Source: Paramecium tetraurelia (lineage: Eukaryota). Taken from it: DNA of 64,000 bases. Both the position numbers and the translations under genes were made by a program. The first letter of the stretch is position 1; each line of letters begins with the position of its first letter. Below the pieces are notes generated by a model, which ran no database searches, was not told the DNA's origin, and saw only the letters and a program-made list of their open reading frames with translations. The stretch lies in assembly GCA_000165425.1 (NCBI GenBank), contig CT868097.1, positions 378,867 through 442,866 of the forward strand, written 5' to 3'. This document shows, in pieces, positions 1 to 64,000 of this stretch.

Positions 1-196
1 GTTTGCAAGAACTTTGATAATGGAAATTTATAATTAATACTAAAATATAAGTTAGTGATTGAAATTATGTGAGAAATACAAATAAAGTAAAATTAGATCT
101 ATATAAATAATATAATACTCTACATTCTCTGTTGGAAACGTGTTAAATAGATTAAATTGTTAGTTAAATTTATATTATATATAAATTTATAAGTTG

Positions 197-1186
197 ATGA
201 AAAAAATAATAAGTTCAATAGGTAATTAATGTTCATATTAAGAATTCAGGTGATTATCCTCCTTTTGAATTTAATGGGAAAAGAATTCCAATCACCGCTT
301 TAATATGTAATGAACCTCTATCGCAAAAGGAGAAACAATCAAATTATAAAACCACGAAATACTCAAATTAATGTCGGTAAGACAAAAACAGATCAAAATC
401 TACTCCACCTTCTCTGAGAGAGTTGTTGACTGATACATTTACCATCACATTGACAGAAAGGACATTGCCTTCAAAAAAACTTTCGATTTTACTTCCATTT
501 AAAAATGCTGTTGAAAAGATAAGATCAAAAAATAGAGAAATCCTTACTCGAAGAAAATCTTGTTATGGAACCTTGTTTGGAAACAATTAACAAAAATAAA
601 TGATAAATTTTTAGACTTCGATTGAAATGCATAAGAAAATTAATGGGAAAGAATTTGCACTCTCAAGTTTTGCTGATTTATTAAAAAAAAATTAAAGGAA
701 AAGCACTAAACGTCCTAGTCTTACTCGTAAACTCTCGAAATAAATGTCCTTAGTTGGTAAAGTTTATAAATGTAATTTCAAGAATATGATAATATGGAAA
801 GACCTCCTTCATGTAAAACCCCTCGAGAATCTAAGGTTATTTTATTTAAAAAGAAGAATTCAACAACCCAAATTAAGGAGAAATACATCTAAGGATAAAG
901 GCTTAAATTGTCTCATTTCATGAATGATTCTAAGTCTAGAAAAATGTAATTAAATACAATTCCCTTCAAAAATTAAATTAAATCCAGAGGGGAAACTATG
1001 AAATTGAAAACCTGCATGACAGAATTATTCAGTACTTAAAGAAGTCCAATCTCAAGTAATAGAACTACCACTTATACCAGACCTTATTAAAAATAGAATG
1101 AATTACTCTCAAAATTAATAAGAACTGAGCACAAAAGCAGATCCAATTACTTCCCTAAATCAACTATTAATGCATTCGGTTTTTGA
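197..1186 (+). CDS. Hypothetical basic Ser/Lys/Arg-rich protein with short introns
   Basis: ATG at 197, GT..AG intron ~222-249, long open frames in code 6, ending ...STINAFGF-TGA. Internal intron boundaries not fully resolved. Confidence 0.55.
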
Positions 1187-1357
1187 TTTATATGAAAATT
1201 TTCCTATTAATTTACAGTTAAAATTTAAAATAAAAATTACATGTAGGATTATAGAGGCAATTTCAAGAGAATTGAATTTGGAGTGCAATAGACTCCTGTT
1301 AAATCTACGACCAATATGAATGATTTTCAGTCTTCTTAAAAATTAAAATATGAGTAA

Positions 1358-3130
1358 ATGAGCAATAAACCCTAATCAGTCAATGTTAGTTTTGTTAATG
1401 CTCCTGTTACGATGGTATCGAAAGAGCTATTCACATTATAAATACCAGTTAAAGTTAAATAATTGACTGATGATTGGAACACATAATTAACTTTGAAAAT
1501 GATTATGCAATCAAACCAATAAGCACATGGATAAACATTAAGAATTGAATTGACAGATGATACAAACTTGTCATTTTTACAAATATTGGATTTAAATGAG
1601 GGAGAGTTTTTGGCATTGAAAAACGAATAAAGTTTACACGTAGACTTTGCAACATTTCCAATGAAATTAGCAGACCTATTATAATTATGCATAAATAGTT
1701 AAAGAGATGAAAAAGTAAAGTATATAATTAAAGAGATTATTTTAGCTTCTACGTTTCTTTGGAAACCAAGAATGGAGAATCAACCCTTGCAGTAATTGAG
1801 AATAACGAATTCAAGAAATTAACTCATTTATCATTGAGATTAAGAAGTGCTACAGATGATATACTAAAATACTTCTTAGCAAATAAATTGGCAATAGAAC
1901 AATAGGAGAATGAACAATTGTACAAAAAAACCAAGAAATTGACAGAGCAATTGGAAGAGAAATAATGGGAACTAGAGAATTTGAAATCTGAAGTCAGAAA
2001 ATTTACAGAGGATAACAATGCTGCTCTTTAATAAGTATAGTTGGATGAACAAAAGAAGTTAAATGACTTTAGGGAGTAAGCCTTAAGTAAGGAAACAAAT
2101 TTTAAAAGAGAAAGTGAAAATGAAAAGCAATTTATAATTGAAAAATATGAAAAAATTGTCTTAGAATTATAAAATAAATACACTTAATTGCAATAAATAA
2201 ATTAAGATTTATCAGAATAAAAGATTCAACTTACATAATAAGAAAAAGAGTTAAAGAATAAATTTGCGATAATTTAATAAGAATCTTAATAATTATAAAA
2301 GGAGAACTCAGAGTTTAGAGTACTAAATAAAGAACTGGATACTCTTAAATTTAATTAAGAAAGATAAATCATAGAGTTGAGAATCTAGAAGGAAGGATTA
2401 GAAAAAATATTACGTGATAAGGAAGATTTCTTGAACAATAAATAATAATTGGTAGATAATGAAAAAAAGTAAAATGTAAATAATTATATTAAATTTTTAG
2501 GTTATATTAGAGGAGTAAACTAATAATTAAAAAAAACAAATTGATAAACTTGAATAGAGAATTGCAGTGATGAGTGATGAAGTTAATAAGGGAAATTAAA
2601 TAATTGAAAAATTAGAAAATGAATTAAGCAAATAAAAGGAAAAGATCAAATTAAAAAATGCAGTTGTTCTTCAATAAGAGTAAACTGTATAATAGTTATA
2701 AGATGCCAACGATTAAAGCAGTAAACAAATTAATGAATGTAATAATCTTATCGATAATAATTTTAGTGAGAAGAGAAAAAGACAGTTTAGAATTGAAATA
2801 CAAAGATTAAGAAAATACTAATTTAGATCTGAAAAATAAATTGGCAGAAAGTTAGAAATTGCTTGAATCCAATAATTAAATGATATAGTATTTAAATAAA
2901 TGCTTGAATGAAACCAAAGTTTAAGCACCCGCTTAGATGCCTGGTTTTTCAACATTAAAAAGCCAAACCTTTACAAAATACACCTCTCCAATACCTTTAT
3001 AAGAAGATGTATAAATTCATGTTTATATTTTTAGAGAAGCTTCAGAAATTAAAGTGTTACTTATTAACAGAATCTAAATAATGTATCTTAGATATCGAAT
3101 GCAACGATATAAAATAAGTTTAATTTCTGA
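1358..3130 (+). CDS. SAS6: Centriolar cartwheel protein SAS-6
   Basis: Head domain LRIELTDDTNLSFLQILDLNEGEFLALKNEQSLHVDFATFPMKLADLLQLCI...VIENNEFKKLTHLSLRLRSATDDILKYFLA, then a long coiled coil; four short introns. Confidence 0.92.
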
Positions 3131-3268
3131 AGATTATTTTACAATAACCTAAATTAATGAAAGAAACCTATATATACTTATTTTTCATTGTTATATATTC
3201 AAATTCAGATCCTAAATAATTCACATATTATAGATATATAATAAATAAAATTATAGTTAATTTATATA

Positions 3269-4358
<1,090 letters not shown>

Positions 4359-4526
4359 AAATCCATTATTATATTAAAAATATATACTCTTTTTAATTCT
4401 TTGTAAACATATTTATCAATTTGTTACTATGTTTTTTAAGAGTTCCTTATCTAAACAGTATTTTGGCATGAAAAAATGAAAAAAGATATATTTAATTAGA
4501 ATTGCACTCAAAGTAATATTTATAAT

Positions 4527-6068
4527 TCAAAATTATTAATTTTATTACTACTTGTCTCTATTCAAACATCCTAAAGCTTAAAACACTCTATCCATAAACC
4601 CAAGATCACTATTGGTTTGTCTCAATGATCCTATTTCTCTTTATTATTAAGCCATCTATTGCCTTTACGAAACCCGACTGACTCTGGCTTTTAAATCATC
4701 ATCTTAAGAATACTAAATCTAAATATCATTAATACAGTTGATATTGATGTATTTGTTCCAGTTGTTGGTTAATTTACACTTTTGTAATTTGGTACAACTG
4801 AAGCTTTTGATTAAATTGAAAATGTATGTTAGAATTAAGGATGATTTAATTCATGTGAAGAATTATGTTATGGCAAGGTGAAATTTCTATAATACTTATA
4901 AATCTTAATAATACCTGGCTTTTAATTATTCCTATTATGGAGACAAAGATCGGTTTTCAATTTTCTCTTCTTTATTAAGATATTGATTTAAATCAATTCC
5001 ATAACTCGCGTAGTTTCTCTTCATAAAGGGATGTTCAAATATCTGAAGCAAAGATAATCTATCTTCTGGATTAGTTTTAAGGATATTGCTAATTAGATCT
5101 TTAACTTCGAAGGAACAAGTTTCATTAAATTCAATTGTTTACAAATTAATGATATTCTAACCTTTTTCTTGATTGGTTTTTCCTTTAAAGGGAGCATATC
5201 CATGAATTAGTTCATATAATAAGATGCCTAAACACCAAATATCTAGTTTAAAATCATAAGGTTTATTTAGTAGCATTTCTGGAGCCATATAATCTAGAGT
5301 GCCACAGAATGTTGTTCTTTTTGATTATTGATTAGCTTCAGCAGACCATCCGAAATCACAAACTTTGATATTTCCTTATTTATCCAACAAAAGATTTTCT
5401 GGTTTTAGATCTCTATGCAAAACATTTTTCTTGTGTAAGTATTCAATTCCTAGACAGGTCTAAAAGAAATAAACAAAGGCTTCCTTTTCTGGTAACCTTT
5501 TTCTCCTTCTAATATAGACAAATAAACTTCCATTTTCTGCCAATTCCAGAATCAAATAGACATTCTCTTTATCTTCAAAATAATGGTATAGTTTAACAAT
5601 ATGGGGATGAGATAATCTCCTTTAAATTTTAATCTCTCTCTTTAGGTTTTCTGTCGACCAATACTCAAATATTCTCTTTTTGTTTAACTATTTTTATATA
5701 ACATTTAATTACTATTTTCATTGCATACAACTACCCATTTTAGCGATCTTTAACTAGCTTGACTTAACCATAACTACCTTTTCCTAATTCAGACTTACCA
5801 TCTTTAACTATAAATTCGAAATCATCAATATTTTTGCCAATGGATTTGAGAGTGGATTGAGTATCATTTACATCTGTCTATCTCCCTTGTTATTTTCCTT
5901 TACAATTTAGTTTATGTGCGATAGTCCTAAAATTAACAACACTCAATACCAATCGAGATCCTTACATCTTGATGAACAATATCGTGTTTAATAACATAGT
6001 GGACAAGCAATAACCCCATCAGATTAGGCTTTATTTGATAAACCACAATATTTATAAGAGCAAAGCAT
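4527..6068 (-). CDS. Aurora-like Ser/Thr kinase with N-terminal MYND zinc finger
   Basis: N-terminus CSYKYC...CPLCYQTRYCSSRCKDLDWTIAHKLNC; kinase [35 protein letters not shown]. Confidence 0.88.
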
Positions 6069-6120
6069 AATTTTTAATATTATTAATAAATGAACTTTAA
6101 ATAACGCCTAAACATAAACT

Positions 6121-7344
6121 TCATTTGAAAAGACTGCTTTAGCCTAATTAAGCTAGCTTCGATTAACTTTAATGAGGCGATTAGATATGATTTGATTTAT
6201 TCAGTCCAAGTTATCTTAAAATATATGGATTCTAAATCTGATTTGGATTTGGATTTGTAAGTGGATTGTAAACTTATGACTACGATAAGCTGACATTATC
6301 AATTATTTTATCCTGTTGATTTTAGCCATTTCCCTAAATTGATTAAATAAAATGTACTTATACCAAACCTGATAATTAGTCATAATACTTGGATTAAAAC
6401 TCTCTCTTCTTTCTTCTCTCTTACTGTTGTTCATCATTAAAACTTTCAGCTGCCTTTCGAATTTCTTATTGATTTTGAGCAGCCTACATATCTTGATTTT
6501 TTCTCTTTTCTTCTTTTTCTTTTAACTATAAAGATAATGTATTTAAGTATTAATCTTTAAGGTTCTTATCATTTTACCTTTTAGTCTTCAGTTCTTCTTA
6601 TTCTCTATCCATCTTTTCCTTAATTTGTCTATTTATAATGTAATCTAACGAAGATTTGGGATCATCGACATTTTTCCTATAAATATCCTGTAAATGCTCG
6701 CTTCTTTCAGCCAATCTTTGATAATACTAATGATAGGAGAAATGAATACTTTTTTATAATTTTCTTCTTGCTGAAGAATTCTTTCTTAATCTTTAATAGC
6801 CTAATCTTAGAATAGTATTCTCTCCTAGACTTTATTCATTCTCTCTCTCTGTTTCTTTTCTTCCATCAGTTTCATTTATTCATTATAAATTTACTTTTAC
6901 AATTGCTTTTTTTGCTATTAGATTTATCTTTCTTCTTACAGTGCTTTTTAAGCACTATCGATAAGTTAATTCTCAATGTTTAAATCATCCCTCCTCTAAA
7001 AAAATAGATATTTTCTTTACTTTTTAGTTTATAATAGAATTCCTTTAATCTATAATTTCCGAATATTTTTTAGATAAGGACTCTTATGTTTAAAGTTTCT
7101 TTTACTTTTACTGCTCTGATAATTCTTTATTCATCATTTATATTCTCTAATTTTAATCATTATCTTCTTTTTATTTGAGCTCTAAATTCCTTCTTTTCAT
7201 ATCTTCTTACAATTATCTTTGTTCTTCGAGTGAAGTCTTCATAACTTCGTACTTCATTTACTTTATTTAGAACTCTTCTTGCTTCATTGTTTTGTGAATG
7301 TTGTATTATTAAAAATCATCATAGCTTTATTTTGATAATAACAT
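6121..7344 (-). CDS. Q/E/K-rich coiled-coil protein
   Basis: Open in code 6 from MLLSKQSYDDF; C-terminus YNPLTNPNPNQIQNPYILRQLG...SSLFK-TGA. Confidence 0.75.
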
Positions 7345-7381
7345 TTATTAATGAAGTAAATATTGTGTTAAAAATTAATAT

Positions 7382-9942
7382 ATGAAATTCAGTTTAACAA
7401 AATCATATGATGAAGTACATATTATTAGATAGTTTAGAATGAAAATGTCCCATTTAAGAGATCCATAGAAAAACTTTAAATTAAACCAGAAAGTCATGTC
7501 CAATTTTGCAACTTTGATTGGATTGCCATATAAAAAGACTCTGATATTACGCTCTACAAAGAAGGACTGCAAGATGTAATTCTTAATCACTAACTTAGGC
7601 TACTGAAATTGACCTCACTTAATTGTTTGGTAAAAATCAAAGCGGCAAAGTTTAAATTTACTTTTTCAAATTTGCAAATGAATAATTTGATCAAAAGCAA
7701 ATGATCCTAATTGGAAACAGTATTTATTACTCATTAATTCAAAGATTTCATAATTGGCTATGACGTGATAGAATAATAAAAAACTTGCAAAATTTAGATG
7801 AATGATGATTATAGACTTAGAAGAAAATTGCAATTTTAAGAGGTTCAAATACTTGAACAGGACCAAACTTTGTATATACTGACTGACCATTTTGACTTAA
7901 TCACATTGAACCTATCCAACAAAGAAAATCGATTCAATCACTAAACTTTATAAAAAAGAGGGAGCTTTATATCTAACCTATTGTTTTAAAATAACTTAGA
8001 CTTTTATATCAAAGGGGCTAACTTTAAGTTCTCAGTCTTTGAAGACACACTCCTTATCATATAATAAACATAGTCGAATCAGATAAAATTATATTAATGT
8101 AGTTTGAACCCATATAATTTGATTGTATAAATTGATTTCATTTCTAATAGACTCAAACTCAACGGGATTTTGTTTGTGAAGTCTCCAACTCAAGCTACTA
8201 AGTGAATATTAACAATTTTCATTTATCAAGGACTTCCAAAGGAATTATTTGGAAACTTTTTGCTATCATAGAAAACAAAGATTAATTTGATTCATTCAGC
8301 CAACTTAAATTGATTACAAAAGAGATTGAATTTATTGATTAAAGGCCTGACTAATCCAATTTAGATAAATTAATATATGAAGATTTGAATGAATTGCAAT
8401 TGCAAGGCAATAAAATTAGGTCTTATTTCTTTTAAAATGATTCCGATCTAACTGTCCTCTACTCAGTCTTGGATACTAATTATTATCATAACAACTTATC
8501 TTAATCCCTTAAAGAACATAAACTATTCAATGGAAATCTATAAGGTGTAGGACTTTCAATAAATAATGGATTATCTTAATTGAAAGTGTGTTCCAATGGG
8601 AAAATATATATCCTATAAGAAAATTACCATGAACGCCCTGAGCAATTGTAAAATTAAAATATTTATCATTTTTATTAGAGTCACTCATTTTTAAGGAAGA
8701 TGTATGCATGAAATCATTTTTAATTTATTAAAGGAAGGCTATAAAGATTTCATTGATCATTCAAATAGTAACTCGGCTTTCTTGAAATTAGAGTTTTAGG
8801 CATTTTCAGAATAAATAATTTGTTAAGTAATAAACCAAATTGTTTGGGATTTCATGGAAACTCCTATTTCTAAATATTCAGATATCAAAACTTAATTGAA
8901 GGAAAACTATAAAAATTTAGAGCTCTGGAAAAAATACACAAAAACTATAGTTAAAAATCAATAAATTATCTTAAATTTAATCAGGTCAAAGATTTGCTTA
9001 AAAATTGGTGAGTACATTAAATAAAATGAAAATAGCTTAAAGTAATTAATATAGGAATGCTTAAATAAATGGTTAGTGTTTACTTAGTATGAATAATAAT
9101 TTTATTCCAAATTGGAAGATCTTCCAACAATAATTGAATAACTAATGGGGCTCTAGGGTTAAGAACAGCATTTATTTAAAATTTTGATGATTATTTACAC
9201 TGATATTAATGAAGAGATGGAATTCAATAAGATTTAATTCCCTAAATTTTGGACTAATGAACCAGAATGGTTAAATTTAGTCATTTAGGCCTTGTCTAAA
9301 TTGAGTTAAATACAAAAAAATGAATTCTTTTCATTGTTTAAATTTCTCATTACTGACATATCAATAGTGTTTAAGTTTGAAAGAAAAATATCTCCTTTAT
9401 AATTTCAGGTAATTCAACAATTCTCTAATTAAATTTCAGAAGAATAATTTTAGGATATTTTAATAAAAAATTAATTATATGATATTTTGTTTTAATGCTA
9501 TTTGTAAACTAGTTTAAGATTAGACATGGTATTTGATTTAATTTCTAAAGATGAAAAATTGTGTTAAAATTTTATTGATTTATGTTTTGACCATGAGAAA
9601 AATTTAAATTATTAGGATTAAATTGATTAACATGACGAAAATAAATTCTTACATTAAAATCAACCAAAAAGATTTTATTAGATTCTAGATTAGATTGAAG
9701 AAATGAGTAAATATATTTTATAATTATTAGAATGTGTTGATTAAGTATTAAAATGTGTAAAAAAATATCCAAAACTTTATAATATACTTTTAATTCGATC
9801 AATGAGATTGGAAGAGATTCAAGATTTTGCAGCTTTATAATAAGGAAATGATCCAAATGCTAAATACTACAGATTCCTAGTCGATAGAGGATAATATATT
9901 GTTGATAAATAAAGATAATAATAAATAGATATTGAATAATGA
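7382..9942 (+). CDS. Large hypothetical protein (~830 aa), beta-rich N-terminus and helical C-terminus
   Basis: ATG at 7382, two early 23-nt introns, long open frame in code 6 ending ...IDIEQ-TGA. Family not recognised. Confidence 0.7.
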
Positions 9943-10126
9943 AGTTTGATAAAAAATCAATTAATAATTATTATAATGTGTAAGTTTTTAATTATTCGAT
10001 AAAATAGTAGTTATATTGATTGAAAAAGATGTAGTTTATTTACTCAATGAATAATAAATTCTAAACATTATGATATTGTTCAATAATAATAATATTAAGT
10101 CTTAGATGTAATATTCATTAATTGAT

Positions 10127-10664
10127 TCAATAAATTGTTGTTTATTTCATGATGCTTAGGAATTCATCGATGTTGATTTACCCATCCCCATCTTTATCAA
10201 ACTCATCTATCATAGCTTACAATTCTTAATCACTCAAACTTTCTCCTAATTCTTTTGATACTTTTTTTAATTTCCTCAATGTTATTTTACCTGAGTTGTC
10301 ATCATCGAATAGTTTAAATGCTCTGAATATTTCATCCTAAGGATCTCTTTCACAATATTTTCTAGTCACTAAAATTTGAATTATTTATGTTACTTAGTTC
10401 TATATAATCACTATATTCAATTCTGCCAGTTTCATCTCTATCATATTCCTTCATCAATGCTTATACTTCCTACTTTTTAACTTCAAATCCTAGAGCTCTG
10501 AGAATAACTTTAATTTCATGACAATCTATTGCTCCAGAGCGATCAGTATCGAATAAATCAAATGCTTCTTTAATTTCCTGTTTTTAATCATCAGTCAATT
10601 CGCTTTTGACCTTCTTTTTTTAGGGTGCTTGAGTCTTTTATTATTATTTTTTAAATGAAGCCAT
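10127..10664 (-). CDS. CEN3: Centrin, centrin-3/Cdc31 type EF-hand protein
   Basis: [89 protein letters not shown]; one intron. Confidence 0.9.
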
Positions 10665-10841
10665 GGTTTATAAATTTAACTATATAATTTAAAAATAAAT
10701 GATTAATTGAAGCATTAGAGTTTATATACTCTAAATAAATAAACTAACCGTCAATCAAAAGAACACACCTTTTGTATATACTCATATATTCACAATAAAT
10801 TTAAATAGTAAATAAATTAAAGATTTTAAATTTTATTTGAA

Positions 10842-11297
10842 ATGACAAAGAAGACAAAGAAGGTTGGAATCACAGGAAAATATGGAACCAGATATGGTGC
10901 TTCTTTAAGAAAGATTATCAAGAAATTCGAAATTTCCCAACATCAAAGATATTTCAATACATTCACAGGAGCTGTATCAAATGAAATTATCTATTTTTTA
11001 GCATTCATTAAAACGATAAGCTATTGGTATTTGGAGATGCACTCAGACAGGTTTGTAAATAGCTGGTGGAGCTTGGGAAGTCAAGTATTTAATAATTGCT
11101 ATTAATATAGTACTCCTGCTGGCTTATCTGCAAAATAAGGTATGTTGAGAATCAAGAAGTTAAAAGACGATGCTGAGGTTGAAGTAAAAGAAGAAAAGAA
11201 AGAAAAGAAATAATAACCTAAAGAAGAAAAATCTAAAGAGTAGCCAAAAGAAACTAAGAAACCCTAAACCAAGAAACCTTAAGCAAAGAAATAATGA
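10842..11297 (+). CDS. RPL37A: 60S ribosomal protein eL43 (L37a) with charged C-terminal extension
   Basis: [24 protein letters not shown]...GIWRC...IAGGAW; two introns. Confidence 0.95.
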
Positions 11298-11633
11298 TCA
11301 CGTATATTAATTACATAAAATATAATAAGAATACATTTTATCAATTATTCTTGCTTATTAATATTGATTCATCATCCTAAGCAGTTAAATTAAAACGAAA
11401 TATCTAATTGCAACATATCAACAAACTATTTGAACATTAATTACCATAGATCGTTTTATATTATATACATTACTTAATTAAATTATATATTAGTCAATGA
11501 ATCTATCAATCTTTGTTATCGAAATAATTATAGAATAATTATAAACTAATTTAGTTTATCTTTATTCTTATTCTTATTCTCATATTATGTAAATAATAAG
11601 AATTCTTTGTGCAAAATTAATAATATAAAATAA

Positions 11634-12032
11634 ATGTATAAATTGATATCTAAATTTGCTAAAGGATTATCAACTTAAGTCCCTGTGTATTCATATCATT
11701 TCCCTAATGGTTCAGTTTACAATAATGTAATTGTCTATTAATCTCAAAGCCAGCTGTAACAGCAAAAAGAATCATAAAAGTAGTTGGAGAGAGATTGAGA
11801 AAAATTGACCCAGAAAGAGTATAAAAATATTATAAATTAGTGGGAATCAACTCCAATCACATTTAATACAAATTGGAATGATGCTGCAGGTTATGTTGAT
11901 GTTGCAACATGCATTCACATTCATGATGCACTAGAAAAAGAATTTGGAATCGAAATTAAAGATAGAGCATTTTTAGTGTCAAGTATTGAAACAGCTTTCT
12001 ATATCGTTAATATCCATCATGATAGTCATTGA
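11634..12032 (+). CDS. Mitochondrial acyl-carrier-protein-like protein lacking the DSL serine
   Basis: Presequence-like MYKLISKFAKGLSTQ; C-terminus DVATCIHIHDALEKEFGIEIKD...SIETAFYIV follows the ACP helix II-IV pattern; two introns. Confidence 0.7.
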
Positions 12033-12491
12033 GAGTGACAAATATAATGATATAATAATAAAGATTATAATAATAGTATTAAAATTCATTAATGATAAAA
12101 TCTATAATAATCAACAAGTCATATCATATACTTCCTGAGAAATTGGTAAATAAAATTATTAATAATTTATAGATTCATTGTTTTTTTGAATAGACATAAA
12201 ATTCAAATAGTAACTAATATTATTTATGATATTAAAAATTAGAAGTCTAATCTAATAATAATTTGGGTATTAAAATTTGAACACTTAGAACTAGATTACA
12301 ATTCAATAATTAATCGAACTTTATTGTAAATTATCTAATAATAATTCAATCAAGATTTTTAACTACCTTTGTTTGATTCAATGATTTTTATTTTCTTTTA
12401 ACTTATTCTCGTTTTTCTTTAAATCTTTGCATGCTCCTTAGTATTTGTACTAGATTATTATGTCTCATATATTTTTGATAGTTATAGAATG

Positions 12492-14871
12492 TCAATCAAT
12501 TTTAAGATCTGTTTCTAGGTAAAGAAATTAATCTAATTAATTGTTTGCAAATCTATTATAATCAGTATTAGGTAATTAAATGTTCTGCAATTTACTTGCC
12601 CTTTTAACAGTCATATTATTTCCTTCAACTGATATGCTTCCTATTCGAATTTTGGAAACCTTTTATGGAGCATTATCGCAATCCTCCTTGAAATTTTTTT
12701 CAAGAGATATTAGTTCATTTGGAGAATCAGAAATTAGTTCATCTTTAATTTATTTTCCTGAATTCTTATCAATATTTTTCTCACTTAAAATTTAATCAGA
12801 AAAATAGTAATCTCGAGCATATGATATTGTATTTTTAATTTCTATAAACTTGATTCTGGATGGAACATGGCGATAATGCCTCTTAAAACTTTTTCTATTT
12901 TAATTTTGAGATGATATAAATTATCGTTTTATACATTTTAGCTTATTCGGTTAATAAGTTAAAAGAGGACAATTAATACTTTCATGTTTCATCAAACCAC
13001 AATAATAGCATTTTTTTTATAAATGAGAATAATCGTTATATAGTAGCATTGTATCTTTGATATTATAAAATTATTCTAGATCTTTTTAACAATCTTTTAA
13101 TATTTTTAAAAAGGTTTTTCTATTAATTTTAATAATTTATGTAAATCCTAAGCTTTAAGCATTTGTTTTTGTTTACTACTCTGTAAAAAAAGCATACTCA
13201 TTGAAAGTACAATTTTATTTCAAAATTTGAATTTAAGTTTATGACTATTCTTCATTAATTTATACTTATCCATAATTAATATAACAAAGAAAATGTTATT
13301 ATTCATTTTGATGATAAATATATTCACCTGGTGTATAATTTTAAATTTTTAAATGGTGAATTAATGCATTGAGAGTAGAATGAGAAAAATTTGATTATAG
13401 AATCTTAATCTTTTAGATCAACTTTTATGCTATGTCTCTTTTCATTTCATTTTTCAATCCTTTAGGCAAGTACTTAAGGGAATTCTCTGAATCTTCAAAT
13501 GAGTCTTATTCTCTTTAATGCAGGTATTTGATATAATTTCTAACCTTTTCAGAGATAGATTAATCTACCTAATTTTGTTGCATATAACTATTTATACTTG
13601 TAATAGTTCTCCTATTGTTACTAATAAACAAATACCTATAGTTTAATTTGCTATCATTAATACTTTTCAATATAATCCCAATAGAATTCATTGAATAAGC
13701 GAAAATGCAACTCGAGAAAATCATCATAATATTGGATGTCAAAATCTCATATTTGTTTCTAGCAGTTATATCGCCATACCCAACAGTAACCATCGTCATA
13801 GTTGCCCAATAGAAAGAATAATTATATTTTATACTAATAGACTCATTAATGAAACCATATTCTGTTAACCAAGTAGATTCTTCTAAATAACTACCTAGAT
13901 CCCCAACGAAATGCCAAATACATGCCATATAATGAGCAACATAGTAAATTTAGATGATGAGTATAAATAAGTCTAAAAAGTTGCTGAGATTGCCTTTATT
14001 ATAATAACTATCTATATAATACTCTGTTTTCCTTAGAAGAGAAATTATACAAGAAAAAACTAAAAATATCCCAAGTATCACTATATAGATTTAATCTTCT
14101 AATTTTTATTCTAGAAATATGAGGCTTATCCACGTTATCAACTGAATCAAATCCCCCATCAAACCAGATTTTACATACTGCCTGATAATCTTCTATCTAC
14201 TTGCTATATATTCTCCTTTATGGAAGATCTGTCGATTTAGAGTTATAGCTATATTAAATAGCGTAAAAATGGACAAAATCTCTTTGAGATAAATGATGTT
14301 ATAATTTAATCGATAAAAGCTAATGCTGAATGGCAGGAACCACAATGATAGAAGATATTGTATAATCATCAAGGAATCCCAGATTTTCATCTAAGGGCTA
14401 AAAGCTTCAAACACGGGTATGATTGATTGATGCGATTTATCTTAAAAATTATCAAGATTTTTATTTGATAAGAATTATTCAAATTGCATTATTTTGTCGC
14501 TAATTGTTGATAATATTATTTTACTAATAATCCTTCGATAATATGTAGGAATTCATAAATAAACTCTATTTAAATTGTTTGACAAGAATGTTTTTAGTAG
14601 CCAACTGATGCAATTTTTGTAGTGGATTTAATGGAGTCTTAGTTTTATGGCCTTCTAATTAGGTATCAGAATTTAAAATAATGGATTGCTATTACTGATT
14701 TTTCTTTAAGTTTTTTTCTATGGCTTCATTTCCTTCAGAATAAAGAGAGCAAACTTGAGAATCTGGTTAATTTATTCCGATGGTATTTTTTAATGATATT
14801 TATGGCCCTTTAGGTGAAGCTAAGATCTAAGGATTGGAATAATAATCTTCGCTATTTGAATGAGAGGACAT
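12492..14871 (-). CDS. Voltage-gated K+ channel, CNBD (EAG/HCN-like) family
   Basis: KIWDSLMII (S1), HYMACIWHFVG (S5), pore YWATMTMVTVGYGDITA, C-linker YMQQNQVDQSISEKVRNYIKYL, CNBD. First in-frame TGA at 12492-12494. Confidence 0.9.
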
Positions 14872-14917
14872 GAACAAAAATAGATTAATTAATTACGAAT
14901 TTAATTATTATATTTTA

Positions 14918-15445
14918 ATGAAATAATAATCAATATTTGTCACAGTTGGCAGCACCAACTTTGATGAATTGATAAAAGCAATTGATAATTAAGAAACTTA
15001 AAACTAATTGAAATAGTTGGGTTATAACAAAGTAGTTTGTCAAATTGGAAGGTTTATGATTCAGATTAATATTTTATAGTGGTAATTATGAACCTAAAAC
15101 CGAGTTTTTTAGATTCAAATCATCTTTGACTGAAGACTATCAAAAGGCAGATTTGATCATTTGTCATTGTGGAGCAGGCACAATTTTAGAGTGCTTAAAA
15201 TTGAAAAAAAAGATTATTGTAGTAAATAATGACACACTGATGAATAATCATCAAATGGAGTTGTTCAATGCTTTAACCAAATAACAATTGGTGTGTGGAA
15301 TAAAATCGACAGGATAAATATAAAGTGAAGTATTGTTTTTGAAATATACTAGCTAATTGATAAAATTAAAGAATCTTCTTAATTGAAAGCGTATCCATTA
15401 CCAGAACCTAATAAAATTGACAGTATTATTGATTCCATGTTTTGA
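14918..15445 (+). CDS. ALG13: UDP-GlcNAc transferase catalytic subunit ALG13
   Basis: IFVTVGSTNFDELI, CQIG, ADLIICHCGAGTILECL, VVNNDTLMNNHQMEL; two introns. Confidence 0.93.
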
Positions 15446-15559
15446 TATTATATATATATAAATAAATACAATTAGAGGAGATTGCTATTTAAGTGAGTAA
15501 TTGATCCCCCGTTATTTTAATTTATAAAAGGGGGTAACATTATATATAAAAAAGACCTT

Positions 15560-16479
15560 ATGGATTAAAAAACTAAAGTAGAAGTACATTATTAAAATAA
15601 TTAAGCAGGCTGATCAATGTGATCATCAACATAAGTATTTTAAATAGAGTGTGCCCTTACAATTGAGTTAAATTATCAATATTCGATTAAACTAGCCTCG
15701 CTAAGAAGAACGTCGATATCATTCAGAAACACTCAAATAAGTATGACATTTTAAGAAAAGTTATTTAGCAAGCTAAAGCTTTTAACATAAATAAATGGCA
15801 AGAAATGGTGGATAAGGAAGAATTGTACTAAATGTCATTGACTGGCCATTTGATCAAGGCAATTCAGTTATAAGATGGGAATGCCACCTTAAATAATCTA
15901 ATAAACGTTACAGAACCTTATCTTCCATTCTTGAGAAAGTAAAACGGAAAAAATTTTACAGGAATGGCTACTCGAACTGTGAAAGGATGCCTGTCTGCTG
16001 TAGTTTTTAAAAGAAATGATGAATCAACTTGGTCAGTAGATGAAACTAAAGTAGAAGAATTTATTAGTTAAGCTAATAAGAAGCTATTTTAATTCTTCGA
16101 GAAACTGAAGAAAAATTTTCCAATTTATGACATTATCAAATCAGAAAGCAATGGCAGGAAAACAAAAAAAAGAATAAAAATAGAATAGAGAAGAGATGAT
16201 GATTAATTCAATGAGAGATTTCAACCTGACTTTAATTAGAAATTAGATCCTTAAGACAATATTAAAATTGAGAATCACTATTAGAATTTTGATTAAAATG
16301 CTAATTCTAAAATAAACTCAGAGTGGCACTATTCAATAAGTGACAATATTTTTAAAAGTTTGTATTGTTTGAGATCAGGGGAAAAAATAGATGATCAATT
16401 CTTAGGTAATTTGATAGGATTCTACAATATTAAACATTAATTAGATAGAATGTCTGAATGCTAAAGATATATTGATTGA
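15560..16479 (+). CDS. Hypothetical protein with a forkhead-like winged-helix segment
   Basis: Two introns; SLTGHLIKAIQLQDGNATLNNLINVTEPYLPFLRKQNGKNFTGMATRTVKGCLSAVVFKRNDESTWSVDE. Confidence 0.65.
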
Positions 16480-16511
16480 TATCATTAACATGTATTATAT
16501 ATATAATTAAA

Positions 16512-16759
16512 ATGGGAAGTAATCAAAAAATAATATTCACAATACAGTTGATAATTAGAGTGTGCAACACTTAACAAATGACTCTAATTGTTAAGATATC
16601 CTACCAGATTTATATTTAGCAACACACCATCATAGTAAATAGGATGTTCCATAATGTCTATAAAATCAAAATTACCACCCAGCTAGAATTAAAATTAAAA
16701 AAGTTATTAAAGGATTCCTATAGTCTTGTATAAATAAAATGTAAGATTTCAGAAAGTGA
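16512..16759 (+). CDS. Possible small hypothetical protein
   Basis: ATG GGA A followed by a GT..AG intron-like segment and ~70 open codons. An unspliced alternative frame is also open; no homology recognised. Confidence 0.3.
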
Positions 16760-17116
16760 ATAACTTCAGAACATATAAATAGAAGTTGTTTTAGAATGTC
16801 TAAAGCCCATGTTTCAATTTAATATACTATAAATCAAAGTATAAGGTTAAGAGTACAAAAAATTAATAATTATTATATTATTGTTGATCAATATTAATAT
16901 TCTAGGCATTTACTATAAGTATGTTTATGGTGGATAAATGGATTAGAAAAGACTGTATTATTTATTTAAGTAATAAAGTGCAATTATTGATTTTGCCTTG
17001 CAAAAATAAAAAATGGTTAATTGAGATATGTTCTAAATATCCAATTAATAGAAAATAGGATTAACAGCTTTAGAATATTAATGAGAGGACAATGAAAATA
17101 ATTAATTATACTAAAA

Positions 17117-18024
17117 TCATTTTTTTTACTTTTATTTAGATAACTTTTAGATGGCATTTAAAGCTTCTTTTTATTTTTTTTCAGCTTCATCATCATTTTT
17201 CTGAGATTATTTAGATTATGATTATTATTGTTATGAAGTCTGTATTTGAGATAGTCGCTTTATGTGATCTTCTGCATAATAATACATCTCAGTTTAATTT
17301 TATTGAATTTAAAATTTTGAACCTTTCTTTTTATGTACTTTAAATCCAAATATTTTTGACACATATTCATTTGCTGGCTATGTAGGATTTAATTCCGAAA
17401 ATACAGATATAAAGATATGAGGGAATACGGAACCAAAAAATGAACCGTCAACATCACTCATTTATTTTTTTGGAGAATAAACATCCTAACATCTTGGACA
17501 AAATATCTAATTTAAATTCAAGTATTGTTTACTTTGACTCGAGAAGTTCTTAGATCATGGCTTAGACCTATTGGTAATACATTCTATCTCTCACACAAGA
17601 CTCTAGGACATACACCAAATCTCCCTTATAAATATTTGGATTTCATTAATGTTAAGCCTTAAGGAGTGATTATGAATCTTGCATGCAATAAACCATATAA
17701 TTCTGATGCTTCATTATAGAGTTCTAAAAATCTTAACTATAATTTTTCATTTAATACTAATCATCCTCTAAATCTTCATCTGTTGGAGTATTTGGTGATA
17801 AAATCATTTATAATGCTTCTCTAATTTATTAATTATTGATTTACTCAAAATGATCAAACAACTACTTCAATCCATAAAGATTAAATTAATCTGCTATAAA
17901 AAATTCATCAATTTCACAAAAAAAGTGATGGTCTTCCAAATTGCAATACCATTTAATCCATCCATTCTCATTTACAGAGATATCTATTGGAAATGAAAAT
18001 GAAACATTTACTGCTTTGAGACAT
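17117..18024 (-). CDS. CKB: Casein kinase II regulatory (beta) subunit, copy 1
   Basis: WIKWYCNLEDHHFFCEIDEFFIADQFNLYGL, LYGLLHARFIITPQG, FGVCPRVLCE, CPRC, DVDGSFFGSVFPH; four introns. Confidence 0.93.
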
Positions 18025-18084
18025 TTTGAATTTAAAATTAATAATAAATAAACATTCATCTATAATAAATAACTAAATTATCAA

Positions 18085-18868
18085 CTCAAAAACATGTTCC
18101 CAATTACTTTTTAATATTAATCCTTAACTCTAGTTCATTATTAATATCATCTAATGTTTCCATTTAGTTGTCTATGATCTAGAAGATACTTATGAAATAA
18201 TCTTCTAATCTAAACTTAAACAGAAATTATTATATTTTTCAACTTTACTTTCAAATAAAAATGGATATACCCTAATTTTAAAAGCCTTATCTTAGATTTG
18301 AATATTTGCTAAAACGTTTAAAATCTATATGATTATATGATGTTCTTAAAATTTGTTTTTTTTCTTCACTTTGGTTTTTGTAATTTAAACAACAAGGAAA
18401 CAAAGATAATTATTAGTCTACTTTCATTTATTGGTTTTATTATTTCAACTTTAAGTTAATGAACAATCAAAACATATGCTTCATATTTTCATTTATATTA
18501 TGTTATAAATCTACTTCTCTATCCCAATATTGCCCCAGAAATGGCATTTTTGTAGCTTACACTTTTCCATTGACAGTTTATAGTGTTTTCATTTCACTGA
18601 ATTTTTAAATCTTTTCCCTCTTTGTTTGTCTTAACATATTCATAGGCTTAAAGTTTAAATTAATTTCGTTATTATTACTATCATTTTAGTTGTATTAATT
18701 GTCGAACATACAATAATTAAATACAGAGGACTAGAATAAATAAGGGTAAATGCTTGATTAATTTAAATTTATATATAACCAAATATCCTAATCTTGAAGA
18801 GAGATTTATTTATGGTAAAAAATATAGATTTTATCAAATTGATAGGATTTAAATATCGAATAATTCAT
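18085..18868 (-). pseudogene. Degenerate or uncertain coding segment
   Basis: ATG at 18868 and one intron-like GT..AG, but the protein-like frames contain in-frame TGAs. Left boundary approximate. Confidence 0.3.
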
Positions 18869-18900
18869 TTTTACTTGAATTATATTATATTATAACAATT

Positions 18901-19795
18901 ATGAGCGCAAGAACTCCTATTCCAACATTCATTCTCAAAACTTATCAAATGCTTGAAGTAAACTCTATTAAATAGTTTTAAGGAACAAAAACATGCTCAC
19001 ATTGTCAGTTGGACTGCTTAGGGCACAGCCTTTATTGTATATAATCAGTAGAAATTGGAGAAGGAGCTTTTATAAAATTTCTTTAAGCACAGCAATTATT
19101 CAAGTTTTGTCAGGTACTATCCTATATTAATGGTATTTTAGACAGTTAAACTTATATAATTTCAAGAAAGTTCGATCAAATGACGGATAAATTTTTAAAC
19201 ACAAATGCTTTAGAAAAGGAATGAAGTATGTTCTTTTTTCTTAATTTTATTAGATCTATGTTATAATTTATTAGGAGGAGAAATCAAGAAGATCTTGTTA
19301 CTCCCGCTATTTAGGAAGAACCAAGTATTTAATTTTTCGTTATTTGATAGCAATTTAAATTAAGGAAGAATAGAACTTATTTAAGGAATGTGCCATAGAT
19401 ATCAAGGAGACAAATAATAAGTTGAAAGAAGATATGAAACTCCTCTAAGAAACATCTTCCTATCTAATTGACTAGATGTAGAACTTAAATCATGTAAGAA
19501 ATTATGACTATTATCAGTTTGTCTACAATTAAAGTGTTGACATTGAAGTCAAATTTAAATAAGTAGGCCAAATGCTGCACGCCATAAACGAAGAATTAAG
19601 ATAAGAAAGTATCATTATTTCAAATATTAAGATAAAAGTGATACTTAAACCAACAAGTTTTCAGAAGAATTCAAATAAATCAAGGAGGACGATTTTCAAG
19701 AATCTAAAATCGGATCTCCAAACCCATATGTAGATTACAACAGTATAGCACTTAATCCATTGGATTATGAGTGTTTCATAGACTCCTTTTTATGA
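18901..19795 (+). CDS. Heat-shock-factor (HSF) type DNA-binding protein
   Basis: IPTFILKTYQMLE, IVSWTAQGTAFIV, FFKHSNYSSFVRQLNLYNFKKV, FKHKCFRKG, then coiled coil; many short introns. Confidence 0.92.
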
Positions 19796-19855
19796 TCATC
19801 TTATAACTACAATTATATTTATAAATTTGATAATAATAATATATACTATAATTTC

Positions 19856-20446
19856 TCACACTTATCCACTGAAATCCTTATCCTTAAAATAATTATAAAC
19901 AATATAGATTTGTGCCGAGCTGATTACAATCAGTACTCCAACCTTTATAAGTGCATACCATTAAACGGATTTCTCTGTCTAATCCAATACTAAAGCATGT
20001 GTATTCTCCCTGTCAGATATCCAATGTTGATTTCTATAAATGTTTTAGAAATTCTTCTATGTATTCTATAACTCTTTTGACATTTCATCGAATTGTTCAG
20101 ATTATGCATATTCTTTATCAACTCCTTCAATATCAAAATCGAAGCTCACCATTTTATAACTCTTATCTCTGCTTTAGAAGCAAACATAATAATTATCCTT
20201 ATCTTTTAAGAGCTCCCTAATCCTTCCATCCCTTGAATTTTATATTTTTATTAGTATTTCTCCATCCTTCTTCCTAATAAAGACATCTGTCTAATTTTCA
20301 TCTAAACCTGAGACAATATAATTAACTGTTAAATTTGAATTTTCTTCAGGTGAGTTTACCAAAAAGCAACTTGGCTATTATGAAAGCTATGTTGACAATG
20401 ACTAACCTAATACTATTAAAGTTGATATAATTAATAAATATTTCAT
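19856..20446 (-). CDS. p24/emp24 GOLD-domain cargo receptor
   Basis: Signal peptide, SCF...YYVCF...VSFDF GOLD motifs, coiled coil, TM helix ending AQIYIVYNYF, short tail. Confidence 0.85.
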
Positions 20447-21206
20447 ATTTTTTATTTCAATTATTGCACAAAAAGATTAGCTTTAAATTGTGACTTCCTC
20501 TTCGCACAATTCCTTTTTTAAAAATCTTTAATTCATATTATACTTTATTCATTTTCTTTCATATTATGGACCAACTATAATTCTTAAATTAAATAAAATA
20601 TGTATAATCTAATGCGAAATTTAATAATCATAATTCTAAAAATGATAAAGAATAACTTTGATTAAGAAACAAAAATCAATAAACTCATTCATATAATCAT
20701 AATTAAAAAGTAAAAATATACATATTTTATTAATTTATTTTCTTTGTTTTGCAAAATGCTTATTAAGGAATTTTAATGAATATTTAATTAATATGAGATA
20801 TCTGGGGTGTGAAAATCTAGCCATTTTTATTATATTACATTAAAATCTTTGCTTTCTTAATGAGAATAAAAATTAATAATAGATTTTTTATCAAAATTTT
20901 TGTAACTTGGAGAGAATATTTTATATATTATCCACATTACAGTTTCATTTATAGAGAGCCTAAATTTTATTCTAAATTGATCTCAACTATTATACATCAT
21001 TAAGAATTACATAAATAAATTTATGATACTATAAATGGGACAAATGAGATACACTAAATTTTTTATGATATTTAAACATATTATGTATATTTTCTCAAAC
21101 ATTTTTATGAAAATAATGGAATTGAATTGAAAGTTAGTACAATTTTTTAGTTATATGGTTAAAGAACAAATTAAAAAGTAAAGATGGAAATAATTAAAAA
21201 CAAGAA

Positions 21207-21710
21207 TCATTCATTTCCAAAAATAAATGATTATTATTAAAGACATTTACTTGTATAAAGTTATTCTTGTGTTTTGATTCTTTCAAAGAAGTTATAGGCT
21301 TAAATAAATTAGTGTTTAAGCCAAACTTCTATTTTTAGATTATTATATTCATTCTAGTAATTCTGCATACTTTTGTAAAGGCATGGTTTTTTTCCATTTA
21401 GTACATCTGCCACTTAGAAAGGAACAGGTCTTTTATTGTTTTTATAATAATGTATTAAGGATTTAGCACTAGAATAGTTAAGTTTTAGATTGTCAGCAAC
21501 CTGATGTGATATTTTTATTAATTTTACTTCTTTGATTTATTTACCTTCTTAAAAAACTTAGACGAATAATAATTATTAGATTCTTATTGGTATTTTGTGG
21601 ATTTGTCTGGATGACTTTTTTGTATTCTTTCTCTTTAAACCAAAATTTGGTAATTCTGGATATTTTGAAATCGAATTATCAATAGAAGATTCTGGATTGA
21701 TGTTTTACAT
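21207..21710 (-). CDS. Small helix-turn-helix protein, tandem paralog A
   Basis: HKIPIRIQQLLFVQVFQEGKQIKE|VADNLKLNYSSAKSLIHYYKNNKRP; one intron. Confidence 0.8.
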
Positions 21711-22172
21711 ATTAAAGAAAGTTTAAGAAAGCAAATTTTAAAACTAAAATAATTATTATCAATTAATGTATATAATTACAACAATAATATTTATTTTGTC
21801 ACAATAATTTAGATTTTTGACATATTTTTGATTTATGCTAAAAATCAAATTTTTAGTAGGTTGAGTAATGGATATTGGATTATATTTCTATTTTATCACT
21901 CATTTTTTATTTTAATTAAATTTAAGATTTAAATTTTATATTATTTTATATTCATAAACAGAATTTTTCTCTTAAAGAAAAGCGTTATATACAAATATTT
22001 GATAAGTCAAGTTTAAACCATGGAAATCGAAAGATTTCACAAAGAATTACTTATTGAAATGATTGCTTAATGAATTAGAATTTTAGATATTTTAATATTA
22101 TATGAGTGACCTTCCTGGTTAAAAAATGTTAATTGAATATAAAATATATAATTAGAATCATGGTTTGATTCT

Positions 22173-22649
22173 TCAGATATTCTAAAGTGATTGCTATATT
22201 TTAAGTAACTAAAAATAATTGTATTTGTGAATGGTATTCTTTTAAACTTGAACGGAAACCAACATTTTGTCATTTCCACTTTTTGTTTTCCTTATCCCAC
22301 AAGCCTTATTTTAGTTCAAAATACTTGAAATAGCTGCTGGAATCGGTCTTTTGTTATTTTTATAATAATGAATTAGTGATTTTGCGCTTGAGTAATTCAT
22401 ACCTAAAGATTTGGCAACCTAATATTATAAACATTATTATACTTGCTTTATACGTCTTCCGTTTATAAACACCATTTAGAATAGAATAATTTAGGTTTTT
22501 AAAGGGATTTTGTGGTAACGTTTAGCGTCAGCAGTGGCCGTCTGATTTCCCCTTTGTTTTTTTAATTCAACTTTATATTCGGATGATTAGGATTGATTGT
22601 CCTCGCTTATTTCTGATTCAAGTAAATTTTCAAATGAAGTTTTACTCAT
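22173..22649 (-). CDS. Small helix-turn-helix protein, tandem paralog B
   Basis: HKIPLKTQIILFQMVFINGRRIKQ|VAKSLGMNYSSAKSLIHYYKNNKRP; intron at the same position as paralog A. Confidence 0.8.
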
Positions 22650-23125
22650 TTCAAAATATATAAGATAATTTTATTATTATATGATATGTCGTTGCCATAG
22701 ATGCTTATATATTATATAAATATAGTATAGAATAAATTCAAATTATATGCTCTTAAAAAAATTATAAAGCTTTTAACATCTAAAAAATAATTTATACTGA
22801 TTTATAGTTGTGAAAGTTACGAAAATAATTTCACAATCACAATTATAAATATGCTCAGACAAGTTAACTGCTATAACGCTAACATTAATTCATTATAAAT
22901 TATTATTTATATAATTAAATAAATTGTATTTTTTAATCCAGACAATATATGAGAATTAATCTTAATTAGATTAAGTTAATTTGATTAAAAGGATGCACTT
23001 ATAACTCTCATTTTTTCGCCTTGTTAAAAATCTAAAAGACTACTTTAAGTAATGTATTTAAATTTGTATGAATATTGTTTATATCAAACATAATATATAT
23101 CTATTTTAATATATGAATGTTTTAT

Positions 23126-24671
<1,546 letters not shown>

Positions 24672-25032
24672 TTTTATTTGATAAATTTATATTAGATATA
24701 AAATAAACTTTATTTAGTTCTAATTTCTTATTTTTTAACTCTTTAATCAGAAACAGTTTCTAAAACTCAATTCTTATAATATAAAGTAAATCTAACAGAT
24801 TTTTTTATAATGAATCCTAAATTTTTTATTAAATTCATTATAGGATCATTATTATTCTTATTATTTTTATTGTGAAAAATTAGCTCTTATGTTTTAAAAT
24901 TGTTGTTCTATAATGAAATTTATAAGTAATTTTGAATAATTTATGTTTAATTTTTGTAATAGTTGATTCATACATTATATAAGTGTTACTTTATTCGAAT
25001 AATTTTTATTATTATTTATATAATAAATTTAA

Positions 25033-25538
25033 ATGAACAAAATAATTATTTTGTCATTGATGACAGCATATGTTGTTGCAAATAACCAAAGCTATTATAG
25101 AAGATGTTCAAAAGCTGTTTGTGCTGTTCCCTATTAAACTTGCTAAAATGATGTTGCTTGCCAATAAACCTTCGCAATCTGTGAAGAATGTATGTAGTTA
25201 ATTAAAAGTTTTTAGAATGTTCTTCTGGATAAGAGAATTGCATTGAAACATGCCTATTGAGTTCAAATTCCTTAACTGTTTAGAGATTAGCCCTTTGTTC
25301 ATTGAATAATATGTGTATGAATTCTATGGATTGTAAGGCTGATATTACTTGTCCAGCTACTTGCAAGGAACCAGTAAAATTGGGAAATGATAAATGCAGC
25401 ACTCCATCTACTTATGCATCTTAAGAATGCATATCAGATTTCTTAATTTAAATTGGAAGAGATGAATGCGCAGACAGACTTTGTGTTTGCAAAACAGGAG
25501 GATCTTTAGAAGTTTTTATAACTGGATGTTATTGTTGA
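25033..25538 (+). CDS. Small secreted cysteine-rich protein
   Basis: Signal peptide MNKIIILSLMTAYVVA; roughly 20 Cys in ~160 aa; one intron; ends ...TGCYC-TGA. Confidence 0.85.
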
Positions 25539-26665
25539 TTATTATAAATATAAAATATCAAAATGCTAAAGTATCCTAAATCTAATTGTGCTTCTGATTA
25601 CTGTAATAATGTATTCAATAAGGCGAAAATCCATAGTGATATGATCAAGAGAGGAAATAGTATAATTACCCTAACAATCAACACTTATTATTTGAATTAA
25701 ATAAAATGCCTTAGGAGTAGCATTAAAGGGTAAGAATTAATTCGAAATTGGTAAGGAATAATCATGCATTTTTCTTATTGAAAAATTAAGGTAAAGAATT
25801 TTAATTTAAGTAGAAATATAGAAACTGTTCATTTTATAATATCATCCTCAAGCAATATCAATGGTAAATTGTAGTAACATAAAGAACAATAGATTAATAG
25901 TTGTAAAAAATGATAAAAAGAATTAGCAATCATATATATTAGAGAAATAAAATATTATAATTATTTTTAAGATCAATTAAGTATTTCTAAGCATCAATAA
26001 TAATATTTATAAAATCAAATAAAAATAATAGAGAGGCTGTGCAAAGAAATACAGTAACCATATATATATTATTAAATAAGTGAAAAATATTATAGAATTT
26101 ATAATGATTTATATATGTAAAATAATTGAACAAGATTAATTTGAAAATCATATATTAGTGTTCACTTTTGATTTCATACTACGATAGCACATACTTTGGA
26201 CTGTTAGAGCTGGAAATTTCAGCAAAATGATTGATATATAAGGAAAATTAGATTGCTGATCTACATGTTAAGGAAGATTAGCATTTTATGTTAAATTGCT
26301 TAAAAGTTAAGGAACTCTAAGGATAAGATGTCAGAAAGATGTTAAAATTTCGAAAGCACTAATATTAAGTATGCTTACAGATTATTTTTAATTCAATCTA
26401 AAAAATCAATTATAATGCATTTAAAAAGGAATGAAATAAAATAAATTTATATTTTATATTTTTACTTATTAAATATCATATATAATGTTAATGGAAGGAT
26501 GCATATGGAATTAGAAATAGTTTAGGTTTATTTCTTATAAATGAGAGATTGATAATGATAATCTGTGTTATTTTTAAATTAAAAAACTAAAAATAGTATG
26601 TCATGTGAAATATAAGCAAATTGATAATACGTAATTGTTTGATAAATTTAATTAAATATCTTATA

Positions 26666-28125
26666 ATGGATACACATCGCAATTACGAAAACTTAGATTA
26701 TGCCATAGGATTTGGCAATCATGTTGAAACAGAAGCATTAAAGGGAGCAGTGCCAAAAGGATAGAATAGTCCTCAAAAGTGTGCATACAATTTGATAGCC
26801 GAATAATTTTCAGGCACAGCCTTCACATTGACCAGAGCAAGCAACCAAAAGACCTGGCTATATAAAATTAGGCCCAGTGCTGCTCACAGTCCCTTCGTAG
26901 AAGCTCCTGAATTTGGAAAATATGTAAAAAACGATTTTATGAATGATCATGGAGTGACCATCACTCCTAATTAACTAAGGTAAATATCAAAAATATAAGT
27001 ATCAGATGGAAACGATTACCCCTACCCGAAAAACCTACTACATTTGCTGAAGGTTTGGTCACTGTTTGTGGAGCAGGTGATCCTTCCATTAAACAAGGAA
27101 TTGCAATATATTTATATGCTGCCAATAAGAGTATGACCAACTCTAGTATGTTTAACAGTGACGGAGACTTCCTAATAGGTATATATTCTCATTAAATCTA
27201 GTGCCTTGGGAAGGAGAAATGTTAATAACCACAGAAATGGGTAAATTGACTGTGAAACCAAGAGAAATCTGCGTCATCCCTCGTGGAATCAAGTTTAGTG
27301 TAGAAATGAATAAACCAATAAGAGGATACATATGTGAAGTCTTCAAAGGTCATTTCAAAATCCCAGATTTGGGACCTATTGGAGCAAATGGTTTAGCCAA
27401 TCCAAGAGATTTCTTGGTTCCAGTTGCTTTCTATGAGAATACTGAGGAAGAATTCCAAATCATCAATAAATATTTAGGAAAATTCTATAAATGTACAAAG
27501 AAAGGATCTCCTTATGATGTTGTTGGATGGCATGGAAATTATTACCCATACAAATATAATTTAGATCTTTTCAATGCTATGGGAACTGTTACTTTCGATC
27601 ATCCCGATCCATCTATATTCACAGTCATTACATGCTAAACTGATGAGCCAGGGTATGAATATATATATTGTTCAAAGAGTTGCTGTTTGTGACTTTGCTA
27701 TTTTTCCACCAAGATGGATGGTTGCAGAACACACCTTCAGACCACCCTATTATCATAGAAACATTATGAGCGAATACATGGGAAATATTTCTGGTTAATA
27801 TGATGCCAAAGAGGATGGTTTCTAACCTGGATATGGCTCATTACATAGTCTATTTTAAGGTCATGGTCCTGATCATGAATCATTTGAAAAATGGTCAAAT
27901 GTCGATTTACAAGTAATTATACTCAAATATTTCTATAGCCTATAAGATATCCATATGAAAATTTGGCATTTATGTTTGAAAGTACCTATATGTTGAAGAC
28001 ATGCTCCTTTGTCATGGATGATCAAGTCAGCTTGGATCATAACTATTTCCATGTAATTTATTTATCAATATTGATTTAAGTGTTGGGATAAATTGGCACA
28101 TAACAAATTAGGAGATAAACCTTGA
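26666..28125 (+). CDS. HGD: Homogentisate 1,2-dioxygenase
   Basis: [85 protein letters not shown]; five introns. Confidence 0.97.
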
Positions 28126-28451
28126 TAATTATAAATATATATATATCATTGATTATTCCAATTCAATATAATTTGCTTTATAGAAACAATCTTAGTTAAA
28201 TAAATCATATGATATCCACAATAAGTTTGGGTCATCTTCATTTTAAATTGATGAATCTTTAACTTCAATAAATCTTATGATGTACAAATTTATATTTGTT
28301 TTTATACTTTTGGAAATTCCTTAATAACTTAAACCATTACGCTTATACAGCTTACCCCCAAAAAACATTTATCATTTAAAAAGAATAAGAACATGTAGAA
28401 ATTGTAAATATCTATATTTATTTAGATCAATAATGATATAAATTCACATAT

Positions 28452-29319
28452 TCATTTATTTTTATTTTTCTTTTTCTTTTTTGACTATTTAGATTCTTAT
28501 TCAGCATTTTATTTTTCTTATTAATGGTGATTTTCTTTTTCAACTATTCCATTGGGTTGTTAAGTAGTAATCTATTGCTATTACTATTGTTATTATTATT
28601 GTAACTATGGAGATGGTTATTAGATTTGTCTATCATCTCTTACTTTGAATCCATAAAGAGTGGGTTGGAAGGGTGTAAATAGTTCAGTACCCAATTGGAT
28701 AGTGAATTTTGGATGGATATCAGGATAAGTCTAAAGATAAATAATGAAATGTACCATCAAGAGCAACATTGGGAAACTGCGACCAAAATATGCTCCATCA
28801 AAGTCAGCTTAACTTTTGCGTGGGGCATATGCTTCTTTACATCTTGGACAATATACTTTAATTCTGCTAGTTTTGAGACTCTCACTCAAACCAATGGGAA
28901 TGGTATTTTGTTTATCACAAAGGACTCTGGGACAATGACCAAATCTCCCATTCAAAAATCTCTCTCTCATAATTGCTAACCCTTTTGGAGTTTAGATAAA
29001 AGCCTAATGTAGTAATCCATAGATATCGCTGGCTTCAGTATATAATTCAAGGAATCTATGGTGTGGTGTGATAAATACTTGTCATTTTCTAGATCCAAAG
29101 TATCTGGCTATTCTGAGGACAGGATCATTTATAGAGCTTATTAAAAGAGATTGAATTGTTTAATGAGGTGGCCATAATTGTTTGGATCTTGAACGAATTC
29201 GGAATCCACTTCAGTCAGATATTGATTTTATGGCAGTTGACAAAACCATTCAATCCACCCGCCTGGATGTTCGGAATATTGTGATTCCTCTATTATAGAT
29301 ATTGAGTGATACCTGACAT
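28452..29319 (-). CDS. CKB: Casein kinase II regulatory (beta) subunit, copy 2
   Basis: WIEWFCQLPQNQYLTEVDSEFVQD, IYGLLHQAFIQTPKG, FGHCPRVLC, KVYCPRCKEAY, DFDGAYFG; one 5' intron. Confidence 0.92.
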
Positions 29320-29488
29320 TTGAAATTCAAAAAAATTAATATTATAATCACATAACAAAAAGGGCTTTCAATTATTGAATTGAGGAGAGTGATCAAATAA
29401 AATGGAGATAATTGCACTTCTAGTTCACAGATGAAAATCCAGCATGAAATGAGAAATCAGAATATTTTATATATATAATAATTATTTA

Positions 29489-31041
29489 ATGATTTTAAGC
29501 GGATTGGTGATTACACTCAACACTTTAACTCAAAATTACCTCATTTTTAAAGATCAAATACTGAATCCTGAATTTTAAATAGGAAATTACGACGTCAACA
29601 GTTGTGGAGTACCCTAATTGCAACAAGTATATAATGACAATCCAAAATCAAATAACTTATTTATACAGGAGTTAGTGATTCGTGCAAATTAATAATTCAA
29701 GTTGGAATATTCGGTCGAGAATATTATTGATAATGATTTTGCTTTGAATTAAAGTATGAATTGACACAAATAACAATATTAGGTGGAATGATCAATTTAA
29801 CTCTCTCGAACGAATAAGTTATTTACATTACACATGAATGTCCAGAAGATCTCGAGAATTACAATTTCTGGGGTCTCATAAGAGTAGATCTATCAATAAA
29901 TGATGAATCGATGAAAATATACTATGAGAGTATATGTAGCAAACAATATGAACCAAAAAAGTACTTTACATCAACAACAGTTAAGATTTGATTTCAGCTA
30001 TTTGATAATAGTAATCTCAGGCGTTTTATTTGTGTTTCTAACATCCAGATTTGGTCACATTGCATCGTTATAGAAGGCAAATAAAAAGTTTCAAGGAGTT
30101 TTAATCAACTACTGGTATTTCATAGTGTTCATCTTTACGTTATTTGCCTTGGTGGGATTCAGTTATATAAATGTGGATGTGGAAGTCTACATTTTAGCTT
30201 GCATATCTTATTTATCTAACATATTTTTTTTGATAGACACTTGCTGCTTTTTAAAAATTCATTATTGGAACCATTTGCAAGATATTTTATTTTATATAAT
30301 AGGATGGTTTTTGGGTAGCATCCCAATGATCACTTTTTTTGTTTTTGGATTTAGTTGGATTGTCAATGATGTGATATTTGTACTCAATTTGGGAACTTTT
30401 TTTAAGCTCTTTAAGGTAAAATCATTCAAGGATTGCATAACTATTTATGTGCCATTTCTGTTATTTTATTGTCTTCTAAATTATGCAGTCTATCTCAAAT
30501 GGGAATATGGATATAAAGTATCCCTCATCCTTAATTTAACTTAATTCTTCTCTCTGCAAGCTCCAATGTTCAACTATATTCCAACAAGAAAATGTGCATT
30601 CATTGAAATTAATACTCTGTTCCTGCCTGGCTTAATGATAGCTTATACTGTGAGATACGCAAAAGCATCACAATCCTACGTTTATTTTATCATTTATTTT
30701 TTGGGTTTATTCTTGGGATTAATTGGTTGGCTGTCTATCACTTTCCTTAACAGTAAATATTAAATAACAAGGTATAGGATTATTCTAATAATATTAGTTT
30801 ATTATTCACAGTGATTCCCAGTTCAATACTAGCAGCAATACTCTGCTATTATAGAAATGAGTTATCAGTCTTTTACAAAGGATAATTTTATGATCAAATT
30901 CTTGAAGATCCATTTGTTGCATCTAAAAGTATTAAGGCTTCCCAATAAACGAATACTGAATTAATCAATCAGAGCAATCAGAGCAATCAAGAATTACCTG
31001 TTATAAACCCTGCATTATTTTCAGGATTGTATGAATTATGA
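29489..31041 (+). CDS. Signal-peptide-peptidase-like (A22B) multi-pass membrane protein, catalytic motifs absent
   Basis: Lumenal N-terminal domain, ~9 hydrophobic helices, WIVNDVI...KVKSFK, LFLPGLMIAYTVRY, C-terminal RNELSVFYKG. YD, GxGD and PAL motifs are replaced. Confidence 0.7.
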
Positions 31042-31115
31042 TGCAAATATATTGTAAATCTTAATGGTTTATAAATAATTTAAATATCCTTTTTAACATA
31101 AAACATAAAAATTAT

Positions 31116-32754
31116 TCAATAAGGATTTTATTTACTGCTAAAATCTTATGATTTTAAATTATAAATAGTATTGTATCTAAATTCTTCTAGCTGTTTAATT
31201 TGCATTTATTGATCTTAATTCATTTTCCGTAAAAACTATATGTCCTAATCCATTTGTTGTATTTACTCATTCATTCTTTTGTTCAAATTTTCAGTATTCT
31301 GCAAACTCATTAATTAAGAATGAAATCTTTATGCATCATTTTTATATTAGTTACATTCATTATTTTTTACCAACAAAAGACTGTTTAATCGTTTGACTTC
31401 TTCAGTCAATTATTTGGTCTAATGATCTTGTTCTTTATTCTTCCATTGTACTAATTTTATGGAATATAAGATTACATTCATTTAATTATCTATTTTATAA
31501 TGTTAAATGCTCTAACTACCCTTTTAGCAGATTATTATCAGTAATTAATTATTCGATATCTTTTCTTTACAATTCTAGTTTTTTAAGTGAAGCATCATAA
31601 TTTTATTAAACAATTTTCATATTATTTTCACACATTCCTAAATGATATTTTAGAGTTCCTATTTCTTGTTCTCTAGTATCTACTGCAGTAACAAACTTTT
31701 ATAGACCATCATTTCTAGATCGTAATTATACAATTTCCAATTCCAATTATGATATGTTATCTTTCAATTTTTGGTTTTCTTCATATGATGACTATTATTA
31801 TTATTGCAATTTAGCAAATTAAGACCTTAAACTTCTATGGTCAAAGTTGAGTTGATCTAATAATTACTTCATACTAATATTATCATTAAGTAATAATTGA
31901 TTGTCCTTTTCTTATTATGCCAATTATTTTCTTAATTACTCGTTTTCAGTTACTTATTAGTCATATTACTAACTTACTCTTTTATTTTCGTCCTAAACAC
32001 TCAATAACTTATTAAACTGTTTATTTAATGCATCATGATCTGACTTTAATTATAAAGTTTATCTTAATAATTCCTTATACTGCATCTCAAAGGCCTTATA
32101 AGTTGCTATTTCTTTTCTGACCTACTCTACCTCATCAGCCACTTTCTATAACTCTCCATTTTAAGCCTTAAGCTAGCCTAATTAAGTTTATAACTCAGTC
32201 ACTTATCGTTTCATTGCTTGATTTTAAGCATCAGCCTCTTTAACGTGATCTGCAATAATTTTCAACTCATCTGCTCTCTCTCTAAGAGCTGCGTTTTCAC
32301 TTTTTAATGCTCCAGCATTCATTATTTCTCGAGTTTAATTTATCAATTAGGCTCTTAATTCTTAATTTTCCAATTGTAAACCTTTCAATTATTGCAAAAT
32401 TTGAATCTAGTTTTAATTTGATACATTGGATTGCTATTGTGGAATATTAGATTAGCTTGCAATTTGCTGCTATGTATTAATCATTGTGCTTTTAATAGGT
32501 GCACTTTATAATGGGATTTCACTCTATGGAAACATACTTCTCTCAAATGGAGCATCTTTCTATGGTTTTTCTTACTTTTCTTTATAAATTGGTTAACTTG
32601 CTATCACATCAGTTGGAGCTTAAACTGGAGGAGATACTTGAGATTATTTAACCATTTCTGATTAGGGTCTCAGCATTGGAGCAGAATTAGGGATGCTCTT
32701 TTATGTGAGATAATCTCCCTTAGATATAGTATTATATTGTAAGGCTTTACTCAT
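31116..32754 (-). CDS. Coiled-coil protein with Pro/Gln-rich N-terminus
   Basis: Open in code 6 from MSKALQYN; extended E/Q/K heptads; ends SSKQNPY-TGA. Confidence 0.8.
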
Positions 32755-33090
32755 AAATAATAAATAAAATTAATTGGTAATTATAAAATACTTATACTTA
32801 GAACTTGTTAAAATAGAGGATCTGTAAGAATGTGATAAACATTTTATTTTCCCGCTGCAATAATTTACGATGTGAAACATATGTGGACATGGATAAAAAC
32901 TCAAAGAATTTTCATACTTAATTTAACTGGCATAACAAGAGGGAATGGTAAATTTAGTAATAATGATAAGTAAGAGTATTGGTTTTATAGAGTTGATTCA
33001 AAGAATAATATTTTTTATTATAACTATAATGATAATTTTTTAGTTGTTATTTATTAAATAAATAATTTATAGAAATTTTGAATATTAATA

Positions 33091-34223
33091 ATGGAAACTG
33101 ACATAAACATTCCAAAAACAAAAGCTGTTAATGTTTTCTTTTAGTTTGCTAGAATGCAATTCTACTTAACTGTTTTTTCTAATTTGTTACCTATTATAAT
33201 AAGTTAGACAAATTAAGTTTGTTCAAGTAAGTCAAATATTATTCATAAGATGAGGGAATAAAATTGATTGCTTTAAGTTACAAGGGTGACATAGTTCTTT
33301 TAATTCTAAATTTAATATCGCTTCTATTTATATGGCTTAAAGAACCATTTGCAAGGTATTGTATTAATTAATGCACCAGACTTGAATTTTTTGTAATGTA
33401 TGCAATTAACATCTGTTGGAGTGGGATTATGATTGGTTAGACATATTTAGATGTAACGACATAGCCAAATGAATGTGAAGGTGTTATCCTATCACAAAAA
33501 TTGATTCTGTTTTTCCACCTGAAAACCCATCTAGAAGTATTAGTGAATACATGATTAATAGGTTTTATTCACCTTATTTTCTCCAATATTGTTTGCTTTC
33601 AGAATCACAAATTTACCAAATTCATTTTATGCAATTTATCTAATATTGACAGCAAATTAATAATAATAATTGTGTTCAAGAGACATCCCTAATATTGAGT
33701 TTGGATTGATATTTGTAGCATTAATTTCTTGTTTAATTGGGTTACCTCTAAATATTGGATTGTTTTGCACAAAAAAAGTGACTATTCCAAATTTGTTTCG
33801 ATTTTTACTAATGTTGACAATAATAGGTTAGAGTGGACTTATAGGTTTAAAAATTATTTATAATGATTAGCCCTTATTTATCAGGCTGATGCTGATCTTA
33901 GATCTGAATGCAGTCCAACTCATTTGCTGTTTAGGTCTTATTTCTATATTATTCCGATTACTATTTTGAGTGCTTTAAGCTTATTGTTCTCAATGCCAGT
34001 CCAGGATCATGATGAAATAAGATAACTACTAATTCAGGCTAGATTGAAACCTTTAAAAGCATAATTACCTGTTTAATAGGATTTTACTAAACCATAAGTC
34101 TAATAATAATAATAGGAGGAAATCTTAAATAGATCTGCAATAGATGGAGGAAAATCCCAAATTGGGGCTAAGTCCTAAGTTGGAGCTAAATCATAATATG
34201 GAACTATAAGTAGAAGAGGATGA
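33091..34223 (+). CDS. Uncharacterised multi-pass membrane protein (~8 TM)
   Basis: Four introns; repeated hydrophobic helices with Cys-containing loops; C-terminal GKSQIG-AKSQVG-AKSQYG repeat. Confidence 0.75.
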
Positions 34224-34246
34224 ATATAGAATATATTTTATAATAA

Positions 34247-34861
34247 TCATGCTCTAAAGTAGTTGTATTGATTTCTAGACGTTTTATTTTTTTCAGTTTA
34301 TAAAATCCTTGCAAATTTTTCAGAGATCATATGTTTAACCTCGTGATGTATTGCTTCGTTTTCTAATTCTAGGCCAAAGGTTTTAAGTCTTTATTTGACA
34401 TAATTGAGATTTTGAATGTCTTCAAGCATAATTTCGCCAGTTCCATCACCTTTGTTGTTGATTTTGTTATAGTTTTATCTACAATAAACGATTCCAACCC
34501 CTTGATGTCTCAGAGTTCTTTTAAGTTATATTTCATTAAATTTTTCACTGAGTCCTTTTACTTTGATTTGTTGAGGTTTTGAAGAGGGTGTTAGGGATCG
34601 TTTAGATTATAAATTAATCAATTCTGTTTTTTCAGGATATAACCTTAATGGCGATGCTTGAGTATTATTCTCTAATCTGAAAGTGTTAGTAAAATTGAAT
34701 TAAGATTATAAAGGATGTCTATTTGGAGTTGCTTACTTATTTTTTTAATATATTTGATAAATGTTTGTATTGGTTATTTTCTTTGAGGCTGAAAGATCTG
34801 GCTCAATAGGAAATAAGAATTCTTTTGGATGATCGATAGTGCTAATAGATCGTAATTTCAT
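34247..34861 (-). CDS. Hypothetical protein with RRM-like segment
   Basis: IKVKGLSEKFNEIQLKRTLRHQGVGIV...KGDGTGEIML resembles RNP2/RNP1 spacing. Confidence 0.65.
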
Positions 34862-35502
34862 TTATTAACAGATAAATTATGTTTAATATTGATTTGTGAA
34901 AATGGAGAATAAGAAGGATAAAATAGATGAAGTATAATTTCAAAGAAATAACGACTTTATAATATGAAGTATGATTACAACAATATAAGAAGCTTATCTA
35001 AAAAGTAATATATCCGAAGGATATCTTTGTATCCATAATTTAATAATATTATTTGAGTATAGAAATATCAACTTTTTGAGTAATCATAGGAGCACTGTAA
35101 GGTGGGTATTCTGCTAATGTTTATTGTTGTGAATGAATTTTCAAAATATTCCTATGTAACTGAAATATCAAATAGAACTTATCTACCTTTTAAATTATCT
35201 ATCTTTAAACATAGTCACTACGATTCAGAAAATTTTTGATAAAATTAAGTTTGAAAAAATATCAGATATGAACTTCAATATATGCATGATACCATTAAAA
35301 AAATGGTTCATATTTATAATTAGTCATTCTATAAGATACTAATATAATGTGATTAGAAATATAGAAAAAATAATAAAAAACTATATTTATCCTACCAACT
35401 GATTTTATAAATGGATATCAGTTAGCATTCTTTTGGGTGATAAATATTAAAATAATCATTGCAATTAGATTTATAAAATATTTAAAAAATAATAAGAGTA
35501 AA

Positions 35503-36531
35503 TCAATACTAATGGCTGTTGTTATAAGCTTCGTATGTATTTCTTTGTAGTGCTAGAGAGTTATTTTCTGTTATTTAACATCTTGCACGAAAAATTACAA
35601 AGTTATCCTCATCATCCTGTTTTATTTTCATTAGATAAACATCTTCTCCCATTTCAAAGTTGTGATCTCGACTAGCTGGCACATGATCCGTTTCATCATT
35701 TACAAAATATATATTATCAGCATTTTCTGCTTTGACGATATTTAAAAAGTTTTAGCACTCCTTGTCTTTGCCGGTGCAATTATAAAATAGAGTTTAATTT
35801 TAAAAGGTATGAGCAGGAATAACAAAATTGGATTCATCACTAAATAATGCAGTTTGATTTCTTTAGGAGTATTTTGGAGCTAAAAAATCATACCTCTAAT
35901 TTGAGAGTTATGATAAAGCAATAGGTTTTGGGTTGTATTGATAATCATTATTTATTATTGACAATATACAAGTTATAGCTAAAAGAGAAAGTAATCCATA
36001 GTTCATCATCTTTGATTTTGTTATTACATTTGCTCTAGATATTTACTCTATTTCTTCTTCTCCTTGTACACTCTGAGTACTATTAATGGGTTAACTAAGA
36101 TTATTAATTATGATTTACTTGTTTTCTTCTAAATATCGGACTCTTAATCTTAAATGATTGTTTTCTATTTGTAATGATTCAATTTATTCATCTTTCTTCT
36201 TTAAAAGTATAGAGTAATTCTTGTTTTCTTGAACTAGATTGTCAAATACGATTTTTTTCTTATCTCTTGACAACTGAGCAGAATTTCTGTTTCTTAATTT
36301 TCTTAATTCTTCTTTGGACATCGTTTAAATGGCTTCAGCCTTCATTTTTTATTTTTTTTCGATTCTTTTTTTGAGTATCCTTTATTTCCTTTCCTCCTTG
36401 AACTTTTATTCCAAATCTTCAGTTGATTTGCTATGTTCTGGTGTAGGAAGATTATTAAAAATGTTGGATTGGAACAAAAGATCATCACATTCCATAGGTA
36501 TATCGTATTCTTCTGAATCAATAAAATTCAT
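35503..36531 (-). CDS. Membrane-tethered bZIP transcription factor (ATF6/CREB3/bZIP28-like architecture)
   Basis: Basic region RKLRNRNSAQLSRDKKK plus leucine zipper; TM YGLLSLLAITCILSII; C-terminal domain with NQT, NQT, NCT and NNS sequons; one intron. Confidence 0.85.
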
Positions 36532-36637
36532 TAATATACTGCTAATATCCGATTAATTATTTAAAAACAGAGAGAAAACATAATAATTTATTAATAAGTC
36601 TTATGACGTGGAGACAAGTAAATTAATTTTATAGTGT

Positions 36638-37208
36638 TCATATTAATATAGATTTCACACTGTAATGAGTGGAATTGGATTTTCCAATTTTAGAGAGTCT
36701 CTTAAATTATTACATAATACTCTTTCTCTAGAATTCACTATCAATCAATTTATTTATAACTAAATTAGGTCTTAAATTGTAAATGTTGCATAGATTTTCC
36801 TTTTCTGTATTTGTCTAGGGACTTGTTATTAATTTATCAATTTTGTATTTGGATTCGACAAATTGCTTTCGCTAAAATATTGATTTAATTCCTTCATAAG
36901 AACTATGTCTAGACGAAAGTGATTAGATTTTAATCTCATGATTGTGCAGTATCAATTGTCTTTAACAAGGCCTGAAGTTGGCTTCTGCTTATTTCTAACA
37001 GGAGGATAAAATTGTATTCTTTCTATTTCAAAGTTATTGCAAATTACTTTCTGAGTTAAAGAGCAAGTCTTTCCATCTTTTTTCTTTCGTGCTCTCTTAT
37101 CTTGTCCAACTGATGTTATTTCACAAAAGTATTTGGATATAGAACATTGAGAGTCTTAAGTTTTTAACCATCCCCTTCATTGAAACTGTGTCGTCTAGCT
37201 TTGTTCAT
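36638..37208 (-). CDS. Hypothetical basic protein
   Basis: MNKARRHSFNEG...; one 25-nt intron restores a long open frame. Confidence 0.6.
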
Positions 37209-37237
37209 TTATTAAATTTAACTGAAACATATTAATT

Positions 37238-38949
37238 ATGGGAACCTCACAATCAACAATGATCTTGGGTTAGCCTCTTAAGTAAACCAAAGTGGGAACA
37301 CACTACCCTGGAGGCATTTTGGAGAGAAAAATATAGTTAACAGATGAGCAAGTCACCACACTGACCAATTTTATTAGACTCAAAGAGAAGAATATGAGAC
37401 AACCAATTTTCCTTAAAATTCATGCTCTATAGAAGGATGACTCTGGAATCTTTTGCAATTCCAATAATACAATTAAAATCTATACCCAATTTAGTGAGAT
37501 TGACTTATCAAATGAAATACGAAGACGACGTATCGCCTCTCAACATTTTACCAACCAAGAATTGGTGTACAACTTAAAACTATTAATTGAAGCCATGGCA
37601 ATCTATCAAAGCTTTAACATTCATTATAACTTGTCCTCAAACACTTTACTTTTTGATACAATCATCAAAATCATGGATCCATACATATTCGATCTTAAGT
37701 CACCCCAATTACCGCATTACAAAGATCAATCTGGTTCTGTATTTTCCTCATGGCCAATAGGTATTATCCTATTGGAAATGATCACACTCAATTTACAGAC
37801 AAACCTAGTTAACATGGATGGAACTTTAAACACCTACCTATTTAGCAATTTATTAGAATAAATTGATGAACCTTATCTGAAACAATGTCTACTCTACATC
37901 TTTGGAGGAATCCAAAGACCTGATTACATACAATTACGAGATGAATTAAATGGATAAATTATAAGATTACTGCCAGCCTTCCAAATGCAACCAGAAAATA
38001 TGCAGCATCCTACTAATTTCTCTATTCAAGAATAATCTAAATATTATGAAGCTATCTCTTAACAATAACAAATAATCAAAACACAATCTAACCAACCACT
38101 TCCACTCATTCCATTAGCTCAATCTAATTTAATTATCAATTCAAATAACATATCTTAAAAAAAAGAGAATATCACTCCCATTTCTACTACCAGATCTAAT
38201 AATTAAAGTGTCTTACAAGAAAAGATAGAATAAATCAGAGCCACCTATTTCAATCACAAAAATTAATAATAACCTTCATAAATGTATTTGTATCGCAAAA
38301 GTCCTGAAAAACAATCAGAAACCTCCTCTACAGGATCCGAAGATCTCAAATCCTTCTCCAACGGATTACAAATTGATCTATAATCGGATCCATTCTGCAG
38401 AGAGAGAGAATCTGATGTTAACACCTTATCTAAACAATTTAACTTCCAAAATGAAGAATATATCTGTGAAACCTATCTAGATGGCTCTATTTATGAAGGA
38501 TTTAAAAAGAATCAAAAAAAGAATGGATAAGGAAGTCTGTATTATAGTGATGGAGGCTTTTACATAGGATAATGGCAAAATGATGTGATGAATGGATATG
38601 GTTCATTATATTATCCTTCAGGCAAACTAGCATATCAAGGATGTTGGGTCAATGGAAAGTTTCAAGGCAAAGGAATGCTATTTAATGAAAATCCCAAAGA
38701 CTGTCAAGATATTAATTTTGAAGATTTTGACTCTATTAGTGATTGCTGGATCAGCTATTCAGGAGATTTTGTCCTTGATAAGAAATAGGGTAAAGGTGTA
38801 TTAATTTTCACCAATGGAGACAGGTATACTATAAAATTTATCTTAGATTTGAAGGCCAATTTAAAGATAATATGATCAATGGTCCAGGCACATTTAAATC
38901 AGGCAACAAAGTAATTTCTAGCATTTGGTCAAAAAATATGATTATGTGA
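37238..38949 (+). CDS. Predicted N-myristoylated pseudokinase with C-terminal MORN repeats
   Basis: MGTSQS start; kinase-like C-lobe IHYNLSSNTLLF/IKIMDP/WPIGIILLEMITL; MORN repeats YEGFKKNQKKNGQG, YIGQWQNDVMNGYG, YQGCWVNGKFQGKG. Confidence 0.85.
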
Positions 38950-39026
38950 CTTCTAACATCAAATAGTTTATAAAATAAATTTAATAAATTATTGATAAGA
39001 TATAGATTAAAATAACAAAGAAATTA

Positions 39027-40484
39027 TCATTTTCTATTAAACGTTCCTATTGGATGATTACGAATTAGTAAACCAATACAATCAGAGAAGTCTATATAAT
39101 TAATTAAGAGACTTTAAACATGTTAGATGAAGAAGTTTTAAGCATAACTGAAATTAAATTACATCTGATTGACATTCTGAATTTTTATTAAAGCATCACA
39201 TCCTTTTCTTTGTAATACTATTTCAATTTTTTCTTTTTCAAAATACTAAATTTTTGAAATAATCTCAAAAATCTAAATTAAAAAAATCTTCAATTGACTT
39301 TTAAACGAGTAAATATTGAAATTCTATTCACAACATACTATTTCTATATTTAACTCAGGAAACAAGTATTTTTTATAAATATGTATTAATTTAGATATGA
39401 TTGTCTTTAAATCTATTCTCTTAATTACTTTATTATTTAGCATCAAAATAGAAAGAACCCCCCAATTAAACAATTTTTTATGTTTAAAATCTTAATTGGA
39501 CTTTAAGAAATATTCAAGTTTCAATTATTCTTTTTCGATATCTATTTATTTCTTATCTTATATATCTATATCTTATAAAATAATCAAATAATTCTATTAT
39601 TAGAGATCAACTTTGCAATATTTTATTTAGAAAGTTTGTTTTTTAAAAGTAATAATCAAATATCCATTATTTTCTAATTTTTGAGATAATAATAGTGATT
39701 CAAACGACTATTTTTTTTCTGTTGTATATGATCTCATTAAACTTCTTGCATTGCATCCATCGCAATAGTATTCATCAAAGCCAGGAAACTATTCAATTTA
39801 ATGTCTTGTATTTAAATTGAACAACATTGTATCTTCTGATAAAGAAATTTTAAAGTATGGTCTCTAAATGATAAAAGAATAGGCATCCTCAAGCTTATTT
39901 TCTTATAAATTTTAAATAAAACTTAGTCGAGATCTAGATTCATAATAGTGAGCAGTAACCAGAGTCATTAATGCTCCAAAAAATGCCATTCCAATTAGTA
40001 AAGAATCAACTTAATTTGATTAATATATAGTAACTAATATGCGTAAAATTAAATGGCTGGTCACCTAAATTATCGCATGACTAAAGCTTGATATTATGTA
40101 TAAAGCTGCCTGTAATTGCATGATCACATTTCCATATGCATAAAATTCACTTGTTGTTGCTGTAGAGGAATCTACATCCAACTATATAAATCCCAACATA
40201 ATATTGGTAAATGTTATTCCTAATTGCAAGAATTATATTTTTTTCATTGTTATAATCGTAACATATTCTAAAATGGTAATTAATGTCAAGACAATATATA
40301 TGTATTAGCTTTCTATGGTACGGGATGTTGATTAAATTATTATTGTAATTACATTACAAACAAAGGTTAAAATGAGCGTACATATAAATACAGGTTTTTT
40401 AATAGATAGAGATCTTTCTAATTAATACTATTTCTCAAGTTCTGAATTCTCAAAAATCATAAAACACTTTTGCATTATTTACAT
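39027..40484 (-). CDS. Membrane protein with N-terminal TM bundle and PAS-like/degenerate histidine-kinase-like cytosolic region
   Basis: MIFENSELEKQYQLER followed by ~6 hydrophobic helices and a soluble C-terminal half. The CDS is well supported; the domain call is tentative. Confidence 0.6.
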
Positions 40485-41081
40485 TTTTATTTTATTTCTG
40501 GAATAATGTATCTATTGATGAGTATTAATATTAAATGATATTGCATTTATTTTCTTCTTACAGCGTTGAAATGTTGGATGAAATTCTGCTAGAATAGACT
40601 TAAGTAAATATAGAGGAAGTATTTAAATAAAACATGGTATTTATAGAATTAAGATTAAATAATATAACTTTAAAGAAGTACAATCCTCCATTATTTATAC
40701 GACTTAAATAATTACGAAATATTTTTATTTTTAAATTTAGGAATTTATTTAATCATCTATTATCAATGTAAGAAATTAAATTATCAATAGATTTTTTTGA
40801 ATATCTCGTTTTTACAAATAATTAGAGCTCATATTAAATTCCTATAATATTTTATAATATTTCAAATATAATTATTAATATTAATAAATATATTATTAAA
40901 ATGATAAAGTCGATGTAAAATTTTAAGGTTTATGTTTATTTATTGTTTCCATTATAAACATATTTTTCTTGTATTTGTCAAAAATTTTGTAATTGTTGCT
41001 TAATGTTATGGAGAACATGAGATTAAAATTATCAAATTAATTTTATATTCAAAAATACCTTCTTAATATACACAATATTAT

Positions 41082-44000
41082 TCATTTAGACTCTTCTAGA
41101 AAGATTTTAAAGGCTATAAGAAGGGGCTTTTTACTACTATATTCAGAAGCTATTTTTCTGTTCAAAACATTGAGTATTTTTTACCATTTTTATTTATCAA
41201 TTTCATCCATTTTTATCTCATTTAATCTTTTCAGTTATTCAGTATAAACTGATATCCAGTTTTCCTTTAATTGTTCATAATTTTATTCAGCATCTGTATT
41301 ATCTATTGGTTATGAAATTAATAATACTTTTGACTTTTAGGAACTTATTTTATTAAGCATCACTGAAAAGCTCATGTTCCATACATAATATAGAGAATCT
41401 GTCAAAAGAAAGATTTTTTTCATCATCCTCTACTAAATCAGCGTATTCTTCAAAAATTTCTTCAAATTTTTCTTCTTCAAACTTATCTGGTTCAATATGT
41501 CTAATCAAAAGAAGCCATTCATCTAAATTGCACATTCCATTTCCATCAAGATCACATGCAGCAAATGCATTAATAACATATAATTTAGTTTTTTCTACAT
41601 TGTTTCTAAATATGGTTAATACTCTTATCATAAGCAGATCAAAATCAACTATCCCTGCTTTGTTGATGTTTTTTGGATCATGTTCTTTTTAATTTTCTAA
41701 ATCTTATTTTAAATAATTTAATTCCTCTTAAGTAAAATTAAAATTTTGTAACTACCCCAAATAGGCTAAGGCCCGGACATAAGGAATATAATGTTTTTAT
41801 TCCTGTTCATTATCTTTAATAGTGATACCAAGATTTTAAATACTATGAACATATTCTAAGGCTTCCAAATATCTTTATAGTTCTTCAACTCTATAGTTTG
41901 ATTTTTCCTCTAATATATTCATAAATTTAGCAAATATATTAACTCTGACGATTTGCACATATTTCCTAACTGACAGCACAAGTATCATAAATCTTTGTTC
42001 AGTAACCTTAGTGTATCCAAATTGTTGTAAATAGTAATTATAAATATATGCTGCCATATCTTAATCTCTTAATAGTTTATTCTCTTTTTAATTTGCTATT
42101 TTTTCTAAGTAAAAGGTAGATATCATTTTGAGGACTAGCTTAAGAGGCAGGTAATTATTGAATTTTCCTACTGACTTAGATTTGAGTTTTTCAATAAGCA
42201 ACTTTGATTAATTTTTTTAGAAATCATAACTAATTGTCACCTAATTTTAATTATATTTAGTTTACTTTTTATCCTAATTGTGGGGCAATCTTTTTAATTT
42301 TCCTTTAAACCAATGTATTTTATTTTTAATTTTATGGTTTCTTCTCTTATTAAGCAAGTACTTAATTGAGATCCATAGCATCTGACATAATTTAGTTTTC
42401 AAAATCTGAAACTTTAATATGTAGATTAGTGATTTAATCAATAAATTTAGAATTTTGTTCTTTGAGCTCCCTATTTTAATTCTCTAACTTATCATTAATG
42501 GTTTTTAATTCCTCTATTGCTGAATTACTGTTTTTAATAGTATTTTCTAGTTAAATTAATTTTGTTCCTTATAATTTAATAAATGTGATCATATTTTTAA
42601 CTTTGATATTATTCATTGATGTTTATTAAGGTTATTTTTCAATAATTATGGAGGTTCTCTTAGTATTTGTTTTAATGGATGTTTACCTTACAAGTTAGGG
42701 TGTATTATTTGGTATTCCAGATTGAGACATCTAACTATCCACGAACTTAACTATCTCTTCTTCATTTAATTTATCAATTGCATTGATGTTTAAAAAAGAA
42801 ATGTTTGTTTAAGATAAATCACCTTCTGTTTTATCTTTTGGAATATTAAAGAAGTCGATAAAATTAATAGCTTGATCACATATATCTTAGTTCAGATCAT
42901 CAAACTTTTTCTCTGTCAAATTTAAATGCGTTTAAACTTCTTTGGTTGTTGTGTAATTGAGAAGGAGATCTAATCCTACTTATGATTCTTTTTCCCTTGT
43001 TTCGACAATCCTTTCAGTATTAAATTCTATTTAATTCAATTCTTTTTCTTCTTCATCTTCTTCTTCTGTAATTGATGGAGAAGAGTCTTCTTATTGCTCT
43101 TCGATCAAGGAAGAAAATTTGTTTTCTTTATTTGAAGTTGTGTTACCTTGTTAACTTATGTTAGTATTGGATCCAATTTATTGGCTTTAATATACTGAAT
43201 ATCTTATTTATTAAGTAGACTATCTATGATCTTTGTGTGCTTTATTTTCTAAGTAATCAATTTTTCTTTGTAATTAAAGAATTTCAAATCCTAATTCTTT
43301 GATCTTCCTGTTTTTAATAAGAATTTCATTTTGTTTTAACTCTAATTATTGTTTTTACTAATTAATTTTAGCTCTTAAATCTTTCATATCGTTTTCGTTT
43401 TGTTAAATCTGCATTAATTGATTTTTGTTTTAAGACTTTAATGAAATCAGCTATTTTTCCATATCTTCATGTGCCCAAACATGATTAGTGTTCATTCTAA
43501 TTATTTCATCTATTTTTTATATTTCTAACTGTTTTTCATGTAATGTTAATTAATATTTTTGATCTGATATTTACTAATTTAACTCTCTCATAAACGTGTC
43601 AAATAAATTAGCCATTTCTTTGCATTCTTCAGTAAAAAAATTTCTAATATATTATTCTATCTTCTATAATAAATCTGCTCTATTATTTTAATTTATTTAT
43701 TGTAAAAGAAGTTTTTCAGCTTATTTAGTTTATATACGTTTAGACCCATTACTTTTTTGATGCAACACCTTTTCGCAAGTATTAAATAAGAAGTATTTAT
43801 CAGGAGGTGAACTCTAAGTGGTCTTGATTTGATTTCTGAATGAGAGACAACTATCAATGGAATGCATCAAAGAATCACTTTACAATTATTAAGACTTATT
43901 CCTTTCATGCATAAAATTTTAAGTTCCTTCTTAATATAATGGTATTTACTTAATCTATTTTTGCATTTATCATAAAAGTCACTCATTATTTTTTATGTGT

Positions 44001-44133
44001 CCACTGATTTGATTAGATCAGTCTATGATGTTTTTATTCTTTTCTCTGATTTGATAGAATGTTATTTGCTCAAACATTTAGTATGTAAAGATGGCTGCAA
44101 AGCCTTTTGGTTAAAATTATTTCTAGCTTCCAT
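41082..44133 (-). CDS. Large coiled-coil protein with C-terminal EF-hand, TSNAXIP1-like segment
   Basis: MAAYIYNYYLQQFGYTKVTEQRFMILVLSVRKYVQIVRVNIFAKFM; EF loop CDLDGNGMCNLDEW; ends LEESK-TGA. Confidence 0.75.
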
Positions 44134-45322
44134 GAAAAGTAATAATTTAAATAGTTTAATAATCAAATGCTCTAAAAGGGGAATGTTATTTAAATGAAAA
44201 ACAAGAATAATTCAATTTTTGGGAAGCAAATCGCACTAGCAACATCTATATTGTGTCTATTACTATTTATTAAGTGAGCAGCAAACTTTGAACTTATAAT
44301 TGATAGAACTCTAAGGATTTCATTAAATACTTTAAAGATCAATAATTCTATTTTGTGCAAAGATTGTTGAAAGTTATCGTTGGACTTTATTAAAGTGTGT
44401 TTATTTTATGAAAATGCCATACTTGAATAGAACTTTGGATAATAAGGAAAACCATTTCTATATTACTATGATTATAATAAAAATTATACACTATTAGTTT
44501 ATATCGAATTTTAAGCGAATAAACACCTAAAAGAATTAAAATATTTGTATAATACTATGCAATTGCTAATTACTATTTTGATCATTAATTTTAAAATGCC
44601 TACCAAAGAGATAACACGTTTTTAAGAAGCTTGAACTAGTCTTGTCTAAAGTAACAAAACATAGACTAATTTAGTCAATAAATATGAGGTATAAAATTAA
44701 TTTATATGTTCAGTAGTGATTTATTATTGATGTTCAAGAAAGTAATTACCTTATAAGATATAATATTAAGTCTCATTTAATATTTAGTTGCATATTTAGA
44801 CCTGTTAATTTTTTAGTACTACTGAGATTTTAATTTGTTTTATTTTTTATTTAGGATCTTACACAGAATATAACTTGAATCTTTTTATTTTCATAAAGGA
44901 TAGGAGAAAAATCAAGAAAGTCTACTAAAAAGAAGCAAAAATTAATGTATAGAAACAAACTAGAGGACAAATAAGCTAAAAGATATAGCAATTAAAAAAT
45001 TTCTTCTTTTTAAGATTTGATTATTTTTGAATTTATCATTCTAGATCATTTTTTTTTAATTAATCAAATATTGACTATGAATTCATTTACTCTATAATAA
45101 TCAAAAAAAGGGATGTGGTGAATTTTGTAATTTCCTTTTGAATTTTTAAAGTATCTCATCAAGTACAGTGAATGCAGTTCATGTGGTTTCAATTATAATG
45201 GAATTTTGTGGATATGTGTCTACTACGACAGTATGCATGGTGTAGTAATTCTTATTTAAAGTGGAAAGCTTTTAATGTTTAGAATAAATAAAATATTAAT
45301 AATTATAAAGATTATCATCAAA

Positions 45323-46772
45323 ATGCAGTAAAGGACATCATCTAACTAAAAGATCTTTAATAACTAATACTAAATAATCAAAAAGCTATCTTCAGGTTCT
45401 TTTGGAGTAGTTTTTTTGGGAGTTGACCTCTTAACTAAATAAGAGGTGGCTATTAAGGTTGAAAAAGAAGAAAATGAAGAAGTGCGTTCATTAGAAAGGG
45501 AAGTTTAAATACTTAAGAAATTGGACGGTGCTGAAGGGTTCCCAAAATATTTTTGGTCAGGTGAAGATCAAGGCTACAACATTCTGGTTATTTAATTGTT
45601 GGGGAAGGATTTGTCCTATCATTTTAAGCAATTAAAAAAATTCTCTCTCAAAACTGTCCTCACTATAGGGATTCAAGCAGTATAGATTTTGGAGAGATCT
45701 CATTAAAAAGGTGTCATTCACAGAGATTTGAAACCTGAAAATATGATATTAGGAATTGGGAGAGAGATCTCAAAGTTATATTTAATAGACTTCGGAATAA
45801 GTAAAATATATCGAGATTCAAATGGGAAACACATGTATCGAACATATTTTATTTTATAATTTAAGATCGTTCAAAGATCAAAAATCTTTCTTAGGTACGA
45901 CTCGATATGCGTCGATAGCGGCACATTTAGGACATGAACTGGGTCGCAAGGACGATTTAGAATCCTTAATGTATATTCTCTTGTATTTTTTAAGAGGGTA
46001 GTAAATTATTTATTAAATAAGATAGTTACCTTGGTAAAATATGGTTAATGTGACTGATGAAGAACGAACAAAGAAAGTGGGAGAGATGAAACTATCGATG
46101 GAACGTGAAGTTTTTAAAGATTAGCCGGGTGAGCTACAACGCAATTTTGAGTACTCATCAAATTTCACATTTAAGTTATATAAGAAAACTTTAATTTAAA
46201 TAGGAACCAAATTACAAAATGATAGTATAAGAATTTAGAAGAGCAGCTGAATCTTCAAATATATCAATTGATGGCAATTTTGATTGGACAGAAATTAAAT
46301 AATCCACACATTATTAGACAGACTCTAATCAAAATTAAAGCAGAAACAACATACCTACGAATTCTAATGAAATGAAAAAATCTATTGAAAAACAACTCTC
46401 AGTTATTTAACATAGGTATATATTCATAGTTATTACTTCTAAGCTCTAATAATTTATTGGCTCCTCCTCCTTTAGGTTCTGCTCGAGGAACCTTCTAAAG
46501 AGATGACATCAGAAAGAACTCCAGTCTTACTCAATAAAGCAGTATTAATTATTGCTAATCTCTCAATCCAAATTACTAAAAATCTATCTGTGAGGAACCT
46601 CTTTAAGAGGATAATCGTTATTATGATTTTGATAGTGTTGAAATAAGCGAAAATTATAAGGCAGACTCTAGTTTGTACAACAAATATCATAAAATTAAAC
46701 TGGGAATTTTTGTGTAAATTTATTTTTAATTAAATTAGACATTTTCTCCCAAAACAAATCAAACTTAAATGA
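45323..46772 (+). CDS. Casein kinase 1 family protein kinase
   Basis: [60 protein letters not shown]; five introns. Confidence 0.93.
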
Positions 46773-46972
46773 ATTTTATCTATTTATATAACTTAATTAG
46801 ATAATCTTAAGTATATATATCTATTTGTACGTGTATGTATAATATTAAAGGTCTTCAAACTATCGAGTAATTAATATCTTGTTTATAGAGTATTCTCAAA
46901 ATAAATTTATATATAAGTCAAAAATATAATATATTATAATTCATTATAAATTATAATAAATTACATGATTTA

Positions 46973-49900
46973 TCACTTTTTTTCAATTAATGGTAAACTC
47001 AATTAATTACGAGCACTTTTTGGTGATAATTGTCTTGCCTTCTTTATATTATCCACAACAAAGTTTCGACTCAAAGTCATCGACATCTGAATTTATGATT
47101 ATTATAATTATTTATTATCAACCAGTGATTACTTAATCTAAGGAGGAACGTACCTTGGTAATACACCTCTAATGGAATATGACCTAAATTTAATATAAAT
47201 GAATTACCAATACATATCTTCAGTTTAAATTATCAATTTACCTTTTCTAATCTTACCATATTCAACAGGTGTAAAACTAATAATAAAAGTAGTTCCCTCT
47301 CTTCCATAAGGTTCTAAGTCTCCGATTTTTGGGATGACCGAAAATTCAGCATCTGACTCAGGAGAAAAGGCTGCTGTAAATTTACTATAGTTTTTTGTTT
47401 TATTCGTTAATTTAAATGAAACACTGGTTGTTTTATTTAGTGGAGAACTAATTAAAATTGTATCATCTTCTTCGGGTTCAGTAGCTTCAAGCTATATTTT
47501 GTATTTCCATCTTCCGCCTGATTGTCTAAGCACAATAAACTCCATAGATGTCTTAAAGGGTTTCATAGGTTGAAACCTTACAAAGTAAAGCAAATTATCA
47601 TGAGGACTGTCGAGGTGATTCTTTAGACACTTGATAGTAAAGCATTTCTAAATCATAGTCTATAAATCCAAAGGCATCCCACCTAATTCATAGTCAAATT
47701 TATCATCTGCTTACAAACTCTATGCAATTCCTTGTAACCCTACTTTGATTTCATCTTCCCATTTTTCTCTACATTTAGCTTTGAAATGAAATAGAGTCTA
47801 AGTTGAGACAGATTCAGTAACTCCCTTAACTGGGAAATGCCATTATATCTTCTCATTCATTGAGATGACTACTTCACAGTAATAGCTTGTAATTTCTCTG
47901 GGTACAAATGAGAAAGGGACTTGAAGCACATTCATTCCTGGAACAAGAGTTTTATCGTTTTTTTGATTTCTAACAAGCAATAATTTAAAGACTTCTTGGT
48001 TATGACCTTCAGCGTCTAATGAAATAGAAACCTAAATAGGTTCTTTGAATGGATTTTTAAAATGAATGACTGAACTATAGTCTTTGTTTAATCCAATACT
48101 AACAGTGGTTGCTGGGAATTTAGTGGGAGGTAATCCGCTTCCGAAGACTAAATAATGCCATTTGCCAATTGGTGAAGTAAAAATGATATCTGATTATTCG
48201 ATGATATCTAATGAAGATGGAGTATATCTCAAAGCAACCTTTAAAGAATCATATGGTTGTATATGTAATTCATCTGGATATATATCGAAATTAGTAGGAT
48301 TAGTAATTCTGCATTAGACTTGAATCTTTTAATCAGAAGGATTCTCAAGGACGACAACCTGTTGTTCAACCTTACCCAACGAGGCTTTTAAAACATTCAA
48401 TCTGATAATGGGTTGATCTTCACATGTGAGAATGAATTCATACCAGACTTCTCCTAATAATCTATTCACAAATGCAACACTGCCTCTCCATCTTCCAATT
48501 TTTAATGGAGCAAAGGTTAATTCATATGCAGCCTCTTTTCTAGCTCCAATTGCAAACTGCTCTTCACCAATTAAACCTTCTCCATTAATCATAACCTCAT
48601 AAATTGCAGTTTCTGTAAGAGGATTGGCAAGGGTTAATTGAATAACAGTGGCTTATCTAATCAAACAAGACACTTCAAGTGTTTGAACTGACTTTGGAGA
48701 CTCAGTATTCATGAATACTGTGTACCATAAATAATGTCCTTGTTCATCAGTAAATGTGATTGATCCTGTATATTAACCACTTAAGACTGGTTGTACTTAC
48801 AAGACATAAGTGGCTTTCTTTTACGGTTAAACGACTATTTAGGATGGTCCTGTCGCATAGATCAAATCTGTATCGACAGCATAAATGATTGCTTTATCAG
48901 TTGGATTCTTCAATTCGATTTCCTTCTTAGTAATTTTTCTTGCTTAACAATTCAGAATTATATGTTCCTCTGCTACTGGTTCTTCCCCATAGCCTTTAAG
49001 ATCATACTCGAAAACATCGTTGGTTGTTGGATTTGTTAATACCAACTTGGCTTCACTCTCCTACAACCAAGATGGACTAAAAGAAATTGGGAAGTTGCTT
49101 GTGGCCTTTTTTTTGACAAAGAAGTCTCTCTAAGGACAGGAGAATAACCCTTTGGATTCTGATAGTTACACTTTTATTTACCAATCCCTGTCTGTCTGAT
49201 TTACTATAGGGATTTCTTAGATTACAGATTATCTAGCAGGTACTCTAAATTCTAACATAGCCTTAACAATCTTAGGTAATACTATTGCAGATAATTTATA
49301 TCTTCTAATATCGAATTTATTTCTTAGAGTTAGGATTACACTAAAATCTTTTGTAGCATTTTTGAATGCATATAGAATGGGTAGTTTACAATCAATATTC
49401 TCAGTTCCTGGTTTCTTTGTTTATTTGTTTAAATCAGTTACTTATAAAGTGGGAGGAAGATTCAAGTATTGTGTTTGTGGATAAATTTCTACTTCGAATG
49501 TTATGATATCCAAATTAGAACCTGGGAAGTTGAGCTTAGATGCTGTTAAAGTTGAGGCCTATTTATCTCCTTTTATCTATCTGTATTTTTATTTCATCTA
49601 AACCAATTATTGAATTTGGCTGCGAGCTCGAGCCAACTATTCATTTCTGAATGGAATTGTATATGAAATCGTTTAGGTACTATCAACATACAATGATTTG
49701 TCAGGCTTGAATTCTCCAATAATATTGGGCAATTCAACTGTCCCTTATAAATCATGTTGGAATTCACCTACGTTTGGATCCGTAAAAATAAGTGAACATT
49801 TGTGCGTATCTATTGTTAATGGAATATAGGTCAATGAAAAGTTTATAGTTTAATTCTTTCTAATTCTTTGCTTATCAATTGTACAGAAGAAAGAAGGGAA

Positions 49901-52900
49901 TTCTTCTTCAGGAGGAGCATCTTTCGCTGGAGGAGCCTTCTTCTTTTTCCCCCTCTGTTCAACTTACTTCTTCTCATGCAATACCTAAATCTAAAACTCT
50001 CCATCTTGTGGGAACTTATTAGTAATTTAAATCTGGAAGTCAAATATCTCATACAGGATTGAACTTACATTCCATTACTTTTCAGACTTCCTTCCTGTAA
50101 TATTACTTTTCAAATCAAATACTAATGCTGCTGCCTGAACATTGGTCTCCTTTTTGTTTGTGAAAATCACTCTTCCAGTAACAGGCAGAGAAATACGAGA
50201 AGTGAATTTAACTTTGTAATTATAAGGTATATCTGGTTCAATTTTTATGCTTTCATCGCCTTCTAATTAAAAGTCAGGATGACCCTCATATTTAACAAAA
50301 TAACTGATTGGTTTTGGAGTCGGATTTCTTAATTCAATTGATTTTATTACTTCTTCTCCCAATATACATTAGAATATGATGGGCTCCTTCTAAGGCACAT
50401 AATGAGGAAGAGAAAAGAATAGTTGTACTAACATCATTAACATTTCTCTAGGGTAAGGTTTATGGTAGATGTCTCTGGCTTGAACATGGGATTGTAAACC
50501 ATAATCACTTAAAGCTGGCATTAATTTATCAGCATTGTGTCTATAGTCATCCTCACTTTATAGATTAGTCCTTAAATTGCTAAAGAACTTCTACATACTA
50601 GCACCAATAAATTAAGTCACTGCATCTGCTATCAGCAAGCTGTCTCTGAATTCAGATGCGAAGTTGCTTATCCTTCTTATCTGGCCTGTATGTTGTTGTT
50701 CATAACAAACTTCATAGAACCAAAGAATAACACCTTCCGCATGAGATATTATATTTGATCCATCTAAATAGTAATCTGGAATGTTCAATCTCTCAGCTGG
50801 AATTCCAGGCAGTTATTTGAATGATTTTGCTGTTATTCTATTGAGATAATAAATTTTAATTATTTGATAGAATGTTGAAACCCATGCATCATAGTGTAGA
50901 TAGTTGTATTTAGCTTAACTCAGTTGTAATCTATTGTCGGGTACAAACTCATATTTGTCTTTAGGCAGTGTCTTTAACCAAGCATTGTAATCATTATGTC
51001 CTAATAAATATTCTGACCTTATGTGATTCAGTAGGGCTCCCTCTATTTTTAGTTATCTTACTAATTCATCATATTATTTAAATTAAGCTTCCGCCTTTTG
51101 TTGGCGTTTCCAGTTTTGATCAACCTATGCTTTATATTGGAAATTAACTTTGCCTGTTAGAAAAGTTAATAATTCAAATATTTGTTATCCAAAACTTGTT
51201 ACAATGTCTTCAGGAAATTTATTAATAGGTTGTGTAAGAACATGATAATTCATCCATCTCATTATGTAATCACAAGCTTCATTCTGGGTTTCAGCATCCA
51301 AAGGTCGATAACCTAAATGTGAAGTCCCTTTTGAACTAGTTGTACTTTTTACAGACATTGTATGATTTCGCTTCATTTTCTCATTGTCACTGTCAGCACC
51401 ATCATCTTCTTAAAACATCAATGGTTTTTTTTCATCTGCTACCATTTGATACTTTTGTATTCTCTACAAGTATATCTAATTTGTCAATAAACAATTATCT
51501 GTCGTCCCAGATACATATATGGAATACACTCTCCCTTCATCTTAGAATTCTGCTCTCGTAGTAAATGAAATTGGCTTTTTATGAGAAAAGTACACATCAA
51601 CTTTTAATTTACTTTTCGCAACTCCTAATGTTTAACCTTCTGGAAATTTTAGTTCCAAGTAAAAATTACTTGTCTCACTTGACCAATTATGTTTTAAATT
51701 CAAATTCTCATAACCATCATTTATAATTTTGAATGAACATTTTGAAACTACATTCAGAGGCACCACTGGCAATATGACTTCTTTTTTATCAAATAATAAT
51801 CTGGGATATGCCCCTGATCCTTGAATAAGTAAATCAACATATGGCAAAGTCTTTGGTATGTCAGGATCAGATTCAATGTACAGTGAAACTGTTGATTAAA
51901 ATACTCCAGGCCCATATGGGTTAAATTTAACTCTAATTTTTACCTATTATCCAGACCCAACTATTCCTTCACTAGGTTCTATAGTAAATATTTTATCAAT
52001 TTTCAATGGTGAAGTATCAATACGCCATTTTACATCCTTTCTATCTGGATTTGATAATTTTATCTCTTCTACTGTAGGGTAACATTTATCAGGAGATGTG
52101 ATGATCTTTTTTTTAAATTCAATTGATTGTGGTTCAACTAAAAATTTAGGTTTCAGGCCTTTGCAAGATACTCTTCTAGTTAAGGAGGCTAAATTCTGAT
52201 TAAATCTTGCTAAAGTGATTGGCATATCAAATTGATAATGCTTTACATCTTTAGGAGAAAATTTCATCAAGAAAACTTATGTTCTACCAGGCAATATAGT
52301 TAAATTATAGGATCTATACTCCTTAGTTTCCAAATCAATTTATTCAGATTTTTCAGATTGATTGTCCAATGACTCATCTAATTTTGGGGCTGGTTCATCC
52401 TCATTCTCTGGGTGAATTGAATGCAAGATTGTATCATCTTCATCCTATGGTTTTACTTCTAAACAATCGATTCCATCAGGTGCTCTAGGATTCTCATTCT
52501 AATGTCTCAAATCCAAGACTAAATCAACTGGTATAGTGGAATTATTGACCAAGGTCATTGTCAATTAATTACTTGTTCCCAAAGTAGTTATATTTCCAAA
52601 ATCAAACTCTTCTTCCACAATTTCTATTTTTGGTATTATAGCTGACCCAACAACAGGCACTTGTAGTTACTTTCCTCCTCTAATTAAGATTATAATATCT
52701 CCTTTAATTATTCTTTCATCTTTAGAAAGGAATTTAACTTATAAATCTCTGGAGTCTTCTGAACTTATTTTTCCTTTTATGGGATAAACTTCAATTCCTT
52801 CTGGAAGCTTAGTTGTTTGAACCTAAAAAACTGCAGAACTTTTAGATAGATTCTTTAGAGTTAACACCTTAGCTTCTTACTTACAAACAACTATTTCCTT

Positions 52901-53081
52901 GAAATCTATAACAGCTTATTTGATAGCACATTTAGGTTCTGAAACAACTCCCGTGCATTTAATGTTCTAATCCAACCCATCTTCTGTTTTTAATAATAAT
53001 TTTTCTTCCTCGTTTCTAATAGTGGCAACAGTTGCTTATTATTAAGGTATTATTGATTGTTATTATTATTACTATTATTAC

Positions 53082-53112
<31 letters not shown>

Positions 53113-55834
53113 CTTAAGTATTTTTGTCTGTTTATTGTTATTGCTATGAGGTGACTGGTTATTTAACTTCAGGTAGAGGCTACAACTAACTTGGTTTGTA
53201 AATCACTTAACATTCCAAATATTTACCACTCGGTACAACTCCTGATTCAGGTTAGACATAAAAAATCTTTTTTTCAGTTGTTATCCATCTAAATTTAGCT
53301 TCTGCATTTCCATTATTTGTTAATCGAACAATTTCAGCAGTTTCCATTTCATTGTTATCTTCATTAAAACCAAATTTGATTTGAGTTCTATTCATCTCTA
53401 GGAACACTCTCTCAATATTTGCTTAGACAAGAAATTCAAAAATATGATTCTCATTTATTACATATTTTAGATGTGTTTTAATCTATCCTAATTATTTTGA
53501 ACAAAGAATGACATCAAATTATGCAGTCTAACCACTAGGAATGATTTATGGTTTAATGTATGATTAATTGAAATCTTCTTTGTCAGTATGTAATCTTACA
53601 CTAATAGAATTTCTGAGATCATTTCTCACATAAAAGTATTTAATTACAGTACTTTTAATGTAAACATTTCCAAATTCTATTTTAACAGGCCCAGCTTATA
53701 TTTTTTGTAATTAATCAGCATTTAATTCAGCACTTGTATCCCTAATTTCACTATGTGTTTTAGGTTCAAAAGGGAATTTTTTTTTTTATATATTCCTTAG
53801 ATCCGGTTCAAAAGGCTTAAGCTGTTTTCCTTCCTTTAATTAATTCTAATGAAGTGGTTCATAATGAAAGATTGGTTTAGTCACGAATAGAGTTTCATTA
53901 GCTTCTGGTAATGGTAATTCTTATTCGTATCCATCATCTTGCATTCCAACGGCAAATTCATAATCAATAGGTGGTTCTGGTTTAGGTTCTTCTTCTTGTT
54001 CTTGTTTTTTCGTGGCTCCCGAGGGCTTAACAGGTTCTTATTTGATTTCCTTCAAACGTTCATTCATCTAAGTAAATTTCTGTTTTATCTTCTTATCCTT
54101 AACCTTCTTAAGCCTTTATTCCCTATGCATTTTTAAATATTCATTATATATTTCTTTATTTAATGACTTTTGCTTTAACTCTTCAATTTTGTCTAATGAA
54201 ATTCCTTGTTGAACAAGAGACTAAACTGATTGTGAAATATCCAAAGTTTAAACCTTCTCAATTGATTTAATATTGCTTATGCTTTATTCTTTAGTTATAG
54301 TGTGCTTCATTTCAAAATCTTCAGGGAGTGATTCAGGTCCCCTTTTAACTTATTGTTTATTTGTAAACTATTAACTCACTCCTGCTAATCTAACTGGAAT
54401 TTTGAAGATTCCTCCAAGCAATTCAGCATTAATAACAGTTGTGAAGTTTCCAGTGTGCTTAGGTTTGAAACTAACCCAAAAGTTTTATTTTTCTTCTGGT
54501 TACAAAATTGACAAAGTTGGATTAACTTAGAAATAAGGAACTACAGGCCAATGAATTTGTATTGGCAGATCCGTCTATTTATTAGTAACTTCGAAAACAA
54601 TCTCTTTGTTTTAGTTGGCAGGACACAATCCAAATTATAAAATTGGAGTTGGTGGAAATTTGATTGTAGGACAAATACATCTCACCTGCAAATGATTCAT
54701 CAATGGTTCATTATCTTAAAAATCAAAAATTGCCGAATAATGATATTCATCATAATCTGGTTTCAATTGTTCAGGAGACAATGCAAAAGATCTCGTCCAT
54801 ACTTATTGTTCTTCTGAAACTTTAGGTTTACATTTAAAAACTATTGCAACTTATGAATAACTTTCCAAAACCCCTTCCTCTGGATAACATTCCATAATTC
54901 TTTCTGTCTATTCAAGACCCAATTCAGCAGGAGTCTACAATTTAAGAGCATCTTCTTATTAATGCAAACCCTTCTTCAATTTCACCTTAAACTTTTGTTA
55001 CTTGGGAGTGTTATTTACTAAATATGTTTCAATCTGCTTGAATTATCCATAGTAAATCTAACCAAAATCAAAGAAATTGTTTTGAACTCCAGTGTCGTCA
55101 ATCAAAAAACGAGTAAATTCTATTGACGTTGCATTAATGTCTATAGTTTTCTGGAGACTTTAACCATCTGCAATTACTTCTACTAAACCTCTGAAAATAC
55201 CAGCATCTTTAGGTTTATAAAATACCTTAACCGCAAATTCTTGTCCTGCTCCTAAACTAAATGAAGTCGGCTCTATTCTGAAATCAGGCAAACGATCAAT
55301 TTTTAGTTCTACTTTACCTGTCGATCGCCCTTCATTCTTAAAGTAAATATTATCTACTTTCTCCTTTCCTACACGGACAAATCCCAAATTTATAAATGGC
55401 TCAAAAACTATGCTATAATGAATTAAATGTTAAAAATACGCAGCTTGAGGAGGGAAGGCAAAAAGAGGCACATCAATAGTATAGTTACCATCTGACACAA
55501 TTTTCAAACTGTCTTAATACTACTCTAAACTGGCTGTTTCAAATGTTACTATCAGTTTCATTGAAAGTCCAGCTGCTATGGCACTATAAATCTACATAAT
55601 AAACACATACCCCTGCATTTCATAATCGCATCTGAAGTTAGAATGAGGTTGAAATACACGAATTCTTCGAGCAGTCTATGTTAAGTTTCTCACAAACACA
55701 GTAATTTCATAAGTCTAATTAATCTATATGTCTTTAAATATGATCTCGCTTGGCACTACTTCAATAGGCGGACCTGTTGAAAGTTATTTAATACGAGTCA
55801 TCGTACTGTTGAGACTTTTGTTGCTCTAATTCAT
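46973..55834 (-). CDS. CFAP47: Cilia- and flagella-associated protein 47 (ASH/Ig-like repeats, CH-like domain), ~2900 aa
   Basis: N-terminus EVVPSEIIFKD...VRNLTQTARRIRVFQP; many LxN Ig-like repeats; SNFASEFRDSLLIA CH-like segment; C-terminus FTPVEYGK...WSYSIRGVLPRYVPP. Confidence 0.85.
53057..53110 (-). repeat. Poly-Gln tract (18 Q) in CFAP47, encoded by 15 TAA, 2 TAG and 1 CAA
   Basis: (TTA)n/(CTA) run on the + strand, in frame within CFAP47 on the - strand. Confidence 0.9.
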
Positions 55835-56824
55835 TATTAATAATAATAATGTGTATATTCTAAGAATGTGGATAAAAGAAAACCAACTACAAATCATTTT
55901 CTAGTTTCACAACCAAGAGTAAAATTAAGATTCCTCCTTTACCAATTAGTAAGTAGTCTATAATAAAATAGCATAGGAATTATAAGAAAAATATTGTTTA
56001 TTATAAGTATCCTTTCTCGAATTAATATTAATTGAAGATGAAAATTTCTTTAGAAATGGATAATAGATTTCAATTTTTGAATTAGTTCTTAGATAACTTT
56101 AAATACTATGTTTGAGAATGCTAAATAAAAATAATAACTGAAGGAAAAATGTAAACTATTCGGTACTTTATAATTTTCATTTATAAAGTATTTCATTAAT
56201 ATCAAGAATTAAATTTTAAGTTAACATCCATAATCTATTACAATGGTTATTGATAAAAAAATTATAATATACTATCATTAACTATACTTTCCTTTTGTTA
56301 TCAGGTTATTTATAAAGTCCACATAGGATATTTAAATAAATGGTTTTGATAAAATTTGGAAATTTATAAATTATAATTTTAACAAAATAAAATCTAAAAT
56401 ATTATGCTATTATTTTTTATGATTGATTATTTAAAATATATTGTACCATCATGGATTCAAAAAGTTATTCAAGAAATTTATAATATAAAGATTTTTCATA
56501 TGGATCCTGGGCACTAAATAGTCCAAGAAATAGCTAAACTATGCATCTATGATTCAATCTGTAATAAAATTATTGCTAAAATATTGATTTAAATTGATTT
56601 ATCTTATTATAATGTTTACAAAATTATACTTCCAGTGAATTATAAAATGATAATATAATTAAACATTTATTTAATTTCTAATTGTGGGAATACTAACATT
56701 TATGGAAATTCCTGGGAAACAATTTAGATGTCAAATGTTTGATTATATGCTTCATCATTAATATGACTTATGAGTGATGCATTAAATTAGTAAAAATATA
56801 TAAAATAGAATTAAGCTTTTATAT

Positions 56825-57517
56825 TCATTATTTAGTTCTAAATGATAACTGAAATAGATTTCCAACTTCTTATTCTTTATAAGAATTAATTTTTAAAGGA
56901 TAATAGATGTCAGAGATTTTGTCTTATTGTTTAACACTTTTCTCGCTGGTGTTTAAAGTATTTCTATGGGAATGTTGTTATTAAAATCCTTAATAGTCAT
57001 CATTATTGAGCTTAAATCTATAGCTGTTTTATGGAGATTGTCGATGTTGGTTATTCTAAGTGTTTGAAAATTCTAGTTTAAAAGTAAATTAAGGTGTGAT
57101 GTCATTGAGATTTCTAGTTTTCTAAGAGGATCTATCATTTTATTTATGCTAAGTCTGGGTTTATGGAGTTTATTTAGTAAATAGTTTATAGATCTTCTAA
57201 ATTATTTATAAATATAATTTTACTTATTGTATTAGTTATTGTGATTGTTGCTAATTAGTAAAGGAGTGTTAGGACTTTTAGGACTCACTCATTTAGAAAT
57301 GGGGTTTTGATTTAAATTTGAGGGAATCGATTGTTTTGATTTGTTTTTTGTTATTTTTAAAATAGTATTAATTTTATTATTATTGACCATAGAACTCTTA
57401 ACTTAACTATCTATAAAATTCATCGTCATTATTAATTTTTAATTTATTTTCAGTAGGTTAAAATTAATAAGAATCATCTTTTTCTAGCATAAAGCTCACA
57501 AATCCATTTTAGTTCAT
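56825..57517 (-). CDS. Hypothetical Q/N-rich protein
   Basis: MNQNGFVSFMLEKDD...NNDDEFYRQLSQEFYGQQQQ; one intron; open to TGA at 56825. Confidence 0.65.
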
Positions 57518-57555
57518 TAAAATTAAATATTATTATTATATATATATTAAACTCA

Positions 57556-58316
57556 TCATTACTCATTAAGAATAGACAAATGTTTAACCTATTATTATTT
57601 AAGCAACATTTCTAATTAGTTAATTTAATCAAATGTCTTAGCATTCTCTAACAACTTTTTGATGTGTTCTTTATCTAGAGTAGCATCTTTCAAATTAATC
57701 AAATTCATATAATCAGTCAACTCATCAGGTTTGAAGGATTCCTCAGCTTTTTGTCTTTCCTAATTTTGAATTTAATAATTTAATTACTGATTGAGTAACT
57801 TTATTGAAATCAAGAATTTTTAAATTAGGTAAAATTGCAATTACTTTATATCTATAATCAGGTTATTAAGTGATAAGATTTCCATGTAAGATCAATCTTT
57901 TGAGTTTTTTGCAATGCTTCAATTGATACAATTCGTTGATATCAGTTAATCTATTATTCATTAAGATTAAATTTTCAATATTGGGCAGTGAATCAGATAC
58001 ATCCGTCAATTTAGTAATTCTATTGTTCGATAAGTTTAAAGTCTTAAGTCTTAGGATAATCTAATACAGTATACCTTTTTAAAAGGGTAAGATTTCCTAG
58101 CTTTTTGATATCATTATCCCCTAAATCAATGTGATCAAAAAAATCCTACATAAAAGAATCTTGATACCAATGTAGCTCCTAAATTTTCTATGGCTGTAAT
58201 TTTCTTTGCTAAGATATTTAAATATATAGACTAATACCTCGTAGATCAAGCTGTCTTTCATTTAATGGATTAATAAAATGATGTGATCCCTGTATTAATT
58301 CAGAGTTAATTTTCAT
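57556..58316 (-). CDS. SNRPA1: U2 snRNP A' (LRR protein)
   Basis: MKINSELIQGSHHFINPLNERQLDLRAKKITAIENLGATLDFFDHIDLGDNDIKKLGN; LRR cap ITQQPDYRYKV. Confidence 0.92.
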
Positions 58317-58337
58317 TAATATATTTATATAATTTAA

Positions 58338-59415
58338 TCATCCTGTAAATCGAAAACAAAAAAAGCAAAATGTCGATTAGATGCCTCTAACATCCACTTG
58401 CCAAGCATATTAAAAGTCACACTGAGGACAATTGCCAAATGACCCTTAAAACAAGAATTTTTCAACTATTTGCATTCGAATTAAAAATGAATGCGCAACA
58501 TCGCTCTATCTCATTGTTGACTATATATGCTCCATAATAAAATTATTTTAATGATCCTATTTTAATGCAACATTTTACTCCTAATTTACGTGTGCAAATA
58601 AATGGACATACACTTCCCATGCAATAATTTGATTTATGAATGTCTTAAAATAATTGTTCCACTTTTTCATGACAATCTTGGCATTCAACTAGTTATTCAC
58701 AACCTTTTTAATATAAATAAATCAATACACTTTCGATAATGATTCTAAACAAAATCTGGATACTTAACTATCTATTTGCAATTATCATTTGGGCATTTTA
58801 TACTTAAATTCTTTATTAACACTTATGCTCTCAAACTATTTGGAGGAGCTGACAATAATTCTTATTTACAAATTGGACACACCTATCTCACATCTTCTAT
58901 ATTTCTAATATTATAATAGCAATCCTTGCAAATTTCGTGTCCTTATAAACAAACTATTATTGGAATTTAATTAAATTCTCTACAAACAGGACATATTAAT
59001 TCCTGTTTTTAGATTTCTTCATGAAGTTCTTTTTGCGATTCCAAATTGATTAGAGTGTCAAATTTTAGTAATTTTGAATAGTAATTAATTTTTGCAATCT
59101 CTTCTATCTCTTTTACTATACATTGTCCGCATGTATAGGGTTGTTCTAAATTACAGCGTTTACATGTATTCGGCAATGTTAAATATTTTAAGAGTTCTTT
59201 TAAATCTATTTGCTATTTGCATGAATCGATTGGACACTTAATTTAAAATTTGGATTTCTTAGATTAAATAGTATTGCTTAAGATCTACTTTAAACAATTT
59301 TAACATAGATGATGATCGCATTCTATTGATAAATGAAATATGAACTTCCTAATTAATATTGTGGGTCCATGGCATCACATTAAGCACACTATTTAGTCTA
59401 TTTAATTTTATGCAT
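58338..59415 (-). CDS. Multi-RING / Cys-rich zinc-finger protein (probable E3 ligase)
   Basis: CAQC...KCDHHLCQNC...CPIDSC; CPVC...CLQGHEICKDC...CPIC; further CxxC pairs; one intron. Confidence 0.8.
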
Positions 59416-59450
59416 TATTAATAATTAATTAATATTAATAAATTCCTTTC

Positions 59451-61704
59451 ATGTTTTTAAAGTATTATCCTGACCTTATTGTAGTTTTGGTCGATTCTTT
59501 GGATTTGGATCCTAATCTAAATTTGACATTTTGCTAAAACAAGATAATTTAACCTTAGAAACCATATTGAATGAGGAAGACATATTGTCTGAATTAAAAA
59601 ATTCAAGCTCAGGCAAGTTTGCTGATTTGTAAGTTTAAATTTTGACTACATTCTAGCATAATACAGCATCCTAAGGAATACTATAAAATGATTTATTACA
59701 TTAATAAAGATGTAACTGATCAGGAGTATAATTCTAAATATCCATTTTTGATAAGTGAAATATTAGGTTCAGAAAATGATAAATTGATTAATTTTCTATT
59801 TGAAAAACAAGAGGACACACCTTAAGAAGAAGTTTAAAATCCTTTAGAAGATCAGCTAGCACTGAGTTAATTCTAAGAGGAACATTAAGAAAACGAAAAA
59901 CTAAGATAGAATTTACTACCTGATCTACTTTCTCTATTAGAAAATGATTTCCTCTTAATCACATTAGCTGGATATTTTACCAAGATTATTTCAGCAATTA
60001 TTCATAAAAGAGGAGATGATGTATTTCTATTAATAAATTAAGTTTTGGGAATACTTAAAAAATCACCCACGAATAATCTCAAATCTATTCAAACATTTAA
60101 GCATAAGACAAATTACTGAAATATTTGAAAAGTTGATTATTTTAGATAAAGGTTATGAAGAACATCATGAAGGCTTTTATATAGAAGAGAGACAAAATTT
60201 AATAGCCAGAATGCTCAAATTCCTCAAAGGAGAATCACATTCAAATACAATTATTACAAACATTTGTGAATCCCTTATTGAAGTATACAAAAGAGCATTG
60301 ATATCTCTTGAATCTATGGTAGTTTTGAGAGAAATTCTATTAAAAATTGAAAAACCGCTATTCTTTATGAGTTTGGCACTGCAAACTTAAAATAGTTCCA
60401 TATATAGTTTACTCAACATTCAATTTGAATTTTATAACAAAATGTCTTAGCTATAAGATAAACCATACGAAATAGAACTTTCTGTTCTTTATAAACCAAT
60501 TTTAGATGAATCACTCAAGGCTCTAACTTAATAGGACATCTTTAAAGTATCTTTTTAAACTACTTCTGGAAATATAATTAGACCATTAGGCGATTCAAAA
60601 TTGTTATTAATATAATTGATTATATAATTAATTTAGAAAAAAGAATTAGCTCTGGTAATTGAAAATGGAGAAATATTTTAACAAATAATTAATTTAGTAT
60701 TTGAATATCAAACAAACAATTAATTACATGTTTTATTTGAAAAATTGATTGTTGCCATTTTAGATTCATAAAATGATCATTTGCATGAACTATTTTTTGA
60801 AGATACCAATTTTCTGAATTTACTAATAAAGATTAATGGGTCTGAAGAAAGAAAAAAGAAACATGGATTTTAAGGTATATTAACCAAAATAACTAATTAT
60901 ATTAATACTCCAAGTGTCCTTTAAAAATGTTAAGTAGTATAAACTGCAATTGATAGCATCTAAAATGAATGGTTAAAATATCTTGAAGAATTATAAGTAG
61001 TTAATGAAGTTGAATAATCGTGGTTATTAGGAGTTAATCCAAGATTCAGAGAACAAATAAATGTAGATCCTTATAGTCCCCCTATTTTCTGGCCTAATAA
61101 TCTATCCTCTTATTAAAACAATTCCACAGATAATTCTAATTCATAAACAAATGAAAATCAAGAAGAAACTTAAGTAGAAACTAATAATACCAGTGAAAAA
61201 CAAGAAATTGATCAAAATGCAGATGAATTTGATTCAGAAGAAGCTTAAATTGAAAAATAATCACCTATTGAGGTTGTACAAGTGAAAGAAGAGAATATTG
61301 AATCTTTGGATGAGTAATAGCCTGAAAAGTATGAATAAAAGATAGTTGATTCTCCAGTCTATGTTGTTAGTGATGAATAAATAAAGGAGAATCCTGTATA
61401 AATAGCAGAGTTTTAGGAGGAGCCAAATTAATCAGTATAAGAAGAACAAGATATTGTCTAACAAGAAGAATAACTAAATGATTAGAATTAAAATTAATAG
61501 AATTAACTGCAAGAGTAGCCAAAATAGGAAGAATAATCTAATACACAAGAATAACCAAAACAAGATGAACAATAAGATTTGCTTCAAGAGTAACCAAAGA
61601 AGGAAGGGTAATAATAACCTTAAGTTGAATAAGAACCATAGGTAGATAATAATGCAATTTAAGAATAACAGGAGCAGGATTAATAACTTAAAGATAATGT
61701 TTGA
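59451..61704 (+). CDS. SAPS-domain protein (SIT4/PP6 regulatory subunit) with acidic Q/E tail
   Basis: FFGFGSQSKFDILLKQDNLTLETILNEEDILSELK, KYPFLISEILG, LAGYFTKII, PLGDSKL, NNQLH, GFQGILTKITN. Confidence 0.88.
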
Positions 61705-61945
61705 TATAATATTATTATTAATATTATATAGATACATCTATCAAGATACTTAAGATTTAATTTATTCCTTGAATTCTTTTTATTTTAGTATGATCTTTAT
61801 TTAACAACATTGAATCATCTTTTTGCAAATTCCCTAATAATGATAATTAAAATTGAAGAAATAGTAAATGAATAATAAGAATTTTCTCTTAAAAGTAATT
61901 AGCTATCTATTGATAAAATAACTTTATCAAATAATATATATTTAA

Positions 61946-64000
61946 TCATTATTCTGTCTTTTAAGTTCTTTTCTTTTTTATCAGTTTGTTTTACTTTAAA
62001 TGTTTAGTTCTGAGAGCTGCTGCCTTTCTTGCTTCGTTCATAATGGCAAGATATCTTTGTTTAAGTTCTGATTAATATTGATTAAAAAGCCTTGACCATT
62101 CACTCTAAGTTAATCTCAATTTTAATTTTGGTTTTATGTCAGAACACATATTTTCCGCTAATTTTAGTATCAAATTTGGAAATGGTTACTAATCTTATGG
62201 TAATTAACGAATTTTATTAAAAATTATTTCTTTAAAGACTACTGAGTTTTATCCATTTCTTCTTCTTGAAAATTCCCTTTTTTGTAAAATGTATTTGATT
62301 TCTTAATCATCCTTAGCCTTCAATTATTTAATTTCAGGTCCATCAGCTTTAAATCTAATCATTAATTTCCCTCTATCTGTATTTATCTATTGCTTATGAG
62401 TTTCTTTATAATCATTTATTTTTGTATAAAACTTAATTAATAAATAGATAGATTACTTCTCTCATTTATAGGGTATATTCTCTTCTAATTTTTTGGAGAT
62501 GTTCTTTTAGAATTTCATATTTGACCACTAATTCTTCCATGAATACTTTTTCATGAACTTACAATTATATCATCATTTGATAATCAAATCTTATCTTAGC
62601 TGCTACACTAAGTGCAATGTTATCGATGTATTTAGTATATGGTAGTAGGACTCTTCCTAAAATTTTAGGATCTATATCTTTAATGTCTTCATCTATTTAT
62701 ACAAAGGTCTTGACTTTTTTTAATAAATTTGTCCTCAATTCAGTTGCTTTAAATACTGGATTGAGTTTAAACTTTAGATCATTCCAATTTTATGATTTTT
62801 AAGGTGCAATCAGTCTTTATAAAATATGATGCTACTTTTCCAGGAGATGTGGTAATTCATGCAATTTTAATTCTTCTCTATCTTTTTCGGTCATTTGACC
62901 TTTAAAACTTTGTTTTAAATACTCATCCCATTTATAATTAAGATAACTTAATTGCACTTGGAAGTTATGATTGTACCATTTCCAAAATCGTTAAATTGTT
63001 AATGTTTTGGCTGTGATAGTCTTTAAATTGACTCTAAATTTAACAAATAAGGAGCTTCTCAAATGATATAAGTTGATTTTTCTGATATAAGTATATTTAG
63101 ATTTAATTCTAAAATGAATTTTGAATCTAAATATAAATGATAATAAAATTTTCTTTTATCTTAACCCTAGTTTCGATTTAATTTTTTTGATGATATTCCT
63201 TTTTCTGATTGTATTTTGAATGATTCTAGCTTTCATATGTTCTTTAAACATTAATCGTTTCAATTCTAAACCTCTTTGAGAAGTATCCTACATCATTTGA
63301 AAGATATTTTCCATATTAAAATAAGTCAAAATCATCCTAAAAAATTACATGTTTTGTTGTTATCTAATAATTTCTAGTCTCTTTTTGTATCTAAATTCTG
63401 GGGATTTCTCTTGGATTTATTGTTGGATGTGATGGATCTTCTCTACAAAGTTATCTTACTTTTTTTATTGAACAATTCTTAATTTCATCTCTCTTTCATA
63501 GGCTTAAGTTTAAATGGCTTTAATGATGTCTTCTTTGTTTTGAATGGGAACCTTTTTTAACTGCATTTTATCAGTAATTTCCTTATTGAGTTCTTCTCTT
63601 AATTTTTATTTCTTCAAAAAGATTTCTTTTCTCTTTTATGATAATTGTTTGAGATCTCTTTTGACATTATGAAGGAAATAGGGATCAAACTGATCAAATT
63701 TATCGTGATACTTCTTCTTATCACTTTGATTGAGATCATCGCTTTTATTTTTGGAAGACTTCGAATGAGTTTATAAATTATTCTGGTTTTCAAATGATTG
63801 CTTATTGTTATCGTTTAACAGAGTCTTCATAAATTTAGATTCATCCTAAGACTTAACCATTAGGATGTATTAATACTTCAAAACATCATTTTCATGACTT
63901 AACAGTTAATCTATGTCTTTGTGCTATTCCCAAGTTTGTGATGTTGGAGTTGAAGTATTGCACACAGGTATGTATAGGTAATTTTGATATTCTAATTATT
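61946..64000 (-). CDS. Hypothetical protein, 5' end lies beyond the window
   Basis: Long K/Q/E-rich frame in code 6; a final 22-nt intron gives ...KELKKTEQ-TGA. Confidence 0.7.

What the first reader, a model, noticed from the sequence alone, without database searches (positions are those of the whole stretch)
35503..36531. Membrane-tethered bZIP with ATF6-like lumenal motifs: candidate ciliate ER-stress sensor
Seen: cytosolic bZIP (RNRNSAQLSRDKKK plus zipper), one TM helix (~35955-36005) and a C-terminal domain with four N-glycosylation sequons, implying type II topology. Established: this is the architecture of metazoan ATF6/CREB3 and plant bZIP17/28, released by S1P/S2P cleavage. Inference: lumenal DNIYFVNDETDHVPA and FVIFRARCQITENN resemble my recollection of ATF6 DTFYVVSFRRDHLLLPA and VMMQIDCQVMDTR, suggesting deep homology rather than convergence. 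No canonical RxxL S1P site is evident after the TM, so activation may differ.
Basis: partly seen in the sequence, partly recalled or inferred. Interest (0 to 1): 0.75.

Follow-up and report, generated by a model that had tools for sequence, protein, structure and literature searches.

The report
Paramecium membrane-anchored ER-stress transcription factor
This Paramecium gene encodes a membrane-anchored transcription factor built like the animal ER-stress sensor ATF6, and its promoter shares a short DNA element with the cell's protein-folding and secretion genes, but common ancestry with ATF6 is only weakly supported and the usual activating proteases were not found.

Summary
There are four paralogs in the genome and orthologs across Paramecium.

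I fetched 13 full-length invertebrate ATF6 proteins and tested the claimed lumenal homology. It fails profile tests (hhalign P 0.15; HMM rank 82 of 1791), and the bZIP does not group with ATF6. Deep homology is possible, not shown. There is no S1P site (ATF6: 13 of 13), and no S1P or S2P was found in the genome, while SPP and rhomboids are present.

New result: a UPRE-identical 8-mer lies 80 nt upstream of this gene and two paralogs. A CACGT core marks BiP, GRP170, GRP94, Sec61 (8 of 8) and ERO1 (3 of 4), but no cytosolic chaperone scored (0 of 19; CCT 0 of 25). Best reading: an ATF6-like, possibly autoregulated ER-proteostasis factor released by another protease. A second, pan-ciliate membrane bZIP family is a rival driver.

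The parts
36119..36531 (-). Exon 1: acidic N-terminus, Lys/Arg-rich helix, basic region and zipper
   Evidence: RNA depth on the minus-strand transcript in 3 of 3 runs, 5' end near 36540
36253..36312 (-). bZIP basic region (residues 74-93), canonical N-x7-R spacing
   Evidence: invariant core in 13 of 13; Pfam bZIP_1 E 7.2, family best 0.009; best PDB match 6iak_A, E 0.004
36130..36237 (-). Zipper, heptad positions L99 Y106 K113 L120 L127 L134 (irregular in heptads 2-3)
   Evidence: read from the sequence
36095..36118 (-). 24-nt spliceosomal intron (GT...AG), in frame and stop-free under the ciliate code
   Evidence: same position in 4 of 4 paralogs; missing from P0002; 4 loose-end reads at 36094
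35503..36094 (-). Exon 2: linker, transmembrane helix, C-terminal domain, TGA stop
35953..36009 (-). Single transmembrane helix preceded by Lys residues; type II orientation inferred
   Evidence: KD 1.98; 1.83-2.15 in 13 of 13
35506..35952 (-). Predicted lumenal domain, 149 aa: five sequons, three invariant Cys, no RxxL
35551..35799 (-). Conserved lumenal core (one helix then four strands in a low-confidence model); the region compared with ATF6
   Evidence: also conserved in fragment P0014 (45.5 bits)
36604..36611 (-). Promoter element CCACGTCA (reads TGACGTGG on the other strand, the UPRE consensus), 80 nt before the ATG and upstream of the transcript start
   Evidence: kept in paralogs L003 and L004, lost in L002; 115 copies genome-wide; UPRE consensus from passages of PMC8301375

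Best explanation
The gene encodes a type II membrane-tethered bZIP factor that works like ATF6 in a Paramecium ER-proteostasis regulon. SHOWN: the architecture, expression and splicing; conservation of the basic region, TM, Cys and two sequons across whole-genome duplications; and a CACGT-core element upstream of this gene, two paralogs and many ER folding, translocation and ERAD genes but not cytosolic chaperones. INFERRED: the tail lies in the ER lumen and reports folding, glycosylation or redox state; stress triggers cleavage at or near the TM by a protease other than S1P/S2P (most likely SPP-family or rhomboid, perhaps after ubiquitin-dependent trimming); the freed N-terminal half of about 165 aa enters the macronucleus, binds CACGT elements alone or with a second bZIP, and raises BiP, GRP94, PDIA6, ERO1, Sec61, Derlin, choline kinase and its own gene.
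For: Element at -80, -81 and -78 in 3 of 4 paralogs whose promoters otherwise align poorly; the 8-mer occurs only 115 times in 72 Mb. Hand tally, core within 200 nt of the start: ER HSP70-type 7 of 9 scored, GRP94 4 of 4 scored, versus cytosolic/mitochondrial HSP70 and HSP110 0 of 13, cytosolic HSP90 0 of 6, other bZIPs 0 of 31. Held-out families with automatic starts: Sec61 8 of 8, ERO1 3 of 4, CCT/Cpn60 0 of 25. Motif-first: of 15 AT-rich sites among 129 examined, one is a paralog of this gene, two are PDIA6-like and two are choline kinase genes. SPP-family (9 matches) and rhomboids (9 matches) are present; two IRE1-like genes are present. Fungi lacking S1P/S2P use a rhomboid and SPP to release SREBP (passages of PMC4863583). 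No bHLH match was found to explain the CACGTG variants (a soft blank).
Against: No binding, localisation or cleavage data. The element on this gene fits a target equally well as a driver. PDIs carry it in only 3 of 16 credible starts, paralog L002 lacks it, and about 8 of the 15 AT-rich sites have no identified ER gene. Paralogs are not independent counts, and some GRP94 contigs may be redundant. Sec61, GRP94, GRP170 and ERO1 carry ACGTG-type variants rather than CACGTCA, so more than one factor may be involved. The bZIP is the most divergent of 45 ciliate bZIPs scored (12-16 bits versus 30-43.5) and its zipper is irregular. Blanks for S1P/S2P are soft: the calreticulin search was also blank. 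The genome holds about 50 other bZIP loci over the Pfam cut-off.
Confidence: 0.55

Rival explanations
1. Target or modulator, not driver. The CACGT regulon is driven by another bZIP, most plausibly the second membrane-tethered family (L007, P0016-P0048, present in Tetrahymena and other ciliate-like sequences). The window gene is an induced downstream factor or feedback partner.
For: Family B has a canonical bZIP (Pfam E 2e-7 to 2e-10), a TM and a conserved three-strand lumenal motif set, and is far more widespread. Its last strand matches ATF6's Cys strand (z 3.3, 0 of 150 shuffles). Family B loci lack the element, as a constitutive sensor might. The window family was found only in Paramecium plus two fragments.
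Against: Family B versus ATF6: hhalign P 0.87 and HMM scores under 5 bits. The window family keeps its basic region, TM, Cys and sequons invariant, which fits an active sensor.
Confidence: 0.25
2. A membrane-tethered factor answering a different cue (lipid, osmotic, secretory-granule biogenesis), or acting uncleaved at the inner nuclear membrane, with the element reflecting general secretory capacity rather than unfolded-protein stress.
For: No cleavage site or known activating protease was found. The element also marks choline kinase genes and Sec61. CREB3-type factors have such roles (passages of PMC6616197).
Against: The marked set is dominated by classic UPR targets (BiP, GRP94, GRP170, PDIA6, ERO1, Derlin).
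Confidence: 0.14
3. bZIP60/XBP1-like: IRE1 splices the mRNA to remove the TM.
For: No S1P site; two IRE1-like TM-kinase-KEN genes exist. Plant bZIP60 loses its TM this way (passages of PMC3935401).
Against: No CNGCNG loop in the window or L003 coding sequence, and none between zipper and TM in any of the 4 paralogs. The only intron seen is GT-AG and in frame. The 149-aa tail is strongly conserved at the protein level.
Confidence: 0.04

Closest known systems
Metazoan ATF6
   Same: N-terminal bZIP, single TM, C-terminal tail with sequons and conserved Cys. The predicted order helix then strands in the core is compatible in two low-confidence models. The pairwise alignment with L076 runs colinearly through the whole core. 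The promoter element equals the UPRE/ERSE CCACG half-site.
   Different: Half the size (334 aa versus about 650-880 aa open frames for the near-complete ATF6 loci). No RxLL S1P site (ATF6 13 of 13 at 19-40 residues after the TM). Three lumenal Cys close together versus two far apart. The bZIP does not group with ATF6. Profile tests are not significant. No S1P/S2P was found in the genome.
CREB3/OASIS family
   Same: Type II TM-bZIP of similar size. The best PDB sequence match of the bZIP is 6iak_A, E 0.004 (the entry is labelled 'Uncharacterized protein', its identity as chicken CREB3 is recalled).
   Different: CREB3 proteins are cleaved by S1P and S2P (PMC6616197 passages). The one search match covered the bZIP only.
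Plant bZIP28/bZIP17
   Same: Same architecture and role; described as a functional homolog of ATF6 (PMC3935401, PMC6025073 passages).
   Different: Sequence comparison was not possible: no plant sequence was retrieved.
Fungal SREBP activation without S1P/S2P (Aspergillus SrbA, S. pombe Sre1)
   Same: Precedent for releasing a membrane-bound factor by rhomboid, SPP and Dsc ligase (PMC4863583 passages). Both protease families are present here.
   Different: bHLH with two TMs (recalled), senses sterol or oxygen; analogy only.

Membership tests
ATF6 | Cytosolic bZIP followed by a single TM (type II) | tested here: met
   orientation inferred from Lys before the TM and sequons after it
ATF6 | bZIP sequence groups with ATF6 | tested here: not met
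   Lowest ATF6-HMM scores of 45 ciliate bZIPs, own long branch; ATF6 query on the genome returns 4 other bZIP loci. Only 52 columns, long-branch caveat, no plant, CREB3 or XBP1 rows.
ATF6 | S1P site RxLL/RxxL shortly after the TM | tested here: not met
   0 of 13 family members versus 13 of 13 ATF6
ATF6 | Conserved lumenal core homologous to ATF6's | tested here: inconclusive
   For: best pair score 51, 0 of 1000 shuffles; mean score beaten by 1 of 433 decoys; 90 of 156 pairs in register. Against: hhalign P 0.15 and 0.32, HMM rank 82 of 1791, profile z 1.4, 46 of 433 after masking the motif residues.
ATF6 | Same lumenal fold | tested here: inconclusive
   Models at pLDDT 46 and 60; no solved ATF6 core by sequence; fold searches uninformative; coordinates not available for direct superposition
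ATF6 | S1P and S2P present in the organism | tested here: inconclusive
   No candidates for PF00082, PF23090, PF02163 or PF13398. Rhomboid and SPP searches worked, but intron-rich genes can be missed and calreticulin was also blank.
ATF6 | Targets carry CCACG/UPRE elements | tested here: inconclusive
   Element enriched on ER genes, but binding by this protein is not shown
ATF6 | ER-to-Golgi transport and cleavage on ER stress | not testable with these tools
   needs tagged protein in cells
bZIP17/bZIP28 (plant group B) | Homologous lumenal domain and group B bZIP | not tested
   attempt to retrieve long non-ciliate bZIPs returned none
bZIP60/XBP1/HAC1 | IRE1 twin stem-loop intron upstream of the TM | tested here: not met
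   no CNGCNG between zipper and TM in 4 of 4 paralogs; a ciliate IRE1 could use a different loop consensus
CREB3/OASIS | S1P site after the TM | tested here: not met

The most novel reading that the evidence does not exclude
The lumenal core is a true, highly diverged homolog of ATF6's conserved C-terminal domain. An ATF6-type sensor and its CACGT element would then predate the split of animals and alveolates, and ciliates would have kept this arm while losing S1P and S2P and rewiring release to SPP or rhomboid.
Probability: 0.25. Interest if true: 0.85.

Novelty: new variant of a known kind. Interest (0 to 1): 0.64.

Why it matters
Passages of a 2018 review (PMC6025073) place ATF6 in metazoans with functional homologs in plants and report no ortholog in Dictyostelium. 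Ten literature searches listed no paper describing a ciliate membrane-bound bZIP or a ciliate UPR promoter element; subscription papers and most supplements were not seen. This finding supplies a candidate ER-proteostasis element, a target list and two candidate sensor families in a species where RNAi and tagging are routine (own knowledge). That makes it testable whether an ATF6-type arm exists outside animals and plants, and how it is released without S1P/S2P.

Tried and rejected
Profile search of the lumenal domain against 1.84 billion representatives gave only P0010 and two fragments, with no ATF6 or plant protein at E up to 0.001.

Atlas searches of the family A tail (best score 0.80, a lead only) and the family B tail (nothing) were uninformative. 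No lumenal relatives were found in viral or prokaryote contigs. A bZIP-seeded search for long non-ciliate bZIPs found none, so plant bZIP17/28 is untested.

Fold searches of both low-confidence models gave no match at E up to 0.001 and best Z 4.2 and 2.3; they are not used as evidence.

hhalign's own best match pairs the Paramecium pre-core stretch with ATF6's post-core tail, which is non-colinear. It shows that a chance match of similar strength exists. Homology between families A and B was not detected (P 0.34; z 0.05).

IRE1 splicing was rejected. The Tetrahymena genome paper gave no usable protease passage.

A scripted tally with hand-set start codons was not run. L194, L196, L217, L222, L243, L255 and L256 are therefore unscored, and no background rate in AT-rich tiles or formal test was computed; counts come.

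No earlier scan findings were returned.

Full report
Gene. The window is AT-rich ciliate DNA. The ORF at 35503-36531 (minus strand, table 6) gives 342 residues by read-through. The closest database protein, P0002 from Paramecium tetraurelia, is 334 aa and lacks eight residues. These are a 24-nt GT-AG intron at 36095-36118, found at the same place in all four paralogs of the genome with lengths 24, 24, 26 and 25. RNA-seq from three runs of one study covers 35500-36540 on the expected strand. Four reads end at 36094 and continue with the letters from 36119. No joint row was listed, the reads being 58 nt.

Anatomy. The basic region has canonical N-x7-R spacing and is invariant at its core in 13 of 13 sequences. 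Pfam support is weak (E 7.2; family best 0.009). The best PDB match is a bZIP chain, 6iak_A, E 0.004. The zipper has Tyr and Lys at its second and third heptad positions. One TM follows (KD 1.98). The 149-aa tail has five sequons, two of them invariant, three invariant Cys and no RxxL. Relatives: 12 Paramecium proteins and two unnamed fragments.

Testing the ATF6 claim. A short pattern based on the motif quoted in the finding returned 41 metagenome loci, all ATF6-like in the surrounding sequence. Thirteen with bZIP, TM and complete tail were used; all 13 have an RxLL site 19-40 residues after the TM. L063 (intron read-through) and L064 (near copy of L055) were left out. Against: hhalign gives P 0.15 and 0.32 in another, non-colinear register; an ATF6-core HMM scores the window protein 1.2 bits, rank 82 of 1791 segments; profile-profile z is 1.4; masking the nine pattern residues drops P0002 to 46 of 433; P0013 scores like a decoy. 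The ATF6 set was selected on those residues, which favours the match. The bZIP scores lowest of 45 ciliate bZIPs on an ATF6 profile and sits on its own long branch. I put homology of the core at about one in three. Membership of ATF6 proper fails on the S1P site and the bZIP.

Release. The genome gave no candidates for subtilisin, the S1P fourth domain, M50 or M50B, while rhomboids and SPP-family proteases gave 9 matches each. Blanks are soft: genes are matched exon by exon, and calreticulin and bHLH searches were also blank. Passages of PMC4863583 describe SREBP release by rhomboid, SPP and Dsc ligase in fungi lacking S1P/S2P. SPP-family enzymes cut type II helices (own knowledge). Two IRE1-like genes exist, but no IRE1 loop lies between zipper and TM.

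The promoter element. CCACGTCA lies 80 nt before the ATG, upstream of the transcript start, and at -81 and -78 in two of three paralogs. On the other strand it reads TGACGTGG, the UPRE consensus, and it contains the CCACG half-site bound by ATF6 and XBP1 (passages of PMC8301375). It occurs 115 times in 72 Mb. Of 129 sites examined (99 of 115 for this 8-mer, 30 of 197 for the ACACGTCA variant), 15 are in AT-rich context. They include a paralog of this gene, two PDIA6-like genes and two choline kinase genes; about eight have no identified ER gene.

Gene-first tally, by hand, of CACGT on either strand within 200 nt of the start: signal-peptide HSP70s 7 of 9 scored (L194 and L196 unscored); GRP94 4 of 4 scored (L217 and L222 unscored, some contigs possibly redundant); PDIs 3 of 16 (three wrong starts dropped); cytosolic and mitochondrial HSP70/HSP110 0 of 13; cytosolic HSP90 0 of 6; other bZIP loci 0 of 31 with modelled starts. 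Families chosen afterwards as a held-out test: Sec61 alpha 8 of 8, ERO1 3 of 4, CCT/Cpn60 0 of 25, Derlin-type 2 of 5 as printed. Of those two, L298 is sound and L300 rests on a wrong start; L299's start was also wrong, but one search lists a site 356 nt upstream of its match. Paralogs share ancestry, so independent lineages number roughly ten on the ER side. The element is therefore a real mark of ER-proteostasis genes, and this gene belongs to that set. Which factor binds it is not shown.

A second family. L007 led to another TM-bZIP family with a canonical bZIP, found in Paramecium, Tetrahymena and unnamed sequences. Its tail ends in a Cys strand resembling ATF6's (z 3.3; hhalign P 0.87). 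It is not detectably related to the window tail and lacks the element. It is the main rival for the role of primary sensor.

Literature. I saw search listings for ten searches and passages only of PMC6025073, PMC13294678, PMC10428556, PMC6616197, PMC8301375, PMC11476214, PMC3935401 and PMC4863583, and one irrelevant passage of PMC1557398. PMC13294678 (membrane-bound transcription factor screen) has no mention of ciliates or protists in its main text. PMC11476214 invokes the UPR in P. duboscqui without naming ATF6, bZIP or IRE1. No supplements were read; genome-paper supplements could list these genes or ciliate proteases.

Verdict. A new variant of a known kind: it works like ATF6 with probability about 0.55, is not fileable as ATF6, and brings with it a candidate ciliate UPR element. 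Interest 0.64.

Noticed in passing
L007 (G000:C686:173543-176896); P0016-P0048: Second membrane-tethered bZIP family, present in Tetrahymena and many unnamed sequences, with a three-strand lumenal motif set ending in a Trp-Cys strand. L007 itself shows an apparent one-base frameshift near 2188 relative to P0016.
   Followed up: partly
L021, L031, L038 (also L017, L018): Further Paramecium bZIPs with the family B basic region; L031 and L038 have a TM and a short tail without the Cys domain.
   Followed up: partly
L008, L009: Two IRE1-like TM-kinase-KEN genes; the kinase catalytic motifs look degenerate on reading. No mRNA substrate was looked for beyond the TM-bZIPs.
   Followed up: partly
L189, L190, L207, L191, L204, L209, L210, L218-L220, L224, L292-L294, L298, L303-L310: CACGT-core element upstream of BiP, GRP170, GRP94, ERO1, Derlin and Sec61 genes: a candidate ciliate ER-proteostasis element in its own right.
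   Followed up: yes
L176, L269: A choline/ethanolamine kinase paralog pair keeps the element, one with CCACGTCA and one with ACACGTCA.
   Followed up: partly
L081: An SPP-family gene has the element core 12 nt before its modelled start, which would fit a role in the same regulon.
   Followed up: no
window 29915-31041 (+): Multi-TM gene resembling an SPP-like protein with altered catalytic motifs on reading; no Pfam hit at E 0.1 for the main frame.
   Followed up: partly
window 37226-38875 (+): Upstream neighbour: kinase-like N-terminus plus MORN repeats.
   Followed up: no
G000 whole genome: No match for S8 subtilisin, M50, calreticulin or bHLH families in six-frame searches; soft blanks that merit a proteome-level check.
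   Followed up: partly
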